Source of the DNA: Escherichia phage Av-05
Strand: one strand, 5' to 3'
Sequence record: KM190144
DNA length: 64,000 bases
In this document: one piece after another, positions 1 through 64,000 of the stretch
Layout of the letters: the number at the start of each line of letters is the position of its first letter
How positions within the stretch are numbered: the first letter of the stretch is position 1
Notes under the pieces: generated by a model
What the model saw: the letters and a program-made list of their open reading frames with translations, nothing else
Database searches by the model: none
What the model was told of the DNA's origin: nothing
Program-made: the position numbers and the translations under genes

Positions 1-300
1 CATGCAGATCAGACTATATCTTGTGTGTTATTACACACCCCCCTGTTTCGGCGGTTGATAATCAACCGGAGGTTTCCCTCACCGCTTGGCCCTAACGCCC
101 GTAAGCGATAGTCGTTGAACGTTCATCCCATAGGGATGCTTCGCTGCGGATTGTCTAAACATTCACACTGTTACTATACTCAACGTCATTACCGTTGACC
201 ATAAATATGTTACCATACCTACTTAGTGGTGATATGTATAAAGAGTTACCCGTCAATTAAAGGGGTTTATAGAGAGCACACGGTTCTACCCTCATCGAAA
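1..300 (-). mobile_element. Group I self-splicing intron (5' part; continues beyond window start) interrupting the terminase large-subunit gene
   Basis: Minus-strand reading gives the four conserved group I core elements in canonical order P-Q-R-S: P-like AATTGACGGG (plus 249-258), Q-like AATCCGCAGC (143-152), R-like GTTCAACGACTA (109-120), S-like AAGATATAGTC (12-22). Region is non-coding and the terminase ORF stops at 267. Boundaries approximate. Confidence 0.6.
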
Positions 301-1397
301 CCTATAAAGGTATACTGCAAACCCTGATGATCTAATTTGTTATTCTCATACTCCATGTGTCTCCACAACACCTTTGCCCCAGATGGGAAAATTGCTTCCA
401 GAGCTTTCTCCCTGAACTTCGGTTTCCATTCCTTATCAAGTTGCAAATAAATACTTTTCGCTGTATCAAAAAGTCCACCTGCACCTGTCAATTGAGGTGT
501 TGTCCTACGAAACATTATACATGCTGTCTGCGGGTCATCGACATAAGCAAGCGGCATCAATTGTAGGAGATATGATTTTCCACTATTCCCAGTGACAACT
601 ACACAATCTTCTAGTCTGGTAACAAAGAAACCTGTTTGTGTTACAAAGCAGTATTTAAACCCATCCGTAGGTATAAACTCTTTAAACTCAACTTTCTCTT
701 TATCGTTTAATGCTCTTAATGACTCGCCATTAACGTTTACATTAACAATGTACTCTGAGCCAATCTTCTTCAAAGAAGACTCATAATCGAAGCAGGAAAC
801 AACAAACTGGATAAAATCAGCAGTGGATTTGTTACTGGAAGAATACATACCGCCTTGTGCGATAATGGTATCCATGATTACATCAAGTTGATGCCTTGAG
901 CAGTTATAATAGTTCTCTGTTATCTCACCACACAACACTCGCTCTCTGATTGTTTCATCATCTAAGTCCAAACCTGCACCAGAATAATTGAATGTTGTGA
1001 TAAATTTTCCTTCCCAACCACCGCTGGAATTTTTATGTGTCTCCGCAATTTCCGAAAATGGTTGCGTTTTTGGTGGAGTATGGTAATCTTCTTTAAATAG
1101 GACAGTGTGTTCGTCAGATAACTCTTGACAAATACCATTACCTTCTATTCTTGTAAGTTTTTCGCAAGGGAGTTTAACAAACTCTAAAGGAGGGATAAAT
1201 TTAGCCTCCCCTGTGGCTTTATCATATTGCAGAATGTCCTGCCCTGACCATTCTGCTATCTTAATCCAGCCAGATGGTGTCAACACCTCGTGGTCTTTAG
1301 ACAAACACCCGGCGGCCCCGCCAATTATTAGAATTTGGGCTTTACTCTCCAAAATCATTTTTTGTTTAGGACTGGCAGGTCCAAATACTTTACTCAA
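267..1397 (-). CDS. Terminase large subunit, N-terminal ATPase exon, with intein in the Walker A loop; TTG start
   Basis: ORF track; N-terminus MSKVFGPASPKQKMILESKAQILIIGGAAG then, after the insert, SGKSYLL, which reconstitutes the P-loop GAAGSGKS typical of terminase ATPases; FIGFDEG Walker-B-like; GGAGG RBS; C-terminal nuclease domain absent and presumably in a downstream exon beyond the intron. Confidence 0.7.
   Translation of the reverse strand: MSKVFGPASPKQKMILESKAQILIIGGAAGCLSKDHEVLTPSGWIKIAEWSGQDILQYDKATGEAKFIPPLEFVKLPCEKLTRIEGNGICQELSDEHTVLFKEDYHTPPKTQPFSEIAETHKNSSGGWEGKFITTFNYSGAGLDLDDETIRERVLCGEITENYYNCSRHQLDVIMDTIIAQGGMYSSSNKSTADFIQFVVSCFDYESSLKKIGSEYIVNVNVNGESLRALNDKEKVEFKEFIPTDGFKYCFVTQTGFFVTRLEDCVVVTGNSGKSYLLQLMPLAYVDDPQTACIMFRRTTPQLTGAGGLFDTAKSIYLQLDKEWKPKFREKALEAIFPSGAKVLWRHMEYENNKLDHQGLQYTFIGFDEGRTVCSL
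585..1307 (-). mobile_element. Intein (about 241 aa) inserted in terminase P-loop
   Basis: Insert begins Cys-Leu-Ser-Lys-Asp-His-Glu-Val (block A-like CLxxDxxV), ends ...VVVTGN followed by Ser (C-terminal Asn plus nucleophile); flanks rejoin to a perfect Walker A. Penultimate His is absent, so atypical. Confidence 0.55.
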
Positions 1398-1446
1398 AAG
1401 ACCTCCATATTTTCTATTCCTACCATAGAAGGTAGTTTACCACGAA

Positions 1447-1484
1447 TAACGATAAAAATAAAGCCCTTACCCTTAAATAAGGGC
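1447..1484 (-). terminator. Rho-independent terminator after spanin genes
   Basis: Hairpin GCCCTTA/TAAGGGC (1463-1484) followed on minus strand by TTTATTTTTAT. Confidence 0.55.
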
Positions 1485-1492
1485 ATTGTCAA

Positions 1493-1786
1493 CTATTTGT
1501 CTGAAGAAAATATTGTCTTTACATACTGCTGCAACGTTCTTAATTTCATGCGATCTTCAGCAGCATTAATGTTGTTTTTCTTGATCACCTCGATGGCATC
1601 TGCGTTGCTGAGACCACGAGGCAATTTTTCAGGTTCTTTCGGTGGTATCATAGCTTCAGCGGGTGGTCTTGCTAAAAGATCGCTTATCACAACTTCTTTT
1701 GCAACAGGAACAACTCTCTCAGGTGGTGAAGTGCACCCTGTTAACATAAACAATAGAAAAGGAACCATGATAACATACTTTTTCAT
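1493..1786 (-). CDS. o-spanin (outer-membrane lipoprotein, Rz1-like)
   Basis: Signal peptide with lipobox LTGC, Pro-rich mature region, start overlaps stop of upstream i-spanin. Confidence 0.6.
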   Translation of the reverse strand: MKKYVIMVPFLLFMLTGCTSPPERVVPVAKEVVISDLLARPPAEAMIPPKEPEKLPRGLSNADAIEVIKKNNINAAEDRMKLRTLQQYVKTIFSSDK

Positions 1787-2184
1787 TTAGACCCCAAACT
1801 GTCGTTATAGATATCAACAAACTGGTTATCGAGGCAAACCTGTTTTCCTGCTTGTGTCTTGCTATAGCTTTTAATCTTTTTGTCAAGATTTTCTTTCAAT
1901 TGATTGTTGATTTCCCTCTCTTGCACTAACATGGTTGACAATTCATCTATCTTATCCTGCTGTTGCTTTTTAAAAGCGTTATTATGATCCCGAACTTGCT
2001 GGTTAATCCTCTCCCATTTAAGATCAGTGTCGCTGACACCTGCGTTGTACGACGATGTTAACTGGTCATTATACCAATGTTTTATCCCCAAGATACCACA
2101 GACGAGAACCACACCACACAAAACAACACCTATCTGTTTTATGTTCTTAGAAAAGAAAGTTAACAGCGTTTTAAACCATATCAT
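1783..2184 (-). CDS. i-spanin (Rz-like, N-terminal TM plus coiled coil)
   Basis: N-terminal hydrophobic segment IGVVLCGVVLVCGILGI, charged helical remainder; ATGA overlap with upstream gene. Confidence 0.6.
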   Translation of the reverse strand: MIWFKTLLTFFSKNIKQIGVVLCGVVLVCGILGIKHWYNDQLTSSYNAGVSDTDLKWERINQQVRDHNNAFKKQQQDKIDELSTMLVQEREINNQLKENLDKKIKSYSKTQAGKQVCLDNQFVDIYNDSLGSK

Positions 2185-3536
2185 GATATATCCCCATCAC
2201 ACTCAATAATGTTTTCAATTTTCAGTGTTGTTTTTCTGTTTTCAGAAATATTAATCTTATCAGTTATGATATCGTATTGCATCTCAGATGGATTACTTAT
2301 TGAGACATCTAAGAGAACTGCGCCAGGTTTATACGTTTCATATCCATAACCATCTGTCTTACCCTCCTTGCACAGGTATTCGTAATATTCTCTTGCCTTC
2401 TTCTCATCAACATAAAGGCTGAGAGTGCGAAAATTATTTGCTATATCTTCTTTGTAAAGCCCAACATAATGTGTATCTTTTGTTGGCATCATGAGATAGA
2501 AAACTTCAGCAGGACAAACTCCATATAGTTTTGTAAAGTATTTCCTGCCTGTTGCTTTTCTTAATCTTTGAAAGATATTAAACATATTAATTTTAGATAC
2601 ATCATTAAACGGCAACGGTTGCACAGGGGTAACATTTTTGTCTACCTGCTGGCAACAAGATTCTAATCTGTCCAGGCACTCAACCAAAGAATCAAGTGAA
2701 AACTGTTTTGTCTCATCAAAGATATCAGACAGTTTCATTCCGTACATCCCGCTAAGATGTGACTTTGCCGATTCCCAACTTTCTATCTGAAGGCTAGCAA
2801 TGGTCATGGACAGTTTCATTGTCTCTTTTTTCGAAATTGTATAGCCACGAGATTTGTATTTTTCAGATCTCAAAAGTGACATAATCGGGTATTCAGTCTT
2901 ATGATTTACAACTAAGACCCTTTGAGCGATATGTTTTAAGAAGTTGCTATCAAATTCCCACACACCATCTTTGAAGTTAAAAGCACCCATATTTATTGTA
3001 AAATCAAATTTGCTAAAGATATCTTCTGTTGTTTTGAACACATCCATAGCCACACATTGAAAGACAGGCTCTTGTCCAAAGTAAAACATCACACTCTTAT
3101 CTGTCACACCAACCTTTTTGGTTGGTAAATTATCATCTTCATCACCTAAATAATCGCATTCATTGTCATATTTTCTACCTCTAGAAAGAGGATCTGTAAA
3201 ATTTGAAAATGAGGTGTCGCCGTGATCAAGTTTATAGAAATTCCTAAATGCTATTTTTTGTTCTGAGGCCCAGCCATTTGTTTTCTCAGACAAATCATAC
3301 TTTCCTGACAAGAGTCTTTTATCCATCATGTACGCAATGAATATCTCAAGATTTTCCCAAGATGGGAAATACAAATCAAGATCGTTGACTTTACTATTAG
3401 AGAACAAAGAGGTTATTGCCCCGCCAGCTATCTTAACATTCAGCTTTGACAATAAATCATAAACACCTTTTGGTATAAAAGAGCGCAAAATGTCATACTC
3501 TCTTTGAAAATCTTCTTTTTTGAAAACATGCAACAT
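2181..3536 (-). CDS. Hypothetical 452-aa protein with nucleotidyltransferase-fold-like motif, co-transcribed with spanins
   Basis: Start at internal ATG 3536 with GGAGAG RBS; motif KIAGGAITSLFSNSKVNDLDLYF fits hG[GS]x(9-13)DhDh of Pol-beta superfamily; no lysozyme motif recognised. Confidence 0.5.
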   Translation of the reverse strand: MLHVFKKEDFQREYDILRSFIPKGVYDLLSKLNVKIAGGAITSLFSNSKVNDLDLYFPSWENLEIFIAYMMDKRLLSGKYDLSEKTNGWASEQKIAFRNFYKLDHGDTSFSNFTDPLSRGRKYDNECDYLGDEDDNLPTKKVGVTDKSVMFYFGQEPVFQCVAMDVFKTTEDIFSKFDFTINMGAFNFKDGVWEFDSNFLKHIAQRVLVVNHKTEYPIMSLLRSEKYKSRGYTISKKETMKLSMTIASLQIESWESAKSHLSGMYGMKLSDIFDETKQFSLDSLVECLDRLESCCQQVDKNVTPVQPLPFNDVSKINMFNIFQRLRKATGRKYFTKLYGVCPAEVFYLMMPTKDTHYVGLYKEDIANNFRTLSLYVDEKKAREYYEYLCKEGKTDGYGYETYKPGAVLLDVSISNPSEMQYDIITDKINISENRKTTLKIENIIECDGDIS

Positions 3537-3582
3537 CTTAACTCTCCTTGAGTACAAAACAAGATGCGTAAAGACTAGCACA

Positions 3583-3609
3583 TAAAGAAAAACCCCGCAA
3601 TAGGCGGGG
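3583..3609 (-). terminator. Rho-independent terminator at 3' end of tRNA operon
   Basis: Hairpin CCCCGC-AATAG-GCGGGG; minus strand T-run follows (plus-strand A-run 3583-3591). Confidence 0.6.
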
Positions 3610-3741
3610 TTAGGCATAGGAGAGGAGATTGATTGGATTATTATTATAGTTATTTGAGAAAAGTGGCGAAGGAACCTTTACATGTCGAGAGTGTCTTACC
3701 GTTTACTCAGCCACGACCTTCCTTAGTGTCCACTTTAATTC

Positions 3742-3817
3742 TGGTTGCGAGTATTGGGATCGAACCAATCTGGACTGGCTTATGAGACCAGCGAAGTCAC
3801 CAGACTTCAAACTCGCA
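3742..3817 (-). tRNA. tRNA-Met (anticodon CAU), CCA encoded
   Basis: Manual cloverleaf: acceptor TGCGAGT/ACTCGCA, anticodon loop CTCATAA, T-loop TTCGATC. Confidence 0.75.
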
Positions 3818-3821
3818 ATGT

Positions 3822-4052
3822 TCATTTATTACCAAGAGAAATCCTTCTAGGTGGATGACCAAAATGGATCTCATAAGAACCATCAAGTCTTCCTTTCTTT
3901 GTCCGGCAATACTTATCTACTTTCTTGTAGTCCTTCACCTCTTGAGTAGTATACCTAGAATCGGCAATAAGTAGAATAAGAGGCCACCCAACACAAAATT
4001 TTCTAACTGTCTCTATTTTTTGGATATATGCACTCTTCAATTTTCTTCGCAT
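3822..4052 (-). CDS. Small basic hypothetical protein (76 aa) between tRNA genes
   Basis: ORF track only. Confidence 0.3.
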   Translation of the reverse strand: MRRKLKSAYIQKIETVRKFCVGWPLILLIADSRYTTQEVKDYKKVDKYCRTKKGRLDGSYEIHFGHPPRRISLGNK

Positions 4053-4067
4053 GATCTATTTCCTGTT

Positions 4068-4143
4068 TGGTGTGACGGACAGGATTCGAACCTGTGACCA
4101 CCTAGTCTTCAGCAAGGCACTCTACCAACTGAGTTACCGTCAC
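4068..4143 (-). tRNA. tRNA-Phe (GAA), CCA encoded
   Basis: Acceptor GTGACGG/CCGTCAC, D-arm ACTC..GAGT, anticodon loop CTGAAGA, T-loop TTCGAAT. Confidence 0.8.
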
Positions 4144-4148
4144 ATGAT

Positions 4149-4225
4149 TGGTAGGCGATGAGGGACTCGAACCCCCAAAATTCAGGTTCTAAGCCTGACA
4201 TGTATACCAATTCCATCAATCGCCC
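4149..4225 (-). tRNA. tRNA with anticodon UAG (Leu codon family) but class I (short variable loop) architecture
   Basis: Acceptor GGGCGAT/ATCGCCT, anticodon stem TCAGG/CCTGA, loop CTTAGAA, 5-nt variable loop, T-loop TTCGAGT, discriminator A, CCA encoded. Confidence 0.6.
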
Positions 4226-4239
4226 ATCTATATTAACAG

Positions 4240-4431
4240 TTACGGTTTTCCGCGATACACAGAAATAGTTTTTCCATTGGCATTGATCACGTAGGCGGTC
4301 TGATCCTCAGACAAAAATACTTTTTGATCAACGCCGGAAATAGCTATAGACTTTTGATGAGCGCAATACCCAACAATTTTGCCACAAAAAATTTGTTCAT
4401 CATTTGGGGAGACTACTTTAACTGTTAACAT
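4240..4431 (-). CDS. Small hypothetical protein (about 64 aa)
   Basis: ORF track trimmed to internal ATG preceded by GAGGA; upstream part of track ORF overlaps tRNA-Pro. Confidence 0.3.
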   Translation of the reverse strand: MLTVKVVSPNDEQIFCGKIVGYCAHQKSIAISGVDQKVFLSEDQTAYVINANGKTISVYRGKP

Positions 4432-4473
4432 GGTATCCTCTGTACATTTCTGTTTTGATATGTATATGTTTGT

Positions 4474-4551
4474 TGGTCTGTCCGGTTGGATTTGAACCAA
4501 CGACCTGATCATCCCAAGTGACCCGCGCTACCCAAGCTGCGCTACGGACAG
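4474..4551 (-). tRNA. tRNA-Pro (UGG), CCA encoded
   Basis: Acceptor CTGTCCG/CGGACAG, D-stem GCGC, anticodon loop CTTGGGA, T-loop TTCAAAT. Confidence 0.8.
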
Positions 4552-4635
4552 AGAGATGTAGATTTTAATTGTCCCAGAATCTACAAACTGGTATCGCTGG
4601 CTAGGTGATATCTGTGACTTGATTAAGTCAAGAAT

Positions 4636-4726
4636 TGGCGGTTCCTGAAGGATTCGAACCTTCGGTGGGGAGATTCCTCCCAACGGCTTAACAGGCCGTC
4701 ACCATCGACCACTCGGTCAAAGAACC
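4636..4726 (-). tRNA. Class II (long variable arm) tRNA with anticodon GUU (Asn codons); identity ambiguous
   Basis: Acceptor GGTTCTT/AGGAACC, Ser-like D-arm ACC-GAGTGGTCGAT-GGT, anticodon stem ACGGC/GCCGT with loop CTGTTAA, 19-nt variable arm TGGGAGGAATCTCCCCACC, T-loop TTCGAAT, discriminator G, CCA encoded. Confidence 0.55.
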
Positions 4727-4735
4727 AGAATATTT

Positions 4736-4812
4736 TGGTGGATCTGGTTAGATTCGAACTAACAATCCCTCGATTAAAAGTCAAGTGCCTTAAACCATTT
4801 GGCTACAGATCC
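4736..4812 (-). tRNA. tRNA-Lys (UUU), CCA encoded
   Basis: Acceptor GGATCTG/CAGATCC, anticodon loop CTTTTAA, T-loop TTCGAAT. Confidence 0.8.
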
Positions 4813-5034
4813 TTTAAATTATCTTTAAAATAGCTAATTACTCGCACATAATTAGCTATACGCAACAGCCCTCTAGGGAGGGCACACTAATGATAGATTA
4901 CGATTACATGACCATCATGAGTGTTTGACTTACGCCAGTAAAGAGCGGACTGCTCTGGGGTATCGGTAAGATGGTTGCAGCCATCCACCGAAAAATCACA
5001 CCAAGCAACTAAACAAGCTACATTAAAGATAACT

Positions 5035-5123
5035 TGGAGGAGGCTGACAGAATCGAACTGTCACCATATCTCTACAGCGGGACTGGGTTCAAACCAGCTT
5101 GTGCACCATGCACCCCAGCCTCC
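5035..5123 (-). tRNA. tRNA-Ser (UGA), class II, CCA encoded
   Basis: Acceptor GGAGGCT/AGCCTCC, anticodon stem GCTGG/CCAGT loop TTTGAAC, long variable arm, T-loop TTCGATT. Confidence 0.65.
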
Positions 5124-5201
5124 AAAAATAGCCTCTGCCGAGAAGATACACCCAACAAAGACGGCGCTCAGGTCCGAAGAAATCTGAGCCTTGACATACA
5201 G

Positions 5202-5295
5202 TGGAGGAAGATGCCAGACTTGAACTGGCACACCCATTTCTGGGTTACTATCTCCTTAGCAGGGAGACCCCTTACCAAATTAGGGTTAATCTTCC
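5202..5295 (-). tRNA. tRNA-Ser (GCU), class II, CCA encoded
   Basis: Acceptor GGAAGAT/ATCTTCC, anticodon stem TCTCC/GGAGA loop CTGCTAA, long variable arm, T-loop TTCAAGT. Confidence 0.7.
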
Positions 5296-5316
5296 AATAC
5301 CTTAGTAATTAAAAAC

Positions 5317-5406
5317 TGGTGGAGAAGGAGAGAATCGAACTCTCAAGCCGTTTTACCAGTCAGCACATTTCCAATGTGGTTTCGTCGCCAATCGATTTGC
5401 TTCTCC
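5317..5406 (-). tRNA. tRNA-Ser (GGA) candidate, class II, CCA encoded
   Basis: Acceptor GGAGAAG/CTTCTCC, T-arm GAGAG-TTCGATT-CTCTC, anticodon loop TTGGAAA with one mismatch in stem; D-arm irregular. Confidence 0.5.
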
Positions 5407-5415
5407 GTTTTAACT

Positions 5416-5491
5416 TGGCAGGGGATGGTTGATTCGAACAACCGATCACGGGGTCAAAGCCCGTTGCATTAGGCCACTATGCTAATCCCCT
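5416..5491 (-). tRNA. tRNA-Gln (UUG), CCA encoded
   Basis: Acceptor AGGGGAT/ATCCCCT, D-stem GCAT/ATGC, anticodon stem ACGGG/CCCGT loop CTTTGAC, T-loop TTCGAAT. Confidence 0.8.
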
Positions 5492-5492
5492 T

Positions 5493-5574
5493 TGGCACGA
5501 GAGTGAGGAATCGAACCCCTTAGTCACTGGTTTTGGAGGCCAGCCTTCACCCAGTGAAGTTACGCTACTCTCAT
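5493..5574 (-). tRNA. tRNA-Trp (CCA) candidate with atypical, extended D-arm region
   Basis: Anticodon loop CTCCAAA followed by ACC as in E. coli tRNA-Trp; T-loop TTCGATT; acceptor ATGAGAG/CTCTCGT; 79 nt before CCA. Confidence 0.5.
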
Positions 5575-5597
5575 TAAAAACTATTTTCGGAATGGGT

Positions 5598-6140
5598 TTA
5601 TATATAAAACGCCAACATCACTCTTTCTCTTGAGAAAGCTCGGTCTTCAGGAACAACACTCTTCAGTTTCCAACCAACATAAATTCGCCAGTAAAATTGT
5701 TTTCCAAACAGTCTGAAAGACGGGACAAACGCGAATAAACCCCACGCATTGTCATTCCACATCAGCAAGTAGCCTTGTTGATTATCCTCCACATCAGAGC
5801 TTACATGGATGTTTCCTTTCCACTTTGTCACAGATGTAATTTCACGCCCAAGTGCGTGATAGGAGAAATTGTAGGCTTTATTTCTCCACAACCAAGCAAC
5901 TCGTTGCAGATAAACACCAAAACTCCCTATCTTGCGAACTTCTGCCCATCTCTCTATGTGTCCTTTATCACCATCTATAGGATTATCATATGTTTCCATC
6001 CACCTGAAAATATAAGGTAGATGCCCTGTCTTCTCATTATAGAACGGAACAACAAAAGGAGCCAGAATAACACAGAGAACCGACATAACTGGGTCAAGAG
6101 GTGCTAACAGAATCCACGATAAATATTTCAAGTATCTCAT
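5598..6140 (-). CDS. Hypothetical protein (180 aa, hydrophobic N-terminus) embedded in tRNA cluster
   Basis: ORF track; no recognisable motif. Confidence 0.45.
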   Translation of the reverse strand: MRYLKYLSWILLAPLDPVMSVLCVILAPFVVPFYNEKTGHLPYIFRWMETYDNPIDGDKGHIERWAEVRKIGSFGVYLQRVAWLWRNKAYNFSYHALGREITSVTKWKGNIHVSSDVEDNQQGYLLMWNDNAWGLFAFVPSFRLFGKQFYWRIYVGWKLKSVVPEDRAFSRERVMLAFYI

Positions 6141-6367
6141 GCAGGATCAAGCCTAGATATAATGTACTGGTTTAAATCTGAATATGGGAAGATACTTTCA
6201 AAGATAACCTGTTTAAATCTGAAACCGCACAAACCGAAAAGTACCTTCTGACACTCCCCAAAAGAACAATCTTTACCAACTTTTATCACAACCGTATCGG
6301 CAACCTGCACACTTTCTATCTCTTTAGGTTCATGATGCCGTACTATGATTACTTTAGAAACCATCAT
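6137..6367 (-). CDS. Hypothetical protein (76 aa)
   Basis: ORF track; 4-nt overlap with downstream ORF suggests coupling. Confidence 0.4.
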   Translation of the reverse strand: MMVSKVIIVRHHEPKEIESVQVADTVVIKVGKDCSFGECQKVLFGLCGFRFKQVIFESIFPYSDLNQYIISRLDPA

Positions 6368-6492
6368 ACTCGTCCGTATTAAAGCCTTCTACTAAAGATA
6401 GAAGATGTCTAGGGTTGGACCGCAAACTCAACCCCATGGAATTTGTTACGGTCTTCAGTTGACCCAAGCGGATTTCATTGACATCTTTTAGA

Positions 6493-6567
6493 TGGAGCAT
6501 CCAGAGGGTATCGAACCCTCGACTTCAGCTTGGAAGGCTGTAGTTTTCCCAATTAAACTATGGATGC
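6493..6567 (-). tRNA. tRNA-Gly (UCC), CCA encoded
   Basis: Acceptor GCATCCA/TGGATGC, D-stem GTTT/AAAC, anticodon loop CTTCCAA, T-loop TTCGATA. Confidence 0.75.
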
Positions 6568-6572
6568 ATATT

Positions 6573-6648
6573 TGGTGGGAGTGGTAGGCTCTGCCCCTAC
6601 GTCCTCTCGATTATCGGTCGAGCGATCTACTAACTGATCTACACTCCC
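6573..6648 (-). tRNA. tRNA-Ile (GAU)-like gene with non-canonical T-loop and C33
   Basis: Acceptor GGGAGTG/CACTCCC, D-arm GATC-AGTTAGTA-GATC, perfect anticodon stem CTCGA/TCGAG with loop CCGATAA, T-arm GTAGG-GGCAGAG-CCTAC lacks TTCGA, CCA encoded. Confidence 0.45.
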
Positions 6649-6716
6649 AAACTGTACTGGCCCAACAACCACGATTGGAGGGTATCGTCACACATCAAAG
6701 CCAGTACAGATTTAGT

Positions 6717-6806
6717 TGGTGTGCCGTGATAGAGTCGAACTACCCGAGTCCCTTTCGAGACAGGAGATTTACAGTCTCCCCCGCTACCCCTACGGTCTAA
6801 CGACAC
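6717..6806 (-). tRNA. tRNA-Tyr (GUA), class II, CCA encoded
   Basis: Acceptor GTGTCGT/ACGGCAC, anticodon stem GGAGA/TCTCC loop CTGTAAA, long variable arm, T-loop TTCGACT. Confidence 0.75.
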
Positions 6807-6807
6807 A

Positions 6808-7155
6808 TTAACCTTGTTTGAATTGAACAATATCCGTCGAGAACGGTTTAGCTGCCTTAATGGGAGCTTTTTCTGAGTTATCTTTTTCGAGTAACTCTTC
6901 GTTTTCCTCATCAAAGTAATCAGAAAGCATCTGCTCACCTTTCTCAATAACATAGCGAGCAATATTTTCTCTGATATTGTCTTTTGTATTCACATTCTTC
7001 ATCAAATCCCTAAGAACCTGATGAGCTTCAGGAATCATTGCAATCAGATTCGTTTTCAAATCTAGGATATTTTTCTCTAACTGAATTGCATTAGATTCCT
7101 CTTTCAGAGGACGACCTTTTCCTCTTCTACGTTTTGTAAGCTGCTTAGTAGCCAT
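6808..7155 (-). CDS. Hypothetical basic protein (about 116 aa; MATKQLTKRRRGKGRPLKE...)
   Basis: ORF track trimmed to ATG at 7155 downstream of a consensus promoter; the longer track ORF overlaps tRNA genes. Confidence 0.45.
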   Translation of the reverse strand: MATKQLTKRRRGKGRPLKEESNAIQLEKNILDLKTNLIAMIPEAHQVLRDLMKNVNTKDNIRENIARYVIEKGEQMLSDYFDEENEELLEKDNSEKAPIKAAKPFSTDIVQFKQG

Positions 7156-7174
7156 TTTAAAACCCCACTTAATG

Positions 7175-7203
7175 ATATTATCAAATAAAAACATATCTGT
7201 CAA
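7175..7203 (-). promoter_or_regulatory. Sigma70-like promoter (TTGACA-17-TAATAT)
   Basis: Minus strand -35 TTGACA at plus 7198-7203, 17-nt spacer, -10 TAATAT at plus 7175-7180. Confidence 0.6.
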
Positions 7204-7240
7204 GTGGTATTTTAACATATTTACCAAGAAATTGAAAGTT

Positions 7241-16330: not shown

Positions 16331-17161
16331 ATGACAAGTATTTTACACACGACAGGTATTTTACCACACTATCAGAAGGAATATTCTTTCCCTGATTTAT
16401 CTGGGGATATGTTGCAAATATACGACAAAGTGCAAGGCGAAGTGTCGGATCTACAATTTAGTTCAGACCCTGATGATGAGCAAGAGTTTGATAAACAGAT
16501 TTGTCGTGTAGAAAACGAGCTTATAGAGCTACAATCATTAGCCAAATCAACAGATATTGAAGACTTAAGGCGATATGTTGAGAATCTTGAAAATTTAGTG
16601 TTCGGGCTTTCGCAAGCTATTATAAACATTGGTGAAATTGCTAAAATTGCCTCTGACAAGTTGCCAGACAACACAGAAGATCTTGAAGAGGCGTTGCAGA
16701 ATATCTGCTATGAAGGAAGTTCTGCTCTCGGTTGTGAATGTGATCTAGGAAATGCTCTTGAAGAACGTGGGTGGAGCCTAACCCAAAAAACTTTTGTTTA
16801 TCGTATTATTGGTGGTGAGTTCCCACGACTCATACAACTTAATGCCCTTTTTGGAAACAGCCAGAGTGATAATATTGCATTAGGTATTGAAGGTTGGTTC
16901 TGTTTAAGGGGTAAAGAATTAACATTTTGTTGTGGCGATGATGTGTTAATTCTCAACGCTTCTAAACCTGGTGTTGGAATAACAACAAAATTAAATGGTA
17001 AATCCACCAGTTTTCATACCTCTGATTTGTCAGCTATTTTTATGGATATATTTGATCCTTCAGAAGATGAAATTCTCATGTATGAAATGACCAGCGGAAA
17101 AAGGTATGATATTTTGTCGTGGAGAAATATTTTCGGTAAGAAGAGAAAGTCTGTAACGTGA
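16331..17161 (+). CDS. Hypothetical protein (276 aa)
   Basis: ORF track. Confidence 0.45.
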   Translation: MTSILHTTGILPHYQKEYSFPDLSGDMLQIYDKVQGEVSDLQFSSDPDDEQEFDKQICRVENELIELQSLAKSTDIEDLRRYVENLENLVFGLSQAIINIGEIAKIASDKLPDNTEDLEEALQNICYEGSSALGCECDLGNALEERGWSLTQKTFVYRIIGGEFPRLIQLNALFGNSQSDNIALGIEGWFCLRGKELTFCCGDDVLILNASKPGVGITTKLNGKSTSFHTSDLSAIFMDIFDPSEDEILMYEMTSGKRYDILSWRNIFGKKRKSVT

Positions 17162-17415
17162 TATTTTATCATTGATATTTGTTTTCCCTGTGATATTTTT
17201 GCCACAGGGAAAGTTTCAATAACAGATATTTTCTTGATACTTTAAAGCCCTACCAGAAATTCAAATTCTGTAAATTTAGAAAACTATCACTTATAAGCGT
17301 TTCGACACAATTTTGTTATGAAATCCTTGTTTTTATATAAAAACCTGTTTTGGCATGAGTGGTAGGATCACACTCCATACTACCTTTATTCCTACAGATG
17401 AGCACCCCCATGTCC

Positions 17416-17640
17416 GAAAACTCGGTTCTCGATCGAAAATCCATTTTCCAGATCGTATTTGCTCCTTACGGAGCAAATTTTTTAGGGCTACAAATTTCAG
17501 TTCTCGATCGGTTTTTCGATTTCAAAATCGTATTTGTTTTTTCTTGCGAAAAATTTCGCACGCTCGGTTCTCGATCGAGTTTTCAAAATCGAAATCGTAT
17601 TTGCTCTATAGCGCGAAAAAATTTTTATGGGTATCGTAAT
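17416..17640. repeat. Three tandem units of about 75 bp, each with CGGTTCTCGATCG and ATCGTATTTG motifs plus a hairpin
   Basis: CGGTTCTCGATCG at about 17421, 17500, 17573; ATCGTATTTG at about 17451, 17527, 17601; the 13-mer recurs at about 27756. Confidence 0.6.
17458..17483 (+). terminator. Rho-independent terminator-like hairpin inside repeat unit A
   Basis: TTGCTCC-TTAC-GGAGCAA followed by TTTTTT. Confidence 0.5.
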
Positions 17641-18012
17641 TCTATCACACACTTAAACGCAAAGCAACATAAAAATTTTTGTTGAATGATAATCATTCTC
17701 ATTTGTAGAATGACAGACAGGGGCGGTGTCTTATCCTCCCCCGTTGACAATCGTCGCCGTAGTTTGAAGTTTATAGCCGTTCTCGGCTTATCTCTTTGTT
17801 AGACAGATATTAGCATAGTTGGTAAAGAAATCAAGCGTTAATTGCAATCTTTACGTTTCTTTACAAATTTATTTTTGACGAACTACCGGCGATCGACCTT
17901 TCAACCAGCGCCCTGGTATGTTAGCCCCGCCTTTACGCCGTGGGGATGGCGTTTCCTCTTCTGTATGTTAGGCATTATAAGCCCAATCCCTGGGCTTGTC
18001 AAACATTTTCAT

Positions 18013-18276
18013 CTATTTATTTTCTTGCCAGGTTAGGACACCTAACCAGAAATGGCAATCACCTTTCGCCCATTGTGGTATATTGCTTTCTTTCCCACCT
18101 TCTCGCGCCCAGGAATAACCGCCCGTGTAACTTTGCAATTGATAACTATCCTCGACCTTATAATCTGACAGGCTGAGAACTGTTTCTACCTTTAAGCCCG
18201 TTGCGCTCGCTACCTGGTGGATAGTTCCCCCTTGCCAGCCTAACGCGTGCATAAGGTGCAATGTGGTAGTGGTCAT
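18013..18276 (-). CDS. Hypothetical protein (87 aa)
   Basis: ORF track; GAGGA RBS 8 nt upstream of ATG. Confidence 0.4.
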   Translation of the reverse strand: MTTTTLHLMHALGWQGGTIHQVASATGLKVETVLSLSDYKVEDSYQLQSYTGGYSWAREGGKESNIPQWAKGDCHFWLGVLTWQENK

Positions 18277-18376
18277 TTTTTCTATTCCTCTGTTAGTTGG
18301 TTAGTTGTTAAAATTATATCTATAACCAGCCAGGTTAGCAAGGAAAATAAAAGAGAAAAATTTTCAAAAAATAGTA

Positions 18377-18406
18377 TTGACAGCGGGGGTAGTATAGATC
18401 TACTAT
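18377..18406 (+). promoter_or_regulatory. Sigma70-like promoter (TTGACA-18-TACTAT)
   Basis: Motif reading upstream of 18464 gene. Confidence 0.45.
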
Positions 18407-18463
18407 GTGCACATCAAGGCGATACACCGCCACCAACCAACTAACTTAAAGGGGTGAATTAAT

Positions 18464-19087
18464 ATGAAAACCATCGTTAACGCTGAGAATGTATCTTTCG
18501 ATAAGTTGAACGACGCACAAAAAGAAAAAGCCATTGACCTTATTCGTGAGCGTGAAAGAGAAAGTAATAATGATTTCTTTGCTGATAGTGTCATTGAAGA
18601 CTATAAGAATGACATTTTGCCAGAGTACGGGATCGATGACGCGGTCATCTATTGGTCAGGATTCTGGTCGCAAGGTGACGGCGCATCAATCAGCACTGAC
18701 CGCGTGGATATTGAAAAATTTTTAAGAAAAGTTAAATCTTTAACAAAATTCAGAGGTATCCGCAAACTATTTGATCTCGGTGGATATAGTCCGCTATATG
18801 CAAGCATTGAGCGGGATAATTACAGCCGCTACCACCATGAAAATACTGTTTCCGGTTACGTTGAAACTATGTATTGCGGAGATTTAACGGCAAAGCAGGA
18901 AGATTTGGCCGATCAGCTTGAAAACTTGTTGACTGAAACGATCCGCGATCTATCTTGTAAACTCTACAGAGATCTAGAATCTGCTTATGATAGCCAGTTT
19001 ACAGATGAAGCCATCACAGAATCAATCGAGGCTAATGAGTATCGCTTTGATATTGATGAGGATGGAAAAGTTTACGCTATCGCTTAA
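18464..19087 (+). CDS. Hypothetical early protein (207 aa; conserved-looking YWSGFWSQGDGA segment)
   Basis: ORF track; RBS AAAGGGGTGA. Confidence 0.55.
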   Translation: MKTIVNAENVSFDKLNDAQKEKAIDLIRERERESNNDFFADSVIEDYKNDILPEYGIDDAVIYWSGFWSQGDGASISTDRVDIEKFLRKVKSLTKFRGIRKLFDLGGYSPLYASIERDNYSRYHHENTVSGYVETMYCGDLTAKQEDLADQLENLLTETIRDLSCKLYRDLESAYDSQFTDEAITESIEANEYRFDIDEDGKVYAIA

Positions 19088-19174
19088 AAGTACTTGCATT
19101 CAGTTTTAAAATAGTATTATACTACTACAACAGGACGGGGGATCGCTCCCCGTCACATTCAGGAGATCACCAAA

Positions 19175-19387
19175 ATGGCTAATATCCGTTCCTTGTTAAA
19201 AAATGCAACTCAAGTATTATTTTCTGACCACGACCATTTCAATAAAGACATTACAGGCGTAAAGAATATCAAAGAGGTAAAAAGTGTCATGGGTATTTAT
19301 TGCAACATGAAAAAGGTAGGCACTTTCGGTAATAAAGTATTATATCAGGCAGGTGACTACAATTTTACTTTGACAATTATTTCATAA
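19175..19387 (+). CDS. Hypothetical early protein (70 aa)
   Basis: ORF track; AGGAGA RBS; preceded by promoter-like TTGCAT..TATTAT and leader hairpin. Confidence 0.5.
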   Translation: MANIRSLLKNATQVLFSDHDHFNKDITGVKNIKEVKSVMGIYCNMKKVGTFGNKVLYQAGDYNFTLTIIS

Positions 19388-19452
19388 AACCACTTGCAAA
19401 GTTATATAGCTCTGTTATACTACCAACATTGATAAACGAGAGGTAAATAAAA

Positions 19453-19809
19453 ATGGCAATCCAGGCAATCCTGTTAGAACTTACAGACTTCCGTAATACT
19501 GTAAAAAATTTAACCAAAAAACAGGTTGATAATATTATCAAGGGATACCGCGACAAGATTAAAGATCTTCCGCTTAAACGCGATCAACATGCAGCTAATA
19601 TAATGCTTGATGCTATGATTAAAAAGATGATTCAATGTGATCTCACTCTGGCTTATGAATACGCTGGCGACCTCTTTGTAACGTATAATAAGCCCGTACC
19701 AGGTATGAGCACCACGGAAGAATTGCACGCCCTAAACCTGCGGCAAGATGCTTGGGATAATATGCGCCGCGTTATGGTGTGGGTAGAAAGCGGTAAAATT
19801 TATCAATAA
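19453..19809 (+). CDS. Hypothetical early protein (118 aa)
   Basis: ORF track; RBS GAGAGGTAAAT. Confidence 0.5.
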   Translation: MAIQAILLELTDFRNTVKNLTKKQVDNIIKGYRDKIKDLPLKRDQHAANIMLDAMIKKMIQCDLTLAYEYAGDLFVTYNKPVPGMSTTEELHALNLRQDAWDNMRRVMVWVESGKIYQ

Positions 19810-19815
19810 AAATAG

Positions 19816-19843
19816 TTGTCTTTTAGTTATGCCGTGATAGAAT
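19816..19843 (+). promoter_or_regulatory. Promoter (TTGTCT-16-TAGAAT) with inverted repeat CCGTG..CACGG over the -10; copy 1 of a duplicated about 50-bp element
   Basis: Near-identical element at 24039-24084. Confidence 0.5.
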
Positions 19844-19884
19844 GCACGGCATAGATAAAAGAAACTACTTATCAGAGTTTAAAA

Positions 19885-20103
19885 ATGAAAAATATCACGG
19901 GTAAAACCGAACTATTAAAGGCGCTTTCTGTTGGTGAGTCAGCTTTATGGGTATGTGAAAAAGATCGCCTTCCATCGCGGGAGATGGCCTTATTTAAGGC
20001 TTTATCTCTGAAACTGAAAATTAAATTATCCCAAAAATTAGCGGTTGTTGCCGCACCTGGAGAAACCGCTTTCAGTGTCGTAATGGTTAAAAGGGTAGAA
20101 TAG
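19885..20103 (+). CDS. Hypothetical early protein (72 aa)
   Basis: ORF track; weak RBS. Confidence 0.4.
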   Translation: MKNITGKTELLKALSVGESALWVCEKDRLPSREMALFKALSLKLKIKLSQKLAVVAAPGETAFSVVMVKRVE

Positions 20104-20123
20104 AAAAAAAATTAAAAATTATC

Positions 20124-20152
20124 TTGACAAGCAAAACAGCAAAAATTAAACT
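20124..20152 (+). promoter_or_regulatory. Sigma70-like promoter (TTGACA-17-TAAACT)
   Basis: Motif reading. Confidence 0.5.
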
Positions 20153-20190
20153 TACACACAATTAAGCAAACAATATTAACGAGGTAAATC

Positions 20191-20562
20191 ATGAAACAGT
20201 TAACCACTCACCAAAAAACAATGATCCGCAAATATGTTTTAAATTCTCTTTCTTTTGATATTGAATCTGATCTCAAACAAGATCAGATCAAAGAATTAAA
20301 AAACCGCTTTGAATCTGAATACTGGTATGATAGCAACAAGAAACGCTATCAAAATGATAAAGTACAAGGCCTTAAAAATTGGTTGCAAGGCTTGCCGAGT
20401 GGTGTTAATATCGATTTCACTTATTACGATATTGGGCAACGCCTTAAAGATCTTGGAATCATTACCGAGACGACCAGAGAAAGCACTATTGAAAAATATA
20501 TCTCTGAGTGGTGGGATCTGGTAGCGCCGTTTTATGCTGGGCTAATCGTCAACTTAAAATAA
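20191..20562 (+). CDS. Hypothetical early protein (123 aa)
   Basis: ORF track; RBS ACGAGGTAAAT. Confidence 0.5.
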   Translation: MKQLTTHQKTMIRKYVLNSLSFDIESDLKQDQIKELKNRFESEYWYDSNKKRYQNDKVQGLKNWLQGLPSGVNIDFTYYDIGQRLKDLGIITETTRESTIEKYISEWWDLVAPFYAGLIVNLK

Positions 20563-20639
20563 TTATTGTAAACTATCTAAAACTGGTTTAAATTAAAGGG
20601 GTGAATTTAATCACCCCCAACATGAAAGAGGTTAATCAA

Positions 20640-20951
20640 ATGAATACTTATTTTTCTACTCGTTCACTTGCACGCATTGCAGCGAAAGAAACAGGCGGTA
20701 AAGTTTTGGATAATGGTAAAGATGCACCGATCGGCAAACGTTGGCAGGTTATCCCTAGTAATGTTGGTGAAGCCGTCCAAGATACAGCAAAACAACGTGC
20801 CGAGATGGAAAGTAAACCAGTTGTTACCTTGTCCATTGGTAAGCGTAGCAATGTAGCGAATCAAGCCCGTAAGGCGCTTTATTACGCCATCAATTACGCA
20901 AAAAATAATAAAACTGTTCCGGTTTATCATAAGCGTTCATTTAAGAAATAA
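20640..20951 (+). CDS. Hypothetical early protein (about 103 aa)
   Basis: Track ORF trimmed to ATG after AAAGAGGTTAAT. Confidence 0.5.
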   Translation: MNTYFSTRSLARIAAKETGGKVLDNGKDAPIGKRWQVIPSNVGEAVQDTAKQRAEMESKPVVTLSIGKRSNVANQARKALYYAINYAKNNKTVPVYHKRSFKK

Positions 20952-21020
20952 TTTTTAATTAGATAAAAAGCGCCCTAAGAAATGGGCGCTAAACAAAAAC
21001 ACTTAAAGAGGTAAATTATT

Positions 21021-21371
21021 ATGGCTAATATTGTAGAAATTTTCAAAAAAGCCGTAGAAAATAAAAACGCTGAATTGTCTTTAGTATCTCTGGATTTTAC
21101 TGATGTTTACGGTAACACTTATTTTGTTTATGAGCTTGGTTTTACTTGTCCTGAGTTAAAAACATGGGAAACGTTGCATAAATCTCGCGATCTGCAATAT
21201 GGATACGGGGATCATGTTCTTTATGTTGCAATGAGAGACCTTGCAACCATTACCGGGATGGGGTCGGACGCTGTATATATTACCCGTTGGGCACACGATA
21301 ATGATTTAAAAATCAGTGTCAACAAGCGCACCAATTGCCGCAAAAAAGATCTAAAACAGTTCATCGCCTAA
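21021..21371 (+). CDS. Hypothetical early protein (116 aa)
   Basis: ORF track; RBS AAAGAGGTAAAT. Confidence 0.5.
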
Positions 21372-21387
21372 CCATCCTGGTAGCTGT

Positions 21388-21738
21388 ATGATTCAGTTTT
21401 ATATAATCATCGCGGCGCTTGCAATTTATTCAGGATTGCATAAAAGAATATTTAGGTTGATTCTCTGGTTTTATTACGAATATAGGATCAGAATGGTTTA
21501 TCACTATATCGAGTACTCTTTTCACGGTGAGAGATACCACACAAGGAGATCCGGCCCATTAAATGACCTTGAGGGAAACGGCTTAATCTGTGAGGTCAAA
21601 AAGCGGGGCGGGAAAATTCTTTACCACAAAGAGGGCACTTTTGATTATATTGATGAGGTGATTAATTTTAGGCAACAAGCCGTAAAAGATCACGCCAGCA
21701 AAATAATCAACGGCAGCTATAAACGCAAAGCGGGGTAA
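21388..21738 (+). CDS. Hypothetical membrane-anchored protein (116 aa)
   Basis: ORF track; hydrophobic N-terminus; weak RBS. Confidence 0.4.
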   Translation: MIQFYIIIAALAIYSGLHKRIFRLILWFYYEYRIRMVYHYIEYSFHGERYHTRRSGPLNDLEGNGLICEVKKRGGKILYHKEGTFDYIDEVINFRQQAVKDHASKIINGSYKRKAG

Positions 21739-21930
21739 TATGCGGAATTTTGAAAAAATTGTTAAAGCTAATCGCCTGGAATACGGGGAAACAGACGGAA
21801 AAACGGGAACGGGTAGGCAAACGCCATAAACCTAAAAAGGTTCCGAAATTGTGGTGTCCTGATAAATACGATCACAAATTAAAACAGCGTATCGCTGAGA
21901 AACAGCGATTAAACGCAAGATAACAGACAA

Positions 21931-21953
21931 GGCCGGAACTATCCGGCCTTTTT
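21931..21953 (+). terminator. Rho-independent terminator
   Basis: GGCCGGA-ACTA-TCCGGCC followed by TTTTT. Confidence 0.6.
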
Positions 21954-22079
21954 AATGCTTGGTGGCGTTCAGAACGATTAAAACTCTTAAAGATGGCCCA
22001 ATGTACCACAAAATAAAATAGCTCGTTAGAGAGTGTTTTAGAGGCCTTAAAATCGATCCGAAAATATCTATAAAAATGC

Positions 22080-22108
22080 TTGCAATGCTTTCCCGCTATC
22101 GTTATAGT
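22080..22108 (+). promoter_or_regulatory. Sigma70-like promoter (TTGCAA-17-TATAGT)
   Basis: Motif reading. Confidence 0.5.
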
Positions 22109-22141
22109 GTTCCCAACAAGCAAGCAAACGAGGTAACGGCA

Positions 22142-22279
22142 ATGATTGAGATTCTTAAAAATCCTATTTTGTGTGGTATGGTTGTTTCTGTGTCACTTCC
22201 GATCGTGCTGTTATTCGTTAGCGAAATAGATGATTTTATCTTTAATAAAAGACTTGCCAACAAGTCAAAAACAAATTAA
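22142..22279 (+). CDS. Small membrane protein (about 45 aa)
   Basis: Track ORF trimmed to ATG after CGAGGTAACGGCA; hydrophobic core. Confidence 0.4.
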   Translation: MIEILKNPILCGMVVSVSLPIVLLFVSEIDDFIFNKRLANKSKTN

Positions 22280-22316
22280 TATAGTATCAGCATACTAACT
22301 AGCGAGGTGATTTAAT

Positions 22317-22574
22317 ATGTTTGGTTTTATTGTTCTATCTTGTTCTCTTTCTGTCACTGCTGCAAAGGTAGAATGTAACTACACTGTAAAAGAGACTTTT
22401 AATGATGAAAAGTCTTGCAATGTATACGAAAATAATTATAAACTAGGAGACGGGGAGCAGTTCGGGATCTGTGATGAATTAAAGGACGGTATGAAGAAAG
22501 GCGATAAGCGCCCGATCCTGGTCCTGAAAAATAATTTTTCTAATCATGTTGATCAATTTTTAAGAGGTGAATAA
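22317..22574 (+). CDS. Small secreted protein (85 aa, signal peptide)
   Basis: ORF track; N-terminal signal-like segment; RBS GCGAGGTGAT. Confidence 0.5.
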   Translation: MFGFIVLSCSLSVTAAKVECNYTVKETFNDEKSCNVYENNYKLGDGEQFGICDELKDGMKKGDKRPILVLKNNFSNHVDQFLRGE

Positions 22575-22575
22575 A

Positions 22576-22863
22576 ATGTTTGAAGTTTTCGCGGGTATGT
22601 GTTTTTATACAGCTTTGGCAATTCGTCAGTGTGATGATTATATCGTTGAATCATACGATGATCAGCTGACTTGCGAAATAGTCGCTAATGACTACGGCAA
22701 AAAAGATCGCTGGATTAATCCGGCTTGTATACCATCCCCAGAGGCAGAAGCCATGCCAGAAGGGGAAGAGGTGACGGATCCGGTTGTAGCGGTATCCTCC
22801 TTTTTCGTTGACAACCTGGACGCCCAAGAATTGATCAACATGTATGTAAAAAATCAAAAATAA
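22576..22863 (+). CDS. Small secreted/membrane protein (about 95 aa)
   Basis: Track ORF trimmed to ATG after AAGAGGTGAATAAA. Confidence 0.45.
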   Translation: MFEVFAGMCFYTALAIRQCDDYIVESYDDQLTCEIVANDYGKKDRWINPACIPSPEAEAMPEGEEVTDPVVAVSSFFVDNLDAQELINMYVKNQK

Positions 22864-22866
22864 CGC

Positions 22867-22894
22867 TTGACGTTGATTTGTGCCGCTTTATAAT
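22867..22894 (+). promoter_or_regulatory. Sigma70-like promoter (TTGACG-16-TATAAT) with flanking inverted repeat GCCGC..GCGGC
   Basis: Motif reading. Confidence 0.55.
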
Positions 22895-22953
22895 AGGCGG
22901 CATAGGTAAGCGAAAGCGGATCTAAATCTTAAACAAGTTGAGAGAGGTAAATC

Positions 22954-23274
22954 ATGGAACAAGCGAATAAATTTTTCTTCCTGGCTGGGATCGTGGATAA
23001 TGTGAAATGTGATTTCAAGCGTGAAAATGATAAGACGTTACTCACTTTCTGCGATATGCTTGATCATGAGAATGCCGACACGTTACGAATCGAGATCCGC
23101 ACGATAACCAATATCGACAACGTAAGCCGTTTAATTTATAAATCTCACTCTATAGCTTACAGCCTGGAAACATCAACAAGCTGCATACAACAAGGTGAGA
23201 GCTTGCCCATTCTAAATAGTGCCGATGTATTTGGCGCGGTTGTTGCAATTGTAAATGATGTTTTTTCTCGTTGA
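22954..23274 (+). CDS. Hypothetical early protein (106 aa)
   Basis: ORF track; RBS GAGAGAGGTAAAT. Confidence 0.5.
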   Translation: MEQANKFFFLAGIVDNVKCDFKRENDKTLLTFCDMLDHENADTLRIEIRTITNIDNVSRLIYKSHSIAYSLETSTSCIQQGESLPILNSADVFGAVVAIVNDVFSR

Positions 23275-23288
23275 TGGGTGTTAATATT

Positions 23289-23393
23289 ATGTTAGAGAAT
23301 ATCGTCTTTTGGTGTGGTGTCGTTCTTGCTGTTATGGTTGGCATCCTGGCGACGATGGCGAATATTGTGATCTCAAGCAACCTGACAGGATAA
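23289..23393 (+). CDS. Candidate small membrane peptide (34 aa, MLENIVFWCGVVLAVMVGILATMANIVISSNLTG)
   Basis: Not in ORF track (below length cutoff); ATG with GGGTG upstream; single predicted TM helix. Confidence 0.3.
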   Translation: MLENIVFWCGVVLAVMVGILATMANIVISSNLTG

Positions 23394-23412
23394 AAATTTT
23401 TAAAAAAGAGTA

Positions 23413-23440
23413 TTGACATACTACCGGCATATGGTATTAT
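23413..23440 (+). promoter_or_regulatory. Sigma70-like promoter with extended -10 (TTGACA-16-TGgTATTAT)
   Basis: Motif reading. Confidence 0.6.
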
Positions 23441-23491
23441 TTACCACATGAAGGGGAGAGATTGACTCTCCCCACTAACGAAAGGTAAATA

Positions 23492-23761
23492 ATGATGAAC
23501 ATTTCTAAAACTACTTTTAACTTTGCTAAAAAGCGTGGAATTGAGCTTGAGCTAATCGAAGCGGATGATCGCCTAGTCCTGGCTTTTTATGAGGCTAAAA
23601 ATGAATGTGAATGGATGTTCTCTTATAATGTTAATCATGATTGCCTAACATGGCGCGGTAATATCTATCTTTCAAACGAGGTAAAAGAGGAGTTACCCGC
23701 CACGATCACGACTGAGAAAAAACTACGCGAGGTTATTGACTTCATCTCTAAAAATATCTAA
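23492..23761 (+). CDS. Hypothetical early protein (89 aa)
   Basis: ORF track; preceded by GGGGAGAG..CTCTCCCC leader hairpin and RBS GAAAGGTAAAT. Confidence 0.5.
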   Translation: MMNISKTTFNFAKKRGIELELIEADDRLVLAFYEAKNECEWMFSYNVNHDCLTWRGNIYLSNEVKEELPATITTEKKLREVIDFISKNI

Positions 23762-23807
23762 GATTACAGGGAAAGGGGCGAAAGCCCCTGCCACAGAAGG
23801 TAATAAA

Positions 23808-24032
23808 ATGGATAAATTAACAAAGATTGAACATGAAGTTATGGATCTTGCACGGGCTAATAAGCCATTTGACAAGATTTACTCTAAGGAGAATAAAGAG
23901 ATCCTGAAAGATCTCACGCAAGGTCAAAAAGACGGCTTACGCCGCTTATATCGTGAGGCTTATGACTATTTTCGTTGGTGGGAAATAGAAGAGGCTAACG
24001 CGAAAATAGAAGGCCTGGAAAATTTAGTATAA
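23808..24032 (+). CDS. Hypothetical early protein (about 75 aa)
   Basis: Track ORF trimmed to ATG after GAAGGTAATAAA. Confidence 0.45.
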   Translation: MDKLTKIEHEVMDLARANKPFDKIYSKENKEILKDLTQGQKDGLRRLYREAYDYFRWWEIEEANAKIEGLENLV

Positions 24033-24038
24033 AAGTAG

Positions 24039-24066
24039 TTGACTTTTACTTATACCGTGATAGAAT
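24039..24066 (+). promoter_or_regulatory. Promoter (TTGACT-16-TAGAAT) with CCGTG..CTCGG inverted repeat; copy 2 of duplicated element
   Basis: Near-identical to 19816-19860. Confidence 0.5.
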
Positions 24067-24127
24067 GCTCGGTATAGATAAGAGAGACGGCACAAGCCAT
24101 TGATTAAACTTAAAGAGGTAAATTATT

Positions 24128-24529
24128 ATGAATACTTACAAAACTGTTTTTAATTTCGACAACTTCAAAGCTATCTGCGACGATCAGATCGGTAAGTGCC
24201 GTAAAGAAAAAGGATTTTATAAATCTTATAAATTGATTGCTTTGGTTGATGACGAGATCACCGAAGTGGCAACGCTCAACCTGTACCACACTAACGCTAC
24301 TAACTACGCTTGCTTGTGGATGCACTGGGCTAATATCAAAGGTTGGGATCATGGATACGCTGGCGGGAAAGCAAGCGGATACGGTTACAACAGGGAGGAG
24401 GCCGCGATCCATGTCGCAGCTAATAAACTCGGTATAACTGGCAAATGGTTTAACGGTGAACAATTCCTAGATGCAATGGCACGTCATTTTGATATGAAAG
24501 GCGCGAAGGTTATCTGCTGCAACGCGTGA
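24128..24529 (+). CDS. Hypothetical early protein (133 aa)
   Basis: ORF track; RBS AAAGAGGTAAAT. Confidence 0.5.
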   Translation: MNTYKTVFNFDNFKAICDDQIGKCRKEKGFYKSYKLIALVDDEITEVATLNLYHTNATNYACLWMHWANIKGWDHGYAGGKASGYGYNREEAAIHVAANKLGITGKWFNGEQFLDAMARHFDMKGAKVICCNA

Positions 24530-24576
24530 TCATTCAATAGCGGGGAGTATTCCCCGCTTATAGATAGGGCATAATC

Positions 24577-25035
24577 ATGATTTACGATCTTAAATATTAC
24601 GACGAATTGAGCAATGCAGCACAATTAACGGCCCGTGTAAATATTATAGCAGATCTGGAGAATCACCACAGAAAGCGCATAGCTCAGACTCTCGCCAGTT
24701 TTAAAAATAATCCCCATAAAGTGATTAATGACACGAAGCACATTCAACGCCTCAGAAACGGCGCAAAGGCGCTTTATAGTGTACGTCATTACGGGGATGA
24801 TTACCTTATACGGTTTATTCGTGATAATCGTTTGATCTTTACCCCTGGGGGTAGCTATATAACCTATAGCAACGGCTTTATGATGATTATTAAGGGTAAG
24901 GAATACATCCCCACGGCCTCACAACAAAAAGCATTGAGAGAGCTTTACATATCCGTTAATGACCGTGGGCCGTCATACCATGATTGGTTATATAGAATGC
25001 ACAACAAAATAAAAATTTTTATGATCCCCGCTTGA
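24577..25035 (+). CDS. Hypothetical early protein (152 aa)
   Basis: ORF track; leader hairpin GCGGGGAG..TCCCCGC upstream. Confidence 0.5.
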   Translation: MIYDLKYYDELSNAAQLTARVNIIADLENHHRKRIAQTLASFKNNPHKVINDTKHIQRLRNGAKALYSVRHYGDDYLIRFIRDNRLIFTPGGSYITYSNGFMMIIKGKEYIPTASQQKALRELYISVNDRGPSYHDWLYRMHNKIKIFMIPA

Positions 25036-25113
25036 CACTCACACAAAAACGCCTTATTATCTATCTCATAAGACGGGGAGCGGTTCCCCGTCACACTTAA
25101 GAGGTAAATAATC

Positions 25114-25503
25114 ATGCGTAACCTGGTTCATGTTTCCAACGTTGAAAAATTCCAATCTTTACAGGCTATCGTAAACGATACAGCACCTTTCATCGTTAAA
25201 GGTTTGATCGCAAGAATGCAACAGAAAAAACCTCAAATCTGGGCTAATTATTGCCTTGATAATGATGATCAGGCCGCCGCTTTCATGGTTGGCGAACTGC
25301 TGGGAAGTGTAGGGAACATGCTGCCGGAAAACATCGCAGAAGAGATCGCCTATCGTTATAATACGGCGATCATTTACCAGGAGGTTGTACAATTTAACCT
25401 GATGGATGACGACGAACAACAGGATCAGGAAACATTCTGGGAGTATGCCGACCGCCAAGCCGCTTTTGATGAGCGGTTAGAGATGTACTATAACGAATGG
25501 TAA
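25114..25503 (+). CDS. Hypothetical acidic early protein (129 aa)
   Basis: ORF track; leader hairpin GACGGGGAG..TCCCCGTC and RBS AAGAGGTAAAT. Confidence 0.5.
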   Translation: MRNLVHVSNVEKFQSLQAIVNDTAPFIVKGLIARMQQKKPQIWANYCLDNDDQAAAFMVGELLGSVGNMLPENIAEEIAYRYNTAIIYQEVVQFNLMDDDEQQDQETFWEYADRQAAFDERLEMYYNEW

Positions 25504-25509
25504 GAGACA

Positions 25510-25537
25510 GGCCGCCACCATGCGGCCTTTAATTTTT
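25510..25537 (+). terminator. Rho-independent terminator
   Basis: GGCCGC-CACCAT-GCGGCC followed by TTTAATTTTTT. Confidence 0.6.
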
Positions 25538-25541
25538 TCTA

Positions 25542-25569
25542 TTGACAATATCATACTAACCTTTAAAAT
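25542..25569 (+). promoter_or_regulatory. Sigma70-like promoter (TTGACA-16-TAAAAT)
   Basis: Motif reading. Confidence 0.5.
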
Positions 25570-25600
25570 GTTCTTTGTTAAGTATCTTTAAAGGTGTAAC

Positions 25601-25780
25601 ATGTTTCAATCAATCATTGATGTTCTATCAGTCGCTAACAACGTGATGAACGTTATTACAATGATTAAACTTGTTGCGTGGCTTGTTTCTGGGGATTATC
25701 GCTATATCAAATGGCGCAAGCCAACAACAAAAGATGTAGTGAAGATCTTATTTGAAGCAATGACAGAATATTATCTATAA
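25601..25780 (+). CDS. Candidate small membrane protein (about 59 aa, MFQSIIDVLSVANNVMNVITMIKLVAWLVSG...)
   Basis: Not in ORF track; ATG after AAAGGTGTAAC; lies between a promoter and the next promoter. Confidence 0.35.
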   Translation: MFQSIIDVLSVANNVMNVITMIKLVAWLVSGDYRYIKWRKPTTKDVVKILFEAMTEYYL

Positions 25781-25793
25781 CGATTATTTTTTG

Positions 25794-25822
25794 TTGACAT
25801 CTTGGGATTGCTCTTTTACTAT
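25794..25822 (+). promoter_or_regulatory. Sigma70-like promoter (TTGACA-17-TACTAT)
   Basis: Motif reading. Confidence 0.5.
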
Positions 25823-25876
25823 TAACGTGACTGGAAGGCCGTAACTGGCATGGCCTGATTTGAAAGGTGAATTAAT

Positions 25877-26077
25877 ATGAAACGTTTTACTTATGGCGTT
25901 GTTGGCGGTTCTGTTTCAAACCGGTTTTACAATACCGAGCGTGGTGCTAAAAATGCCGCTACCCGTGAACATGGCAATAGTGTGAATTTACAAGTCGGTT
26001 ACATTAGCAAAATTAGCGGTATGTTTATTCCGGTTGCTCAACGCGGTATGTATTGCATAGGCTGGATGCCAATGTAA
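25877..26077 (+). CDS. Hypothetical early protein (66 aa)
   Basis: ORF track; RBS GAAAGGTGAAT. Confidence 0.45.
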   Translation: MKRFTYGVVGGSVSNRFYNTERGAKNAATREHGNSVNLQVGYISKISGMFIPVAQRGMYCIGWMPM

Positions 26078-26092
26078 AAAGGAGTAATAAAA

Positions 26093-26284
26093 ATGGATGT
26101 ACCACAAGTTAGAAAGGTATTAGCAGCGTTACGCTATCACAATTATAGCAAGGTGAAGAATGATCCTGATTATGTTGATTCAAGCCTCGAGGAAGACACA
26201 TTGCAAGCCATAAGCTATATGCAGGAATTGCTTAAGCGTATGACAGAGAAGAATAGATCTGATTATATAGGTGAAGAGATTTAA
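26093..26284 (+). CDS. Hypothetical early protein (63 aa)
   Basis: ORF track; RBS AAAGGAG. Confidence 0.45.
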   Translation: MDVPQVRKVLAALRYHNYSKVKNDPDYVDSSLEEDTLQAISYMQELLKRMTEKNRSDYIGEEI

Positions 26285-26317
26285 TCTCTTACAACCGCAC
26301 AAAGTAAAATCGTACAA

Positions 26318-26344
26318 GGGGCGCATTAAGCGCCCTTTCTTTTT
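26318..26344 (+). terminator. Rho-independent terminator at end of early block
   Basis: GGGGCGC-ATTAA-GCGCCC followed by TTTCTTTTT. Confidence 0.6.
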
Positions 26345-26719
26345 GCCCCAGCAAGTATGATAAGTTTTATCTATCAAAACACCACACAGAACAAAAATGA
26401 ATAAAACGCGGTATCGAGCTAAACGAGGGTGGGCAATACAACGGCAAGGCTAAACACTTAAGGCCGTTACAACGCGATTTAGGCCGCTTAAAATCGATCT
26501 TTACTATAAACAACCTCCACAAAACGACCAAAACGACACAACATGACGTAAATGATAACCATTCTCAATAACATAAGAATTTTTATGCAATTTTAGTGAA
26601 TATCTATTTAAATGATAATGACTCTCAACAACAAACCAACACGACCGAAGCGATTTAATCGCCTATCACAAAATAAACCATTTGTAAAGAACAATTTAAA
26701 AGCTGCGTAGGTGGCGCGA

Positions 26720-26960
26720 CCGTAGGGAGCGACACAATAACGCAGTAGTAACCCCTCCCCCACTCCTTACAGTCGCCCGGTATCGGGGCAGCGTTATTGT
26801 GTCGCTACGCGACAACGCGTTAACAATTTTGCAAGATTTTATTAATAATTTAACTGTTATAATTCCACATAGTCGCTACGCGATTAAGCGCGATGCGCTT
26901 AACCTGCAAAGCAGGCTTCTTTGCAAAATTGTTAACCTACTGCGTTATTGTGTCCGGTAC
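26720..26960. repeat. Inverted and direct repeats built on GCGTTATTGTGTC / GTCGCTACGCGA
   Basis: AGCGACACAATAACGC (about 26729) vs GCGTTATTGTGTCGCT (about 26791), third copy at about 26941; GTCGCTACGCGA twice. Confidence 0.5.
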
Positions 26961-27837
26961 GGATTAGTTACATATGTAACTAACAACTAACGTTGCTAAA
27001 TTGTGTCCATGAATGGATGAGGAATAATATTCCTCCCAGCTATCGCTGCAATATTGTGTTGTAAAACGATTAGCTGAGAATCAGCTAACCCGTGAAACGG
27101 GCTAAATTATTCTCATTAATCCCCCGATTATTCCTCAGTAAATCACTTGTTTATCACGTTTAATCAGCCTGTTTAACAGGCCAGTAATGTGATGATCATT
27201 AACCACGATTATTGTTTGTATTATCCAGAATAAACCGCTTATCATGTTGTTATTATGTTGCCAAGTGCCTGAAATGCCAGATCAATTTGGTCACTGCGTG
27301 ATTATGATTGCGACAATAATTTGTTTGTGATTTGCATCTATTCATAACAAAATTGCTATTATGTTGCTATTCTATTGTTAAACACCCTTTTATCTTTTCC
27401 CTTGCATTTTCGTTATATTTGATTTGTTATCGTTTTCTTTCATTTTGTTTCGTTATTGAAAACAAGAATTATTATCATCTATGTGCCTTAACAGGCTGGC
27501 GGGTCTGTTAGTGGTCTGGTTGTCTGGCCTGTTATTGTTAGCTTGCTTATTGTTGTGTGGTGTATGTATCAGTTAGCTAGTACATTGTGTGGTGCGCATA
27601 ACGTGTATTATGTTAAATCAGGTGGCCCACAAGTAAGGCCGTATGTCAATAGCAATAAGTGCTGTGTGTGGTAGGACTGGCCTATCAGTGTGCCCCTTTG
27701 TTGTGTGATGCTCTCAGTGTGTGACCTGTCTGCTGTGTGCGCTGCGTCAAATCTCGAGCGGTTCTCGATCGCAATAGCTGTAAGATATTTTGTAAAGATT
27801 CGTAGTTTTTCTTGACACCCGCAATCGTCCGTCTAAC

Positions 27838-27893
27838 CCTTCAGAGATAGATCCTTCAGAGATTTATCTGGGCTTTTTACCCTTCAGAGATAG
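27838..27893. repeat. Three tandem copies of CCTTCAGAGAT(A/T)
   Basis: CCCTTCAGAGATAGAT, CCTTCAGAGATTTAT, CCCTTCAGAGATAGAT read directly. Confidence 0.55.
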
Positions 27894-28201
27894 ATACATG
27901 GCAAATTCGCACAAATTTACCACCTGCCATGCCACGTCACTAATCTCGCAAGGATATTTCTGTAAGTGAACCTGCACACAATGCAGCACGCATCTTGTTG
28001 TGTGGGGAGGGTGGGGGTAATAATCAGGAACTGGTCTGACAGTGATAACGCATTGGATAAAACTCTGCGGGGCTTGGTGATGATATTTGTGTGGGTAGAT
28101 GATGATGGATAAGAGATAAGACACTTGTCTCCGACAGGGGTGGGGTGTGGAAAAGAAATGGGCCTGTTGACCCATTGCGATATAGAAATGAAATGGTTAT
28201 C

Positions 28202-28453
28202 TCACCATTGACCAGGTAAACCAATATCAAGACCAAGCTCGTGACATTCATCCCGGTCAAGACTTTGATCCCAGTTTGTAACTGTTCTCTCTGTGTGGTG
28301 GGTGTATGATGCTCTCTGTAACTGCTTTGGCATCTTTTTTGTCTGGGATTTCCCGAAAAGAGGTGTGTTGTCATTAAGCCTTCCGGCAGCCTTTTCACCC
28401 TTTTTGACTTGTCCTCCACGGGCATTCCACTGCTCCAGTGTCCTGTAACACAT
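28202..28453 (-). CDS. Hypothetical protein (83 aa)
   Basis: ORF track; AGGAGA RBS 8 nt upstream. Confidence 0.35.
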   Translation of the reverse strand: MCYRTLEQWNARGGQVKKGEKAAGRLNDNTPLFGKSQTKKMPKQLQRASYTHHTERTVTNWDQSLDRDECHELGLDIGLPGQW

Positions 28454-28847
28454 AAAAGCATTCTCCTGTGATATCTGGTGTAAGGATGATGACAGATTGT
28501 ACCAGAGGTGTCAAGTCTGTTGACCGGAGTGTGTGGGAGGGGGTGTCGCTATAAAAAATTTTTGGAGAGCTTTCCATGACTTATTCTGTAGCTTCAGACA
28601 GGCCATAAACCCAGATGTGACGGGGCTTTCAGCTATGTTGTGTGTTGATCGCAAATAAGGATAAAATAATCAATATAAATGCAGATAAATGTTGTTTTAT
28701 TGTGTTTGTGTAACTGGTGTGTCATGTCTTGACAGGTTATGACCTGTACATATTTTGTACAATTGTGTGGTGTGCAAAGTTTGGGTGGGACTTCACCAGA
28801 CGGGGTAGGGTATGGTGGAGAGCAGGGGCATGGTTAGCCCCATATGA

Positions 28848-29171
28848 TCATGGTTGTGTGTCTGTTTGTTTGAACTGGCCCTTTGAACGTATTACATAAC
28901 CACAACCATATTTTCTCAGCCAGACCAGTTCCCATGGGCTATCACTCAGGTTCTTCCTGTTTATCTCTTTTAGTTGGGCGACCGCATCGTCCCATGATGT
29001 GACTTCGAGATAACCGATAAGACTGTCCTCCCCAAAATCTCCGTAATCAAATGTGCATCTGACCTTAGCGATAAACTCTGTCTGTGGATTTTCTGGTTTT
29101 ACAAAAGCCCAGTGAAAGATTTGTTCTGTGCAATGCTCATTAACCCATCTGATTTGTGTGGTCATAATCAC
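28848..29171 (-). CDS. Hypothetical protein (107 aa)
   Basis: ORF track. Confidence 0.45.
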   Translation of the reverse strand: MIMTTQIRWVNEHCTEQIFHWAFVKPENPQTEFIAKVRCTFDYGDFGEDSLIGYLEVTSWDDAVAQLKEINRKNLSDSPWELVWLRKYGCGYVIRSKGQFKQTDTQP

Positions 29172-29174
29172 CTC

Positions 29175-29792
29175 TTATCGTATAATCTCGCCTCGGAAAA
29201 CTGTCCCTTGCTCCTGAAGATGCCTTGTCATGTAGTCTTTAATCCGATCATCAACCCATTTAATACGTTCTGGGTTGGTGTGGCAATTAGCGTTGGCACT
29301 TTCCAACCAGTAAGCCGCTTGGTCTGTGGTAAATGGAAAATTCAATGGGCGACCCGCAGCCACGAATTGTGCTTGCATTTCCCGAAGCAAGCTATCCCTT
29401 TCTCGCCATAACCAACGCCATTCTGCATAAGCCTTCAGATTGTTTTTCAGGCCTGTTTGTTTTGAAAACTTATATCCTAAGTATTCGTCAGGGTCATTGA
29501 GCCATTTCTGGTAAGCCCTGTAAAACTCATACAATTTTTCACTCGAGACTTTTATCTTTGTTGTCTGCATTGGTGGCAGAGGCAGATATGCCCAGTGTGT
29601 TGGTTCACACACAATACGTGTATCATCGTGGTAAGCATACTGAAACACACCTTGCCCAATATGAGCACCAACAAACATCTCTTTTGTGTCTGAGCAGAAC
29701 ACCAGAACATCTACAAAATCTTGTGGTAACTTATCGGAACACATTACCCATGTATCTGTGTTTAATTCCGCAAAAAATTTATTGTCCATACT
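29175..29792 (-). CDS. Hypothetical protein (about 205 aa)
   Basis: Track ORF trimmed to MDNKFF start. Confidence 0.45.
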   Translation of the reverse strand, partial: SMDNKFFAELNTDTWVMCSDKLPQDFVDVLVFCSDTKEMFVGAHIGQGVFQYAYHDDTRIVCEPTHWAYLPLPPMQTTKIKVSSEKLYEFYRAYQKWLNDPDEYLGYKFSKQTGLKNNLKAYAEWRWLWRERDSLLREMQAQFVAAGRPLNFPFTTDQAAYWLESANANCHTNPERIKWVDDRIKDYMTRHLQEQGTVFRGEIIR

Positions 29793-30037
29793 TATACCCT
29801 TAAAAATAAGGAAAACAGACAGGCGACCCCACCGAATACCGCGACACAACTTAGAAAAATACTCCACAACCTTTTCCAGCCTTTAACAGCAGCACTTTCC
29901 GAGAGTCCGCAGAGTGCCAACATGAAATTGGAGATTCCAAGAAAGGTCAGTAGTAAATTTAATAGTATATCTGTCATCGGCATCACCCAAACCACATTAC
30001 TATCCCTAATACTACGAAAATAAACCCAAGTAGGCAA
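29792..30037 (-). CDS. Small membrane protein (81 aa)
   Basis: ORF track; two hydrophobic segments. Confidence 0.4.
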   Translation of the reverse strand: MPTWVYFRSIRDSNVVWVMPMTDILLNLLLTFLGISNFMLALCGLSESAAVKGWKRLWSIFLSCVAVFGGVACLFSLFLRV

Positions 30038-30339
30038 AAGGAGGTTATTCTCTCTTTCTTTTTAAACTCTTTTGTTGGGTTGTAATTTTCCTGTTTTAAT
30101 ACAAGATTCTCATCATACCAAGTAATCCGTTGCCCGTTAAGGTTATGATACCGCTTATGAAGCTGCACAGCTTTCTTGGCAATATCTCCTGTTGGGTATG
30201 GGTTTGAGTACATGGCCTCGCCATCATCTGAAACTACTGTTTGATTTATCGCATCGCCATCGTAGTACACTTTCCAGCAGGATTTAGTTATAACCCCGTC
30301 AACCATGTCTTCTATGTGGTATATATTGTACTTGCTCAT
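29983..30339 (-). CDS. Hypothetical protein with C-terminal TM anchor (118 aa)
   Basis: ORF track. Confidence 0.45.
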   Translation of the reverse strand: MSKYNIYHIEDMVDGVITKSCWKVYYDGDAINQTVVSDDGEAMYSNPYPTGDIAKKAVQLHKRYHNLNGQRITWYDENLVLKQENYNPTKEFKKKERITSFCLLGFIFVVLGIVMWFG

Positions 30340-30356
30340 GCGTACTCTTTTATCTC

Positions 30357-30707
30357 CTAGATTGCATCTTTCGATAACCAGCTATTAACAGGAATACTAC
30401 TGAAATCTTTGTGCCACCGATGGGGCTTGTGCCCCTCCCTATGGTCAAGGGGGCATATGTCCTCTGGCACTTTAAAATGAATGCCTTCGATATCGTAGTA
30501 GTTTCCATCTATAAGGGTGTAGACGTGCCCTTGTATCCTGCTATAGCATATCTGCGCTTGTGGGAAAATGTGTTTAAGTACTAATGCCACTTGGTAGCAC
30601 TTCCCATTCTGACCAATCCACACACTATCCACTTGTGGTGGGAAAATATCTCTGATTTTTCTTATCAGAGATGTTATATGGTTTTCTACACAACCTGCCA
30701 TACTCAT
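30357..30707 (-). CDS. Hypothetical protein (116 aa)
   Basis: ORF track. Confidence 0.45.
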   Translation of the reverse strand: MSMAGCVENHITSLIRKIRDIFPPQVDSVWIGQNGKCYQVALVLKHIFPQAQICYSRIQGHVYTLIDGNYYDIEGIHFKVPEDICPLDHREGHKPHRWHKDFSSIPVNSWLSKDAI

Positions 30708-30979
30708 CGCCTTGCTTTTAGCAGTGCCTTGAAAAATTTTCTCGCTGCTTTTTCTGCCTGTCCTTTACGAGAAAACTCGTTCTCTCTGAATCTCCATTTT
30801 CCCGTATCTTCATCCTTCCAGACTTCTGCGTTAAGGAAATCAAGAATATTATCTGGAATCAATTCAATATCCTCATCTGTAAACCAATATTTTATAACCC
30901 CGTTATAGACTTCCCGGAGGTACTCTCTACGGTCATTGCCAGAAATCATACTTTTCCCTGATAGCTGCTCCCAGTCCAA
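30704..30979 (-). CDS. Hypothetical protein (91 aa)
   Basis: ORF track; overlap-coupled. Confidence 0.4.
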   Translation of the reverse strand: MDWEQLSGKSMISGNDRREYLREVYNGVIKYWFTDEDIELIPDNILDFLNAEVWKDEDTGKWRFRENEFSRKGQAEKAARKFFKALLKARR

Positions 30980-31121
30980 TACCGATAACTAATAATATTG
31001 CCACAGTGAGCAACCAAAAGAGATAGGCATTTCCAAAGATGGTCATTGGAAACACAACAACAAACAAAACAAGCAGTACGACAGGAACCCCGACACACAA
31101 ATTCTTCAGCACTTCCTTCAT
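30933..31121 (-). CDS. Small membrane protein (62 aa)
   Basis: ORF track; hydrophobic. Confidence 0.35.
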   Translation of the reverse strand: MKEVLKNLCVGVPVVLLVLFVVVFPMTIFGNAYLFWLLTVAILLVIGIGLGAAIREKYDFWQ

Positions 31122-31123
31122 AA

Positions 31124-31444
31124 TTACAAACTATCCTCCTTCTTTGGCAATGGCATAAAACTTGGCGGTAATTCACCACCTAATGACCAACGTAGAAGGT
31201 AATTATATCCTGGGAGTCTCTTTATACCCCCTTCTCCTTTATACACCCACGGAACAAGCGTAGATTCAAATTTTCTCTTGCCTGTCTTTGACTCGTACAA
31301 TAGCCACATACCTTGGGTATTGGTTCCTGTATCCGTCCAATTTATCTGCCACTCTGATGTTCCCACTAATTCGAAATTGTCTGTTTCTTTCTTTTTCTTA
31401 AGCCATCCAAACATCACTCTATCCTCACTGATACGTAACGCCAT
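31124..31444 (-). CDS. Hypothetical protein (106 aa)
   Basis: ORF track. Confidence 0.45.
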   Translation of the reverse strand: MALRISEDRVMFGWLKKKKETDNFELVGTSEWQINWTDTGTNTQGMWLLYESKTGKRKFESTLVPWVYKGEGGIKRLPGYNYLLRWSLGGELPPSFMPLPKKEDSL

Positions 31445-31571
31445 GTTCTTTTGTAATATTCTACAGTTTCCTTCAGTTTGTCAAGAGGAACTTTAGTTTT
31501 CAACACCCACCAGTTTCCCAAGTATTCGGTAGAACATGCACTCATCCTGCCACATATGGTATACGTTGCCA

Positions 31572-31772
31572 TTACATCCTCCACGTTAGTTTCTGAGCAA
31601 TCTCTAACAGGGCATCTATCTTGTGCATATACTCTTTCCTTTTCTCACTGCCAGGAGGGAATTGGTCTCTCGTTTGCATCAAGGTTTTTATCTCTCCAGA
31701 CAGATGATTAAGGATCTCAACGCGCTCACGTTTTCGACCTAGTTGCTCAATTTCTTTATCACGACAATTCAT
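31572..31772 (-). CDS. Hypothetical protein (66 aa)
   Basis: ORF track. Confidence 0.4.
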   Translation of the reverse strand: MNCRDKEIEQLGRKRERVEILNHLSGEIKTLMQTRDQFPPGSEKRKEYMHKIDALLEIAQKLTWRM

Positions 31773-31788
31773 AATGCGCCCTACAGTG

Positions 31789-31816
31789 TTGTCAAACTAT
31801 GAAAGTATGATAATAT
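31789..31816 (+). promoter_or_regulatory. Sigma70-like promoter (TTGTCA-16-TAATAT)
   Basis: Motif reading upstream of 31852 gene. Confidence 0.5.
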
Positions 31817-31851
31817 ATGGTGCAACAACTTACAATAGCAGGAGACGATTA

Positions 31852-32058
31852 ATGACTGTGAAAATACCTAAAGGTGGCAGACCAGATAGAAATGCATGTG
31901 ACATGCGTGTAAGAGTAGGGAGAATGTGCCTAATTTATGGAATAACTTATCCACCAATGGTGCGGCTTAATGGTAAAATATGTAAGGTCATCGACATACC
32001 AAAAGATAACACAACACGCTTCTTGTGCAAGGTTAAAGATGAAGAGAAGGGTTTTTAA
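31852..32058 (+). CDS. Hypothetical protein (about 68 aa), lone plus-strand gene in minus-strand block
   Basis: Track ORF trimmed to ATG after AGGAGA. Confidence 0.45.
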   Translation: MTVKIPKGGRPDRNACDMRVRVGRMCLIYGITYPPMVRLNGKICKVIDIPKDNTTRFLCKVKDEEKGF

Positions 32059-32136
32059 CATCCCACACAAAAACCTAACAGTTTTGGATCTTAATGACAA
32101 CATTGTTATCTCCAGATACAGAGATAGCCACTGAAA

Positions 32137-32169
32137 ATAAAAAAGGCCAAGAGAAATCTTGGCCTTTTT
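32137..32169. terminator. Bidirectional rho-independent terminator
   Basis: A-run, hairpin GGCCAAGA-GAAA-TCTTGGCC, T-run; between convergent genes. Confidence 0.6.
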
Positions 32170-32495
32170 CTGGGTAAAAATACCCTTTTACTTTTGGTAG
32201 GTACTTAAAATAAATGTCTTACTATAGCACAAAGATATTTTTCAAAATGCTACAACTCGACCTTATCATCGACCTATAGATGCTTGCCTTCAGCACAACA
32301 CAAGTGTTAACGAATGTTGCGAGTTGACTACACATCGGTCTTCAGGTGCTTCTTTCGGCTATCTATTACTAGACAAAATCCGTCACCATGAACATCTGGC
32401 CTTTAAAATACAAAGCGGAGAGTTCTTATACTTACCAAACATAAATCTTTAATATAAGTATACCATACTCTCTATCATAATGCAACAGCCTATGT

Positions 32496-33215
32496 TTATT
32501 CAAAATCATCAACACCGCTATCGGTAAGGTTTTCTCTGCTCGAGGGTTTTGTTGAAAGAACTTGCTCAAGCAGAGAGGAGAATTTCTGCAAATTGCTTAC
32601 AGAAGAAGTTCCTGTTGCCATGGCAAGCATATCCACTTCTTTTTCGGTAGGTTGCGTCCAGTCTAGAAACATCTCTTTCATGTACAACGTTGATGTCCCT
32701 ATTGGTGTGGCGTGGTCAACCCTATCAGCATAGACCCAGAAAAGAACTTCTTTCTCTATACATACACACAAAGCAGCACCCAACGAGTATCCTGTAACGA
32801 GGATCTCGACATTCAGGTCATCCCAGTGAAATACAACACCCAAACACTTCATACCCACAATGTCTTCCACTGCGGGTTTTAGCTCCTCATGGGAAGAAAG
32901 GGAGTCATAGTTAATATTCTTTATGAATTTAAGAACGTCTTGGCTGTTGTAGACGCAATCACTATCTCCTTGCTTCCAGTAACCCCAAAATGAAGTCGAC
33001 AAATTCAACCAAAAACTTGCAGTTGTCCCTAATGTCTCAGCCAGTTTTTCAGCCACATCCTCTGTTACTTCTTCCATGTTATATAGGATAGTTCTTAACT
33101 TATTTACAGGTATACCAGATCTGTCGGCAAGATCATCCACACACCAACCTAATGGATCCAGATATTCGTGGATAATAACCTCACCTGGTGACGCTGGTGC
33201 TCTTTCTTTCTGCAT
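32496..33215 (-). CDS. HigA-like HTH (XRE-family antitoxin-type) domain fused to an about 170-aa C-terminal domain of unknown function
   Basis: N-terminal GEVIIHEYLDPLGWCVDDLADRSGIPVNKLRTIL...LAETLGTTASFWLNLSTSFW resembles the HigA/VapI HTH signature (...SxxFWLNLQ); start trimmed to ATG after AAGGGGAAAG. Confidence 0.55.
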   Translation of the reverse strand: MQKERAPASPGEVIIHEYLDPLGWCVDDLADRSGIPVNKLRTILYNMEEVTEDVAEKLAETLGTTASFWLNLSTSFWGYWKQGDSDCVYNSQDVLKFIKNINYDSLSSHEELKPAVEDIVGMKCLGVVFHWDDLNVEILVTGYSLGAALCVCIEKEVLFWVYADRVDHATPIGTSTLYMKEMFLDWTQPTEKEVDMLAMATGTSSVSNLQKFSSLLEQVLSTKPSSRENLTDSGVDDFE

Positions 33216-33268
33216 TCTTTCCCCTTTTTCTCTACCAGAAAACCCTGCAAAGCAGGGTTTTGTTACTA

Positions 33269-33472
33269 TCAGCATTTAGGCGAGCATTTATCGCACGGGC
33301 ATGAAATGCCGTGGAAACACAAACCTGTTCCGTCTTTCTTGACCCCTGTCCCACCACATTGGGGACAACTATCGTGTAAGCATTTTGTTTTTGTTGTCTC
33401 CTCTTCATCTTTATTAAAGAGGTTTTTCATAATCATTTTCTGTTGTTCAATCGTAAACATTTGCGTCCCCAA
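33269..33472 (-). CDS. Small Cys-rich zinc-ribbon protein (67 aa) with DnaJ-type CxxCxGxG motif
   Basis: CPQCGGTG and additional Cys pairs (CFHGISCPCDKCSPKC). Confidence 0.5.
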   Translation of the reverse strand: MGTQMFTIEQQKMIMKNLFNKDEEETTKTKCLHDSCPQCGGTGVKKDGTGLCFHGISCPCDKCSPKC

Positions 33473-33753
33473 AATCTTTCAAGTGCTTCTGCCTCTTCCA
33501 TGTTTGGGAAGATACCATAGAAACAGAACTTACCTTTAGAGAAGTACGGAATAAATACCTGCCCATCAGATGTTTGAAACATCTTGTCAAAATTTGGTAG
33601 CTTCAGGTGGGATTTTATAGCCTCTTTAATACTTTTATCCCATTGATGCTGCCATTTACAGACTTTTAGGTACTCACTAATATTGTAAGAACCTACTCTC
33701 CCCACAATACTGGAAAGAAACTTTTTATTTTTACGAATAATCTTCTTTTTCAC
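33433..33753 (-). CDS. Hypothetical protein (106 aa), paralog pair member
   Basis: N-terminus MKKKIIRKNKKFLSS resembles upstream paralog MKKKLVRRNKLFLSKS. Confidence 0.45.
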   Translation of the reverse strand: MKKKIIRKNKKFLSSIVGRVGSYNISEYLKVCKWQHQWDKSIKEAIKSHLKLPNFDKMFQTSDGQVFIPYFSKGKFCFYGIFPNMEEAEALERFWGRKCLRLNNRK

Positions 33754-34036
33754 TCAAAGACCTCGTCTCTTCAAACTGCTCTGGTGTCAATAAACTTGTT
33801 CCTACACGACTGCCATTACCACACATAATGGGCACGGCAATCATGTGGCTATCCTTTTCTGCATTACTTAAATCAAGGTACTGCCCATAACGTTTAATAA
33901 GTCGATGTTTCATTTTTGACTTAGCAAAAGCCCTCTCATTATAGAGATAATCCTCAAGGTACAAATGCATTGCGTTTGCGGATTTTAAGGATTTCGATAA
34001 GAATAATTTATTACGCCGTACCAGTTTTTTCTTCAT
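33731..34036 (-). CDS. Hypothetical protein (101 aa), paralog pair member
   Basis: ORF track; shared N-terminal motif with 33433-33753. Confidence 0.45.
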   Translation of the reverse strand: MKKKLVRRNKLFLSKSLKSANAMHLYLEDYLYNERAFAKSKMKHRLIKRYGQYLDLSNAEKDSHMIAVPIMCGNGSRVGTSLLTPEQFEETRSLSEKEDYS

Positions 34037-34229
34037 GCAACCCTCGCTTGTGCCTGTACATTGCTAAGGGCCATACAGAACTCACTATAAAGCATTTCCA
34101 TGCCCAGCCCCATGCAGTTTTTGGTGCATATACCTGCTCAAGTATTTTACTATTCTCCATCTCTGCGGTATGTACAAACCATACAGCAATATACAATGTA
34201 ACTATAATGTAGATAAAGCCATTAATCAT
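34011..34229 (-). CDS. Small membrane protein (72 aa)
   Basis: ORF track; hydrophobic N-terminal half. Confidence 0.35.
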   Translation of the reverse strand: MINGFIYIIVTLYIAVWFVHTAEMENSKILEQVYAPKTAWGWAWKCFIVSSVWPLAMYRHKRGLHEEKTGTA

Positions 34230-35283
34230 TCATCTTATCCCAGCACATTTGTTGCGCTGTCATCAAAACATCGGCAGCAAAGTTAAGATCTGTTGTCTTC
34301 GGTAAATGCGTGTTCTTGTACAGAGTGTTACGAATATAATCATCCTTCTCTTCTGCCCAAGCCAAGAGCTTCTCCAAAGACCATGCACCATTCCTGATTG
34401 CAAGAAGCTCCTGAGCATCAGGTCTTTTTACTAAGACTTTACCTTCTGCTAAGATCTCCTCAGCCATACGCATCAATCTTACCAAATGGAGGGCATGTTT
34501 GCAATCGTACCCGTACTTTTCTTCTAACTCATGCCGGACCGGATTTCTGTTTTCAACCCATGCCCAGTAGTTCTTATGCTTTTCCTTCGCTTGTTTATGG
34601 TCATCTGCCAGATATTTAACGATTAAAATTGGCTTACGTTTCTTATCCTCGTCAGAGAACTGCTCGTATGGAACTTTACGAATAGAACCATCAGAGTTAA
34701 ACAAACCAGCGTTGTCATGTGTACCAATCACACCATAGATATTATCACCCATCGGCAAAAAGACACACAACTTATTAAGGTCATCCAGCATTTTCTGGAA
34801 GTCTTTATGTTTTGTAAGATTATCATCCATCCACGAGTGTGTCAAGCGCATGAACTCTTTTTGTGTTGGTTGCTCTTTAGGTTGCGGGTTATTAATCCAT
34901 TTATTATGGCCTTTGATACGCTTAAGTTGCGCCATCGCGTACCCAGAAAATGTAAAAGCAACTTTGCTTGATAGAAGTTTTGGCGCTTGCTCGCGTAGGT
35001 ACTCGTAAACATCTGAAGTTTGCAGAATGTCACCTCTATCAACAAACATAAGCTCGATAATGTTTGGGTTCATATCAACGAACAGCTTCATATAGTTTGT
35101 TAGCTCATACAGCTTACCATCCTCTTCATCAATAAGAGTCATCTCCCTGTCAACGAAAAATGGGGTAAGAATGCTTTTAGGCTCTGCACAATAAATTCCG
35201 CGAATATCCACATCGGATGTTGGCAAGTTAGTTCCATAGGCAATACTGCCGGAGTAACAACGCATTAGTTCTAGTTTCTTCAT
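34222..35283 (-). CDS. Nucleotidyltransferase-fold (Pol-beta superfamily) protein (353 aa)
   Basis: Classic motif GSIAYGTNLPTSDVDIRGIY (GSx(9-13)DhDh) at N-terminus, helical C-terminal domain. Confidence 0.6.
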   Translation of the reverse strand: MKKLELMRCYSGSIAYGTNLPTSDVDIRGIYCAEPKSILTPFFVDREMTLIDEEDGKLYELTNYMKLFVDMNPNIIELMFVDRGDILQTSDVYEYLREQAPKLLSSKVAFTFSGYAMAQLKRIKGHNKWINNPQPKEQPTQKEFMRLTHSWMDDNLTKHKDFQKMLDDLNKLCVFLPMGDNIYGVIGTHDNAGLFNSDGSIRKVPYEQFSDEDKKRKPILIVKYLADDHKQAKEKHKNYWAWVENRNPVRHELEEKYGYDCKHALHLVRLMRMAEEILAEGKVLVKRPDAQELLAIRNGAWSLEKLLAWAEEKDDYIRNTLYKNTHLPKTTDLNFAADVLMTAQQMCWDKMND

Positions 35284-35660
35284 TGTTGTACCTTTTTGTC
35301 TTTTCTTGCATTATCCCAAAAATTAAGGATATTTTGGTAACGGATTTTGTCTTCCATATATTCAGCTTCATCACGAAGACCACATACATGGTCTATTAAG
35401 GCACATACTTCATTATGGTATTCTGTGCCACTCGTGATGTGTTTAATCATACAAGATCCTGCTTTCCATTTCGAGAGGGAGTATCTCAGATTATCATCTT
35501 TTTCTGTGGGGAAAGCATCAACAAGCACCTTTGCTCTATTCCCTTGTATCGTTTGCACTGTTCCTCGGCGCAGTTCGTTATTACCCCAATAGATAAATAC
35601 TGTATCGCCAACAAATAATCTTGTTCCGCTTGCATCCCTCATTTTATGCCCCCAACACAA
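35280..35660 (-). CDS. Hypothetical protein (126 aa)
   Basis: ORF track. Confidence 0.45.
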   Translation of the reverse strand: MCWGHKMRDASGTRLFVGDTVFIYWGNNELRRGTVQTIQGNRAKVLVDAFPTEKDDNLRYSLSKWKAGSCMIKHITSGTEYHNEVCALIDHVCGLRDEAEYMEDKIRYQNILNFWDNARKDKKVQQ

Positions 35661-35988
35661 AGAAATAATGAACTGTTACCGCTGCAAAGTAAAGCGTTTT
35701 GGAAATCAATCGTAGCCAGCAATCTCTGTTTGTATACACTTTTCCTGCTAAGATATTACTCCCTGTTACGATATTTCCCCACAGCCACACAACAAACAAG
35801 AATGCTCCGAGCAAACCACTTGTCGGTGGTGTTAATGTAGTAATCATCGCAATACCTTCGAGGGTGGCGAATATGAAGAAGTATGGAAATGCCTCCCTTA
35901 CACATTTTATTCCTTTGCCAGTAATGCAGGTATTAACTAAACCTATAAGACAAAATATCGTCCAAAGCACATACAATGTATAAACCAT
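35644..35988 (-). CDS. Membrane protein (114 aa, multiple TM)
   Basis: ORF track; hydrophobic. Confidence 0.45.
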   Translation of the reverse strand: MVYTLYVLWTIFCLIGLVNTCITGKGIKCVREAFPYFFIFATLEGIAMITTLTPPTSGLLGAFLFVVWLWGNIVTGSNILAGKVYTNRDCWLRLISKTLYFAAVTVHYFFVLGA

Positions 35989-36053
35989 AATCCACTTAAC
36001 CCCAAAAATGTTAACCTCTCCAAACCTATCAGAGAGGTTTCAAAAATAATCTA

Positions 36054-36551
36054 CTACTCACCTTTTAGCTTAAAACTTTTCAATGTTTTGATAAAGTCTT
36101 TCTCCGCTGGTGTGTAAGTGTGTACGAAACCTGTCTCTTCGCAGGTGTAGGTATCATTAACCTCCATTGCGTGTGGAGGGATAAATGCACCATCAGGAAC
36201 AGACTTATATTCCGGGTTGTAGATAAATTCCGGCAGCACAACAGCTACAGCAGTCATTGCCCCATTCAAGGCTTTCTTTTCTTCACGCCACCAAGCCACA
36301 GGGTAGGTTTGTAAAGACATTGCCTGATCAAGAAAATCTTCAAGCACGGACTGATAACCACCATTCAAAACAATAATGGTCTTATCTTCTTCTTTCCAGC
36401 ATTTCAGCCAATGGTGTGCAGTGATCTGCTCTGGTGTATATGCTTCACCACTATGCAAAACCATAAGCTCTGCAATGGCGTGTGCTGATTGGATACCTGC
36501 ATGGATACCGCAGATATACTGGTTAACAATACAATACATTCTTGTTTTCAT
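36054..36551 (-). CDS. Hypothetical protein (165 aa) with weak PTH2-type peptidyl-tRNA hydrolase-like N-terminal motif
   Basis: MYCIVNQ..GIHAGIQSAHAIAEL loosely resembles PTH2 signature (hhVVR.DL.MG.GKIAAQ.SHAA); assignment tentative. Confidence 0.35.
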   Translation of the reverse strand: MKTRMYCIVNQYICGIHAGIQSAHAIAELMVLHSGEAYTPEQITAHHWLKCWKEEDKTIIVLNGGYQSVLEDFLDQAMSLQTYPVAWWREEKKALNGAMTAVAVVLPEFIYNPEYKSVPDGAFIPPHAMEVNDTYTCEETGFVHTYTPAEKDFIKTLKSFKLKGE

Positions 36552-36766
36552 TTTTGTTTCTTCCTCAAAATTATCCGTTCAGGACTGAAAAATTCTTTCA
36601 AACACAGGAAGATGGCTAATGCGCCACCCAACCACCAAAAAGGTATCAACAGCAAAGCAGGTATTAAGTCCTCTCCTGTGATACAATCCTGTGTTTTATA
36701 GGTCATGGTAAGAAATACACCTGCTGCTACTATCCCAGCAACCACATACAAGATCAGTTCAATCAT
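36548..36766 (-). CDS. Small membrane protein (72 aa)
   Basis: ORF track; two TM segments. Confidence 0.4.
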   Translation of the reverse strand: MIELILYVVAGIVAAGVFLTMTYKTQDCITGEDLIPALLLIPFWWLGGALAIFLCLKEFFSPERIILRKKQK

Positions 36767-37079
36767 TATCCCGTTTCTCCAGAAACGCTTTCACCGCAAG
36801 AGCCGCAGCGTAAATTGCCACAAGACAAATACAAAATGTGAAAATAATAGGTAAAACCATTACCGCAAACATCATAAACAGTGGTCCTGCAACAGTAACG
36901 AATGCTGTTCCAAGCAACAATAGAAATACCACATATTTATCTGCCGTCTCATCCACCTTCTTAAGATACACACCTAAACACACAGAAGACAACAGGAATG
37001 ACAGAATGGACAGCAATAGATACCAATTATCAATAAAGATGATAATTGGACCAGCAACATTTTCTAGCCACCACATCAT
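36759..37079 (-). CDS. Membrane protein (106 aa)
   Basis: ORF track; three hydrophobic segments. Confidence 0.4.
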   Translation of the reverse strand: MMWWLENVAGPIIIFIDNWYLLLSILSFLLSSVCLGVYLKKVDETADKYVVFLLLLGTAFVTVAGPLFMMFAVMVLPIIFTFCICLVAIYAAALAVKAFLEKRDND

Positions 37080-37093
37080 ATATACTTACCTCT

Positions 37094-38338
37094 TTAGAAT
37101 AACATATCTCTGCTGATTGCTTTACGAATAGCATCAATACGGGCTACTCGCACAGCCTCACCAATCTCTTTACCCTTCTTACCTTTTTCCAGAAGGGGTT
37201 TTGTTATAGCTTTAGAATCAACTTTTGTCATAGCGTCGTAGGCTTCCAACAAAATATGACCCTGAGGATAAGGTTTATGTCTAAAATCACCACCTCTCCC
37301 TTTAGCATCACAATAACACGCATCTGCAAGTGTGTAAACCTTTATTTTCTGATCAGCTTGTCCAGCAGCTTCAAATATTTTCATGATGCTTTTTGGTTTC
37401 AAACCGTTGTTACCATCTTTGGGGGAGATGGCGTGCACTTTTGTGTGATTTTCCGCAACATATTTTGCCGTGTCACGATAGATATTATAAATCTTCAACC
37501 TTTCACACAAGGATTGGATAACATCTACACCAGCTTTTTCATGACCATGAAGATTACCATTGTCCTTATGAGTCACAGCTTTGCCAAAATCATGGCACAG
37601 CACAGCAAACTTGGTCAGTGGATCAGCTCCTAATTCATCAGCAACCCGTAACGCTAGAATTGTATGGGTGTAAGCATCCCCTTCTGGGTGATGTTCTTTA
37701 GGTTGTTGCACACCACGTAGGGCTTCCAGTTCAGGGAGTTCGCCAATACGTCCCATATTGACAGCAAAAGATCTGAAATAACCACTCTTTAAGGCTTTCA
37801 ACATTTCCTTCCATTTACGCTCGGCGCTTATTTCTGCCAAAGAGTGTCGGTTGTCATAAGCCAGTTTAAAAGTTTCTGGATGGATATGCCATTCTTCCCC
37901 AAGCTGGGCTTTAAATCTAAACAGGCGTAGAATACGTAATGGATCTTCAATAAATGCCTGTGATGTATGACGTAATGTTTTAAGTCCTAAGTCAACCTGA
38001 CCACCAAAAGGATCTATAATTTCACCACTCTCAACATCCATCGCCATGGAATTGATGGTTAGGTCTCTACGTGCCAAATCCTCTTCCAGAGTTACATCTG
38101 GACTAAAGCATACCTCAAATCCTTTATGGCCTTCACCTGTTTTTCTTTCTGTGCGTGCAAGAGCGTACTCTTCTCTTGTTTCTGGGTGAAGATAAACTGG
38201 AAAAGATGCGCCAACTTGTGTGAACCCTCTTTTCAACATCTCTTCATGCGTAGCACCAACAACCACATAATCACGGTCTGATATTTCACGACCTAACAAT
38301 TTATCTCTTACTGCGCCACCTACCAAGTATACCTTCAT
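37094..38338 (-). CDS. cca: CCA-adding enzyme (class II tRNA nucleotidyltransferase with HD phosphohydrolase domain)
   Basis: N-terminus MKVYLVGGAVRD...DRDYVVVG...RDLTINSMA matches bacterial Cca head domain; HD-type motif LCHDFGK; start at ATG overlapping upstream stop (ATGA). Confidence 0.85.
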   Translation of the reverse strand: MKVYLVGGAVRDKLLGREISDRDYVVVGATHEEMLKRGFTQVGASFPVYLHPETREEYALARTERKTGEGHKGFEVCFSPDVTLEEDLARRDLTINSMAMDVESGEIIDPFGGQVDLGLKTLRHTSQAFIEDPLRILRLFRFKAQLGEEWHIHPETFKLAYDNRHSLAEISAERKWKEMLKALKSGYFRSFAVNMGRIGELPELEALRGVQQPKEHHPEGDAYTHTILALRVADELGADPLTKFAVLCHDFGKAVTHKDNGNLHGHEKAGVDVIQSLCERLKIYNIYRDTAKYVAENHTKVHAISPKDGNNGLKPKSIMKIFEAAGQADQKIKVYTLADACYCDAKGRGGDFRHKPYPQGHILLEAYDAMTKVDSKAITKPLLEKGKKGKEIGEAVRVARIDAIRKAISRDMLF

Positions 38339-38607
38339 TTCTTCGCCCACGTATTCATATAATTAACAATATCTTTTACGGCTCTCTTTCCGTCTAGTGG
38401 ATAAACTATGTCATCGCTCATCCCACCGTGTTTTAGCATTGCTACCAGTCTAGTATATACCTCTTTTGGTCTTTTGCAAGTTCTTTTCTTCCATTTATGA
38501 CCGTCTGGGGAGTACTCCTTATCTTCAAGAGAGATATGAAGTATATCCCCTATAAACTCTTTAGCCTGTGTGCTGTAAAGTGGACGGTGGAATATGTAGA
38601 ATTTCAT
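38335..38607 (-). CDS. Hypothetical protein (about 91 aa) translationally coupled to cca
   Basis: Track ORF trimmed to ATG after AGGAGCAAGCA. Confidence 0.45.
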   Translation of the reverse strand: MKFYIFHRPLYSTQAKEFIGDILHISLEDKEYSPDGHKWKKRTCKRPKEVYTRLVAMLKHGGMSDDIVYPLDGKRAVKDIVNYMNTWAKK

Positions 38608-38696
38608 TGCTTGCTCCTTTGTTGTAATAACAATATCAGTGCAAGCCACCTGTGTCAACACATAAAGAAAAACCCGCTAAAAAGCGGGTTAATCTC

Positions 38697-38978
38697 TTAC
38701 CATGTTACAAATATGTTTATAGATGTGCCTTGTTTTGTTGGTTGATAGCTAATAATATCTACCGTGAAGCCACCACCACGAAGATCGCCAACAATATGAG
38801 GCAGGTAATCACCCATTTCCTCCGGGAACTGTAGTGACATACCCATTCCAAATAGACCTTTCTTTGCACACTGGCTGATCCCGTTTACTATCTGGTCGTA
38901 CAGTTCCACCAGAGATTTTGGGGTGTCCTTTTTCGACTTGTTCGCTATCTCTCTCATTTTGCTGGCGACATTTGCCAT
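38697..38978 (-). CDS. Hypothetical protein (93 aa)
   Basis: ORF track; strong RBS AAGAGGTAAAG. Confidence 0.5.
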   Translation of the reverse strand: MANVASKMREIANKSKKDTPKSLVELYDQIVNGISQCAKKGLFGMGMSLQFPEEMGDYLPHIVGDLRGGGFTVDIISYQPTKQGTSINIFVTW

Positions 38979-39489
38979 CTTTACCTCTTAAAAAATAGAA
39001 AGGCTTCAAATTAAGGGTGTTCTTTTTGTCCCACACATACCATGCATACCCGCTTCCATCTGTCTTACCATCATCTGTAAAAGATGGTCTTTGAGAAAGT
39101 ACAAGCAGAGATGTTGGAGGATTATCTTGCCACCACTCCCACCTTTTCATACTTTCAAGAAAACCAAGGCGTAGAAGCATGATAACGACATCAGCGTCAC
39201 GTAGAGCTTTCTCAACAAATTCCTGAGCCAGTGAGTATGGAGGGTTAGAGATTATGATGTCTGTGTGATTATACTCTGTTGCCAGATAATCAACACCTTG
39301 ACGTATTTCTCCCCAAGCACTTCCGATTGGTAGAAAATTATAAATCCTACCGGAAGCCCTGCACGGCTCCATATATTTCTTTTTCATATCTATGGGGATG
39401 ACTTCCAACAGGGCTTCAACAGCCCATACTGGGGTTTCATACGTATCGTATTCTCTCCGCTCACTCTTCCTTTTCAGGGGCGCTACCAT
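38809..39489 (-). CDS. DNA N6-adenine methyltransferase (phage Dam-like, NPPY motif); C-terminal extent uncertain
   Basis: ETPVWAVEALLEVI...IISNPPYSLAQEFVEKAL; ORF tail overlaps next gene by about 170 nt in another frame. Confidence 0.65.
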   Translation of the reverse strand: MVAPLKRKSERREYDTYETPVWAVEALLEVIPIDMKKKYMEPCRASGRIYNFLPIGSAWGEIRQGVDYLATEYNHTDIIISNPPYSLAQEFVEKALRDADVVIMLLRLGFLESMKRWEWWQDNPPTSLLVLSQRPSFTDDGKTDGSGYAWYVWDKKNTLNLKPFYFLRGKDGKCRQQNERDSEQVEKGHPKISGGTVRPDSKRDQPVCKERSIWNGYVTTVPGGNG

Positions 39490-40415
39490 CAGTTATTCAC
39501 CTTTTCCATAGCCTCTTTCAAAAGATCTTCTGAGACACCAAGAATCTGATTTAACAAAACGTCCCGCTTATGTGGTATTGTGCGTGTTTCACTTTCACCA
39601 TATCGTAGGCTATTCAGTTGCACAAGGATTCCTTTTAACTCCTCAACATTAAAACCGTCAAAATCACGTTCATTGAGTGTTAGCATATTGAAACTGAAAT
39701 TTTCACCCCCAATCGCTATATTTAGAGGCACTTCCTGTAGTTCATCTTCAGAAACAATATCTATATTTTGCAGTGCTACACTCTTCGACTTTGCAGGTTT
39801 TGTCGTTTTCGGTCCTGTTATATACTTCAGCCCTTGTTGCTCTCTTCGGATATTCTCTTTATCCAGTAAAGCGGCTTCTGTGCGTACCAAAATATCTTCT
39901 TCTGTCAGCCAAACTTCCCCACCACCTTTAATGGTTTCCATTTCTTCAGGTGTTAGCACATCTTTATAGAAATAATCGAAGACACGATCAAAGTAGTCTT
40001 TTTGGAACACAGCTTGGCGGTAAATATTGGATCCGTCTCCACCTATCCAACCCTGGTAGTTATGGAACATAAAAATTGTCAATGGTGAAACAGTTCTCCG
40101 CTCACATGCCAACCATAATACTGTTCCTGCTGAACACACTTGGCCTTCTGCATGAACAATAACCATGGCCTGACTTTCTCTGATGGCGCTAACGTATGCC
40201 ATAGCAATAGCAACATCCCCACCCAATGTATTTATAATAATGCGTACCGTATCCTCTGGGTTGGCTGCACGAATTGTTTGTAACCGCTCTTGGTGGTCTT
40301 CCAACCAATGCATCTCGTTAACGTACACGACATGATTATTGGCATAGGCACGATATGTGAAAACATTAGAAGTCTCTACACGGTTAATATCAAATCCGTT
40401 ATTCAGTTTTTGCAT
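39489..40415 (-). CDS. ClpP-like serine protease (S14 family) with C-terminal extension
   Basis: INTLGGDVAIAMAYVSAI and VHAEGQVCSAGTVLWLA correspond to ClpP INSPGG and catalytic Ser regions. Confidence 0.6.
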   Translation of the reverse strand: MQKLNNGFDINRVETSNVFTYRAYANNHVVYVNEMHWLEDHQERLQTIRAANPEDTVRIIINTLGGDVAIAMAYVSAIRESQAMVIVHAEGQVCSAGTVLWLACERRTVSPLTIFMFHNYQGWIGGDGSNIYRQAVFQKDYFDRVFDYFYKDVLTPEEMETIKGGGEVWLTEEDILVRTEAALLDKENIRREQQGLKYITGPKTTKPAKSKSVALQNIDIVSEDELQEVPLNIAIGGENFSFNMLTLNERDFDGFNVEELKGILVQLNSLRYGESETRTIPHKRDVLLNQILGVSEDLLKEAMEKVNN

Positions 40416-40896
40416 TACAAACCTCTTCGTTTTTAATGAGGATACCCCTCAGAATGTGACTATTGCTCAAAAGCCAATCTATATTTATACCGCACTCCTC
40501 GTCAACAATAACTTTGTCACTATATCTGGAGCACCGGATAACTCTACGCGCATACTCAGCCGCTATAGCTGCTTGATGTATGATTGTAAATATGTCAAGT
40601 TCATCTTTAGTAAGATGAATGAACTTAGATTTACCATTCATGCAGATGAGATGCTCTAGCAGCTCAATTCTGTTAGAGAACATCAATTCGGCATCCTTCT
40701 TAGCAGCACTTTCAGAATAAAACATACTAGCTAAGAGGCTTTTATTAACAACTCTTAAAGAATTAGCTACCGTGGTCATATATCTGTTATAAAGCTCAGT
40801 AGCCATCTCTTCAAACACGTCAGGCTCTACAACACCACAATTCTGTAACTTTACCAAGGTATCGTTTGTTAAGACACTGTAGACAGTATTTTTCAT
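40399..40896 (-). CDS. Hypothetical protein (165 aa)
   Basis: ORF track. Confidence 0.45.
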   Translation of the reverse strand: MKNTVYSVLTNDTLVKLQNCGVVEPDVFEEMATELYNRYMTTVANSLRVVNKSLLASMFYSESAAKKDAELMFSNRIELLEHLICMNGKSKFIHLTKDELDIFTIIHQAAIAAEYARRVIRCSRYSDKVIVDEECGINIDWLLSNSHILRGILIKNEEVCNAKTE

Positions 40897-40902
40897 TGTC
40901 CC

Positions 40903-41211
40903 CTACCTAGCAATTAGATATTGTATCTTTCCGTCATCTTCCTGATACCCAACATCTACAACATAGTATTCCCCAACATCAGGAATCAACAACTTATCCC
41001 CAACCTCGTACTCTTTTGCGGTATGGTATACCATTGATTCTGTAAAATATTTGTACTTATCCATATCGTTAATGTTGCATGAGATTTCCATTTCTCCGTT
41101 GTTGTTGGGTATGAGAATATCCTCACCATTCTTTTTCCCAACCACATAACCACCTACCAATGTTTTAACTAAGCACAGTGTTTTATTGAGTTTGTCTTGG
41201 AACTTTGGCAA
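40903..41211 (-). CDS. Hypothetical protein (102 aa)
   Basis: ORF track. Confidence 0.45.
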   Translation of the reverse strand: MPKFQDKLNKTLCLVKTLVGGYVVGKKNGEDILIPNNNGEMEISCNINDMDKYKYFTESMVYHTAKEYEVGDKLLIPDVGEYYVVDVGYQEDDGKIQYLIAR

Positions 41212-41728
41212 AAGAATCCTCCATTTTGTCCAGGAATGTTTCCAGGAGTTTTATTCTTTCTGGTGTGTTAAGATTAAGTGTTTTAATCCCTTTCATCTTA
41301 GCAAGATTGACAGCAGTAGCCGTGCCGCCTCTTGGATTGCCATTCTTATCTTCTTTTGCAAAGTAGAGCACAAAGGAAGATGGCTTTGGGTTGTTAATAT
41401 TCACTCCCAACACTTGATGCACATTCCTAGAATGCAACGCAAATGCTGATCTGTTTCTCAACAATGCTTGTGGGTTTGGATGCACCTTTTGCACCAACTC
41501 ATCTCGATATTCTATTTGGTCGATATATAGATGGTTAATATATTGTAAGGCATAATCCCAGTTATCGTACAAACCCACTTCTTTATCACCAAAACCTTTC
41601 CATGGTATGTAGATTTCTGCGAGTCTGTTACCATACAACATTTTGGTTTTATCGTCAAGGCCATCGAAATATCGCTGCATCCCTCTCTGGAACGCTGCAT
41701 CGGCTCCTTCTGCCTTACCGCTCCGCAA
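41183..41728 (-). CDS. DprA/Smf-like (SLOG-type Rossmann) protein, tentative
   Basis: N-terminal SGKAEGADAAFQRG resembles the GxAxGxDxxAHxGA nucleotide-binding signature. Confidence 0.35.
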   Translation of the reverse strand: MRSGKAEGADAAFQRGMQRYFDGLDDKTKMLYGNRLAEIYIPWKGFGDKEVGLYDNWDYALQYINHLYIDQIEYRDELVQKVHPNPQALLRNRSAFALHSRNVHQVLGVNINNPKPSSFVLYFAKEDKNGNPRGGTATAVNLAKMKGIKTLNLNTPERIKLLETFLDKMEDSFAKVPRQTQ

Positions 41729-41762
41729 TGTAAACCCTATTTTTTTTTCAAGGAGTTAAGCA

Positions 41763-43013
41763 ATGACAGCAACAACAGGTGTTGGTGGTTTAATTTATGG
41801 TCGTGCATTGGTTGATCAGAGGACAGGAAAGAAAATAAATTTTGATGAACTGGGCGGCGGGAATATTCCAGAAGACATAACAGATCTTATTGCATCTAAA
41901 GCCCCAATAGAAAGCCCTTCATTTACAGGAAACCCCCAAGCACCAACACCGTTGGATGATGCTATTGGAAAGGAAATAGCTAATGTAGAATATGTGAGGG
42001 GTTTAATTGCAAAATTGGCTGACTCAGCGCCTGAAACATTAGATACTCTCAATGAATTAGCGAAGGCATTAGGTGATGACCCTAACTTTGCGACAACCAT
42101 AACTAACGCTCTTGCTGGTAAACAACCATTGAGTGAAATACTGACATCTTTGTCAGGATTGATTACTGCCGGAAATAAACTAGCTTATTTCAGTGACAAA
42201 AACGTAATGGCTTTGGCAAATCTCTCCGCTGTTGGTCGAGTTATTATAGGGCAAGACTCAAAAACTGGGGTTCTTGATTATCTGGGGATAAAAACCGCCG
42301 CTACAAAAGATGTACAAAACGATATCTATGATGCCACCGATGGGGTAGTATCTTTGCCTGGTGCATTTGGTTTTGGGGCGTTTATCCCTGCCGAGAAAGA
42401 AGTTGTTTTTCAAGAGAAGAATGGGCCAGAGGAATGGGTTTCTTGGTTGAGAAGTGCACAACCTGGTCGTTACCTTGTTCGCCAAGATTTACCTTCAGGT
42501 GGTATACGTATTATTGAAGGGATCACATTTAGAGGTATGGTTGAGGTATTGTCCCTATTTCCAGCGGAGAGTGCGGAACAGGCATCTAAAAATAACAAAT
42601 ATGCTTATTTTTATGGTATAAATGGGGAGTTATACTCTTATCGCTTACTGACTATTTTTGCCAGTGGTGACTGGGTGAATATAAAAGGACAATTCTCTTC
42701 TTTACAGTCTACGGTAGACAATTCATGGGGGAGTCCTGATGTTGGAGGAATAATGTTAGGAGTGTATCTTGGCGCTTCGGACACTGATTCAAACAGAAAA
42801 CTTGTTCGTGGTCAGACTATCCCAGGATCCCGCATAGGGTGTATAACTCTTTACAGCAATGTTTCCGCAACAGGTGCATATCAAAGTACACCAGTTTCTG
42901 TTACACACAGTAATGAAACACAGAGAGGCACGTTTGTAGCCTTATCTGGCTCACCAAGCAACAGCGGTGGTACAGCCACAGGTTACATAGGTCTTTTTAT
43001 GAGGATTGCATAA
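41763..43013 (+). CDS. Tail fiber protein (416 aa)
   Basis: SPSFTGNPQAPTP...IANVEYVRG tail-fiber N-terminal signature; AGGAG RBS. Confidence 0.65.
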   Translation: MTATTGVGGLIYGRALVDQRTGKKINFDELGGGNIPEDITDLIASKAPIESPSFTGNPQAPTPLDDAIGKEIANVEYVRGLIAKLADSAPETLDTLNELAKALGDDPNFATTITNALAGKQPLSEILTSLSGLITAGNKLAYFSDKNVMALANLSAVGRVIIGQDSKTGVLDYLGIKTAATKDVQNDIYDATDGVVSLPGAFGFGAFIPAEKEVVFQEKNGPEEWVSWLRSAQPGRYLVRQDLPSGGIRIIEGITFRGMVEVLSLFPAESAEQASKNNKYAYFYGINGELYSYRLLTIFASGDWVNIKGQFSSLQSTVDNSWGSPDVGGIMLGVYLGASDTDSNRKLVRGQTIPGSRIGCITLYSNVSATGAYQSTPVSVTHSNETQRGTFVALSGSPSNSGGTATGYIGLFMRIA

Positions 43014-43582
43014 TGCTGGATATTAAAGATATTAAGTCCCCGCAGTATCTTCTTAATGGTGACGTTGATTGCCTCGTCCTTTTTGAGGGTTTCTCTGATT
43101 ATCTCCCATACACCGCTTCCAGTAACGACTGTAGCGAAACAGGAAAGGCAGTTTGGGATTCCTTACAATCTGGTAATTTTGGGGAGATTGCCCCGTATGT
43201 AGTAAACCCTCAATTTATCGAGGCATTAAAGCAACAGATGTTATCAGAAATAAAAGAGTGGAGAAAACTGGAAGAAAGCTCTACGGCTATTGTTTCTTAT
43301 AATGGTGCAAGGTATGATGTTGATAATGCAACCCTTGGTCGTATTTATCCAGTATTATTAGCACAAAAAGCATCCCCAGCCAGACAAGCTGTGGTTTGGA
43401 GAGATGTTGATAACAAACCTGTAGAGATGAGTAGCTCTGAATTTGAAAATCTTGTTGTAGCTATGTCTTCCGAGTTGGCAACTAAGAATGATTCAATATA
43501 CATCAAGCAACGAGAAATGAAAGATCAAGTGCTTTCAGCCTCTACGATTGAGGAATTACAAAGGATAAAAATTGGGTGGTAG
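43013..43582 (+). CDS. Putative tail fiber assembly/accessory protein (189 aa)
   Basis: ORF track; position between fiber genes. Confidence 0.4.
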   Translation: MLDIKDIKSPQYLLNGDVDCLVLFEGFSDYLPYTASSNDCSETGKAVWDSLQSGNFGEIAPYVVNPQFIEALKQQMLSEIKEWRKLEESSTAIVSYNGARYDVDNATLGRIYPVLLAQKASPARQAVVWRDVDNKPVEMSSSEFENLVVAMSSELATKNDSIYIKQREMKDQVLSASTIEELQRIKIGW

Positions 43583-45222
43583 CTATGGATTATAAGGATA
43601 AAGTTGTCAATGCTGAAGTCATACTTCCAGATGGGCATAGTATTGGAGGATCAGGACTCCCAAGCCAATCTTTTAAATTATACACAGAAGACACCGCGAC
43701 CATAAAACTTTCAGGTAATGGTGAAAAAGCAACACCACTTAAAGGTGTTGTTGTGGTGGCAGAAGATGAAAATAATGCTCTCCAAGCTGGAGATAATGGG
43801 TTAGCTGTTAAGGTGAGTCCTGCTGCAAATAACCTGCTGGAGTTGAAGCAAGGAGCATTATATGTAACAGCACCAGAGATAAATATTCCAATTTCTCCTA
43901 AAGAAGGAAACGCTTTAACAAATATAACCTCTGAAGGGGAAGAGGGGTTGTATGTTGCGCCTACCAAAGTGCAAGGATGGCTTTATGATTCTGCACCTGG
44001 TGTTGCAGCTTTGCCTGGCGCTTTCGGCTACGGAATGACAGATCCTGGAGCAATTTCACTTATTGCTAACAGTCTTGGCGATGTTGCACGTTCTGCCCAT
44101 AACCTACACCCAGGAAGGTATTATACTTTCACCACACGATCTGAGGAAATGACCGGAATAACAGAAATTATCTGGTTGGATAATGGCTGGGGCAACAAAA
44201 CCAGTCAGACAGCAACAAAGCTGGTTCTGTTTTTTGGAAAAGACGGTCGTATGAAGTATACAATCCGTGGCGACAATCTAAGCGATCCGGCAGTGTGGTA
44301 TGATTTGTTAACTACTAAGCAAACAGATATCTATGATCGTACAGAAGGTGTTGTCGCCATACCTGGCATGTTTGGATTCGGTAGTGATTTCGTCGGTATT
44401 GATACTGTCTATTTTAACAACAAAGCGGAGTTCCTTACTTGGGTGCATAATACTCGTTCTGGTCGTTATCTGGTGAGCCAGATATATGGTAGCGAGCCTA
44501 TCATTAACAGCAATGTTACGTTTAGCGGTATTCTTGAGGTTATCCCAACTGGTAGTGTTGGCGTTGGTTACGAGGAGAATTTACCTAACGTATGGAAAAA
44601 CCTTATTTTTTACGGCGCTAATTACGGCGATATCTGGTACACACGTTTTACCACACAACCGAATAACTTGTCTGGTTGGAGGTGCTTAGATAAGACAACG
44701 GATATAATCAATTTGCAGAACTCGCTTAATAGAAAAGCTCCATTGTACAACCCTAATTTCTCTGGTACACCAACAGTACCTACACCAAGCGATTCAGCAT
44801 CAGGAACCCAGATTGCCAACGTAGATTTTGTTAAAAAACAGGTATCTAATAACACTTACACACTGTCTGCTGGCACGGTTACTGTTTTAGATAGTGGATC
44901 ACAACCTACTATTGAGATAACTGGTCAATCACCATCACAGGTTTTAAATTTGGGAATACCAAAAGCACCTGATGGACAAACAATAAAATCTGTCAATGCT
45001 GTTGTTAAAGAAATAGACAGCGCACAACAGGTTACACTAACTTTTACAATGACAGATGATTCAAGTCAACAGGCGAGCTTTAATATCCCGTTTTCTCCTC
45101 AGCCGACTATGAAGCTGTCAGCAACATCTGGGAATTTCTCTTTCAATTATGGCGATACACCTTCAGCGGAAAAACGCAGCGGGAAGATCTGGGTCTTCTA
45201 TATATTTGAAAACAACAGTTGA
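43576..45222 (+). CDS. Tail fiber protein (548 aa); possible +1-frame C-terminal continuation to 45553
   Basis: Internal NPNFSGTPTVPTPS...IANVDFVKK repeat of the fiber signature; N-terminus MVAMDYKDKVVNAEV. Confidence 0.6.
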   Translation: MVAMDYKDKVVNAEVILPDGHSIGGSGLPSQSFKLYTEDTATIKLSGNGEKATPLKGVVVVAEDENNALQAGDNGLAVKVSPAANNLLELKQGALYVTAPEINIPISPKEGNALTNITSEGEEGLYVAPTKVQGWLYDSAPGVAALPGAFGYGMTDPGAISLIANSLGDVARSAHNLHPGRYYTFTTRSEEMTGITEIIWLDNGWGNKTSQTATKLVLFFGKDGRMKYTIRGDNLSDPAVWYDLLTTKQTDIYDRTEGVVAIPGMFGFGSDFVGIDTVYFNNKAEFLTWVHNTRSGRYLVSQIYGSEPIINSNVTFSGILEVIPTGSVGVGYEENLPNVWKNLIFYGANYGDIWYTRFTTQPNNLSGWRCLDKTTDIINLQNSLNRKAPLYNPNFSGTPTVPTPSDSASGTQIANVDFVKKQVSNNTYTLSAGTVTVLDSGSQPTIEITGQSPSQVLNLGIPKAPDGQTIKSVNAVVKEIDSAQQVTLTFTMTDDSSQQASFNIPFSPQPTMKLSATSGNFSFNYGDTPSAEKRSGKIWVFYIFENNS

Positions 45223-45553
45223 TCTGAACAGAGCACCTGCTGGCAGTACAGATGTTATGGTGGATGTTCGTTTGACAGAGATACCTTGTACGGAAGACGG
45301 TACGTATCTTGATTATGATATCTATGCAGAATACCCAAGTGTTGTCGGGTCAGGGCAACCCACAGTGGCTGTATGGCTTATTCTGCCAACAGTTCCCACG
45401 CATACCATTGATCCCAAGACGAAGATAATAACTAAACTTCTTCGCGGAGACGGTGGCTTATCAGGACTTAATGGAGTCATTCCTATTGCAGGTGCAGACG
45501 AACAAGTCCACGAGTTTAAATATTTCTTGCAATATTCTTATCTAAACAACTAA
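45149..45553 (+). CDS. ORF in +1 frame overlapping tail fiber 3' end (C-terminal extension or separate small gene)
   Basis: No RBS before in-frame ATGs; frame change coincides with GGAAAAAC at about 45167. Confidence 0.35.
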   Translation: MAIHLQRKNAAGRSGSSIYLKTTVDLNRAPAGSTDVMVDVRLTEIPCTEDGTYLDYDIYAEYPSVVGSGQPTVAVWLILPTVPTHTIDPKTKIITKLLRGDGGLSGLNGVIPIAGADEQVHEFKYFLQYSYLNN

Positions 45554-45563
45554 GGGGATAATT

Positions 45564-45821
45564 ATGGCAACAACAGGTGTGGCTGGTAAAGTATATGCAT
45601 CAAGCCTTGTTGATATTAAGACAGGTAAATCTGTTAAAGTTGGAGATATAGTTGCTGGAGGATCCGGTGGCTATGTTCTTCCAGAAGCGACAACATCTAC
45701 ATTAGGAGGTGTAAAGAAAGCAGAGTCCCAATCTGATTCTGTAGCCTCTGAGGTAGCTCAATTAGTAACAGATTTTAATGCTCTGCTTTCCAAGTTAAAA
45801 GCCGCTGGCATCATGGCGTAA
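45564..45821 (+). CDS. Short tail-fiber-like protein (85 aa)
   Basis: N-terminus MATTGVAGKVYASSLVDIKTGK parallels MTATTGVGGLIYGRALVDQRTGKK of 41763 gene. Confidence 0.5.
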   Translation: MATTGVAGKVYASSLVDIKTGKSVKVGDIVAGGSGGYVLPEATTSTLGGVKKAESQSDSVASEVAQLVTDFNALLSKLKAAGIMA

Positions 45822-45825
45822 TATA

Positions 45826-45850
45826 AAGACCCTTCGGGGTCTTTTATTTT
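45826..45850. terminator. Bidirectional rho-independent terminator
   Basis: GACCC-TTCG-GGGTC flanked by A-run and T-run. Confidence 0.6.
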
Positions 45851-46248
45851 AGGAAGCTCTGTACTCTTTTGTCCAAATTTGCATTAATATACGGCTCACG
45901 CCCATTTTTGTAGAAAGTACAAATATATTTTCCTGTGTAGGATTGTTTTCCTGAGATAATTGCGACATCATCAAAATATTGATATGCTTCTGCTTGCTCT
46001 GCAATTCTGCCTTCAAAACCTGATGACACAACAATAACGTCCGGTTTAAATGCTTCTCTGAATCTTTTATCGCAAGATAATTGCACAATACGGCTGATCG
46101 CCTCATCTTTTTCTTCTGGCGATAACCAACTTGCCTCGACAGATTTGTAATCGTCAAGATCTGGGTTGTTTTTTATATAGCTGGTAATACCCGCACCAAC
46201 AAGAGCACAAGCACATACTGCAAGCGTAACTTTCAAAATACTTTTCAT
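45844..46248 (-). CDS. Secreted or membrane-anchored moron protein (about 135 aa) on opposite strand within structural module
   Basis: Strong AAGGAGA RBS; N-terminal signal peptide MKSILKVTLAVCACALVGAG. Confidence 0.55.
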   Translation of the reverse strand: MKSILKVTLAVCACALVGAGITSYIKNNPDLDDYKSVEASWLSPEEKDEAISRIVQLSCDKRFREAFKPDVIVVSSGFEGRIAEQAEAYQYFDDVAIISGKQSYTGKYICTFYKNGREPYINANLDKRVQSFLK

Positions 46249-46374
46249 AATATTCTCCTTAGTTGCTAAGGACATTTTACACATAAGGGTTTTTCGTGTC
46301 AAGTGTTTTTAATGACAAAAATTGTATTTTGTGATAATATAGTTACTAACAAGTAACATAAAATGGAGAGTTAG

Positions 46375-46893
46375 ATGACAGACCAAGAAATTGTTGATTA
46401 CATCAGGCTCCTGCTTGGGTCAATATCCCCAGAGGCACTACCTGATGAAGTTATCACGGCATTCCTTGAGATGGAGAAAAAAAGAGCAAACTGGCCTAAT
46501 CCGTCATCCACACCGTGTGACATGTGGAGAGTAGTTTATAACACAATGGTAGCTGTATTAAGATGGTTAATTCTTCAAGAGATAAATTCTGGGGAAGCAT
46601 CTATCACAGAAAGACTGGAAAAGATAGGTGATGAGACGATACAGGTAAAAGGGGGATCTTCCTATCAGAACTGGAAAGATTTTCTGGACTGGTTGTTACA
46701 AAACCCTGATTACGTCAATAGCTGCCTGAATGGTGTCTCTGGTTTGGTTATTGTTGGTGGTGTGCGACAGGATGAGTTTTGGCGTGTTAAGAGTAATCCT
46801 AACTCAAGAAGCCCGTTTGATGTTTCCGGTATAGTTCCTCAAACAGGAGTTCCCGGTATTCCTCGGAGATACCCAAAACACAGGTATTGTTGA
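46375..46893 (+). CDS. Putative neck/head-tail joining protein (172 aa)
   Basis: ORF track; synteny upstream of sheath. Confidence 0.4.
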   Translation: MTDQEIVDYIRLLLGSISPEALPDEVITAFLEMEKKRANWPNPSSTPCDMWRVVYNTMVAVLRWLILQEINSGEASITERLEKIGDETIQVKGGSSYQNWKDFLDWLLQNPDYVNSCLNGVSGLVIVGGVRQDEFWRVKSNPNSRSPFDVSGIVPQTGVPGIPRRYPKHRYC

Positions 46894-46958
46894 CAATCGC
46901 ATTCCTAATTATTGATTTTGCTTGGATAATGTGGTAAAATACCTTAACGGGAGTTCTT

Positions 46959-47435
46959 ATGAGAACAAAATTTAAATCTCATCAAGATTTAAGTGCTGTG
47001 GAGAATTTTTATAATTCTGTACAGCAACTTGATAAAAAACAAGTCTCTTATGGTTATTATGATGATCCACACTATTCAGGACTGAATACTGCAACTCTGG
47101 CAGCTATCCATGAACAAGGCTGGAATAATCTTCCAGCCCGTACATTCATAACTAGCGCGGCTGTATCCTTTCAAAAGGATTTGGAGAAATTACAGAAGGA
47201 GTTATTCGGCACGTTAGCATCTGGAAGTAATAATCCAACCCCGATGCTGAAAAAAATTGGTAAAGCAGGTGCTGAAAAAATTAAGTTTGTGATAGACTCT
47301 GGGCTTTTCCCTCATAATACTGTATCAGATGCATGGGCAGATGTCAAAGGTTTTAGTGCGGCTATGTATCATTATGGGGATTTAAGAGATTCCACGACTT
47401 ATAAAATTTCGAACAGAAGAGGTTCAGGGGCGTAA
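46959..47435 (+). CDS. Putative neck/tail completion protein (158 aa)
   Basis: ORF track; synteny. Confidence 0.4.
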   Translation: MRTKFKSHQDLSAVENFYNSVQQLDKKQVSYGYYDDPHYSGLNTATLAAIHEQGWNNLPARTFITSAAVSFQKDLEKLQKELFGTLASGSNNPTPMLKKIGKAGAEKIKFVIDSGLFPHNTVSDAWADVKGFSAAMYHYGDLRDSTTYKISNRRGSGA

Positions 47436-47438
47436 ATT

Positions 47439-47873
47439 ATGGCGGGATACAAACTTATAGGCAAGAACAAATTGATACCCAGAGTTACCATGAAAGGTAG
47501 ACACAGGCAGTTCAAAAAGACAGACTTAGATAACCCATTTGAAAATGGTGGGTTGGATATTGAGTATGTTGAATTTGATGTACCTGAATGTGTCGTTCAA
47601 CCTATTAGTGGTAAAGCGGCGAGAGATTACACATCTCAATTAGTTCCTGAAGGTGGTAGGCAGTATGATTCCTTTACTGTGTATTCATCTGTGATGTTGA
47701 AAGGTCCAGTTGAAGGATCTGATAACATGGCTGATCAGATCCTATTAATGAACTCTCGTGGTGAGATGGAGTGGTTCACAGTTATTAAATCTGATTTGTA
47801 TCAGACCACAGGTGTCTCTAGGTTCAGAGCTTATGTGGTGGCAATACCAGAAGGAACAAACGGGGGTATTTAA
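47439..47873 (+). CDS. Putative tail completion protein (144 aa)
   Basis: ORF track; synteny. Confidence 0.4.
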   Translation: MAGYKLIGKNKLIPRVTMKGRHRQFKKTDLDNPFENGGLDIEYVEFDVPECVVQPISGKAARDYTSQLVPEGGRQYDSFTVYSSVMLKGPVEGSDNMADQILLMNSRGEMEWFTVIKSDLYQTTGVSRFRAYVVAIPEGTNGGI

Positions 47874-48403
47874 TGGCTGATTTTATCAGTACAGATGAGA
47901 TCTTCGATGCCTTGACGAAAACAATAGGTTCTTTTTGTAAAGAGGTTACTGGTCGAAAAGTCGTGCTGGCAGGGGAAGATGAAATACCTAAAGTTGATGG
48001 TGAGTTTATTTTGGTGGATCTTACTGCGGTAGATCAGCTTGACTGGCAATCTGATGATGGATTTACTGATGATGGTCGAGCGATGACAGTCCATAACTAC
48101 GAGGTGGTATATACATTGACTGCTTATCGCGGTAAAGCACCAAATGCCCTAAGTCGTATTTTACAGGCTATGAACTTACCTTTTATATACGATAAGTATT
48201 TCCCAACTAATTCCCCTTTTGCGTATTCCTCTTCTTCAACAATATCTCGGTTAAGAGTTCCTTTGAATGTTCAAAAATATGAAACTCGTGCTGTCGTGTT
48301 GCTAACATTCAATGTTTGCTTTGCAGAAACAGACACTGGAGTTTTCGAAGATTTGGAAACCCTCAATGCGCAACTTTCATATCATTTTCCGAAAGAGGAT
48401 TAA
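47873..48403 (+). CDS. Putative tail terminator/sheath stabiliser (176 aa)
   Basis: ORF track; immediately upstream of sheath gene. Confidence 0.4.
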   Translation: MADFISTDEIFDALTKTIGSFCKEVTGRKVVLAGEDEIPKVDGEFILVDLTAVDQLDWQSDDGFTDDGRAMTVHNYEVVYTLTAYRGKAPNALSRILQAMNLPFIYDKYFPTNSPFAYSSSSTISRLRVPLNVQKYETRAVVLLTFNVCFAETDTGVFEDLETLNAQLSYHFPKED

Positions 48404-48527
48404 AAGAAATATTTTGGTTATTGATAAGCACTGGCTTATTAGTGATCGTAAAGGGCTTTTTGCCCAAAGTACAGCACAAATAAGTGCTGGTCAATAACTG
48501 TACGTACAGAAATAAAAGAGGAAATCG

Positions 48528-49940
48528 ATGGCTTATAATGACAAGGTGGTTGATGTAACAGTCACACTTGGTACTCAACCAATCGACACAAAAGGGTTTG
48601 AAACCCCACTGTTCCTTGCGATCCATAATGTCTTCCCAGAAAGAGTTCGTGCTTATACCGAACTTAGTCAGTTAGTTGATGATGGATTTGCTGTTGGAAC
48701 ACCTGCATACAATTATGCATCTAAGGCATTTTCTGGAACATTCCGTCCACAATATCTGATGATTGGTCGTCAAGGCTTCACCAACACCGTTGTGGATTTT
48801 ACAGGACAAACTAACACAGATCCAGAGACACCTGTTGCATTGAATTTTGTTTCCGGTGCTTACCAGAAAAGCATTATTGTTAACGTTTCAGCTTCCTCTG
48901 AAGCAAATGCGATAGCTACATCTCTGGCAGCTGCGATTAATGCAGACACAACCCTGCAAACAGTACTTACTGCGACAGCAAGTGAAGCCAAAGTAACAAT
49001 TGCTCCAAAAGATGATGGTAAGTTTAGTGTTGGTAAGGACAGTGGCAACATGGTCATCACCAATACCTCTGATGAAACAGTTTCTTCTGTTCTCCCACAG
49101 GTTATGACTGCCAATGAAAACTGGTATTTCGTCAGTACTGAATCCCACACTAAGACATCTATTTTGAGTGCTGCTGCCTTTGCTGCTGCAAATTACAAGA
49201 TGCATGTTTACTCAACTGCTGACGAAAAATCTAAAACTGCCGATACCGATTCTATTGCAGATCAACTCAAAGCATTGCAATACGACACATCTATCGGTAT
49301 GTATGATCCTTTGGCAGACAGTGAGTATCCCGAGGGTGGGATTATCGGAGCGATGGCTTCGAATGACCCTTCCTATGGGGATTCTATCCACCTGAAAACT
49401 ATGGATGGGGTCATTGCTCCAACCTTAAGCGCAACGGAACGTATGACTATCTGGGGTAAGAATCTGAACTTCTACCGCATGATTAATGGTGTGGGATCCT
49501 TCTATGAAGGCAAATGTGCTTCCGGCAATTATGTAGATGTTGTGAGATTTGGTCACTGGCTTAAGTTCCGCACCGAAGAAAGTGTTTTCGGATATATGTC
49601 CCGCAGATCCAACATGGGGCTGTCTGTTAAAATGAGTGATGATGACCTCCCTAACCTGAAGTCTGTCATCATGAATAACCCTATCAACGTAGGTATTTCT
49701 AACGGAGCTATTTTAACAGGTTATGATGAGGTTAACAAGGTCTTCTTCGATCCTGTAATCACAATCCCTCTGCGTGGAAGCATACCCACTAACGATCTGG
49801 CAGCACGTACACTTAACAACGTGAAAGTGGAACTAGTGTACAACACACCACTACATTTTGTCAAGATCCGTATGACTGTCATGCTGGACAAAACAGGTTC
49901 AAATTCTGGCAACGCACAGACAGTAACAGCAGGAGTGTAA
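48528..49940 (+). CDS. Tail sheath protein (470 aa)
   Basis: Size and position immediately before a 157-aa tube gene, chaperone and tape measure; strong RBS AAGAGGAAA. Confidence 0.6.
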   Translation: MAYNDKVVDVTVTLGTQPIDTKGFETPLFLAIHNVFPERVRAYTELSQLVDDGFAVGTPAYNYASKAFSGTFRPQYLMIGRQGFTNTVVDFTGQTNTDPETPVALNFVSGAYQKSIIVNVSASSEANAIATSLAAAINADTTLQTVLTATASEAKVTIAPKDDGKFSVGKDSGNMVITNTSDETVSSVLPQVMTANENWYFVSTESHTKTSILSAAAFAAANYKMHVYSTADEKSKTADTDSIADQLKALQYDTSIGMYDPLADSEYPEGGIIGAMASNDPSYGDSIHLKTMDGVIAPTLSATERMTIWGKNLNFYRMINGVGSFYEGKCASGNYVDVVRFGHWLKFRTEESVFGYMSRRSNMGLSVKMSDDDLPNLKSVIMNNPINVGISNGAILTGYDEVNKVFFDPVITIPLRGSIPTNDLAARTLNNVKVELVYNTPLHFVKIRMTVMLDKTGSNSGNAQTVTAGV

Positions 49941-49943
49941 TAA

Positions 49944-50417
49944 ATGAATACAGCTATTCTAACGCCGTATGCATATGACCCTAAAAAAGTAAAACTGTAT
50001 CTGATGACTCAAAGAGTAACAGGATTCGCAGCGGACACGAAAATTGTGGTGTCCCGTAATGAAGACAATATCATTCCCCACATGGGGGTTGATGGTGAGC
50101 TATCTGCTGCACTGTCCCGTAACCAATCTGGTGTTATGACGGTTTCTCTTCAGAATACAGCATCATGGAATGGTAATTTAGCAAACTGGCAAAAACAAGC
50201 ATCCGTAACTGGTCTTATTTTCTTCCCTGTTCTTCTGGAAGGTTCTCAAGGTATGGGTTTGAGTACAATTGGATGGATTCAGAAGCAGCCTGACCTTACT
50301 TACGGAACGGAAGTTGGTCAAATGGACTGGGAAATTGGTATTCTGGATGCTTGGTTGAGTCCTGATACTCTGTCCTCTGTTGGCTTCGGCCTCGCTGGAC
50401 TTTCCGGTATCGTTTAA
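49944..50417 (+). CDS. Tail tube protein (157 aa)
   Basis: Synteny (sheath-tube-chaperone-TMP); AGGAG RBS. Confidence 0.6.
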   Translation: MNTAILTPYAYDPKKVKLYLMTQRVTGFAADTKIVVSRNEDNIIPHMGVDGELSAALSRNQSGVMTVSLQNTASWNGNLANWQKQASVTGLIFFPVLLEGSQGMGLSTIGWIQKQPDLTYGTEVGQMDWEIGILDAWLSPDTLSSVGFGLAGLSGIV

Positions 50418-50428
50418 TAATTTCGTGT

Positions 50429-50452
50429 GCCACATGGATGTGGCCTTTATAC
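50429..50452 (+). terminator. Hairpin/attenuator after tube gene
   Basis: GCCACA-TGGA-TGTGGC followed by CTTTAT. Confidence 0.4.
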
Positions 50453-50492
50453 ACGTAAGGATAATTCAACTTTTAAAGACGCAGGAGCGTGC

Positions 50493-50960
50493 ATGAAAAT
50501 TAGACAAACAACTGAAATTGACCTCGCAGGTCACAACTTTGTTATCACACATTGGTCTCCAACAAAAGCATTTAAAAATATTCCTAAGATAGGACGTTAT
50601 ATTGCTGTTCCAATGGCATCCATCTCTGGGGCACTTATGTCTGGTGGGCAGAATCTTTCTGATGCTATCCCAACAGCAGTATTATACCTGTTTGACCAGA
50701 TGGAGCAAGATAATATTGAAGAACTTTTTGCCTTAATTCTGGACGATGTATCTGTTGATGGTATGGCAGGTAAGGTAGACATTGATGATATTTTCCAAGG
50801 GAAGATGATGGACCTTATCAAACTCGTGGCAAAAGTGCTGGAGGTTAATTACGGCTGTTTTTTCACGAAAGACGGTTTCGCAAGCCTTCAGGATCTTCTG
50901 GGACGCCTGGGTCAGACCCATCAACTGAACACGATGGATCAGGCAGAGGAAGCGGAGTAA
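50493..50960 (+). CDS. Tail assembly chaperone (G-like; about 156 aa)
   Basis: Track ORF trimmed to ATG after AGGAG; position between tube and tape measure. Confidence 0.55.
   Translation: MKIRQTTEIDLAGHNFVITHWSPTKAFKNIPKIGRYIAVPMASISGALMSGGQNLSDAIPTAVLYLFDQMEQDNIEELFALILDDVSVDGMAGKVDIDDIFQGKMMDLIKLVAKVLEVNYGCFFTKDGFASLQDLLGRLGQTHQLNTMDQAEEAE
50858..50864 (+). promoter_or_regulatory. Candidate -1 programmed ribosomal frameshift slippery site TTTTTTC
   Basis: Heptamer T_TTT_TTC in the zero frame of the chaperone; the -1 frame opens at 50849 and runs to 51238. Confidence 0.55.
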
Positions 50961-50995
50961 CACCGTCCAATATTTCGAAAGTTGTCCTGAGAGCT

Positions 50996-51238
50996 ATGAA
51001 TTATGCAAGAAAAAATAGCTCATTGACTTGGTTCGATTATTTGTGGTGTCGTGCTCTGAAGAGTTTTAAAGGTGAGTCTTATTCCTCACTTGAGTCTGCT
51101 GACATGGCCTACCTGCTTAAACTGAACGAATATCTTGATATTGAAGAGTTTATCCAAGACGTACAGGAGAGAGAGGAACAAAGTGCAGCCAATGCTGCCG
51201 CCGCTGCAAATAGGTCGCGCCGAGGTAGAAGAGGTTAA
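50996..51238 (+). CDS. C-terminal extension of chaperone in -1 frame (GT-like frameshift product tail)
   Basis: -1 frame ORF open from 50849 to 51238; weak own RBS. Confidence 0.5.
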   Translation: MNYARKNSSLTWFDYLWCRALKSFKGESYSSLESADMAYLLKLNEYLDIEEFIQDVQEREEQSAANAAAAANRSRRGRRG

Positions 51239-51244
51239 TCTCAA

Positions 51245-51278
51245 GCCAGGTTCCTTCTCGGAACCTGGCTTTTTTATT
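51245..51278 (+). terminator. Rho-independent terminator/attenuator before tape measure gene
   Basis: GCCAGGTTCC-TTCTC-GGAACCTGGC followed by TTTTTTATT. Confidence 0.6.
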
Positions 51279-51289
51279 GAGGAAAATCT

Positions 51290-53671
51290 ATGGCGAATAT
51301 CATAGTAACTAAAACCGTAAATACTGTCGAGTGGTCTGTAGATCGCACCAGTTACGGTCGTGCAATGAAAGCTATAAAATCCCTGAAGAAGGAATGGGAA
51401 AAGACTAACAGAGCTTTCACTTCTAATAAAAGTAATCCGGCAGCAATTTATAAACGTTCTGCACAAGAGGCTCGTCTTGTAGCTAAAAGATTACACCAAA
51501 CTGAACGTGCAGAGCAAGCAAAATCTACGGCACATGCTATTGCAATGGCAAAAAAGGAAGCTCGTGCTCGTGAACAAATAGCTAAAGTTGAGAGCGCGAG
51601 AAGAAAGCAAGCAGTAGCCAGACTAACAAACAGAAGAACACCCGAAGAACAAAAAGAATATAATGCATTAAAATCAAAGTTGAAGCAGATGGAAAAAACA
51701 GGTTCTGGGTATGGGACAAATCCAGAAATATCTGCTGCCCGTCAAGCAAGATTGCAGCAAGAACTTGCAGCAAGGAAGTCTTCAGGATCTGCCTCTGGTA
51801 TTGTTGGGGATCCTAATAGTCGCCACGACCCAAGTCTTGTGGCTGCTCAGAACTCTGCTATGGAACGCTATCATAAATCTATCCCGAAAGAAAAAACAGC
51901 GGATGAGATTAAGGCAGAAAAAGATGCTAATAAGAAGAAAGAAAGAGAAGCGTTAAGAGCAGAAAGAATAAAGGCTGCAAAACAATCAACGATTGCTAAT
52001 GCTGCTGTAAGACTTCGTGCTAAGTATGGTGATGATTTCAGATCTAAAATTAAAGGTTATGATGATCTGGAAAAGAGATTTATGCAAAGCCAGACTATGA
52101 GAGCTTCTAATTTCCGTGCTGAATTGGCAGCAATGGAAACAGGACTCCGCAAAGCTAAGGCAAATACACTATCTCTTGATCAAGGATTGAAGAACCTTCG
52201 TAGCACATTAATTAGTGTTTCTGCTGCATACGGGGCTTTTAATGCTGCCGCAAGTGTTGTGAAAACAGGGCAATTCTTTCAAGGCATGGAAGCTACCATG
52301 TTAATGGTTTCTGATGACTCAGAAGAAGCTGCGAAAAGAATGCAGTTTGTTCGGGAGCAATCTTACAGATTGGGTTTGGATTTAAAAACCGCCGCTCAAG
52401 GTTATACCCAAATGGCTATCTCTGCTAACGGTGTTTTGAGCAAGGCGCAAAATGACGAACTGTTCAAAGGCCTCTCAGAATATGCTACTGCACTTCAGGT
52501 TGATCCTGTAAAATACCAGCGTGGTATCACTGCTATCCAACAAATGATGGGTAAAGGTCAGATCATGGCTGAGGAGTTAAAATCACAACTTTCCGAAGGT
52601 ATTCCAGGTTCTCTTAATGTATTCCTTAAAGCCACACAAGAAGCATTCAATGATTCATCTATAGACATTGCAAAATTAATGGATATGATGAAGAATGGAG
52701 AGCTAAAGGCTTCAAAAATTCTTCCTTTGGTTGCTAAGTATTATGCCGAGGCCGCAAGAAAAGGTGGTGCACTTACCAAGGCACAACAAAGCAACCGTGT
52801 TGCTATGCAGCGTTTACAACAAACGTGGATGAACTTTCAGAATCAAATATTTGAAAGTGGTTTTGGTGAAGCCTTGACAGACACGTTTAACAATCTGGCA
52901 AAAGCCTTGGATAGTAATGGGGAATTGGCACGTAACATAGGACAGATAACAAAAGGTTTTGTTGAAGGCTTTATGTGGGTATTCTACCAAATATATAATA
53001 TCTTTATAGATATTGACGGGATTTTGCAGAGATATATCCCAATTTTCAGAAGAAATGGTGATGAATTAGGGAAGGCTTGGGAATGGACAGGAATGGCTAT
53101 AGGAGCTTTGTTCTTCGCCACTTCGCTAGGTAGAGTTTTCACTATCTTATCTAAAATCGCAGGACTTTCGAAGTCTCTCAAATTTTTGAAAACACTTGGT
53201 GGTGGGGTAGCTACGCCAACCGCTCCAAGCAAAGGCCCGTGGGGGGGAGGTGGATCTGGAAAAGGATCATTTCCGTTTTTCTTAAATCCCTATGCTGCTG
53301 CAACAGTTTGGGGTTTGGATTATGCGGTCTCCACTGATAGTGAGAAAGATGATAAAAAGCGGCAGCTTGGTAATGCCTATTCCTATGGTAGTGGTGACTT
53401 CATGGCTGTGGTTGGAGGGATGTTAACAAACTGGTGGTCATCCCTGTGGGCTGGGCATATGCAGGATAAAGCTAACTATCTCCAATCCCATAATCTAATG
53501 CCTGGTGGTTCGACGGGTCAAACTGTAGCCCCTATGGTCATTCCTACCGAGCCTGTCAGTGGTGAAATAACCATTAAAATAGATGCTGGTGAATTACGCA
53601 ATATGATTGATCAGCAAATAGAGACAGCCAATATGGATAACATTAATCTTATTCTCGCTGTCCCTCAATAA
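51290..53671 (+). CDS. Tail tape measure protein (793 aa)
   Basis: Long helical Ala/Lys/Glu-rich protein with C-terminal hydrophobic/Gly-rich segment, after chaperone pair. Confidence 0.7.
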   Translation: MANIIVTKTVNTVEWSVDRTSYGRAMKAIKSLKKEWEKTNRAFTSNKSNPAAIYKRSAQEARLVAKRLHQTERAEQAKSTAHAIAMAKKEARAREQIAKVESARRKQAVARLTNRRTPEEQKEYNALKSKLKQMEKTGSGYGTNPEISAARQARLQQELAARKSSGSASGIVGDPNSRHDPSLVAAQNSAMERYHKSIPKEKTADEIKAEKDANKKKEREALRAERIKAAKQSTIANAAVRLRAKYGDDFRSKIKGYDDLEKRFMQSQTMRASNFRAELAAMETGLRKAKANTLSLDQGLKNLRSTLISVSAAYGAFNAAASVVKTGQFFQGMEATMLMVSDDSEEAAKRMQFVREQSYRLGLDLKTAAQGYTQMAISANGVLSKAQNDELFKGLSEYATALQVDPVKYQRGITAIQQMMGKGQIMAEELKSQLSEGIPGSLNVFLKATQEAFNDSSIDIAKLMDMMKNGELKASKILPLVAKYYAEAARKGGALTKAQQSNRVAMQRLQQTWMNFQNQIFESGFGEALTDTFNNLAKALDSNGELARNIGQITKGFVEGFMWVFYQIYNIFIDIDGILQRYIPIFRRNGDELGKAWEWTGMAIGALFFATSLGRVFTILSKIAGLSKSLKFLKTLGGGVATPTAPSKGPWGGGGSGKGSFPFFLNPYAAATVWGLDYAVSTDSEKDDKKRQLGNAYSYGSGDFMAVVGGMLTNWWSSLWAGHMQDKANYLQSHNLMPGGSTGQTVAPMVIPTEPVSGEITIKIDAGELRNMIDQQIETANMDNINLILAVPQ

Positions 53672-53675
53672 TTTG

Positions 53676-53700
53676 AAGGGGCTTTTGCCCCTTTTATTGT
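53676..53700 (+). terminator. Rho-independent terminator
   Basis: AAGGGGC-TTTT-GCCCCTT followed by TTATTGTTTT. Confidence 0.6.
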
Positions 53701-53751
53701 TTTAATAAAAGATTTATGATAAAATCATACAAGAACAAGTGAGGGTTTTTC

Positions 53752-54624
53752 ATGGCTTCAGTTTCTAATAACCAGTCAAAACCACAGCAAGGGAAGGCCA
53801 CGGCAAATGTTGAAAGAAAAGTAAACAATGCGCAGGATACAAGTGCTGGCGTTAAGTATACACTTTTTGCTAGTGGTCTTAATTATGGTGGTCGTAATAT
53901 TGAGTTAAAAGACAAAAATTATACAGATGATCTGGCAATAATTTTCGATGTTGTCGAGGAACACACCTATACAAGAGAAGTGGATAAAACATCTTACGCA
54001 GTTGAAGATAGGGTTAAATTCAGCGACCACGGTGTAATAAAAGATGGGAAATTCTCTTTTAGCGCAAGGGTTAGCTCATCACCACTCTCAATTATTCAGT
54101 TTAACTACATAGATAAAGATACTGATAATAAAAACCCTGCTGCATCAAAAAGACCAGAAAAAGCCCTAGAGATTCTTGAACGTCTTATAGACCAACGACA
54201 AATTGTAACTCTTGTGACAGAGGATAGAATCTTAGATAATTACATCCTCACTTCAATGGAAGCATCACGTAGTAATTCTGATGGTGCGGCATTAGTTTTT
54301 CAATTAGAGTTTACAGAGTTCCGTACATTTACATTGGGAAAGACCATCTTAGCCACCATCTATACAGACGCTAAAAAAACAGGAAAGACAAAGCAAAAAG
54401 GGGCTGTTCAATCTTCGGCTAACCAAGAAGAGTTAGATGTTACAGCTATGAGAACACGGTATATAGGGCCGGATGCTGAGAACAGGCAGAAAATGGCAGA
54501 CGCGAGAGGGTATGGCAATTTTACGAAACATGACACCAAAGTTGGCACATTATCTCCAGATGGGAAATTAAGAGATTTAGAAGGTAATATCACAGATTAT
54601 GATAGCCTAGTGGGGAAAAATTAA
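53752..54624 (+). CDS. Tail/baseplate-associated protein (290 aa)
   Basis: ORF track; synteny after TMP. Confidence 0.4.
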   Translation: MASVSNNQSKPQQGKATANVERKVNNAQDTSAGVKYTLFASGLNYGGRNIELKDKNYTDDLAIIFDVVEEHTYTREVDKTSYAVEDRVKFSDHGVIKDGKFSFSARVSSSPLSIIQFNYIDKDTDNKNPAASKRPEKALEILERLIDQRQIVTLVTEDRILDNYILTSMEASRSNSDGAALVFQLEFTEFRTFTLGKTILATIYTDAKKTGKTKQKGAVQSSANQEELDVTAMRTRYIGPDAENRQKMADARGYGNFTKHDTKVGTLSPDGKLRDLEGNITDYDSLVGKN

Positions 54625-54971
54625 TGAAAGTTACATTTTCGTGGGATATTGATGGATTTGCCGACCAAACAATGAGAGTCGTTTTGGACAGCAGGACTTA
54701 TGAAATGAGATTCCAATGGAATGAGAGAGATGAATCTTGGTTGGTATATTTTGGGGATGTTGGTTCAGAACCTACGGTGTCCTTCAAATTAACAACAATA
54801 TTCGATATACTGGAACCTTTTAAGTATATGGAAAACATTCCTAATGGTGTTTTGAGTGTTTGGTCATTCAGTTCATCTACAAAACGTGTTGGAAGGTACA
54901 ATATCGGATTTCTTGCAGATCTCCAACTTCTTTATTCATCTCCTGATGAGGAGTTAACAGGTGAGGAGTAA
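54624..54971 (+). CDS. Small baseplate-associated protein (115 aa)
   Basis: ORF track; TAATG overlap. Confidence 0.4.
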   Translation: MKVTFSWDIDGFADQTMRVVLDSRTYEMRFQWNERDESWLVYFGDVGSEPTVSFKLTTIFDILEPFKYMENIPNGVLSVWSFSSSTKRVGRYNIGFLADLQLLYSSPDEELTGEE

Positions 54972-54976
54972 TAATT

Positions 54977-55975
54977 ATGCCATCTTACAGAACAAGAACA
55001 TATAAACTAACAATAGGCAAACCAGTATATATCGGAGAAAAGCCTACAAATATTTCCGATTATACAAATAAAAACAGTAAAGATGCTTATGTTGTAAGTA
55101 ATGAGTACGGTTCTGCAAATATAGAATTTGAAGTTAAAAAAGATAACTCGAAAGACCCCAACAAAGGTTACGTAACAATTTACAATTTGAGTGATGAAAC
55201 AGTTAGCTATTTAGATGCTAACCAGAGAGAATCTATAGCCATAGTGTTGGAGGCTGGGTTTGATGGTGAAAACCAAATGTTATTCTCTGGGACAGTAGAG
55301 TTTGTTCAGGATAAATGGGATGGAAATACCCGCCAAACAAAGATGATCCTTGGTGATGCAACCACAAATATTATGACTGCTAAAACAGCAAGATCATATA
55401 AAAAAGGAACACCTTTAGATACTGTTCTTAATGATTTGATTTCCGATTTAAAATTACCTATCGGAAAAGTTGTTAAATTCGGGAATAGGACTCTTCAACA
55501 ATCAATGGCATTCACAGGGAATGCTGCTAATAATCTTGAGAGATTAGCCAGAAATACAGGTTCCACATTTAGTGTCCAGGATGGCGCTGTGTACTGGACA
55601 ACACAAGGTAAAAGATTTAAGAACGCTGTTTTTGAAATAAGCGCAGAATCTGGGATGCATGATTCTCCAACCCCACAGAATCCAGAACCTGCTAAAAGAA
55701 GACTTGAGAAAGAAAGCAAAAAGAAAAAAAGGAAACCTAAACCTGGCACGGATACAAGACCAAGTAGAGCAAGAATAAAAGAAGACGCTGGGTTGGTTGT
55801 AACCACAGAGCTTAATGGGGCAATTATTCCTGAGAGCACAATTTATTTGAAGAGTCATAAATATACAGGTTTCTATAAAGTAGTATATTTGACACACAAA
55901 GGGCAACTTGAAGGTGGAGATTGGATTTCCGAAATTGGCCTTGCTGAAGCCCGTGGTGGTGTTGTGGAGGAATAA
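54977..55975 (+). CDS. Baseplate hub-like protein (332 aa)
   Basis: Synteny before spike protein; GAGGAG RBS. Confidence 0.45.
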   Translation: MPSYRTRTYKLTIGKPVYIGEKPTNISDYTNKNSKDAYVVSNEYGSANIEFEVKKDNSKDPNKGYVTIYNLSDETVSYLDANQRESIAIVLEAGFDGENQMLFSGTVEFVQDKWDGNTRQTKMILGDATTNIMTAKTARSYKKGTPLDTVLNDLISDLKLPIGKVVKFGNRTLQQSMAFTGNAANNLERLARNTGSTFSVQDGAVYWTTQGKRFKNAVFEISAESGMHDSPTPQNPEPAKRRLEKESKKKKRKPKPGTDTRPSRARIKEDAGLVVTTELNGAIIPESTIYLKSHKYTGFYKVVYLTHKGQLEGGDWISEIGLAEARGGVVEE

Positions 55976-56676
55976 TGGCAGCAATTCAAAGAATGGACGC
56001 AGCATTGAATCAGTGGTTTGCGAGACAAGCCAGAGACATCCATACAGGATTAAGGGCGAAGGTTGTTGAGGTTGATTATAGCATACCCTCAGCAACTGTA
56101 CAACCTTTAGCATCCACCAATTTCGATGACGGAACAGTAGATGCATATCCTGCTGTTTTCGATGTGCCGCTTTCGATGCCAAGCGCAAACGGCGGTAAGG
56201 CAAGACTTACATTGCCTGTTAAACCCGGTGATATTGTCGGGTTATCTTTTTCAGAGAGAAATGAGTCAGATGCTAATGACTTAACGACACACGGTTTATT
56301 TCCTGGGTGGTCAATCATTGGTGTTCACAGTGATGGGAATGCAATGGTTATCGACCCAAACAATGTGGAATTATGGAACGATCAAGTTCATTTCTCTCTT
56401 GCCCCTGAAGGAGATTTTGTATTAAAAGGCCCAGTGGGAACATTTACTGTTGATAAAGATGGCAAAATGTCTTTTACCAACGGGTCTGCGACATTGACAG
56501 CGAAGCCTGATGGGAATATAGAGATGAATGGGGCGAAGGTGACACCAGATGGGAATATTGTGACAGCTAGAGGTGTGAATTTAAATGATTTCTACGACTG
56601 GTTTGCAAGGCACACACACCACTATGTTTGGACAGACCCATCTGGTGAAAGTGACACAAATGTCCCTAACAAATAA
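55975..56676 (+). CDS. Baseplate central spike protein (gpV/gp45-like, 233 aa)
   Basis: OB-fold-like N-terminus, Gly-rich beta-helix-like repeats and C-terminal ARHTHH His cluster typical of spike tips. Confidence 0.55.
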   Translation: MAAIQRMDAALNQWFARQARDIHTGLRAKVVEVDYSIPSATVQPLASTNFDDGTVDAYPAVFDVPLSMPSANGGKARLTLPVKPGDIVGLSFSERNESDANDLTTHGLFPGWSIIGVHSDGNAMVIDPNNVELWNDQVHFSLAPEGDFVLKGPVGTFTVDKDGKMSFTNGSATLTAKPDGNIEMNGAKVTPDGNIVTARGVNLNDFYDWFARHTHHYVWTDPSGESDTNVPNK

Positions 56677-56685
56677 GGAGTCTAA

Positions 56686-57213
56686 ATGGCAACTCTCTAT
56701 TCTGATTTATTAATGGATCCTGTTACTGGGGATCTCGATGTCTCAGAAGGTCTTAAACTGATAGAATCAAACCAAGTTAGTCTTCGTCAACGTTTATGGC
56801 TAAGGTTTAATGTCTGGCAAGGAGACTGGTATTTCGATGAGACATTCGGATTCCCATATCGAACATATATTAGCAAGAAGGTTATGAAGACTGTACTTGA
56901 TAATAAGATAAAAGAGGTGACGAGGCAGGAACCGGACGTTTTGGAAATAACTTATTTTCATTCCACAATGGATTCAGGAACAAGAAGCTATCAAGCATAT
57001 TTTGAAGTGACAACCAAAGAACAAGAGGTTGTTAGGATTGCCTTTATAGGGCAGGATGAGTATTATTATCCAGAAGCTGATGCAGGGACAACAATCCTTT
57101 GCGATGATGATGGCTGGATACTTTGGGCTAACAAACTCTATTATCTCATCAATTTCCGTTTGCCTCGTACAGGCGACGCAACTTGGTGGAATAAGTGGGC
57201 AACTAATGAATAA
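56686..57213 (+). CDS. Baseplate wedge protein (gp25/gpW-like, 175 aa)
   Basis: Synteny between spike and baseplate J-like gene. Confidence 0.45.
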   Translation: MATLYSDLLMDPVTGDLDVSEGLKLIESNQVSLRQRLWLRFNVWQGDWYFDETFGFPYRTYISKKVMKTVLDNKIKEVTRQEPDVLEITYFHSTMDSGTRSYQAYFEVTTKEQEVVRIAFIGQDEYYYPEADAGTTILCDDDGWILWANKLYYLINFRLPRTGDATWWNKWATNE

Positions 57214-57216
57214 TGG

Positions 57217-57243
57217 AAAGGGGCATAAGCCCCTTTATTTGTG
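57217..57243 (+). terminator. Rho-independent terminator-like hairpin
   Basis: AAAGGGGC-ATAA-GCCCCTTT followed by ATTTGTGTTT. Confidence 0.5.
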
Positions 57244-57318
57244 TTTACTATTTATAATTAAGACATATTGTGGTAAAATAACCACATCTTATAATAATTT
57301 ACAAGAGGAGGCATAATC

Positions 57319-57633
57319 GTGGCTGCTCAATTTGGATTAAATGACTACGGTTTTTCAATTCCGTCCCTTGATGACTTGATAACAGATACCAAGCAATCCC
57401 TTATTAGAGCTTTTGGTGAAAACTTTAACACCCAAACTAACTCCGTTGTTGATAAGATCACTACTATTTTCAACGAAAGGGAATATCAATTAATTCTTTT
57501 GGCTGCATCTATTTATGCAGCACAAACGTTAGCAGGGGCAGAAGGTATATATCTTGACGAGATTCTTGGTCGTCGTGGGATATTCCGTAGAGGAAAAACC
57601 AAAGGGTCCGGTACTGGTTCAAATGGTAATTAA
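57319..57633 (+). CDS. Baseplate J-like protein, N-terminal segment (GTG start); frame breaks relative to downstream segment
   Basis: AGGAGG RBS; ends ...LDEILGRRGIFRRGKTKGSGTG then stop. Confidence 0.45.
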   Translation: MAAQFGLNDYGFSIPSLDDLITDTKQSLIRAFGENFNTQTNSVVDKITTIFNEREYQLILLAASIYAAQTLAGAEGIYLDEILGRRGIFRRGKTKGSGTGSNGN

Positions 57634-58813
57634 TAACACAGTGCCGTATAATATGATTTATGATGCCGCAACATACAGTATTGACGGTGGGAATTTTGTG
57701 TTAACAGAAGATACTGCCGTTGCTGGTAATATCATAGCGCAGCAAATAACCAATCAGGATTGGGTTCTTGGTAACTACACCATCCAGATAGTTAACCAGA
57801 ATGATGGGACAACAAAGACACTGAACCTATCTCTGAAAAACAAAACCCCAAACAGCACCGAATTAAACTCTTTTATGATGGCTATGAAAGAGTTTATAGT
57901 CGATAATACAACTTATCTGAACGAAGATAAGATCTTTATCGAATCTTCTTCAGGAAGTATGTTTATAGGTTATGATCAAAATAAGAAAATGATTGGTCTT
58001 AATGCTCCTGTTGACTTTAGAACATCACCCCTGCTTGGTCAAAGAACAATAACCATGGATGTTATTGCTGTTGAAGCAGGAGAAATATCTAGAGAAGCAG
58101 AGACAGTTACCAACATAAGCCCGACACCAAGTGGTTTTGTTAGCTTGACGAACAGGGAAGCATTTAGTGATGGTACAGATGTTGAGACGGATACAGAATA
58201 TAAGCTGAGGGCTTCGAGCACCACATCAACAGGTGCTGCCGCAACACGGCCAGCTATTGTTTCTGCTGTTTTAAATGTGCCTGGTGTAAGTAAGGTTAAA
58301 ATTTTCTCCAACAATACTGGTGTGACAAACGAGTACGGTGTTCCAGCGTATAAGTTTGAGACAGTAGTCTATGGTGGGGCCACAGAAGATATCAGTAAGG
58401 CACTTTATAATACCATAGCACTCTCTAATGCTACTTATGGTGATGTATTCTATGATGTGACTACAGAAGATGACCAAGTAGAAAGAATTTATCATAGCAA
58501 GGCAAAAGTAAGGCAACTTGAAATTCGTGTCAGATATAAAGGTAAATTACTATCCCTTACAGAACAGAACACGATCAGGGATTCCCTTAAAGCTGTTGTT
58601 GATCCTCTTAACATTGCAGATACGTTGTACAATATCCAACTTGTTTCTGCTGTGGGGTCATCCATCTCATCAGGTAGATTTACTCAACTTTTAGTAGATG
58701 TCAAAAACAAAGGTGAACCAGACAGTACGTATACTAATGATGATATTGTTGCTACTATGACAGAAGTTTTCGCTGTAGAGTTAAATGACATAACTTTCCA
58801 GCAAGTTCTTTAA
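57554..58813 (+). CDS. Baseplate J-like protein, C-terminal segment (+1 frame)
   Basis: 419-aa ORF in +1 frame overlapping upstream segment; no own RBS; frame change at GGAAAAACC (about 57590). Confidence 0.5.
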   Translation: MTRFLVVVGYSVEEKPKGPVLVQMVINNTVPYNMIYDAATYSIDGGNFVLTEDTAVAGNIIAQQITNQDWVLGNYTIQIVNQNDGTTKTLNLSLKNKTPNSTELNSFMMAMKEFIVDNTTYLNEDKIFIESSSGSMFIGYDQNKKMIGLNAPVDFRTSPLLGQRTITMDVIAVEAGEISREAETVTNISPTPSGFVSLTNREAFSDGTDVETDTEYKLRASSTTSTGAAATRPAIVSAVLNVPGVSKVKIFSNNTGVTNEYGVPAYKFETVVYGGATEDISKALYNTIALSNATYGDVFYDVTTEDDQVERIYHSKAKVRQLEIRVRYKGKLLSLTEQNTIRDSLKAVVDPLNIADTLYNIQLVSAVGSSISSGRFTQLLVDVKNKGEPDSTYTNDDIVATMTEVFAVELNDITFQQVL

Positions 58814-58823
58814 GGATGTTATT

Positions 58824-59501
58824 ATGGCAGACTATTTAAAAGATGTAAATCATATACACACACTGCCAGATTTCGTTGAGGGAGGTATTGACTATCTCCC
58901 TGGTGATTTTCTGAAAGAGAAAAAGAATCTTGTAAAATTTCTGACAATATACCTTGAAAGATTGAAAGCTGTTGATGAGATGCTTGTAAAGCTATCAGAA
59001 GGTAGATTATTAAGGAATGCCGCAGGGCTGAATCTTGATGAGATAGGTAATCAGGTTGGTATTGAGAGAAACGGGCTTGATGATGCCACCTATAGGGCAA
59101 TAATAATGATCTTGGCTGCTGGATCTGCAAGACACGGTACAAGACCAGAGTTTATTGAAACATTAAATCAACTGTTTGGTGTTGGAAATTTTACAACTTA
59201 CAAAGGGGATAATTACCGTTTTGACGTAAACGTATCGAAAAGCTGTTTCGACTTAGCAGCAGCGATAGATGAGATACTTGACCTATTACCGTTACCAACG
59301 CATCTTAGACTAACAGAGTCTGTGGGTTTGGCGTTTGGTTTTAAGAATGACAAACATGCACTTGGATTCGGATCTGTGACAGAGAAATCAAGAACTGGTG
59401 ATGGTGGTTTAGCCCATCTAGTTTACGTACCGGATCCACCAAGAACATCGGATGACATCCTTATTTATGTTGACAATATTTCTGTAGATGCTACAGAGTA
59501 G
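58824..59501 (+). CDS. Baseplate wedge protein (gpI/gp48-like, 225 aa)
   Basis: Synteny after baseplate J. Confidence 0.4.
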   Translation: MADYLKDVNHIHTLPDFVEGGIDYLPGDFLKEKKNLVKFLTIYLERLKAVDEMLVKLSEGRLLRNAAGLNLDEIGNQVGIERNGLDDATYRAIIMILAAGSARHGTRPEFIETLNQLFGVGNFTTYKGDNYRFDVNVSKSCFDLAAAIDEILDLLPLPTHLRLTESVGLAFGFKNDKHALGFGSVTEKSRTGDGGLAHLVYVPDPPRTSDDILIYVDNISVDATE

Positions 59502-59513
59502 AGGAGACCACAT

Positions 59514-61577
59514 ATGACAGAGGCTATTTTCACAGCCAGAAGAGAAGATGACTCTGTAGCTGTTAGCTTTGACTATGAAACAATATCAAACACAGCTATT
59601 GCTGGAAGAGATTATACACCCAAAGTAGGTACGGCAACAATTCCTAAAGGGGAAAAGTCTGTACAGATACCTGTGGAGATAAAACAACATCCTAAAAACT
59701 CATTACCAAGAGAATTTACCTTGAAAATGAGTAATCCGTCTTTTGGTGCAAGGCTAGACAGGCTGGCTTCCAGATGTGTTATTAGCACCAAGGAGGATAT
59801 GTCTGAGTTGGGGTGGGGAACAAAAGAAGAGAAAATGTTTCTACCTAAATATTGGACAATTGATTCTCAGCCCACAGAAAGTTGCTCTATAATATCTAAT
59901 GGTAATATACTTACAGCTTATATGACTAATAGAACTGTAAGCGGTTTAGCAGGGGTTATTTGGAGCACAAAAGATAAGTATGATCATAAAGGGATCTCTT
60001 TTCAAGATCACACAGATCTTCGAAACGCTAAACTGTGGTTCGATATAGAGTTGGGCGACGGAATGCCTGATTTTAATAATGAGAAATTGACCCCGACATT
60101 AACTCTTAAACTTTTAGATGGGGCGACCCATTATATCCCTCTGTACGCTTATGCTGAAAATATCGGTGAGGATTATAAAAGAGCCACAATCAAACTTGAT
60201 TTTTCAAATTTAAAATCCGGCCCTGATGTGAACGTGCCAGTGGATACCTCTCAAGTGGATCAGTTTTTCTTTTCTATGATATCTGAGAAGTATGCAGAAG
60301 GAGAAGATGTTGTCCCTAAAGAAAATCAGAACCTTATGTTGAAAATAACTCTTAAAGAGCCTGATACAGGCTATACAATGATGAGAGTTAATAATTTGAC
60401 AATTCCTGCACATGATGTGCGTATGTGTACATCCTATGATGATATGTATAACCTGACACCTGAACGAGTGGTGGACAACTGCTTGAAACTTGGGTACAGG
60501 GATATGATAAACCACTATAATGGTATGTCGCATTATTACGAGTTCTCTTGGGAAAGCTCCGCATGGAAACTGAACAAAGATGTCCCTGTCAATAATGCAA
60601 CCCTACAATGGATGAATAACTATTTCGCACTGACACGAGCAAATGGTTATAAGGTTATCAATTCTATTAGTTTTGAGTTGATGAGTACTGTATGTCCGGC
60701 AGAATGGGTGCAGCATGATTGGAATGATGCATTAGCTGAAACAGGATACACACCACCAAGTTGGGTATTATCTCCTAATATTAATGAGGGTATGCAATAT
60801 ATCCAAAGTGTGATAAATAAAATAGCAGCCACATGCGAACAAGCTAACCAGGTTGTTATCATTCAGATAGGGGAGCCTTGGTGGTGGTATAATACTGCTA
60901 CAAATTTACCTTGTGTGTATGATTATACTACAAAAGCGCGTTTTAATGAAGAGACTGGATTGTATGCTCAAGACATGGGGACAATTTATGACTTTAAGAC
61001 CGGAACACCCTATGATGAGTATGTAGATTTTCTAAGACAGTGCTTAGGGGAGCGAGTGGTAAAATTCGGTGCTGATCTTAAAAAATCTTATCCTAATGCA
61101 AAAATAACACTTTTACCGTTTTTACCATCCATTATTGGTAATGGTATTATGGAAAAGATAAATTTCCCTAGTGGTAGTTATACACCTGAGAATTTTGATC
61201 TCTATTGCTCCGAGTGCTATGACTGGTTACTCCAAGGGAAAATGGAAAAATCATTCCAAGCCATCACCATTCCGCGAGATGTCTTAAAATTTAAAGAAGA
61301 TAAGATACATTATCTGGCAGGATTTGTTCCAGACGAAGGGCTAGCACCATTATACGGATTTGACCCTAATTCTAATTATAGAGAATATCTTTGGAAAATG
61401 ATTATAGGGAACATTGTCCTTAATGAGTTTAAGTTTCCAGGTATTTATCAATACATATGGGCGTATCCACAAGTAATGCATGATTCTATAACAGTGCACA
61501 ACTCTCAATCCGCAGTCTTTCATATGGGGCATACAGCATTGAAAGGGTATTTAAAAGATACCCCACCAGAAGTTTAA
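59514..61577 (+). CDS. Tail fiber/tailspike-like structural protein (687 aa)
   Basis: Large ORF between baseplate genes and fiber; GAGGAG RBS. Confidence 0.45.
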   Translation: MTEAIFTARREDDSVAVSFDYETISNTAIAGRDYTPKVGTATIPKGEKSVQIPVEIKQHPKNSLPREFTLKMSNPSFGARLDRLASRCVISTKEDMSELGWGTKEEKMFLPKYWTIDSQPTESCSIISNGNILTAYMTNRTVSGLAGVIWSTKDKYDHKGISFQDHTDLRNAKLWFDIELGDGMPDFNNEKLTPTLTLKLLDGATHYIPLYAYAENIGEDYKRATIKLDFSNLKSGPDVNVPVDTSQVDQFFFSMISEKYAEGEDVVPKENQNLMLKITLKEPDTGYTMMRVNNLTIPAHDVRMCTSYDDMYNLTPERVVDNCLKLGYRDMINHYNGMSHYYEFSWESSAWKLNKDVPVNNATLQWMNNYFALTRANGYKVINSISFELMSTVCPAEWVQHDWNDALAETGYTPPSWVLSPNINEGMQYIQSVINKIAATCEQANQVVIIQIGEPWWWYNTATNLPCVYDYTTKARFNEETGLYAQDMGTIYDFKTGTPYDEYVDFLRQCLGERVVKFGADLKKSYPNAKITLLPFLPSIIGNGIMEKINFPSGSYTPENFDLYCSECYDWLLQGKMEKSFQAITIPRDVLKFKEDKIHYLAGFVPDEGLAPLYGFDPNSNYREYLWKMIIGNIVLNEFKFPGIYQYIWAYPQVMHDSITVHNSQSAVFHMGHTALKGYLKDTPPEV

Positions 61578-61592
61578 GAAGGAGATACTTTT

Positions 61593-62663
61593 ATGGCTAT
61601 ACCAAGTATACCAATCGAGATTTGGGCAGCGGGAGATGTAATTCTCCCTAATACTCACGGGGAGAACAAAATAAGACCTATTGACGACCTTTGGTTAAAA
61701 GGTTGGGATATGGGAGAAAAACCAGCTTGTGAAGAGTTTAACTATGTTCTTCATATGATGACAAGTTGGATAAAATATGTTACAGGGGATCAAATTCCTG
61801 AATTAGATACAAGATTTTTAAGAAGAAGTGAAAATCTGTCTGATTTAGCGGATAAGGAAACATCCAGAGTCAACCTTGATGTGTGGAGCAGATCAGAGGC
61901 CGACAACCGTTACGTGAATGTAACGGGAGATACAATGACAGGAGCTTTGTCATTGCCGAGATTGAATTTTCAACCTTCTGAGACAGATACTGCGTATATC
62001 ACAACTACAAATCCGGCTTCTGACTGGACGTACTGGGATTTTGTTCTTGGAGATAATCCAGGAACAGCAGGGACAAACGGTGTAGATTCTATACGTTTCC
62101 GATTCTCTCCTTCAGGTAACTCTGGGATGTTCACTATGATGGAGCTTAATGCTATTAGCTCCTCAGCGGCTTTGTGTAAAGTAACAGGAAATGTTGTTGC
62201 CACAGGCACTGTACAAGGAACAAATGTTAATGGCACAAATGCAACATTCACCACAACAAGAACATCCTCTTTGACGGCTACAGGGCAAATTCAAGGTCAA
62301 ACTGTTGTAGCAACAAGCTCATTAACAACACCATATGCAAGGGTTAATGGGGAAGCGAATGTAAATTCACTGGTTGTAAATAATAACTCTGCAAGGGTTG
62401 CGGGGAGAAATATCGTAAGATCTGTTAATGGTGTAGGTGCTGACGGGAATGGTAATGTTAACTTACCAACAGGAAGTGTTCAGCAAATAAGACTTGGTAA
62501 TCGTTTCTCTGCGGGGGTTGTTGAGTCTACGTTTTATCCTGGACATGTAATGACTGGCTGGGCATTTGGTAATAAAAAGGAATTGAGAGGTGGTACGTAT
62601 TACACTGCTCCTTTGCAATATCTTGTGAATGGTCAATGGGTAACAGTAACAAATTTAAACTAA
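61593..62663 (+). CDS. Tail fiber protein (356 aa)
   Basis: Thr/Gly/Asn/Val-rich beta-repeat segments (GTNVNGTNATFTTTRTSSLTATGQIQGQTVVATSSLTT). Confidence 0.6.
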   Translation: MAIPSIPIEIWAAGDVILPNTHGENKIRPIDDLWLKGWDMGEKPACEEFNYVLHMMTSWIKYVTGDQIPELDTRFLRRSENLSDLADKETSRVNLDVWSRSEADNRYVNVTGDTMTGALSLPRLNFQPSETDTAYITTTNPASDWTYWDFVLGDNPGTAGTNGVDSIRFRFSPSGNSGMFTMMELNAISSSAALCKVTGNVVATGTVQGTNVNGTNATFTTTRTSSLTATGQIQGQTVVATSSLTTPYARVNGEANVNSLVVNNNSARVAGRNIVRSVNGVGADGNGNVNLPTGSVQQIRLGNRFSAGVVESTFYPGHVMTGWAFGNKKELRGGTYYTAPLQYLVNGQWVTVTNLN

Positions 62664-62666
62664 GGG

Positions 62667-63218
62667 GTGCATATGTACAAAATCTATGGTAATTTTCAGC
62701 CTTACACACCTGAAAGAACAGAGTATAATTCGGCCTTCATAGACACAGGGGCAGGTTTCCTTAAAGACAGTGATGGTAGAGATTGGTATGAATTATCAAA
62801 AGAACTAGCTGATAACAAAGCGGAAAACCAAAAATTTTTGCTTCTGACTTCGGATGATATAGTCCTCTGTGTCTCACAAGACCCAACCGCTTATTTTCCT
62901 TATGGAATGAAAATAGTAGTTATTGAGAATCTTACTGTAAACTTAGACCCTAAACTCGGGCATATAAAATTTACAGATGGAGAATTTTTTGATTATAACA
63001 AAGAAGCGGTAGAACAAGCTCAATCAATTATAGAAACAGAAATGATGTGGGCTTCTAATCAAATCTCTACCTTGGAGGATATGATCTCTATGGGATTGGG
63101 TACAGAGAGTAGAAAAAAATATCTGGAAAAATTAAAAGAGTATCGCATAAAACTGTTTTCGTTAGACCCTGAAGAAGATATGAATATTTCTTTACCAGAC
63201 AGACCTTCTAAAAAATAA
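62667..63218 (+). CDS. Tail fiber assembly chaperone (Tfa/gpU-like, 183 aa)
   Basis: Position after fiber gene; C-terminal segment ...LEKLKEYRIKLFSLDPEE resembles Tfa C-termini. Confidence 0.5.
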   Translation: MHMYKIYGNFQPYTPERTEYNSAFIDTGAGFLKDSDGRDWYELSKELADNKAENQKFLLLTSDDIVLCVSQDPTAYFPYGMKIVVIENLTVNLDPKLGHIKFTDGEFFDYNKEAVEQAQSIIETEMMWASNQISTLEDMISMGLGTESRKKYLEKLKEYRIKLFSLDPEEDMNISLPDRPSKK

Positions 63219-63229
63219 GGAGACAAGGA

Positions 63230-63544
63230 ATGTCTATTGACCTATTTGCTATCTTAAAAGCCGTATGGGGTGTATTGACGTTTTTCTTAGTTGGTGTTCT
63301 GAAGTTAACATACTCAGACTATAAAAAGACACAGCAACGTCTTGATGAACTTGATAGGGACATCATAAGAATTAAGGCAGAGATGGTCACTAAAGAGAAA
63401 CTTGATGAGATTCTTGATAAAAAACTGAAAGCTGTCCGCGATGATGTTTCAGATTTTAGAAAAGACTTAAAAGAGGATGTGAGCAGTTTGAGAGTTGATC
63501 TTATAGACCAGCTTAAAATTCTTATAGAGAGTCAAATGAAATGA
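63230..63544 (+). CDS. Membrane-anchored coiled-coil protein (104 aa)
   Basis: N-terminal TM LFAILKAVWGVLTFFLVGVL then charged helical region. Confidence 0.45.
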   Translation: MSIDLFAILKAVWGVLTFFLVGVLKLTYSDYKKTQQRLDELDRDIIRIKAEMVTKEKLDEILDKKLKAVRDDVSDFRKDLKEDVSSLRVDLIDQLKILIESQMK

Positions 63545-64000
63545 TAAGTTCTGCACTGTACTTTATATGCTTTGCAGTGCTACTTCTTGATAATGACAAA
63601 GGGATCCGAGCCATGTCAGTATTTGGCATGGTTCATATCGTGGCAGAGAATATACTGTACTGGTGGTTCTGTTCCCATATCTACGCATTTGACTTGTCAC
63701 TCTACCTAACCTTTTGTTGGTTCTTGGATATATCTCTGATTTTCTTTACTGCATGTGCTTTGACAGGATGGAGAAAAAAGCTAATGCTTACACTATCTCT
63801 TCCTGTTCTGTTTTGCCAAATTTTAGTTATGCAGTTCCCATTTATTTTACCAATCGCATTAGGCTTCACGATAAATTCATCATATCCAACATTTATGGAA
63901 GTTCTTTTATTATGCGCAGCATACAAAAGCGGCACAATAAAAGAATTGCTTGAGACTTCTGTTGTTGTTGGTTTCATAATTATAGCCAGAATTGTTCCTG
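63541..64000 (+). CDS. Multi-pass membrane protein (partial; runs off window end)
   Basis: Hand-translated open frame from ATG 63541 with no stop to 64000 (MISSALYFICFAVLLL...); absent from ORF track, presumably because it is incomplete. Confidence 0.45.
   Translation, partial: MISSALYFICFAVLLLDNDKGIRAMSVFGMVHIVAENILYWWFCSHIYAFDLSLYLTFCWFLDISLIFFTACALTGWRKKLMLTLSLPVLFCQILVMQFPFILPIALGFTINSSYPTFMEVLLLCAAYKSGTIKELLETSVVVGFIIIARIVP

Follow-up and report, generated by a model that had tools for sequence, protein, structure and literature searches.

An ORF-less group I intron is predicted at 287..1 on the minus strand of the window (the whole stretch of 64,000 nucleotides from Escherichia phage Av-05 that was analysed), interrupting the gene of the large terminase subunit (TerL) directly after the Gly codon that follows the Asp-Glu of Walker B, and the probability of this reading was put at about 93%. 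The phage was assigned as Avunavirus-like (Vequintavirinae, rV5-like), with E. coli as the host. It had been proposed in a preliminary description of this DNA that the large-terminase gene holds a group I intron, and the proposal was supported by an Rfam match, by helices with compensatory changes, by an intron of phage rV5 at the same codon and by a sibling metagenome contig (L013), in which the reading frame is restored exactly.

The core elements P, Q, R and S were found in the canonical order on the minus strand, as described earlier, each with 1 occurrence in the 64-kb window (Table 1). P4 and P7 pair fully through P with Q and R with S, respectively, and the combined R...S pattern gave 1 match in the window vs 0.00 expected, none of 100 shuffles containing a match. 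By covariance-model search, RF00028 (Intron_gpI) was matched at 339..1 (-) with 49.4 bits (E = 9.3e-12 in a 400-nt search and 1.5e-9 in a search of the whole window); this sole group I match in the window spans model positions 1-242 of 253 and was flagged as cut at the 3' end. The score lies 0.6 bit below the Rfam gathering score of 50, and RF00028 was listed in the E-value mode. Its absence from the list of the gathering-threshold Rfam scan of the window is explained by the window edge, which cuts off the 3' end of the intron, and by nothing else.

The 5' splice site was placed at 288|287 (GAU GAG GGU|AGA..., after the GFDEG of Walker B), that is after a U, because the window remains homologous to the intron-less allele of phage 18-1-2 up to the Gly codon and no further; this codon is GGU in the window and GGA in 18-1-2, and the homology reaches window position 289. 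The in-frame stop reported for ORF 267..1397 (-) was found as TAA at 269..267, but exon 1 does not extend to it, as had been supposed: by homology to the intron-less allele, its actual end lies 18 nt upstream, at 288. In P1, GAGGGU (293..288) pairs with GCUCUC (277..272), and 7/7 pairs are standard over the full helix (293..287 with 278..272), the pair beside the splice site alternating between A-U and U-A among the seven homologues compared. The alternative placement of P1 by Rfam at 339-316, in which the P1 given here is treated as an insertion, was rejected: the intron-less allele is still homologous as far as 289, and the Rfam alignment of rV5 itself uses GAGGGU/GCUCUC.

Table 1. Features of the TerL gene, of the predicted intron and of the intron sites in related TerL genes (window positions unless a contig is named; U stands for T in RNA strands)
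Feature	Position (strand)	Sequence or extent	Remarks
TerL exon 1	288..1397 (-)		TTG start preceded by GGAGG; ends ...GFDEG (GGU), Walker B
Predicted intein	585..1307 (-)	241 aa (ORF aa 31-271)	within Walker A; part of exon 1, outside the intron
Predicted group I intron	1..287 (-)	first 287 nt of ~350	RF00028; window edge falls inside the P9 5' strand
P1 5' strand	287..293 (-)	GAGGGU|A	U288 is the last exon base; U288.G277 wobble
Internal guide sequence	272..281 (-)		UGCUCUC (278..272) is the P1 3' strand; GUGU (281..278), possible P10
In-frame stop	267..269 (-)	TAA	inside the intron J1/3 region; final six codons RTVCSL* intronic
P3 5' strand	260..265 (-)	CCCCUU	pairs with 44..39; 3/6 pairs changed on both sides among homologues
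P element	258..249 (-)	AATTGACGGG	contains P4 5' strand 255..249, bulged A253
J4/5, P5 and long P5 extension	153..248 (-)	~95 nt	internal pairing predicted by MFE only
Q element	152..143 (-)	AATCCGCAGC	contains P4 3' strand 150..145
P6a hairpin	124..138 (-)	CAUCCC-UAU-GGGAUG	homologue alignment
R element	120..109 (-)	GTTCAACGACTA	contains P7 5' strand GACUA 113..109
P7.1 and branched P7.2	50..107 (-)	P7.1 107..96; P7.2 92..50	between P7 and P3'; helix assignments predicted
P7.2 hairpin, GAAA tetraloop	80..69 (-)		
P7.2 hairpin	67..53 (-)	GGUUGA-UUA-UCAACC	
P3 3' strand	39..44 (-)	AGGGGG	pseudoknot with P7
P8 hairpin	23..38 (-)	GUGUGU-AAUA-ACACAC, 16 nt	no ORF
S element	22..12 (-)	AAGATATAGTC	contains P7 3' strand UAGUC 16..12
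P9 5' strand	1..7 (-)	CUGCAUG	partner CAUGCAG beyond the window
Intron site A		after DHQG	33 nt upstream of the window's site; 18-1-2, L007, L014
Intron site B		after FDEG	the window's site
Intron site C	L001 5030-6030; L002 4630-5650	SATI|FDNP	with HNH gene; rV5, 18-1-2
Intron site D	L013 6685-6961	after RKDD	near the gene 3' end; ORF-less, 72 bits

The ORF at 1397..267 (-) comprises 376 codons, with Pfam Terminase_6N at aa 272-369. Exon 1 had been taken for the N-terminal domain of the ATPase; a part of the ATPase is encoded indeed, but it is only the portion from Walker A to Walker B together with a 241-aa intein, so that about 129 mature residues are coded for and the exon breaks off inside the ATPase domain, at no domain boundary. 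The nearest sequenced phages were 18-1-2, 19-1-2, 24-2-1 and vB_EcoM_TH18 (Escherichia; Avunavirus, Vequintavirinae), with about 97% identity in the flanking exon, and the coding sequence of 18-1-2 is uninterrupted at the site of the window (...LQYTFIGFDEG-TQFTWSQIDYL...).

The sibling contig L013 (OVXI01000004.1) was obtained by a metagenome scan with a 25-nt P7.2 module. It is 98% identical to window 1400..1 over all 1400 nt, with an identical gene architecture, and its intron is complete (5330..5679, 350 nt; RF00028 68.7 bits, E 7.2e-17). The 3' end of the intron and exon 2 had been stated to lie outside the window, which holds: judged from L013, about 63 nt of the intron are missing, namely the second P9 strand, P9.1/9.2 and the terminal G. 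The exon 2 frame anticipated beyond the window edge is present in L013, where the intron end ...AAAAAACG is followed by ACACAATTCACATGG, coding for TQFTW..., and in both L013 (98%) and another sibling, L014 (99%), the intron ends with ...AAACG and exon 2 begins with ACACAATTC, the window itself stopping short of its own intron 3' end. In the phage of the window, about 63 intron bases (GGUGACAUGCAG..., final G) would be expected past position 1, and then the same exon 2 start (TQFTWSQIDYL) in frame. After removal of the intron, of a second, 3' intron and of the intein from L013, a TerL of 499 aa was obtained that aligns gap-free, at 86% identity, with the uninterrupted TerL P0020 (499 aa), and by this alignment the boundaries of intron and intein are fixed to the residue.

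Searches for exact patterns gave no match for a 50-nt intron pattern in IMG/VR or for a 25-nt exon/intron junction pattern in the JGI metagenomes, the latter owing to a single-base difference of the siblings in the P1 loop. No relatives of the TerL exon-1 peptide were retrieved from IMG/VR, and no record was returned by exact-protein look-ups of the window TerL ORF and the neighbouring 97-aa ORF.

For the folding of P1-P9, proposed earlier, an unconstrained minimum free energy (MFE) fold of 293..1 was computed, by which P1, P3, P4, P5, P6 and P8 were recovered (z = -2.70), P7 being scored as a pseudoknot separately from this fold. Pairing was counted in P1, P3, P4, P6a, P7, P9 and P9.2 over seven introns at the same site (window, L013, L014, rV5, L008, L009 without its ORF and the partial L007). 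Standard pairs made up 97.7% of the cells, and 10 pairs were changed on both sides; the observed values were reached by 0/500 shuffles, and slid partners gave 41-48%. An earlier MAFFT alignment that included distant introns, with P8 and P3' misaligned, was left out of these counts. The sequence of P8 differs in each lineage and yet forms a hairpin every time, and a complete P9 hairpin, with two compensatory pairs, is present in L013, L014, rV5, L008 and L009. Peripheral elements vary: only a minimal P5 hairpin is present in L008 where the window has the P5 extension, and the hairpin 67..53 is swapped for AGUCU-UUU-AGACU in the DNA-polymerase intron of phage 19-1-2. No P2 helix was evident between P1 and P3. 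The 64 nt from the end of R (109) to the start of P3' (44) fold as P7.1 plus a branched P7.2. In the Michel-Westhof scheme, extra helices P7.1/P7.2 at this place, after the 5' strand of P7 and before the 3' strand of P3, are the typical layout of subgroup IA, to which the window intron would belong by the placement of these energy-predicted helices.

Splicing is predicted to proceed by the standard group I chemistry. The exon end GAGGGU would pair with the guide GCUCUC to form P1, with the U288.G277 wobble marking the 5' splice site; a free guanosine held in P7 would attack after U288, and the freed exon would then attack after the terminal G of the intron, about 63 nt past the window. GUGU (281..278), which could pair with the ACAC at the start of exon 2 as P10, would probably position exon 2 for this step, and ligation would restore ...GFDEG-TQFTWSQIDYL... 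in a continuous TerL frame, while unspliced RNA would yield a truncated product ending with RTVCSL*. Since TerL is essential, the intron would have to splice in any viable phage. Relatives at the same site have a homing-endonuclease gene in P8 and this intron has none, so that the most fitting reading is of a mobile intron family with the window copy as a member that lacks the endonuclease.

A different account of the same sequence would be a group I intron that has decayed and lost its splicing, with the terminase translated as two separate fragments that assemble afterwards, as is reported for the mobE-split NrdA of Aeromonas phage Aeh1. There is precedent for such a state, non-splicing interruptions in phages being cited in PMC7344957 for CB7_245 and for the NrdA of Aeh1; a lack of an endonuclease gene and of an obvious P2 would also fit decay. 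However, all core helices of the element are intact, with 97.7% pairing and compensatory changes, and among the four differences between the introns of the window and L013 (aligned rows read by eye), three fall in the hairpin loops of P1, P6a and P7.2b and the fourth, at the closing pair of P8, leaves a G-C in the window. With the intron excised precisely, TerL is free of gaps, and exon 2 of L013, starting with ACACAATTC, has no start codon: its first in-frame ATG stands 24 codons downstream (ORF 5752), so that a separately translated fragment would lose conserved residues. Decay was accordingly considered very improbable by us.

Still far less credit was given to a chance match, or to a structured RNA other than an intron, such as an intergenic regulatory element 3' of a naturally short terminase-like gene. 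The Rfam score of the window just below the curated threshold could be taken in its favour, but the E-value over the whole window is 1.5e-9, homologous introns occur at the same codon in rV5, LL12, L008, L009, L013 and L014, and the ORF halts at Walker B, partway through the ATPase domain, while the siblings resume TerL directly after the element. This explanation is effectively refuted by the score of L013, the gap-free spliced TerL and the pairing statistics.

The element has known relatives. Intron 1 of the rV5 TerL gene (ORF64A/B; DQ832317) lies at the identical site (GAU GAG GGU|UAAUUUGUAGCUCUC...) with an identical P1 and guide (GAGGGU/GCUCUC), and it resembles the window intron in the helix order, in having no ORF and in the subfamily of its phage, Vequintavirinae. 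It measures 319 nt, scores 84.9 bits with RF00028 and is 73.7% identical to the 5' 170 nt of the window intron. The window intron differs from it in length (about 350 nt), in the bulged A of P4, in compensatory changes in P1 and P3, in a wholly different P8 sequence and in a much larger, branched P7.2, and the window TerL carries an intein whereas the GGAAGSGKS of the rV5 TerL is unbroken. The terminase CDS of rV5 is a three-piece join in GenBank, and the rV5 genome paper (Kropinski et al. 2013) treats the matter under the heading 'Introns in terminase' and acknowledges D. Shub for the definition of the intron (PMC3606486). The LL12 terminase is annotated as an 'intron-containing gene'. In phage JES2013 and in the metagenome contig L009, the site and the core are the same as in the window, but the P8 loop holds a homing-endonuclease-type ORF in place of the 16-nt hairpin; the ORF of JES2013 is annotated as 'putative recombinase endonuclease' and that of L009 matches Pfam Endonuclease_7. 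The window intron is thus homologous to the rV5 intron published in 2013 at the same site, and it is a typical phage group I intron and an ordinary find.

More distant comparisons were drawn as well. The td, nrdB and sunY introns of phage T4, of subgroup IA2, likewise interrupt conserved catalytic motifs of essential enzymes and carry P7.1/P7.2 extensions, with or without endonuclease ORFs; they possess a P2 helix, and their genes differ from TerL. In an unrelated siphovirus of a Gram-positive host, a self-splicing intron is also described in the large-terminase gene. Nearer to the window phage, an HNH-bearing TerL intron of Pectobacterium phage CB7 (Certrevirus, Vequintavirinae) splices by RT-PCR (PMC7344957). 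This intron is of the group I type and comes from the same subfamily, but it bears an HNH gene, which the window intron does not. Its counterpart in rV5 and 18-1-2 is probably the intron at the downstream site C, and the RT-PCR on CB7 speaks for the subfamily only, neither for the window intron nor for its site.

In the TerL genes of the relatives, at least four group I intron sites (A to D in Table 1) and one intein site (Walker A) were recognized. The intron at site A is 245 nt long in the sibling contigs L007 (1873-2371) and L014 (6608-7173 (-)), which are 97-99% identical, and in both of them introns A and B occur together, separated by a micro-exon of 33 nt (LQYTFIGFDEG). P1 of intron B must be formed with this micro-exon, as must, presumably, P10 of intron A. 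Within the visible part of the window gene only intron B is present, the upstream intron A being missing (window 304-327 compared). The 5' half of the window intron is closest to the rV5 TerL intron, and a 27-nt stretch of P7.2 (TAGGGCCAAGCGGTGAGGGAAACCTCC, window 66..92 (-)) is identical to a part of the DNA-polymerase intron of 18-1-2 and 19-1-2 (L006 1222-1250). The window intron looks chimeric, and the combination of an rV5-like 5' half with a P7.2 stretch of a polymerase intron may reflect an exchange of modules between introns; if true, chimerism would suggest that introns of one genome have recombined with each other. A wider reading, in which the window represents a single allele at a hot spot of mobile elements that is unusually crowded, with a chimeric intron and an uncurated intein family, is put forward tentatively. 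Phages of 97-99% identity that differ in the introns of one and the same gene could serve for a small case study on the dynamics of homing and on splicing with a micro-exon.

The intein in exon 1 makes up about two thirds of the ORF (241/376 residues) and was absent from the preliminary description. It divides Walker A (GGAAG|CLSKDH...VVVTGN|SGKS in the window vs GGAAGSGKS in rV5), and in an alignment of 32 sequences C1, H67, C220 (the block-F Cys), G240 and N241 were invariant; a penultimate His is absent, an invariant Gly standing there in all 32. No Pfam or NCBIfam intein model was matched at E <= 1, and the intein was not recognised by a sequence search of the PDB. The AlphaFold2 model (pLDDT 96.2, pTM 0.91) gave as its top Foldseek match in the PDB the AceL NrdHF intein (6zgq, E 1.5e-8); VMA and PI-SceI inteins and hedgehog Hint came next, the top matches all being inteins or Hint domains. 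The insert of 241 aa is thus identified as an intein by its placement in the motif, its Cys1, Asn end and +1 Ser, the modelled Hint fold and the gap-free TerL after its removal. Inteins in the P-loop of terminases, and phage inteins lacking the penultimate His, are documented (PMC5050341). The 32 homologues include the RecA-like protein P0102 and another P-loop protein, P0078, and relatives such as 18-1-2 have an intein with an additional domain in its centre (LRLQVAVMADGRVVKEG...), which makes it longer by about 80 aa. The family, marked by Cys1, the block-F Cys and a TGN end, is widespread and is recognised by no curated profile.

The main practical value of these results is correct annotation, current understanding being unchanged by the finding. 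TerL should be annotated as a joined CDS plus an intein; otherwise it will be called a truncated 'hypothetical/terminase' fragment of 376 aa. In the records of 18-1-2 and 19-1-2 (OK136180 and OK181858, the contigs L001 and L006, respectively), terminase and DNA polymerase are given as separate CDS fragments with the introns and the intein unmarked. The gene also provides one further case of self-splicing elements in Walker A and Walker B of an essential phage enzyme, a pattern that is well documented.

Two observations were made on the neighbouring genes. Just upstream of the terminase gene, at 1493..2184 (-), two small genes overlap as a lysis-type pair, the one coding for 133 aa with an N-terminal hydrophobic segment and the other for 97 aa with a lipoprotein-like LTGC motif; the pair looks like an i-spanin and an o-spanin, and the equivalent gene of LL12 is annotated as O-spanin. 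Farther along, 12 tRNA genes are clustered at 3747..9659 (-), together with a weaker tRNA-like match at 3747-3816, a tRNA cluster being typical of rV5-like phages.

Follow-up and report, generated by a model that had tools for sequence, protein, structure and literature searches.

Phage terminases are well-documented carriers of inteins, as are P-loops, and an element of the kind described here is in that sense familiar. In actinophages, inteins reside in terminases more often than in any other protein, at ~40% (Kelley et al. 2016, PMC5050341); a 2025 actinophage survey placed 293 of 784 inteins in terminases and listed nine cases with a degraded endonuclease, and P-loops are a classic intein site (PMC5050341, PMC2807308). 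P-loop inteins of the large terminase subunit, TerL, splice in mycobacteriophages, and those tested by Kelley et al. 2016, including TerL1-b, did so efficiently (PMC5050341). By the standard definition a class 1 intein carries an N-terminal nucleophile, while class 3 is operationally recognised by the lack of a Cys at the N-terminal end combined with a Cys at position F:4 (PMC7891396). TerL genes may be interrupted at the RNA level as well: in Certrevirus CB7, RT-PCR demonstrated splicing of an HNH intron within TerL, and no TerL intein was reported there (PMC7344957).

The stretch of DNA analysed here, called the window throughout, comprises 64,000 nt of Escherichia phage Av-05 (KM190144). 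Our main result is that the insert at 585-1307 on the minus strand is very probably an intein of a large phage-borne and mostly P-loop-targeting family, which would splice from a TerL precursor and has lost its endonuclease. The open reading frame list contains an ORF at 267..1397 on the minus strand that translates as MSKVFGPASPKQKMILESKAQILIIGGAAG-CLSKDHEV...LEDCVVVTGN-SGKSYLLQLMPL, with the junctions QILIIGGAAG/CLSKDHEV...CVVVTGN/SGKSYLLQ. Counted by script, the Cys-to-Asn insert spans exactly 241 codons (723 nt), and its in-frame deletion by script restored the P-loop as GGAAGSGKS. An earlier note on this DNA had read the same arrangement from the letters alone, namely IIGGAAG, a Cys-led insert of about 241 aa ending in Asn, and SGKSYLL, with a perfect P-loop GAAGSGKS upon removal; each of these points and the position were exact, and the strand, which it had left unstated, is the sole correction. 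The start codon of TerL exon 1 is uncertain, with TTG at 1395-1397 and ATG (Met14) at 1356-1358 as candidates. Only exon 1 of TerL lies inside the window, and the remainder of the gene continues beyond its edge. All features are compiled in Table 1.

Table 1 Positions of the terminase exon, the intein with its parts and the neighbouring intron in the window.
Feature	Position	Strand	Basis
Probable group I intron, 5' part, directly after Walker B, runs off the window	1..287	-	Rfam RF00028
TerL exon 1: N-extein, intein and C-extein through Walker B (FDEG)	288..1397	-	ORF list; Terminase_6N, phrog_9526; collinear with FENT2 TerL
Walker B region FIGFDEG, end of exon 1	288..308	-	Comparison with FENT2 and 18-1-2 exons
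Walker A second half, S-G-K-S	573..584	-	Translation; 102/145 family members continue with [SCT]GK[ST]
Ser+1, C-extein nucleophile position	582..584	-	
Intein, 241 aa, Cys1 to Asn241	585..1307	-	Translation, family profile, structure model
C-terminal splicing domain, intein aa 206-241	585..692	-	Family conservation
Block G, Thr239-Gly240-Asn241	585..593	-	
Block F, Arg231	615..617	-	
Block F, Cys220 of Tyr219-Cys220	648..650	-	
Degenerate LAGLIDADG endonuclease remnant, intein aa 101-205	693..1007	-	Motif comparison with family
N-terminal splicing domain, intein aa 1-100	1008..1307	-	Family alignment; 6zgq profile match over this part
Block B, Ser64-x-x-His67 (S64-D-E-H67)	1107..1118	-	
Block A, Cys1	1305..1307	-	
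Walker A first half, G-G-A-A-G, end of N-extein	1308..1322	-	Translation; family -1 residue Gly in 129/145

The identification of the gene as a terminase held up on the spliced product, as the 135-aa extein matched the PHROG family of the terminase large subunit (phrog_9526) at 1e-73 and Pfam Terminase_6N at 8e-9, the latter from profile position 1. Searching 50,697 phage records by tblastn with the 129-aa spliced extein returned 1,154 matching records, and in 935 of these at least 80% of the extein was covered as one piece. The best intein-free relative was TerL of Enterobacter phage FENT2 (Vequintavirinae), a 499-aa protein that has neither the intein nor the intron (ILIIGGAAGSGKSYLLQLMPL), is 81% identical and runs uninterrupted through IIGGAAGSGKSYLL. 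An intein-less site of the FENT2 type agrees at 43 of 60 nt with the flanks of the insert in the window. This was the comparison with intein-free terminases that the earlier note had suggested; because FENT2 and the 935 records align without interruption, homologous terminases do not possess the segment as a domain of their own. The arrangement of insert and restored P-loop goes far above what chance would give.

The same gene appears to carry a group I intron in addition to the intein, as had been proposed. RF00028 matched the window over 339..1 on the minus strand with 49.4 bits, just under the gathering threshold of 50 (E 1.4e-10), in a match that is cut at its 3' side by the window edge; the conserved P3-P7 core lies within 269..1 on the minus strand. 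We rejected 339 as the intron start, since the P1/P2 alignment extends into codons that run collinear with the intron-free FENT2 gene, and for the same reason located the 5' splice site directly behind GAT GAG GGT (~288), that is, after FDEG, a placement that should be accurate to within about 2 nt. Homologous introns with 70-80% identity occupy the same Walker-B site in a metagenome contig (L006) and in a further relative (L004); in L004 an Endonuclease_7 ORF lies within this intron and an HNH ORF within a second one. Escherichia phage 18-1-2 and L006 possess an extra ORF-less intron 33 nt upstream, after ...HQG, which the window lacks.

The earlier note had named an HMM search against Hint and intein profiles as the check on the insert, and its outcome was split. 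Pfam gave no match to the insert at E<=10, among the NCBIfam intein models nothing relevant matched it at E<=1, and for the whole ORF neither collection returned a Hint, intein or LAGLIDADG match. The profile built from 16 family members, on the other hand, matched the AceL NrdHF intein (PDB 6zgq) with an E-value of 1.9e-10 among PDB sequences, compared with 0.0047 for a profile of four sequences and 0.85 for a single-sequence phmmer search. Only two of the 16 family members tested were matched by Intein_splicing; the miss by the curated HMMs is a limit of their sensitivity and not counterevidence to a Hint fold. An AlphaFold model of the insert, computed from the 16-sequence family alignment, reached a pLDDT of 96.0 and a pTM of 0.90, and the best structure match to it was again 6zgq, scoring 18.5 over 144 of 154 residues (2.2 A). 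It was followed by the endonuclease-bearing inteins TliVMA (17.2; 219 residues) and PI-PkoII (16.9; 222 residues) and by the Hedgehog C-terminal domain (14.9; 135 residues), while the next tier consisted of isolated LAGLIDADG domains, the WhiA N-domain (6.4), I-Tsp061I (6.0) and I-DmoI (5.2), with 76-80 residues aligned. On the modelled structure and the profile match, which were the decisive methods, the insert has the Hint fold.

The element belongs to a large family that becomes visible only by exhaustive profile searching. A word-indexed homologue search returned four relatives, whereas scanning 1.84 billion representative proteins with a profile returned 1,470 (E<=1e-3), of which 723 reached E<=1e-10. 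The relatives sit at varied positions in host proteins of varied length, usually as two matched stretches with extra sequence between them. According to Pfam scans of ten proteins, the hosts include terminases, UvrD/RecD-like, PIF1-like and ResIII/DEAD helicases, clamp-loader-like AAA+ proteins, SbcC/Rad50-like proteins and Toprim-DnaB, and in all ten the host domain picks up again just past Walker A. Annotations of phage records add RtcB ligase hosts, with VDIG/CGM as a recurrent site in sequenced Bacillus phages. Most host proteins in the examined part of the family belong to phages. From the best 150 of the 1,470 family proteins we extracted 145 complete elements, with a median length of 317 aa that places the 241-aa window intein within the lowest 5%. 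The residue at -1 was Gly in 129 of these 145, that at +1 was always Ser, Cys or Thr (72, 55 and 18 elements, respectively), and [S/C/T]GK[S/T] followed directly in 102, so that the preferred site of the family lies between residues 4 and 5 of GxxxxGK[S/T]. A relative is present in 249 sequenced phage records, which among the matches listed were annotated by the host protein or not at all. As the intein models of Pfam and NCBIfam are blind to this family, a large group of inteins is systematically missed in phage genomes. A search of the window with the family profile found no second copy elsewhere in it.

These observations also bear on whether the insert is removed from the protein at all. 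It might conceivably be a native domain kept in mature TerL, or an ORF-bearing RNA intron cut from the mRNA, since phage introns can carry ORFs and an RNA intron lies 300 nt downstream in the same gene. We consider this barely credible: an insert between residues 4 and 5 of GxxxxGK[S/T] would be incompatible with a working P-loop, the Hint fold has Cys1, Asn and Ser+1 exactly at its boundaries, no Rfam family matches 585-1307 at E<=0.1, and the same element recurs at equivalent sites of unrelated NTPases. The intein proposed in the earlier note is borne out by the fold, the boundary residues, the family and the intein-free orthologues.

For the preferred reading, an intein removed from the protein, the active-site residues are informative. 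The insert starts with Cys1, ends with Asn241 and is followed by Ser+1, the boundary residues of an intein, and over 147 aligned elements, for which residue conservation was counted, the window copy retains every family-invariant splicing residue: Cys1 at A:1, His67 at B:10, Cys220 at F:4, Arg231 late in block F and Asn241 at G:7, each found in all 147. At the remaining positions it conforms to the family, with Ser64 at B:7 (Ser 120, Cys 14, Thr 13), Val69 at B:12 (V/I/F/L/M, never Trp), Thr239 at G:5 (Thr 134, Ser 13) and Gly240 at G:6 (Gly in 143/147). The TxxH motif of block B is thus represented by S64-D-E-H67, in which Ser is the family norm and also occurs in AceL NrdHF. The penultimate His, which is common and not obligatory in inteins, is missing, as the earlier note had claimed, and because Gly takes its place in nearly all relatives we regard this as a trait of the family and not as a defect. 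In phage inteins the penultimate His is often replaced by Gly, Lys or Ser, and one with a penultimate Gly spliced completely (Kelley et al. 2016, PMC5050341). AceL NrdHF ends in Thr144-Gly145-Asn146/Ser, and introducing a His at the position of Gly145 abolished its activity (PMC7891396).

In the mechanism that we propose, the intein would be translated in frame within a TerL precursor, parting GGAAG from SGKS, so that the ATPase should be unable to bind ATP until the intein excises and the halves are joined as GAAGSGKS. Provided that splicing takes place, the standard class 1 pathway appears to be its most likely route, at somewhat better than even odds. A thioester would form at Cys1, the N-extein would be handed to Ser+1, cyclisation of Asn241 would free the intein without a penultimate His, perhaps aided by, for example, the invariant Arg231, and an O-N shift would yield the peptide bond. 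The assignment to class 1 rests mainly on the strict conservation of the N-terminal nucleophile, because AceL NrdHF, the closest relative to have been characterised, belongs to class 3.

That relative gives weight to a second route, in which the element is a class 3 or hybrid intein: Cys220, activated by His67 and Thr239, would attack the N-terminal junction, a branched thioester would form in block F and the N-extein would then pass to Ser+1, leaving Cys1 chemically dispensable or with a redox or structural role. We hold this to be a tentative possibility, clearly behind class 1. AceL NrdHF, the nearest solved and biochemically characterised relative, uses Cys124 at F:4 as branch nucleophile within a Met-Cys-Thr triplet ('MCT') and shares with the window intein the Ser at B:7, the T-G-N/S terminus and the lack of a His at F:13 or G:6 (PMC7891396). 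The triad of Cys at F:4, His at B:10 and Thr (or Ser) at G:5 occurs in 100% of the 147 members, and class 3 inteins are concentrated in the P-loops of helicases and terminases (PMC2807308). Two relatives outside the extraction filter do without Cys1, P0087 (Gly1) and P0130 (Pro1), the latter an otherwise intact element of 314 aa with both LAGLIDADG motifs and the sequences ...YCFSVP...ISGN/TGKS, whose same-site relatives begin with Cys. A Ser or Cys at the N-terminal end is also found in three of 37 WCT inteins (Tori et al., PMC2807308). Against class 3 stands that Cys1 occurs in every extracted element, leaving those two exceptions in ~150 members, which would be unexpected if residue 1 were dispensable, and that its presence conflicts with the operational definition (PMC7891396). 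Moreover, the Trp at B:12 of the WCT triplet never appears in the family, and at F:4 a Cys is common in inteins at large, where it ranks second among the residues found (PMC4031507). With Val69, Cys220 and Thr239 the window intein agrees with the triplet at two of three positions, as does the proven class 3 AceL NrdHF with its Met-Cys-Thr.

A third reading, which we think rather unlikely though of interest, is that the family forms a natural bridge between classes 1 and 3 in which both cysteines take part, either as an acyl relay from Cys1 via Cys220 to Ser+1 or as a Cys1-Cys220 redox switch on terminase maturation. If true, the family would show that class 3 splicing diverged from class 1 among the P-loop inteins of phages, which would bear on the debate over divergent versus convergent origin (PMC7664689) and would be testable in a coliphage.

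In contrast to its splicing domains, the centre of the intein is decayed. Full-length relatives have two clear LAGLIDADG motifs, LRLxVAVxADG and QLxIIxDExxxWDG. The window intein matches positions 1-128 and 189-312 of the family profile, and the 60 positions skipped in between (129-188) hold motif 1 and a half-domain; motif 2 reads VIMDTIIAQGG against IIxDExxxWDG in the family and has lost its acidic residue. An active LAGLIDADG enzyme has two motifs that each end in a catalytic Asp or Glu, and the element, in which motif 1 is gone and motif 2 lacks its acidic residue, should neither cut DNA nor home alone. The earlier note had likewise seen no obvious LAGLIDADG pair and had suggested that the element may be a mini-intein or degenerate, of which the second description fits and the first does not: mini-inteins consist of the splicing domain only (~130-160 aa), and here ~105 central residues remain, modelled confidently as a helix-and-sheet domain. 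A true mini form of 152 aa exists at the same site in a relative (P0004). Endonucleases in another frame or antisense within inteins have been described for some actinophages; we rejected such a candidate here, as the other-frame ORFs overlapping 585-1307 measured only 58-71 aa.

Comparison with the allele of Escherichia phage 18-1-2 (Avunavirus), which agrees with the window at ~91% identity in this region, revealed a mosaic. That allele measures 329 aa and retains both motifs (LQVAVMADG and ILDEIFHWDG). Over nt 1-200 and the last 113 nt (611-723) of the intein the two are 97.0% and 97.3% identical, respectively, and the N-exteins are identical at 88 of 90 positions, whereas nt 201-610 are only 60.0% identical and contain eight indel tracts, with ~264 nt net missing from the window. 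The ~240-aa architecture is shared with a relative (P0002) that is only 47% identical, which argues that the short form is an old lineage; the near-identical ends speak for a recent exchange between phages and against a new deletion. We rejected the idea that the 18-1-2 allele had simply been shortened of late, given the divergence of the centre relative to the ends and the architecture shared with P0002. The 241-aa form itself recurs at 97.6% nt identity in the independent metagenome contig L006, and its protein cluster has 64 member sequences. The element would persist by vertical descent and by recombination among co-infecting phages.

The splicing parts had dN/dS values of 0.12-0.28, that is, purifying selection, and the exteins showed 0 non-synonymous changes against close relatives. 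In the comparison with P0001, the N-terminal splicing part had a dN/dS of 0.12 and the centre one of 0.25 (5 synonymous and 5 non-synonymous changes), again with 0 non-synonymous changes in the exteins. Relative to P0002, non-synonymous divergence amounted to 0.51 in the centre and to 0.27 and 0.19 in the splicing parts; only this measure is given for distant relatives because synonymous sites were saturated. These counts suggest that the remnant is less constrained and yet not random, which would fit a need for it to fold if splicing is to proceed.

The intein, as judged from its sequence, probably still splices. The alternative that it is dead, with splicing lost and this TerL copy non-functional in a defective phage or in an assembly of a non-viable variant, takes some support from the clearly degenerate endonuclease domain and from the window showing TerL exon 1 only. 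We nevertheless judge it very unlikely, as the family-invariant splicing residues are all intact, purifying selection acts on the splicing domains and exteins, and the same form is found nearly identical in another sample and in a sizeable protein cluster, with a 240-aa form of the same architecture persisting in P0002. TerL is, furthermore, essential for packaging.

Set against the described systems, the element is an intein in one piece whose LAGLIDADG module has decayed, located in Walker A of an rV5-like coliphage terminase that also has a probable group I intron at Walker B. From AceL NrdHF-1-1 (PDB 6zgq; Hoffmann et al. 2020, PMC7891396), its match in fold and in most active-site residues, it differs in several respects: that intein starts with Ala1 and is a proven class 3 intein, occurs in nature as two halves separated by a free-standing GIY-YIG gene, has 146 aa and no endonuclease domain, and resides in a ribonucleotide reductase gene and not in a P-loop, whereas the window intein has Cys1, is contiguous, keeps a LAGLIDADG remnant and sits in a P-loop. 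The mycobacteriophage inteins TerL1-a and TerL1-b (Kelley et al. 2016, PMC5050341) likewise interrupt Walker A of a phage large terminase, but their hosts are Terminase_1 proteins of another host clade, whereas the window TerL is of the T4-like Terminase_6 type; TerL1-a lies between Lys and Thr, the 'classic' GK/T, and the window intein three residues earlier, at G/SGKS, the standard site of its own family. Canonical class 3 (WCT) inteins such as MP-Be DnaB and Msm/Mch DnaB-1 are also phage-associated, mostly in helicase or terminase P-loops, and share Cys at F:4 and Thr at G:5, but they have no N-terminal nucleophile where the window intein has Cys1, and at B:12 they have Trp where it has Val.

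The closest counterparts are the full-length alleles of the Escherichia phages 18-1-2, 19-1-2, 24-2-1 and TH18 (Avunavirus, Vequintavirinae), which occupy the same insertion site in the same gene between nearly identical exteins and, for the 18-1-2 type, are labelled in GenBank only as 'terminase large subunit'. Together with these, the terminase site offers a series of a full-length form of 329 aa, the degenerate form of 241 aa and a mini form of 152 aa, next to introns at two sites 33 nt apart in varied combinations, and illustrates compactly both the homing-decay cycle and phage recombination. Compared with the terminase inteins known so far, the added interest lies in a family unseen by curated HMMs and in the active-site residues of classes 1 and 3 meeting in a genetically tractable phage: the N-terminal Cys of class 1 combined with class-3-like residues in blocks F and G makes this E. 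coli phage an easy system in which to ask which cysteine initiates splicing and how class 3 originated.

Within the intein family, whose members begin almost invariably with Cys1, two relatives depart from this rule. One, the metagenome protein P0130, carries a full-length and otherwise intact member inserted in the P-loop of an SNF2-like helicase, with Pro1 in place of Cys1; the other, P0087, starts with Gly1, and its ...KGN terminus coincides with the end of the protein. Both are possible natural switches, inside the family, to class 3-type splicing, which starts from the block F Cys instead of residue 1. Sequenced phages of Bacillus, Pseudomonas and Enterocloster also carry full-length members, in their genes for RtcB ligase, primase/helicase and RecD-like proteins, and among the matches listed the intein-bearing features are annotated only with the host protein name or as hypothetical.

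In Rheinheimera phage Barba6A, homology to the terminase large subunit (TerL) begins no earlier than ...AAGSGKSYLL and is preceded by an in-frame stop codon, and the P-loop lies upstream of the annotated CDS start. Either the 27 N-terminal residues, with the first Walker A Gly, may be encoded elsewhere, through a fractured gene, a split intein or an intron, or the gene start may have been mis-called. TerL genes of Phapecoctavirus-type Escherichia and Shigella phages match only aa 1-71 of the intein (42% identity), and the extein alignment of ESCO13 and 536P1 begins only at residue 47. These matches suggest that the same P-loop, or a site close to it, holds a different insert that is not annotated.

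Group I introns occupy two TerL sites among the relatives, 33 nt apart, one after ...HQG and one after ...FDEG (Walker B), and their combinations vary: the window TerL has the Walker-B intron only, that of Escherichia phage 18-1-2 has the HQG intron and an HNH intron further on, and the metagenome contig L006 has the HQG and Walker-B introns together.

Features discussed in the text, with their locations
Feature	Location or record	Strand	Remark
TerL group I intron	window 1-339	minus	
TerL group I intron, relative L001	L001:2757-3000		
TerL group I intron, L006	L006:1873-2117		
Two overlapping small ORFs	window 1493-2184	minus	directly upstream of TerL
452-aa ORF	window 2181-3539	minus	upstream of spanin-like genes
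tRNA gene cluster	window 4068-5491	minus	n=9
P0130 intein-family member	residues 115-429		metagenome protein
Barba6A TerL	L003:2420-2900		112 similar records
Phapecoctavirus-type TerL, nieznany	NC_052659 139952-140170		
Phapecoctavirus-type TerL, ESCO13	KX552041		
Full-length family members	KJ676859, KJ081346, OL964058		Bacillus phages
Full-length family members	KU130126-31		Pseudomonas KIL phages
Full-length family members	OP172753-57		Enterocloster phages

The window tRNA cluster comprises Phe, Leu, Pro, Asn, Lys, three Ser and Gln genes; the called tRNA-Asn(GTT) (4636-4726) is, at 91 nt, unusually long for its isotype. A lipoprotein-like signal (MKKYVIMVPFLLFMLTGC) is present in one of the two small ORFs, and a hydrophobic segment lies at the N-terminus of the other; the pair occupies the same position as genes annotated as Rz-like spanins in Enterobacter phage FENT2. 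Pfam and PADLOC scans of the 452-aa protein returned no match; its syntenic counterpart in the relative L004 (38% identity, E 1e-92) bears the precomputed Pfam label 'Gad2' (PF26128). The N-terminus of the window protein contains a GG...DLDxYF motif that may be reminiscent of nucleotidyltransferases.

Follow-up and report, generated by a model that had tools for sequence, protein, structure and literature searches.

A gene in the tRNA cluster of Escherichia phage Av-05 (sequence record KM190144) combines the leucine anticodon UAG with a variable loop of only 5 nt, so that the long variable arm, which is the hallmark of class II tRNAs, is missing. A preliminary description of this DNA had left two readings side by side, a phage-adapted leucine tRNA and a tRNA of different aminoacylation identity that reads CUN codons. 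Which amino acid such a molecule carries, and why a phage would keep it in this form, are the questions considered here for a stretch of 64,000 nucleotides of the phage genome, referred to below as the window.

Gene, sequence and fold

The gene is 77 nt long including the genome-encoded CCA and lies on the minus strand, a detail absent from the preliminary description; the boundaries assigned by ARAGORN are exactly those listed in Table 1. The 5′ part of the RNA, up to the end of the anticodon stem, reads GGGCGAU-UG-AUGG-AAUUGGUAU-ACAU-G-UCAGG-CUUAGAA-CCUGA, and the 3′ part, starting with the variable loop, reads AUUUU-GGGGG-UUCGAGU-CCCUC-AUCGCCU-A-CCA. The Rfam model RF00005 matched positions 4152-4225 of the minus strand with 60.7 bits as compared with a gathering score of 29 (E=1.5e-11), and the match spans model positions 1 to 71 of 71, is untruncated, and includes no pair flagged as non-canonical. 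All universal tRNA features inspected are intact: U8, A14, G18G19, U33, the T-loop UUCGAGU, and the CCA end. ARAGORN, Rfam and the sequence agree on the structure that had been described before, a standard 74-nt cloverleaf with a 5-nt variable loop, anticodon UAG, a discriminator A and an encoded CCA, and neither the covariance model nor the ARAGORN output offered an alternative fold with a long variable arm or another anticodon.

Table 1. Features of the tRNA-Leu(UAG) gene and its surroundings in the window
Feature	Coordinates	Strand	Basis or remark
Class I tRNA-Leu (short variable loop), anticodon UAG, 74 nt plus encoded CCA	4149..4225	-	ARAGORN, Rfam RF00005, sequence, family covariation
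Anticodon UAG within loop CUUAGAA	4189..4191	-	Sequence, Rfam; position 37 is A
5-nt variable loop AUUUU; final base U48 is the partner of A15 (Leu-type Levitt pair)	4177..4181	-	ARAGORN
Positions 8-26: U8, G9, Leu-type D-arm AUGG AAUUGGUAU ACAU with A14, A15, G18G19, A20a	4200..4218	-	
Discriminator A73 (window 4152), then genome-encoded CCA	4149..4152	-	Sequence
Phage tRNA cluster: 14 ARAGORN tRNAs and one Rfam-only tRNA-like gene, small ORFs interspersed	4068..9659	-	ARAGORN, Rfam
tRNA-Phe(GAA), 5 nt downstream of the Leu gene	4068..4143	-	ARAGORN, Rfam; spacer from sequence
63-aa ORF, function unknown, phrog_3909, between tRNA-Pro and tRNA-Leu	4240..4431	-	Orthologue is a CDS in vB_EcoM_TH18

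Single-sequence folding misses the cloverleaf: the minimum free energy structure (−24.2 kcal/mol, z=−1.39) is of another kind, and the cloverleaf scores −21.7 kcal/mol. For this reason the fold was based on covariation, using a gap-free alignment of 30 distinct 74-nt family members that include the window tRNA. When the class I cloverleaf is laid over these members, 99.5% of the cells form standard pairs, and compensatory changes affecting both sides are found in 17 of the 20 pairs (n=30 homologues). The covariation score of 0.866 compares with 0.255 for shuffled alignments, none of 500 of which reached 0.866, and with at most 0.19 when the partners were slid. The nucleotides U8, G9, U48 and A73, none of them demanded by the search pattern, are invariant in 30 of 30 members. 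The acceptor stem of the window copy begins with a G1-U72 wobble, which in the closest relative is G1-C72; since G1-U72 occurs in 5 of the 30 members, it is not a conserved pair. The same alignment revealed that position 13 covaries with column 22, two positions before the 3′ strand of the D-stem (G-U in 22 members, C-G in 5 and A-A in 3). The two positions may form a tertiary pair or an alternative pair of the D-stem, or the pattern may simply reflect clade structure.

The Leu gene is followed after 5 nt by the tRNA-Phe gene, and the two tRNAs probably share one precursor transcript. Five sigma70-like sites scoring at least 10/12 were found in the cluster, all of them on the minus strand. Between positions 3000 and 10000 the window shares about 95% identity with Escherichia phage vB_EcoM_TH18 as well as with three sibling isolates (Caudoviricetes; Vequintavirinae); the tRNAs are unannotated in the TH18 record.

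A family of short tRNA-Leu genes in phage tRNA arrays

The closest relative of the gene is found in vB_EcoM_TH18 at the same place in the cluster, beside tRNA-Phe and on the terminase side, with 73 of 74 identities and C72 instead of the U72 of the window copy. In the Salmonella phage PVP-SE1 the same place is occupied by gt004, a 77-nt UAG gene with 61 of 74 identities; this phage has in addition an 86-nt tRNA-Leu(UAA) gene, not found in the window, whose variable region measures 12 nt. BLASTN against phage genomes produced full-length homologues annotated as tRNA-Leu in PVP-SE1, 4MG, GAP31, KB57 and others, and partial matches in T5-like, Vibrio, Aeromonas and even Leptolyngbya phages. With the tRNA as BLASTN query, nothing was found in 5,426 complete E. 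coli genomes, even at E=10.

The gene is an orthologue of these annotated phage tRNA-Leu genes and a homologue of the tRNAL1 of T5 and BF23. For the latter type the defining features were a length of about 74 nt without the CCA, a variable loop of 5 nt with U48 as its last base, a D-loop of the Leu type, the motif CUUAG(A/G)A in the anticodon loop, A73, and location in a phage tRNA array, and the window tRNA has all of these features. BF23 tRNAL1 (GenBank AJ604530, anticodon UAG) is likewise 77 nt long and is also located within a phage tRNA cluster. Its CCA is encoded, its variable loop of 5 nt has U48 as the last base, position 73 is A, its D-loop fits AAUUGG(U/C)AUAC, and its anticodon loop is CUUAGAA. 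The two RNAs share 54 of 74 positions, the acceptor and anticodon stems differing through compensatory changes, and their carriers belong to different groups, BF23 being a siphovirus of the Demerecviridae and the window phage a myovirus of the Vequintavirinae. According to the BF23 record, tRNAL1 has CUA as 'codon recognized', and swapping its anticodon for CUA gives an effective amber suppressor. The suppressor activity implies that the BF23 homologue undergoes processing and charging and that E. coli ribosomes use it; the note in the record names no inserted amino acid, and amber suppressors can be mischarged. According to that note, the function of BF23 tRNAL1 was tested.

The extent of the family was assessed by scanning IMG/VR with a pattern consisting of a Leu-type D-loop, CUUAG and a T-arm separated by a free spacer of 12 to 42 nt, which gave a biased sample of at least 120 loci. 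Among the Leu(UAG) genes that ARAGORN identified in the loci listed, 44 of 122 are short (75-78 nt, 38 distinct) and 78 are long. The variable-region lengths of the matches listed are bimodal, 4-6 versus 10-18 nt, and every 5-nt variable loop among them ends in U. Short forms exist for other leucine anticodons as well, the matches listed including 18 short and 8 long genes with CAA and 15 short and 23 long genes with UAA. The loss of the arm is restricted to leucine among the matches listed, Ser and Tyr tRNAs largely keeping theirs: in the at least 120 loci, short genes account for 80 of 203 Leu, 3 of 85 Ser and 4 of 45 Tyr genes. This distribution matches the published rule that LeuRS is arm-independent and SerRS arm-dependent. 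Independent origins of the short form were also considered; among the matches listed the nearest neighbor is another short gene for 32 of the 38 short Leu(UAG) genes, a count that points to one or a few spreading lineages, the sequences being too short to resolve the matter.

When 185,579 species of bacteria and archaea, each represented by one genome, were scanned for the short form only, 25 places matched; almost all of them are on MAG contigs, and almost all belong to dense arrays of 4 to 36 tRNA genes. Cells are almost devoid of short Leu(UAG) genes outside dense tRNA arrays. Five of the MAG contigs (L136, L138, L143, L145 and L156) carry arrays in which three or four different short (74-76 nt) Leu isoacceptors (UAG, CAA, UAA, GAG or CAG) stand side by side, so that the whole leucine set is arm-less there. 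The class I shape is exceptional for bacteria and routine in phage tRNA arrays, and since the feature is common in such arrays it is less surprising than the preliminary description implied. No paper describing phage class I tRNA-Leu as such was found in the searchable literature. Arm-less phage Leu tRNAs are a large family that is barely discussed in searchable papers, and the combination of a short arm for leucine only, near-confinement to phage-type arrays, and A37 may be an under-reported generalization.

Leucine-type identity elements of the core

The window tRNA was aligned with a comparison set from E. coli K-12 consisting of one tRNA gene per isotype and all five tRNA-Leu species, fetched by coordinates. 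Identity over the whole molecule separates leucine weakly (57 matches to leuU and 53 to metU); it is the D-arm that discriminates. Over positions 8-26, which comprise U8, G9 and the D-arm, every one of the five tRNA-Leu of E. coli agrees with the phage tRNA at 12 to 16 of 19 positions, and no other E. coli isotype does so at more than 9. The string common to the phage tRNA and E. coli tRNA-Leu is U8 G9 ... G12 R13 A14 A15 U16 Y17 G18 G19 U20 A20a.

Leucine identity in E. coli has been ascribed to A73, the A15-U48 Levitt pair, G18G19, A20a, and the tertiary pairs that join the D-loop to the T-loop, the anticodon and the long variable arm not being needed and arm-less variants being active (PMC9976931). 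The corresponding tertiary core is present in the phage tRNA, with U8:A14, A15:U48, G18G19 and A20a, and its T-loop is able to form G18:U55, G19:C56 and U54:A58. All five E. coli tRNA-Leu and the window tRNA have in common U8, G9, A14, A15, G18G19, A20a, U48, A73 and a similar T-arm, and tRNA-Leu3 (leuW) also has the same anticodon UAG. Two features set the phage molecule apart: the E. coli tRNAs are class II molecules of 85-87 nt with a variable arm and the window tRNA has the 5-nt loop, and the G37 found in the CUN-reading E. coli tRNA-Leu is replaced by A37. Three other identities were considered and rejected: for alanine, the pair present is G3:C70 and not G3:U70; for histidine, G-1 is missing; for serine, the long arm is missing. 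The reading of the gene as a phage-adapted leucine tRNA gains support from the D-arm and tertiary nucleotides, the Vequintavirinae source, and the annotated phage homologues. From these identity elements, the tRNA would be charged with leucine by the host LeuRS.

One bacterial precedent of this shape differs in several respects. The type I tRNA-Leu(CAA) of Streptomyces coelicolor also has a 5-nt variable loop and occurs alongside class II tRNA-Leu in an organism with a single LeuRS; it differs from the window tRNA in being chromosomal, in its anticodon CAA, and in having C48 where the phage tRNA has U48 (PMC6614811). The enzyme that charges it is a Streptomyces LeuRS equipped with a special leucine-specific domain, and A73 is no identity element in that system; E. 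coli LeuRS, described as charging only type II tRNA-Leu, could not charge it (PMC6614811). Animal mitochondrial tRNA-Leu(UUR/CUN) are class I as well, with an identity determined by A73 and A14 and no long arm (PMC9976931), but they are served by an organellar LeuRS and have a degenerate elbow; the likeness is one of architecture only. Since the C-terminal domain of LeuRS touches the backbone of the variable arm in crystal structures (PMC12360207), an arm-less tRNA may be charged less efficiently. Reliance of E. coli and Salmonella phages on arm-less Leu tRNAs is a test of the claim that an E. coli-type LeuRS handles only class II tRNA-Leu.

The anticodon loop is another point of divergence from the host. 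The loop is CUUAGAA in the phage tRNA and UUUAGGU in E. coli leuW, so that C32, A37 and A38 (window 4189-4193, minus strand) stand in place of U32, G37 and U38, and three of the four loop positions outside the anticodon differ. Of the 30 homologues, 26 have A37 and 4 have G37. The G37 of the CUN-reading host tRNA-Leu is the site of m1G37. Given A37, modification to m1G37 by TrmD would be impossible on the phage tRNA, and as A37 replaces the modified host nucleotide the decoding properties of the two tRNAs may differ.

Meaning and demand of the CUA codon

The ORFs of the window were aligned by tblastn to 90 kb of PVP-SE1. CUA codons align to leucine in PVP-SE1 orthologues at 37 of 49 positions (76%), and no other residue occurs more than three times. 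Those 37 leucines are encoded in PVP-SE1 by CUG (16), CUU (9), UUG (4), CUC (4), CUA (3) and UUA (1). The conservation of CUA is similar to that of other codons, namely CUU (67% Leu), UUG (62% Leu) and GUU (63% Val). When the phage nicotinamide phosphoribosyltransferase (NAMPT) is compared with PDB 9w5x, CUN codons correspond to leucine at 15 of 24 positions and to L, F, I or V at 21 of 24; the alignment of the phage CCA-adding enzyme covers two CUA codons, which are opposite F and M. No signal of CUA reassignment was found in the PVP-SE1 orthologue alignments or in the comparison of NAMPT with 9w5x. CUA means leucine in this phage lineage, and the alternative raised in the preliminary description, a CUN-reading tRNA of different aminoacylation identity, finds no support in these alignments.

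The window has 40% GC and uses CUA, CUU and CUG at 7.1, 21.9 and 14.0 per thousand codons, respectively, as compared with about 3.9, 11 and 53 per thousand in E. coli K-12 (Kazusa table). In the comparison of codon usage with the likely host that had been proposed as a check, CUA and CUU are about 2-fold commoner and CUG is four-fold rarer in the phage. The U34 of the host counterpart is modified to cmo5U. A tRNA with U34 would serve exactly the codons that are enriched.

Proposed function and alternative explanations

Taken together, we regard it as very probable that the gene encodes a functional class I tRNA-Leu that has lost the long arm, has kept the elements required by LeuRS, is charged by this enzyme and reads CUA; annotation as tRNA-Leu(UAG) can be made with good confidence. 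The tRNA would be transcribed together with its neighbors in the cluster on the minus strand, processed to the CCA end that the gene encodes, and presumably charged with leucine by the host LeuRS. During infection it would read CUA, and probably the other CUN codons through U34 wobble, and in this way could supplement or replace the scarce host tRNA-Leu(UAG) for the AT-richer phage genome.

A Leu-decoding tRNA of this kind could instead be kept mainly for evasion of defenses, the lost arm and altered loop hiding it from tRNases or tRNA-modifying toxins of the host or a prophage so that translation of leucine codons continues after the host class II tRNA-Leu have been destroyed. We consider this unlikely, despite several precedents. 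The T5 tRNA-Lys rescues infection from PARIS, a case in which a phage tRNA with changes near the anticodon defeats a tRNA-cleaving defense (PMC11464382), and anticodon-loop mutations in phage tRNAs have been found to rescue infection from tRNA-cleaving defenses (PMC10264068). Septu/PtuAB is reported as a defense that cuts the variable loop of tRNA-Tyr (PMC13096335), and a prophage terminase is reported to fragment tRNA-Leu (PMC11610961). The three loop positions that differ from leuW, the presence in the phage of a CCA-adding enzyme and an RlaP-like RNA-repair nucleotidyltransferase, and the near-confinement of short Leu genes to phage-type tRNA arrays would also be in keeping with evasion. 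Against it, the retention of arms by phage Ser and Tyr tRNAs fits simple LeuRS tolerance equally well, the approximately 2-fold enrichment of CUA and CUU alone can explain why the gene is retained, and nothing within the window links the Leu tRNA to a specific defense. We also know of no nuclease that selects bacterial tRNA-Leu by its long arm. The selective reason for the loss of the arm is something that we infer, and a narrower proposal, that the loss is itself a counter-defense trait selected against a bacterial or prophage effector recognizing the arm of class II tRNA-Leu or the host-type loop, with the short form keeping leucine decoding going once the tRNA-Leu of the host has been inactivated, appears distinctly improbable to us. 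If it were correct, charging of type I tRNA-Leu in vivo would be within the reach of an ordinary proteobacterial LeuRS, at odds with the description of EcLeuRS as an enzyme for type II molecules only. The arm-less family may also help to understand what molds the tRNA complement of phages, be it a tolerant host synthetase or the avoidance of immunity directed at tRNAs.

Two further explanations would deny the molecule its role in leucine decoding. One is that it carries another amino acid to CUN codons, by codon reassignment or deliberate mistranslation as in the case of the yeast mitochondrial tRNA-Thr(UAG). A class I shape joined to a leucine anticodon, the failure of EcLeuRS on another type I tRNA-Leu (PMC6614811), and the G1-U72 wobble of the window copy could be taken in this sense, but the wobble is not conserved, the D-arm is leucine-specific, and identity elements of the anticodon-independent synthetases are missing (the third pair is G3:C70, and there is neither G-1 nor a long arm). 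The codon alignments described above, in which no second amino acid is prominent at CUA positions and CUN codons of NAMPT correspond mostly to leucine, make this explanation very improbable. The other, to which we assign the lowest probability of all, is that the gene has no part in translation, being either a tRNA-like element or a pseudogene in decay, and serves as a decoy, as a primer or to signal the processing of neighboring genes. Annotated 'tRNA-like RNAs with unknown functions' do exist in T5-like clusters, the window itself includes a degenerate tRNA-like gene, and the minimum free energy fold is no cloverleaf. The universal tRNA features of the Leu gene are nevertheless all intact, its four helices are kept by compensatory substitutions in 30 diverged homologues that conserve the anticodon and A73, and the homologue from BF23 takes part in translation as a suppressor.

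Other tRNA genes and enzymes encoded in the window

The cluster includes a gene with the reverse anomaly, a class II shape with the anticodon of a class I isotype. This 91-nt 'tRNA-Asn' (4636-4726, minus strand) has the anticodon GUU, G73, an encoded CCA and a long variable arm with stem GGGAG/CUCCC and loop GAAU. It is conserved as a 92-nt gene in TH18 and as the 85-nt gt008 in PVP-SE1, the arm of the latter being GAGU-GAAA-ACUC; a few IMG/VR contigs also carry GUU genes with long arms, which show compensatory changes. GUU and G73 fit AsnRS; the long arm together with G2:C71, C11:G24 and G73 resembles the identity set of SerRS; and the T-arm is identical to the one in E. coli tRNA-Tyr. The long-arm tRNA-Asn(GUU) may be more novel than the Leu gene.

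The degenerate tRNA-like gene mentioned above is located at 6576-6648 on the minus strand, with CCA at 6573-6575. It was found by Rfam (53.4 bits) and missed by ARAGORN. The anticodon loop, CCGAUAA (GAU), has C33 where tRNAs universally have U33; G18G19 are missing from the D-loop AGUUAGUA, and the T-loop reads GGCAGAG in place of UUCRANU. This gene recalls the RNAs of the BF23/T5 tRNA region that are annotated as tRNA-like with unknown functions. The genes for Ser-UGA (5035-5123), Ser-GGA (5317-5406) and Tyr-GUA (6717-6806), all on the minus strand, are class II calls of ARAGORN that fall below the Rfam tRNA gathering score, and the D-stems of Ser-GGA and Tyr are weak or partly unpaired in the ARAGORN drawings. 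Several phage tRNAs of the cluster look structurally divergent.

The window also encodes several proteins potentially related to RNA metabolism. A predicted CCA-adding tRNA nucleotidyltransferase (37094-38350, minus strand) includes a PolyA_pol head followed by HD and RNA-binding domains; its best match among solved structures is the Bacillus stearothermophilus enzyme 1miv (E=4e-21), and the PVP-SE1 orthologue is annotated as tRNA nucleotidyltransferase. Coordinates 34222-35283 (minus strand) code for a 353-aa protein of the RlaP family ('RNA repair pathway DNA polymerase beta family'), and a 478-aa protein encoded directly downstream of the tRNA cluster (2181-3617, minus strand) has a weak PHROG match to a nucleotidyltransferase (2e-5). 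The occurrence of these nucleotidyltransferase-like proteins together with the RNA ligases annotated in PVP-SE1 suggests a tRNA/RNA repair toolkit in this phage group.

The tRNA cluster adjoins a gene for a 571-aa nicotinamide phosphoribosyltransferase (NAMPT/NadV; 10571-12286, minus strand; PDB 9w5x, E=6e-124). The NAMPT gene also adjoins the tRNA cluster in PVP-SE1, where it is followed by one for a ribose-phosphate pyrophosphokinase, and the locus is a predicted phage NAD+ salvage module.

Follow-up and report, generated by a model that had tools for sequence, protein, structure and literature searches.

In textbook accounts a long variable arm is restricted to the tRNAs for serine, leucine, bacterial tyrosine and selenocysteine, and it is viewed as an identity mark for their synthetases. 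The closest described departures from this pattern are the nematode nev-tRNAs (PMC3333845) and the bacterial allo-tRNAs (PMC5389517), in which a long arm is joined to the anticodon of a normally short-armed isotype; in these tRNAs, identity follows the synthetase of the arm (leucine or serine) and mistranslation results. The bacterial identity set for asparagine consists of the anticodon and G73, with U1-A72 acting as a determinant for the amidation of Asp-tRNAAsn, and the number of unpaired bases at the base of the arm is a key discriminator among class II tRNAs (PMC9976931).

Phage tRNAs have also been described as counter-defences. Nuclease-resistant tRNAs replace a cleaved host tRNA in several systems, including the Lys, Thr and Asn tRNAs of T5 against PARIS, the tRNA-Tyr of SP15 against Retron-Eco7, and phage tRNA-Thr against P2 OLD. 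The PARIS effector AriB cuts E. coli tRNA-Asn(GUU) between positions 40 and 41 with recognition involving U36-A-A-U39 and the D-loop; E. coli in which host tRNA-Asn is cut is rescued by the Lys, Thr and Asn tRNAs of T5 acting jointly (PMC12409363). P2 OLD also cleaves E. coli tRNA-Asn (PMC12445682), and neutralisation of Retron-Eco7 needs the longer variable loop of the SP15 tRNA-Tyr (PMC12673091). Most nuclease escapes known so far are substitutions in the anticodon stem-loop and not a new arm.

The window analysed here is a 64,000-nt stretch from Escherichia phage Av-05 (KM190144). A first-pass annotation had claimed a long-arm tRNA with a GUU anticodon at 4636-4726, and on this ARAGORN, the Rfam model RF00005 and our own reading of the sequence agree, ARAGORN returning the isotype Asn (gtt) at exactly these coordinates (minus strand, 91 nt, anticodon at position 35; Table 1). 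RF00005 matches the full length of the gene at 57.0 bits (gathering score 29, E = 1.3e-10), and its alignment assigns the surplus nucleotides to the variable region. Along with this above-threshold cloverleaf, all universal tertiary nucleotides are in place (U8, A14, G15/C48, G18G19, U33, U54U55C56 and A58), and the acceptor and T-stem follow a 7/5 geometry. The 19-nt variable arm and the CTGTTAA anticodon loop, which the first-pass annotation had also reported, are both read directly in the sequence. Thermodynamic folding recovers the hairpins of the anticodon, variable and T arms (z = -2.73 relative to shuffles), while the D-arm is absent from the minimum-free-energy fold, in which the CACC spacer pairs with the 3′ strand of the D-stem; we treat this predicted mispairing as a limitation of minimum-free-energy folding and not as an alternative structure.

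Table 1 Parts of the long-arm tRNA-Asn gene, its neighbours in the array and the CCA-adding enzyme of the window.
Feature	Positions	Strand	Basis or comparison
Complete tRNA-Asn(GUU) gene with long variable arm and encoded CCA, 91 nt	4636..4726	-	ARAGORN; RF00005, 57 bits; bracket structure
Acceptor 5′ strand GGUUCUU, positions 1-7; G1-C72, G2-C71, U3-A70	4720..4726	-	6/7 identical to phage T5 tRNA-Asn GGUUCCU
UG between acceptor 5′ strand and D-arm; G26 between D-arm and anticodon arm		-	Sequence reading
D-arm ACCG-AGUGGUCGA-UGGU; class-II style D-loop, two extra nucleotides, C11-G24	4701..4717	-	Layout as in E. coli tRNA-Ser and tRNA-Tyr
Anticodon arm ACGGC-CUGUUAA-GCCGU	4683..4699	-	Loop identical to E. 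coli tRNA-Asn; position 39 G, U in E. coli
Anticodon GUU, reads AAC/AAU	4690..4692	-	ARAGORN; bracket structure
Variable region U-GGGAG-GAAU-CUCCC-CACC, 19 nt	4664..4682	-	Sequence reading; helix backed by covariation, 88 homologues
Variable stem GGGAG/CUCCC, 5 bp; preceded by U44	4677-4681 with 4668-4672	-	Bracket structure
Variable-arm loop GAAU	4673-4676	-	Bracket structure
Unpaired 3′ spacer CACC of the variable arm	4664-4667	-	Bracket structure
T-arm GAAGG-UUCGAAU-CCUUC	4647..4663	-	Identical to E. coli tRNA-Tyr T-arm
Acceptor 3′ strand AGGAACC	4640-4646	-	Sequence reading
Discriminator G73	4639	-	Sequence reading
Encoded CCA	4636-4638	-	Sequence reading
tRNA-Lys(UUU), 9 nt upstream of tRNA-Asn, co-oriented array	4736..4812	-	ARAGORN
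tRNA-Pro(UGG), next downstream gene of the array	4474..4551	-	ARAGORN
CCA-adding enzyme	37094-38350	-	

In its parts the gene joins features of canonical tRNA-Asn to features of class II tRNAs. It shares with the tRNA-Asn of E. coli (asnT) and phage T5 the CUGUUAA loop, G73 and the decoding task, and it comes very close to T5 in the acceptor stem and 3′ end (GGUUCYU / AGGAACC-G-CCA), reading GGUUCUU ... AGGAACC-G-CCA in the window and GGUUCCU ... AGGAACC-G-CCA in T5. The 11-nt 3′ end (4636..4646) is identical in T5 tRNA-Asn and in the long-arm tRNA-Asn of the jumbo phage 7t3, which has its entire 28-nt T-arm and 3′ end in common with the T5 gene. Where class-I architecture has a variable loop of 4-5 nt (5 nt in canonical tRNA-Asn) and a 4-bp D-arm, the window gene has a 19-nt region containing a helix of 5 bp, and its D-arm is of the class-II type; relative to the E. 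coli gene it also carries G1-C72 in place of U1-A72 and G39 in place of U39. The long variable stem-loop and enlarged D-loop are shared with bacterial tRNAs for Ser, Leu and Tyr, the T-arm is identical to that of E. coli tRNA-Tyr, and G73 and G1-C72/G2-C71 are held in common with tRNA-Ser. The D-arm had been described as Ser-type in the first-pass annotation. It does have the class-II loop architecture of E. coli tRNA-Ser, but the label is only partly specific because E. coli tRNA-Tyr has the same architecture. Unlike these class II tRNAs, the window gene bears the anticodon of a class-I-type isotype and leaves four nucleotides unpaired on the 3′ side of the arm (Ser 1, Leu 2, Tyr 3), and the tRNA-Ser signature is missing from the acceptor stems of the long-arm Asn family. 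Its 7/5 geometry also sets it apart from allo-tRNAs, which have 8/4 or 9/3 acceptor/T-stem geometry.

The gene lies in an array of 14 tRNAs between 4068 and 9659, all on the minus strand (ARAGORN), and the flanking genes and tRNAs share this orientation. ARAGORN also finds the tRNA-Ser(GCU) that the first-pass annotation had placed at 5202-5295. At 7680-7777 lies a further long-armed gene, 98 nt in length and Ile(UAU)-like. The tRNA region is 95.6% identical to that of Escherichia phage vB_EcoM_TH18, whose record is classified in Vequintavirinae, and of three sibling records. The TH18 copy of tRNA-Asn reads GUU and is 97.8% identical to ours, with differences confined to the apical loop of the arm (GAAU in the window, AUGAAUC in TH18), and of the 16 tRNAs that ARAGORN finds in the complete genome of TH18, only the long-arm gene is a tRNA-Asn. 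The tRNA order Tyr-(Ile)-Gly-...-Gln-Ser-Ser-Ser-Lys-Asn-...-Pro-...-Leu-...-Phe is common to Cronobacter phage GAP31 and Salmonella phage PVP-SE1, and the window gene is therefore an orthologue at a conserved position. We read GUU in the TH18, GAP31, PVP-SE1, 7t3 and phiKZ-like T2P copies, and the homologous match is annotated as tRNA-Asn in 4MG, EC152, VIK251 and SE_PL. Asn codons make up 54 per 1000 in the long ORFs of the window (AAU 34), above the ~40 per 1000 of E. coli, and the window also encodes a CCA-adding enzyme (Table 1).

Long-arm tRNA-Asn(GUU) constitutes a large, conserved family that is nearly restricted to phage sequence. Homologues of 84-91 nt annotated as tRNA-Asn occur in GAP31, EC152, 4MG, VIK251, PVP-SE1, 7t3, SE_PL and phiKZ-like Pseudomonas phages, 7t3 and SE_PL being 348-kb Salmonella phages. 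Scanning IMG/VR viral contigs with a pattern composed of CTGTTAA, 20-32 nt and GGTTCRAATCC recovered at least 106 distinct long-arm tRNA-Asn(GUU) with variable regions of 10-24 nt, and ~100 metagenomic homologues among the matches listed keep GUU. Related long-arm forms are found in more than 300 GenBank phage records: an 83-nt form, whose variable region reads GUC-GAAA-GAC-AAC in phage SP15, occurs in 290 T5-like records (coverage of at least 80%), and an 86-nt form was read in Phapecoctavirus nepoznato. A blastn search with the window gene (E <= 10) against 5,426 complete E. coli genomes yielded no hit. Applied to one genome per prokaryotic species, the same pattern gave at least 120 matches; true long-arm tRNA-Asn accounted for only 5 of the 120 cellular matches listed, and three of these five belong to clusters of 11-17 tRNAs, an arrangement typical of phage DNA. 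The other matches listed were chance matches, serine tRNAs with an accidental CTGTTAA, and intron-containing archaeal tRNA-Asn. Related GenBank records label the gene simply tRNA-Asn. A phage tRNA-Asn with a long arm is not described in any paper that our searches of a literature set lacking most subscription journals brought up, and the family is apparently undescribed so far. In a 2025 study of phage Sf14, its tRNA-Asn scored best as Lys in the tRNAscan-SE isotype models, a result given there as 'significance unknown'.

The arm is maintained as a helix by compensatory changes across the family. In a MAFFT alignment of 88 members, evaluated at three aligned variable-arm pairs, 80.9% of cells in the helix are paired (48.6% in shuffles) and 96 cells show double changes (30.5 in shuffles). 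The resulting covariation score of 0.748 compares with 0.203 in shuffles and was reached by none of 500 shuffles; sliding the partner by 1-3 columns yielded at most 0.21, and RNAalifold independently predicts the same helix from the 88 members. This covariation speaks to helix maintenance only and gives no indication of why the helix is kept. Among the matches listed, family stems are mostly 3-4 bp, placing the 5-bp stem of the window copy at the long end, and the four-nucleotide loops are GNRA in 49 of 62 cases (GAAA in 32). Compared with tRNAs from the same contigs, the unpaired 3′ spacer has its mode at 4 nt in long-arm Asn, 1 in Ser (from 75 phage Ser tRNAs), 2 in Leu and 3 in Tyr; the spacer sequences are CACC, CAUC, CAAC and CGCC. 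The window copy, with its four unpaired nucleotides, thus falls outside the Ser-type geometry of a 5-7 bp stem and 0-2 unpaired 3′ nucleotides. Canonical and long-arm tRNA-Asn occur together at 33 of 112 loci among the matches listed, which suggests that the two forms are not equivalent.

We next compared the elements that determine amino-acid identity. The window copy has both parts of the bacterial Asn set, namely the anticodon G34-U35-U36 and G73, and it also has a long arm, G1-C72, G2-C71 and G73, all of which belong to the Ser set. E. coli uses AsnRS directly, and U1-A72 is needed only where Asn-tRNA is made by transamidation. G1-C72 is found in the enterobacterial phage members as in the window; the phiKZ-like Pseudomonas phage member has U1-A72, and its host presumably makes Asn-tRNA by transamidation. 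Among the matches listed, the CUGUUAA loop is present in 107/108 long-arm and 32/35 canonical phage tRNA-Asn, and G73 in 86% and 100%, respectively, with a subfamily of 13 long-arm members carrying U73 instead. U1-A72 occurs in 54/106 long-arm Asn and 20/37 canonical phage Asn, compared with 0/75 Ser and 5/44 Tyr. At pair 2-71 the long-arm distribution is like that of canonical phage Asn (G-C 42% and 51%, C-G 34% and 46%), G-C reaching 95% in Ser, and A3-U70 is found in 21% of long-arm Asn and 79% of Ser (all among the matches listed). Where both Asn forms share a contig, their 1-72 pair is the same in 32 of 39 unique pairs among the matches listed (Fisher p = 6e-6, calculated on the non-deduplicated counts 18/4/2/17). 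Acceptor identity in mistranslating tRNAs follows the synthetase of the arm; here, positions 1-72, 2-71 and 73 follow canonical tRNA-Asn, so that the marks go with the anticodon. These family patterns indicate selection as tRNA-Asn, and the predicted Asn identity of the gene is well supported by comparison.

Whole-length comparison is less informative about origin. Against the tRNA genes for Asn, Tyr and Ser of E. coli, the window gene shows identities of 57-60%, values that do not discriminate between these three, and the nearest neighbours of its D-region amongst ~1,200 phage tRNAs are scattered over Lys, Cys, Ser, Trp and others. Its identity to the serine tRNAs of the window is low, at 50% for Ser(GCU) and 47% for Ser(GGA), and together with the T5-like acceptor stem and 3′ end this places the gene in a tRNA-Asn lineage that carries a variable arm and a class-II D-arm.

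A long-arm reader of AAY codons is indeed a non-standard bacterial species, as the first-pass annotation had remarked; its two proposals for how such a gene arises or acts fare less well. That the gene is a recent GCU to GUU mutant of tRNA-Ser(GCU), or a sequencing or assembly artefact, is barely credible. GCU and GUU are one base apart and the Ser(GCU) gene lies 476 nt away, but a serine gene with a changed anticodon is excluded by the 50% identity, by the acceptor stem and 3′ end matching T5 tRNA-Asn and by the GUU kept in orthologues: related phages do not show GCU at the locus, GUU being read in all orthologues and homologues examined, and both the tRNA-Asn label in independent GenBank records and the conserved gene order around it point the same way. 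The other proposal was a serylated mis-decoder, that is, a serine-accepting or dual-identity tRNA which through SerRS would place serine wholly or partly at AAC/AAU as deliberate or tolerated mistranslation, in the manner of nev-tRNAs or allo-tRNAs. For the window copy the concern about SerRS recognition is legitimate, since its overlap with the E. coli serine set (G1-C72, G2-C71, C11-G24, G73 and a 5-bp arm, to which U3-A70 may be added) makes some serylation possible. Himeno and colleagues reportedly observed in 1990 that lengthening the arm of tRNA-Tyr by two nucleotides leads to serine acceptance in vitro, and a true Ser-bodied tRNA with GUU exists in an alphaproteobacterial MAG (L197). 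At the family level, however, the acceptor stem is Asn-like, with U1-A72 in half of the members and in none of 75 Ser, G2-C71 at less than half its frequency in Ser and no preference for A3-U70, and the 1-72 pair tracks that of the co-resident canonical tRNA-Asn. The arm, mostly of 3-4 bp with a 4-nt 3′ spacer, departs from the 5-7 bp and 1 nt of Ser in a geometry that is decisive according to PMC9976931, and the 4-nt spacer argues against serylation of the window copy as well. Moreover, the serine tRNAs of the window carry U73 or A73 and none has G73, no Asn tRNA other than the long-arm gene is present in phage tRNA sets that are nearly complete in other respects, and the discriminators of other long-arm isotypes in the same contigs fit the amino acid of their own anticodon. 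On this evidence a serine-accepting tRNA appears improbable, though less so for the window copy's recognition by SerRS than for the family.

Two further explanations accept the anticodon and question the arm or the decoding. The gene may be a normal Asn decoder whose arm has no selected function, being a structural legacy of duplication or recombination in tRNA arrays that stays paired only because unpaired inserted nucleotides would be deleterious. Long-arm tRNAs of different isotypes in a single contig have very similar arm spacers and T-arms, as do Asn, Cys, Thr and Ile in L123, and duplication or recombination may have spread them; phages that are 95.6% identical differ freely in the apical loop, arm length ranges from 10 to 24 nt across the family among the matches listed, and T5 copes with a short-armed, canonical tRNA-Asn built on that acceptor stem. 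Set against this, the arm has been kept over very deep divergence, in members that share little beyond the universal tRNA positions, and in unrelated groups (Vequintavirinae, Stephanstirmvirinae, Demerecviridae, Phikzvirus and jumbo phages), with a recurrent design of GNRA loop and CAYC spacer. The loci that keep both forms are hard to explain if the two are equivalent, and among the matches listed long-arm Asn is almost absent from cellular genomes. We regard an arm without selected function as possible, with the balance of evidence leaning away from it. Much less plausible is a non-decoding, tRNA-shaped decoy that would titrate a host nuclease acting on tRNA or some other factor that binds tRNA. 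Overexpressed viral tRNAs possibly inhibit AriB by competition, according to the authors of PMC12409363, and T5 has several stable, tRNA-like RNAs with no known function, but the anticodon loop, discriminator, CCA and tertiary nucleotides of the window gene are all intact, Asn identity elements are conserved across the family, and the gene is the sole Asn tRNA in a phage with heavy Asn codon use.

The reading that we favour, with a probability of roughly 0.7, is a functional Asn decoder that would be charged by host AsnRS and belongs to a phage-restricted family, with an arm that perhaps acts against nucleases. In such a scheme the gene would be transcribed within the tRNA array on the minus strand of an Escherichia phage belonging to Vequintavirinae, its tRNA would be charged with asparagine by host AsnRS through GUU and G73, and it would decode AAC/AAU. 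The arm might then render it a poorer substrate for host tRNA-cleaving defence nucleases, leaving a phage tRNA that could still replace or supplement host tRNA-Asn. Class II synthetases such as AsnRS approach the tRNA from the variable-arm side, so a long arm might also hinder AsnRS.

A role of the arm in defence evasion may be considered by analogy. The window gene is an isoacceptor of a nuclease-cleaved host tRNA, E. coli tRNA-Asn(GUU), and it lacks the U39 of the AriB motif, having G39 instead. The SP15 tRNA-Tyr shows that resistance can reside in a remodelled variable arm and is a direct precedent for arm-based escape. Position 39 is altered in 57% of canonical and 47% of long-arm phage tRNA-Asn among the matches listed; as the change is about equally common in both forms, breaking the AriB motif does not require the arm. 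Both Septu and Retron-Eco7 cleave inside the variable arm of tRNA-Tyr, and thus an arm could also be a liability. We had expected the experimentally tested T5 tRNA-Asn to be long-armed as well, which is ruled out, as it is the canonical, short-armed form of 78 nt.

Long arms are also found on other isotypes. According to ARAGORN, the viral contigs that hold long-arm Asn also carry long-armed versions of the tRNAs for Cys, Thr, Met, Ile, Lys, Trp, His, Asp, Glu and Pro, with the same arm design as Asn and with discriminators U73 in Cys, G73 in Trp, C73 in His and A73 in Lys, Ile and Met. Asn is the clearest case, alongside the Cys, Thr, Lys, Ile, Met, Trp, His and Asp forms that also occur. A tentative generalisation, which we hold to be rather less likely than otherwise, is that these constitute a phage-evolved tRNA class in which short-armed isotypes have acquired a short GNRA-capped arm with a 3-4-nt 3′ spacer, are charged by their cognate synthetases, and use the arm as a shield or handle against tRNA nucleases. 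If true, this would add a fourth arm geometry to those of Ser, Leu and Tyr, and a new, body-level form of immune escape (from PARIS AriB, OLD and others). Long-arm tRNA-Asn points to an arm that is compatible with identity read from the anticodon, and raises the question of what selects for it. Host tRNA-Asn, -Lys and -Thr are targets of antiphage nucleases and SP15 provides an escape of this type, and therefore the family offers natural variants for testing body-level immune evasion. Its orthogonality to SerRS and AsnRS would be of interest for genetic-code engineering. Annotation by isotype models and tRNA-seq mapping of phage tRNAs will misjudge long-arm genes.

Long variable arms extended well past asparagine: among the IMG/VR viral contigs compared (L006-L125), we observed long-armed tRNAs for Cys, Thr, Met, Ile, Lys, Trp, His, Asp, Glu and Pro, with some of the Met tRNAs being initiator-like. 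These isotypes have an arm design in common with the long-arm Asn tRNAs, consisting of 3-5 bp, a GNRA loop and a 3-4-nt spacer, and their discriminators are isotype-appropriate. Among the matches listed for these contigs, the long-armed fraction was roughly 30% for Cys, 13-15% for Met, Ile and Thr, and 10% for Lys, and no long-armed Gln or Phe tRNA appeared.

Within the long-arm GUU tRNAs themselves, one subfamily carries U73 in place of G73, with G1-C72 in most members and a distinctive D-arm (UUGCUUUAG...AAAAGU) also common to most. A G73 Asn tRNA often adjoins a U73 member within one contig. U73 is common in phage serine tRNAs (26 of 75 among the matches listed, in viral contigs); the three in the window have U73, U73 and A73 where bacterial ones have G73, and their D-arms are unusual. 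An alphaproteobacterial MAG, L197, contains a tRNA whose anticodon is GUU but whose body is serine-type throughout (G1-C72, G2-C71, A3-U70, G73, a 5-bp arm and a 1-nt spacer). It is the type of Ser-bodied Asn decoder that the first-pass annotation had envisaged, here in a cellular genome and not in Av-05.

Coordinates of tRNA, tRNA-like and associated genes
Feature	Location	Strand	Remarks
U73 GUU subfamily members	L009:2050, L041:1780, L048:730, L052:2505, L054:2931, L106:1440, L116:13362, L119:9367, L123:209, and others		IMG/VR contigs
Long-arm non-Asn tRNAs (examples)	L123:1324-1407, L123:1414-1498, L055:8996-9086, L025:1347-1430		IMG/VR contigs
Serine tRNAs	window 5035-5123, 5202-5295, 5317-5406	-	discriminators in this order in the text
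Ser-bodied GUU tRNA	L197:3976-4064	-	alphaproteobacterial MAG
Ile(UAU)-like gene (AUA codon)	window 7680-7777	-	98 nt; anticodon loop UUUAUAA
Arg(UCU)-like gene	window 7397-7479	-	D/variable region aberrant
Ile(GAU)-like gene	window 6576-6648	-	C33; odd T-loop GGGGCAGAGCC; Rfam tRNA 53.4 bits
Trp(CCA)-like gene	window 5499-5570	-	
tRNA-like gene, anticodon CAU	window 3742-3817	-	D-arm unusual
tRNA-Lys, PVP-SE1	L003:2848-2933		annotated in record
tRNA-Lys, GAP31	L001:2746-2832		annotated in record
CCA-adding enzyme	window 37094-38350	-	418 aa; domains: PolyA_pol head, RNA-binding, HD

The window also holds a long-arm tRNA-like gene with an Ile(UAU) anticodon, its variable stem lying around ACGG/CCGU. 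ARAGORN made no call here at default settings and, when relaxed, called the gene with a 4-base anticodon; the sole Rfam match was a weak one to tRNA-Sec (29.4 bits). The window makes frequent use of ATA codons, at 17 per 1000. Default ARAGORN likewise made no call at the Arg(UCU)-like, Ile(GAU)-like, Trp(CCA)-like and CAU genes. The annotated tRNA-Lys genes of the related phages GAP31 and PVP-SE1 are 86-87 nt long. ARAGORN made no call at the GAP31 gene; in PVP-SE1, the additional nucleotides are inserted around the D-arm and not in the variable arm, and ARAGORN misread the anticodon.

Beyond the tRNAs, the window encodes a CCA-adding enzyme, and the annotation of the related complete genome of phage TH18 also lists RNA ligase 2 and an adenosine deaminase, which taken together suggest a phage toolkit for tRNA maintenance and repair. 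Window positions 4066-41739 are collinear with 69.9-107.8 kb of the TH18 record, whereas 41740-64000 is inverted and corresponds to 58.4-36.2 kb, which indicates that the two genomes differ by a rearrangement, or in assembly start or permutation. In the phage T5 record (L251, 30284-33949), annotated stable and tRNA-like RNAs (RNAI, RNAIII, RNA1-3, RNAX) interleave with the tRNA genes, and the same region has a small ORF labelled tRNA amidotransferase.

Follow-up and report, generated by a model that had tools for sequence, protein, structure and literature searches.

Introduction

The iterons of theta-type origins, such as those of lambda (ori/O), P1, F, R6K and pSC101, are direct repeats that lie in the same orientation at a single locus and have near-palindromic cores. 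They are 17-22 bp long with a phasing of ~22 bp and are found together with bend-prone A/T tracts, nearby AT-rich short repeats and neighbouring promoters, and their boxes change together within a genome. We describe here an array of three repeats in a Vequintavirinae-type myovirus that resembles these iterons in orientation, cores, A/T tracts, short AT-rich repeats, promoters and shared box changes. However, the units of the array are ~40 bp long, bipartite and 63-78 bp apart, and in place of a known initiator its sole O-like candidate is a winged-helix protein of 141 aa encoded 4 kb away. A solitary related site kilobases from the array has parallels in R6K, with its distant origins, and in phage P4, with its ori/crr pair.

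Packaging sites and operators of phages were also compared with the array. Lambda cosB (R3-I1-R2-R1) and the pac boxes of P1 and SPP1 bring repeated protein sites and bending together within ~150-200 bp, once per genome, in phages that package concatemers, and the array has three repeated putative protein sites in a similar setting. In contrast to these sites, the array lies away from the terminase genes, and the virion DNA of its group has been reported to be circularly permuted. Lambda OR1-3, the CI sites of coliphage 186 with FL/FR and Mu O1-O3 are likewise sets of three related sites, with a partner site at long range and with promoters that face each other nearby. However, the sites of the array do not overlap any promoter, its units are much longer and wider apart than those operators, and the phage is strictly lytic.

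A non-coding tandem repeat is also known from phiTE, a related phage of the same subfamily, in which it produces a repeat-RNA mimic of a type III antitoxin, pseudo-ToxI (PMC3475682). The pseudo-ToxI repeats are nearly identical, 36 nt long and expanded by slippage, whereas the array consists of three fixed, diverged and positionally orthologous units, has no similarity to ToxI and occupies a genomic locus different from that in phiTE. Phages of this group use headful packaging and have circularly permuted, terminally redundant DNA (PMC3475682, PMC7344957), and the replication origin of the rV5-type phages is unmapped (PMC3606486). In the literature apart from the PVP-SE1 genome paper, we found no account of these repeats, of the Fur box or of the dif site described below for this phage group.

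Results

The window, that is, the whole stretch of DNA that was analysed, comprises 64,000 nucleotides of Escherichia phage Av-05 (sequence record KM190144). Its nearest relatives were Escherichia phage vB_EcoM_TH18 and three partial records (94% identity), and its more distant relatives were Vequintavirinae (PVP-SE1, GAP31, 4MG, KB57, Mydo and FFH2) and Phapecoctavirus. On its minus strand the window has a cluster of at least 14 tRNA genes, and it also encodes NAMPT and PRPP synthetase. The array lies in an 850-bp gap without a credible gene (region A), which is bordered by a plus-strand gene for a protein of 276 aa (16331-17161) and a minus-strand ORF of 87 aa (18013-18276). A second, large non-coding stretch at ~27000-27860 is referred to as region B. 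The features of the two regions are as follows.

16331-17161, plus strand: gene of a 276-aa protein (phrog_12959), always directly upstream of the array; a candidate partner
17160-17245, plus strand: five GATATTT-type direct repeats upstream of the array, at 17160, 17174, 17192, 17225 and 17236
17422-17463, plus strand: U1 composite site, with box1 GGTTCTCGATCG (17424-17435), a 16-nt spacer and box2 ATCGTATTTG (17452-17461); matrix score 51.0 bits
17457-17484, plus strand: terminator-like hairpin of U1, ATTTGCTCC-TTAC-GGAGCAAAT followed by T6; lineage-specific
17497-17538, plus strand: U2 composite site, with box1 AGTTCTCGATCG (17499-17510), a 16-nt spacer and box2 ATCGTATTTG (17527-17536); matrix score 54.8 bits
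17564-17605, plus strand: U3 composite site, with box1 GGTTCTCGATCG (17566-17577), a 16-nt spacer and box2 ATCGTATTTG (17594-17603); matrix score 58.5 bits
17615-17626, no strand assigned: GAAAAAATTTTT tract after U3, with weaker equivalents after U1 (17475-17484) and U2 (17549-17556)
17682-17711, plus strand: sigma-70-like Fur-box promoter TTGAAT-N18-TAGAAT, whose spacer holds the palindrome GAATGATAATCATTC (17684-17698)
27759-27771, plus strand: distal solitary box1 CGGTTCTCGATCG in the large non-coding region B, with no box2 after it

A repeat search and reading of the sequence showed three direct copies on the plus strand, U1 (17421-17483), U2 (17496-17558) and U3 (17563-17625), with unit starts spaced 75 bp (U1 to U2) and 67 bp (U2 to U3). 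This confirmed the tandem repeats with two common boxes that an earlier note on this DNA had described. The identity of the other two copies to U1 was 65% and 73%, and the array was not reported by Tandem Repeats Finder, for which this identity was too low. Similarity among the units was concentrated in two blocks, and each unit consisted of box1, (C/A)GGTTCTCGATCG, followed by 16 T-rich bases and box2, ATCGTATTTG. The gap between the two boxes, which the earlier note did not mention, was exactly 16 nt in all three units. The 13-mer CGGTTCTCGATCG occurred exactly at 17423, 17565 and 27759 and with one mismatch at 17498; with up to two mismatches allowed, there were four matches against 0.51 expected in the window, and none of 100 shuffles reached four. 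The window contains exact copies of box2 at three positions only, 17452, 17527 and 17594. Within box1 of U3, CTCGATCGAG forms a 10-bp palindrome.

We built a position matrix of 42 nt from 23 distinct units and scanned the window and the complete 146-kb genome of PVP-SE1. The three units scored 51-58 bits and the next best positions 1-2 bits, so that exactly three full sites were found in the window and likewise in the whole PVP-SE1 genome. Because no other matrix site exceeded ~2 bits, the motif is a single-locus element, and neither a promoter class nor a dispersed repeat. GATC (Dam) sites were no denser in the array than in other 250-bp windows.

A hairpin had been claimed for each unit, with the first unit ending in a terminator-like hairpin and a T-run. 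The second part held, as 17457-17484 was terminator-like in our scan, with a 9-bp stem, T6, -12 kcal/mol and z = -3.3. The first part held for U1 only: U2 had a weak 6-bp stem (z = -0.7) and U3 had no hairpin (z = +0.6).

Relatives of the array were found by an IMG/VR pattern scan and by sensitive BLAST against phage genomes. In 51 records a single match covered at least 80% of 17400-17730, and a looser pattern added three GC-richer metagenomic lineages (L035, L049 and L084). The array was present in Seunavirus, Mydovirus, Henunavirus and metagenomic lineages, and in a diverged form in rV5-type Vequintavirus; the absence from related phages that the earlier note had named as grounds for giving up its observation was thus not what we found. 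Every genome examined had three units in one orientation with the 16-nt T-rich spacer (consensus RnTTTTCAnTTTCnAR). Across the window lineage, Mydovirus, Seunavirus, Henunavirus, three IMG/VR lineages and Vequintavirus FFH2, the distance from U1 to U3 was constant at 139-145 bp, whereas the unit spacings varied (75+67, 74+67, 76+67, 78+63, 65+74 and 74+71).

The boxes themselves differed between lineages (CGTATT versus GGATTT; TTCTCGATCG versus TACTTGAGAG). The diverged arrays of FFH2 and of an Erwinia Henunavirus both had nnGGATTTT as box2, while box1 was GGTACTCGATCT in FFH2 and GGnACT(C/T)GA(A/G)(A/G)G in the Erwinia phage. Such variants were lineage-specific and common to all three units of a genome, and identity within genomes was 0.94 for box1 and 0.88 for box2, compared to 0.90 and 0.81 between lineages. 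The spacers kept positional orthology, with an identity of 0.68 at the same unit position and 0.60 between paralogues. On these sequence comparisons, the boxes evolve in concert within genomes. Across the same lineages, the adjacent Fur box and a GTAAA-N5-GTAAA box were practically invariant. Since the boxes drift together while sites of the host-factor type stay fixed, we infer a co-evolving reader, which points to a phage-encoded protein.

Among six close relatives (the window, TH18 and four metagenomic contigs), box2 was invariant and box1 varied at its first base only, while the linkers and the U1 stem changed. Five of these had GGAGA in the U1 hairpin, which makes the stem one pair shorter. 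A tract or hairpin after box2 was found in AT-rich lineages only, and the A6T6 tract (of the 17615-17626 type) was kept in the AT-rich Seunavirus, Mydovirus and Henunavirus and was absent in L035, L049 and L084.

CRISPR arrays have near-identical repeats of 28-37 nt and unique spacers of similar length, and are usually accompanied by cas genes. With units 65-73% identical, inter-box segments orthologous between phages and no cas-like genes nearby, the array is not CRISPR-like, as the earlier note had judged.

The Fur-box promoter always lay 50-120 bp downstream of U3, and Fur-box-like promoters of this kind were conserved in more than 200 phage genomes. A perfect minus-strand promoter (TTGACA-N17-TATAAT) was found at 18002-17974. 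In region A, a CpxR-like direct repeat adjoins a minus-strand promoter that faces the Fur-box promoter. Downstream of the perfect minus-strand consensus promoter lies a very highly conserved element of 110 nt, which had only one compensatory base pair in the alignment, and a conserved element was recorded at 17848-17965. Upstream of the array, relatives carried at least three GATATTT-type repeats with 12-16 bp spacing in the same place as the window.

The same 13-mer had been reported to recur once, at about 27756, inside the large non-coding region. The recurrence is genuine, but its position is 27759-27771. The exact distal 13-mer is lost in TH18 (GGGACTCGATCG with an indel), and no exact box1 was found in PVP-SE1 beyond its array. 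The core GGnTCTCG was present at the same aligned position of region B in four lineages (window, TH18, EC152 and PVP-SE1). It is followed by the invariant CAGATATTTTGTAAAGAT at 13-14 nt and by a TTGACA hexamer at ~45 bp. Given this positional conservation of the GG..CTCG core, the distal 13-mer is probably functional. It is a solitary box1-like half-site and not a fourth unit. Apart from the 13-mer, regions A and B showed no wider similarity above shuffled controls. A dif-like site that matches E. coli dif at 26 of 28 positions was also seen in region B, and it is present in PVP-SE1 as well.

In an evolution experiment with Seunavirus EC152, four linked intergenic SNPs recurred in six of eight evolved lines (2026 study, PMC13307863). 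We mapped record positions 4 (C to T) and 23 (G to T) to the U1 spacer and to box2, and the second of these converts ATCGG to ATCGT, the family consensus. The other two, 11597 (C to T) and 11603 (C to G), mapped to region B, where the latter makes ATCGT out of ATGGT when read on the reverse strand. That the same pentamer arises at both loci is suggestive of a shared reader. In seven of the eight lines, a 'transcriptional regulator' carried P14T (PMC13307863), and this regulator is phrog_639. The SNPs may be standing polymorphism in the phage stock and not adaptive mutations that arose anew. Two of them are at most 25 nt from a contig end, and standing polymorphism would also account for the break in the EC152 GenBank record, which was linearised within U1 box1 with the loss of 8 nt.

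Two proteins are candidates for binding the array. The 276-aa protein showed no detectable domain and no Pfam or PDB relatives, and its structure model was of low confidence (pLDDT 52). It occurred in 68 phage records, from genera with the CGTATT-type array, the correspondence being at the level of genera. The second candidate is a winged-helix protein of 141 aa (window ORF 13156-13581, 4 kb from the array), which matched phrog_270 at E = 3e-4 and showed weak similarity to lambda-O-like and other replication initiators. Its EC152 counterpart matched phrog_8102 at 1.8e-36. The winged-helix proteins of the window and EC152 were ~25% identical, though the boxes of the two phages are nearly the same, and Pfam ties the domain to phosphoribosyltransferase genes rather than to replication.

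RNA-level candidates were examined separately. In the Rfam search of the window only tRNAs passed the gathering score, the best scores in 17100-18350 being 13-22 bits against thresholds of 36-111, and no match to the array was found at gathering or permissive thresholds. An RNA helix between box1 and box2 was rejected on ATCG-to-AACG changes without compensation. Intrinsic terminators were also rejected: only U1 of the window qualified, z was near 0 in other units and lineages, and close relatives weaken the U1 stem. Repeats of the ToxI/pseudo-ToxI type (type III antitoxin RNA), which are near-identical tandem units of 34-40 nt with variable copy number and an upstream promoter, were rejected on the fixed copy number of three and the divergence of the units, and homology with the phiTE pseudo-ToxI locus was rejected on map position, as the phiTE locus lies beside tRNA and NAMPT genes.

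Discussion

We lean, with modest confidence, towards reading the three units as iteron-like sites for a putative sequence-specific DNA-binding protein. They would be cis-acting DNA elements and not genes, each unit forming a composite recognition site of ~40 bp with a near-palindromic box1 of consensus TCTCGATCGA(G), a T-rich 16-bp spacer and a box2 of consensus A(T/A)CGTATTT, the centres of the two boxes lying about two helical turns apart. The three sites, kept in a constant span of ~141 bp, would be filled by a DNA-binding protein, probably phage-encoded, to give a wrapped or bent nucleoprotein complex, and the A6T6 tracts between the sites probably aid bending in AT-rich lineages. Such a complex would sit in a conserved 850-bp control region directly upstream of the Fur-box promoter and would have a solitary box1-like partner ~10 kb away. 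Of the options raised in the earlier note, those at the DNA level (iterons of an origin or binding sites of a regulator) are consistent with the three full sites, the invariant boxes and the lineage-specific variants. The option of a set of small RNA genes is disfavoured, as the array has no sigma-70-like promoter inside it, no conserved hairpin or terminator and no Rfam match. We know of no convincing match of the boxes to the consensus of IHF, DnaA, ArgR, PurR, SlmA or sigma-E/sigma-28/sigma-54.

For the process that the sites may serve, our preference, a tentative one, is for iterons of an origin. The units would then belong to an origin or a replication-coupled control point, with the neighbouring promoters giving transcriptional activation. 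We prefer an origin because the array is unique in the genome, its sites lie away from promoters, it has A/T tracts and upstream AT-rich repeats as well as a distal partner, and the origin of this group is unmapped. Several direct repeats in the same orientation at one locus are what iterons show, but units of ~40 bp at 63-78 bp are not the 17-22 bp repeats at ~22-bp phasing of known iterons. AT-rich elements are present as A6T6 tracts between the units and as GATATTT repeats, at about 13-mer spacing, 180-260 bp upstream, though the tracts are missing in the GC-richer lineages. The gene of the winged-helix protein 4 kb away and the dif-like site of region B add to this origin-type setting. GC skew in the window tracked the direction of transcription only and gave no origin signal, as was also reported for rV5, in which skew tracks transcription direction (PMC3606486). 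That array, Fur boxes and promoter come in one constant order, which suits a transcriptional role equally, also stands against the origin reading.

Such a transcriptional role, with the units as operators or upstream sites for a phage transcription factor and not as an origin, is only slightly less likely than the origin reading. Its targets would be the Fur-box promoter, the face-to-face minus-strand promoters and, via the distal box1, the region B promoter, and it would act as an early-to-middle or physiological switch. In its favour, all lineages examined keep the order of array, Fur box(es) and promoter, the region B TTGACA follows the distal box1-like core at ~45 bp, the region is dense in sites like those of host regulators (Fur-like and CpxR-like), and in the EC152 lines the SNPs of U1 and region B are combined with a mutation in a predicted transcriptional regulator. 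However, no sigma-70-like promoter overlaps the units, and the unit centres lie ~135, 200 and 275 bp upstream of the predicted start of the Fur-box promoter. The distance from array to promoter also changes from 78 to ~120 bp with the number of Fur boxes, which is unusual for activators or repressors of sigma-70 promoters.

It is decidedly unlikely that the repeats act at the RNA level, as three small RNAs, as a sponge or decoy for an RNA-binding protein or toxin, or as tandem insulating terminators, which would insulate the downstream Fur-regulated transcript. The plus-strand hairpin of U1 in the window is terminator-like, phiTE with its pseudo-ToxI provides a precedent for a repeat RNA (PMC3475682), and minus-strand promoters point into the array, namely the one at 18002-17974 and a second read from the sequences of relatives. 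However, the hairpins are not conserved, as z was close to 0 on either strand for most units of most lineages, and the ATCG-to-AACG changes in box2 are uncompensated in box1. The units, 65-73% identical and orthologous by position, differ from antitoxin arrays made by slippage, and pseudo-ToxI of phiTE lies at another locus, beside tRNA and NAMPT genes.

A packaging site, to which the small terminase subunit would bind and at which headful packaging would start, is very unlikely. It would fit an element that is unique in the genome and has three repeated sites and bend-prone A/T tracts, in a group that uses a headful mechanism (PMC3475682, PMC7344957), and the break of the EC152 record inside U1 box1, where 8 nt are missing, could be taken in its favour. 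That break is more simply explained as an assembly-graph bubble at a polymorphic site, with variants at positions 4 and 23. Moreover, the large terminase gene is tens of kb away in PVP-SE1 and EC152, and four independent metagenomic contigs of the clade of the window read through the array or end elsewhere.

Three tandem promoters for a host or phage-modified RNA polymerase, with box1 as a -35-region element and TATTTG/TATTTT of box2 as the -10, are highly improbable. The fixed 16-nt spacing of two conserved boxes is a promoter-like geometry, and box2 contains TAnnnT-like hexamers in several lineages. However, a consensus scan found no promoter in the array (none between 17200 and 17681), the hexamer 17 bp upstream of TATTTG varies (TCGAAA, TCGGTT and TCGAGT), the -10 candidate of the window ends in G, box2 is GGATTTT in FFH2 and the Erwinia phage, and the motif, within a whole genome, is confined to the array and is therefore not a promoter class.

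A small protein-coding gene (in the window, the 94-aa ORF 17355-17639) has a negligible chance: ORFs of 90-130 codons span the array in many genomes (94 and 108 in the window) and relatives are annotated accordingly (PVP-SE1 gene 202, GAP31_043A and Mydo_054), but two or three plus-strand frames are open together over motifs without stop codons, the spacings of 67, 74 and 76 bp, none of them divisible by three, place the same box in different frames from unit to unit, the long frame is interrupted in 4MG and changes from lineage to lineage, and the GAP31 annotators flagged a poor ribosome-binding site.

The preferred reading as iteron-like sites of an origin can be extended, although this extension is unlikely, to one in which the array and region B would together give a strictly lytic myovirus a plasmid-like module for handling DNA. 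The three sites and the distal box1 would be bridged by a phage protein, with looping of the 10-kb early-gene block, and the array would be the origin (or a pac site). The dif site with host XerCD would resolve circular replication intermediates or circularise incoming terminally redundant DNA, and the module would be gated by host signals of iron (Fur) and envelope stress (CpxR-like). Such a module would be comparable to that of P1, which pairs pac with loxP.

The array is a unique and deeply conserved cis-element that has so far been undescribed. Host-factor sites (Fur boxes, a CpxR-like box and dif) appear to have been embedded by a lytic phage in two non-coding hubs, regions A and B. Therapy and biocontrol make wide use of the rV5-like phages and their relatives (PVP-SE1, Klebsiella and Cronobacter phages), whose replication origin, packaging signal and temporal regulation are still unmapped. 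The array offers a concrete, testable locus in which to seek one such function, together with its reader protein. Should its role turn out to be no more than local regulation, the practical gains would lie in correcting the annotation and in having a defined engineering target in these phages.

Predicted promoters and a conserved element downstream of the array

The 850-bp non-coding gap that holds the array (region A) carries four further features between the array and the minus-strand ORF:

17682-17711, plus strand: promoter-like TTGAAT-N18-TAGAAT with a Fur-box-like palindrome, GAATGATAATCATTC, as its spacer
17848-17864, minus strand: GTAAA-N5-GTAAA direct repeat, read as GTAAAGAAACGTAAAGA on that strand
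17866-17965: conserved element of about 100 nt, CTACCGGCGATC...GTTAGCCCCGCCTTTACGCCGTGGGG...
17974-18002, minus strand: perfect TTGACA-N17-TATAAT promoter (predicted)

The palindrome in the spacer matched 15 of 19 positions of the E. coli Fur consensus. The Fur-box-like promoter was conserved across Vequintavirinae and Phapecoctavirus, with one to four copies in each of more than 200 genomes, and the motif CGGTG(T/A)TTGTCTCC was kept in its first predicted transcribed bases. Its transcript is possibly a phage small RNA under iron control.

The GTAAA-N5-GTAAA direct repeat, which is the CpxR-box consensus, was invariant across all lineages compared. It lies immediately upstream of a predicted minus-strand promoter (TTGATT-N16-TAATAT in the window, TTGCAA-N17-TATATT in relatives) that faces the Fur-box promoter head-on.

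The element of about 100 nt, directly downstream of the perfect minus-strand promoter, showed conservation far above that of the flanking genes and reached Phapecoctavirus with 80-91% identity. We consider it a candidate non-coding RNA; comparison of the element with Rfam gave no match, and its alignment showed a single compensatory base pair.

AT-rich repeats and a winged-helix gene

Two sets of AT-rich repeats and one gene were recorded on the other side of the array:

13156-13581, minus strand: gene for a winged-helix protein of 141 aa, located upstream of those for PRPP synthetase and NAMPT
13700-13830: AT-rich stretch with short tandem repeats of periods 5, 11, and 14
17160-17245: five GATATTT-type direct repeats

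Seunavirus, Mydovirus, Henunavirus, and FFH2 each had at least three GATATTT-type repeats, spaced by 12-16 bp, at this same position. The motif was also invariant, as CAGATATTTTGTAAAGAT (27783-27800), in region B, the large non-coding stretch with the solitary distal box1. The stretch at 13700-13830 lies where the minus-strand and plus-strand gene blocks adjoin, at their divergent promoter region, and three partial GenBank records from close relatives, each of 54 kb, terminate at about this place. The winged-helix protein showed weak similarity to replication-initiator families (phrog_270, E = 3e-4). Its EC152 counterpart matched phrog_8102, "replication initiation protein" (E = 1.8e-36), as well as the Pfam phosphoribosyltransferase-associated wHTH domain.

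In the corresponding position, ahead of its own Fur boxes, Phapecoctavirus TSP7_1 carried a different AT-rich repeat set (sequence L002, 3590-3800), with a 29-nt unit repeated three times over 138 bp and a 72-nt pair spaced by 138 bp. These repeats possibly serve the same function as the array but with another specificity.

The EC152 and PVP-SE1 loci

The linearisation point of the EC152 GenBank record (PP681140.1; record ends L134/L135) fell inside box1 of the first array unit, and 8 nt (TACTCGAT) were missing at this break relative to GAP31. Positions 4 and 23 of the EC152 record are the recurrent "intergenic mutations" of PMC13307863. Several further Fur-box-like sequences and strong promoter-like sites were found in the large non-coding gap of both PVP-SE1 (L018 16551-18793, i.e., 116.5-118.8 kb) and EC152 (L138 2300-3940). 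In the EC152 gap, a stretch resembling the spacer plus box2 (TTTTCATTTCGAAACTGAAATCGAAATCGTATTC) adjoins a Fur box.

A dif-like site in region B

Comparison with E. coli dif (sequence taken from PMC2731167) identified one further site in region B:

27591-27618, plus strand: dif-like XerC/XerD core, GGTGCGCATAA-CGTGTA-TTATGTTAAAT

The core matched E. coli dif at 26 of 28 positions, with both 11-bp arms identical, and no such core is expected in the window by chance. It was also kept in TH18 and in the non-coding gap of PVP-SE1, where it had a single mismatch and an unchanged central region. Our literature search found no report of a dif site in this phage group. The presence of such a core in a strictly lytic myovirus is unexpected.
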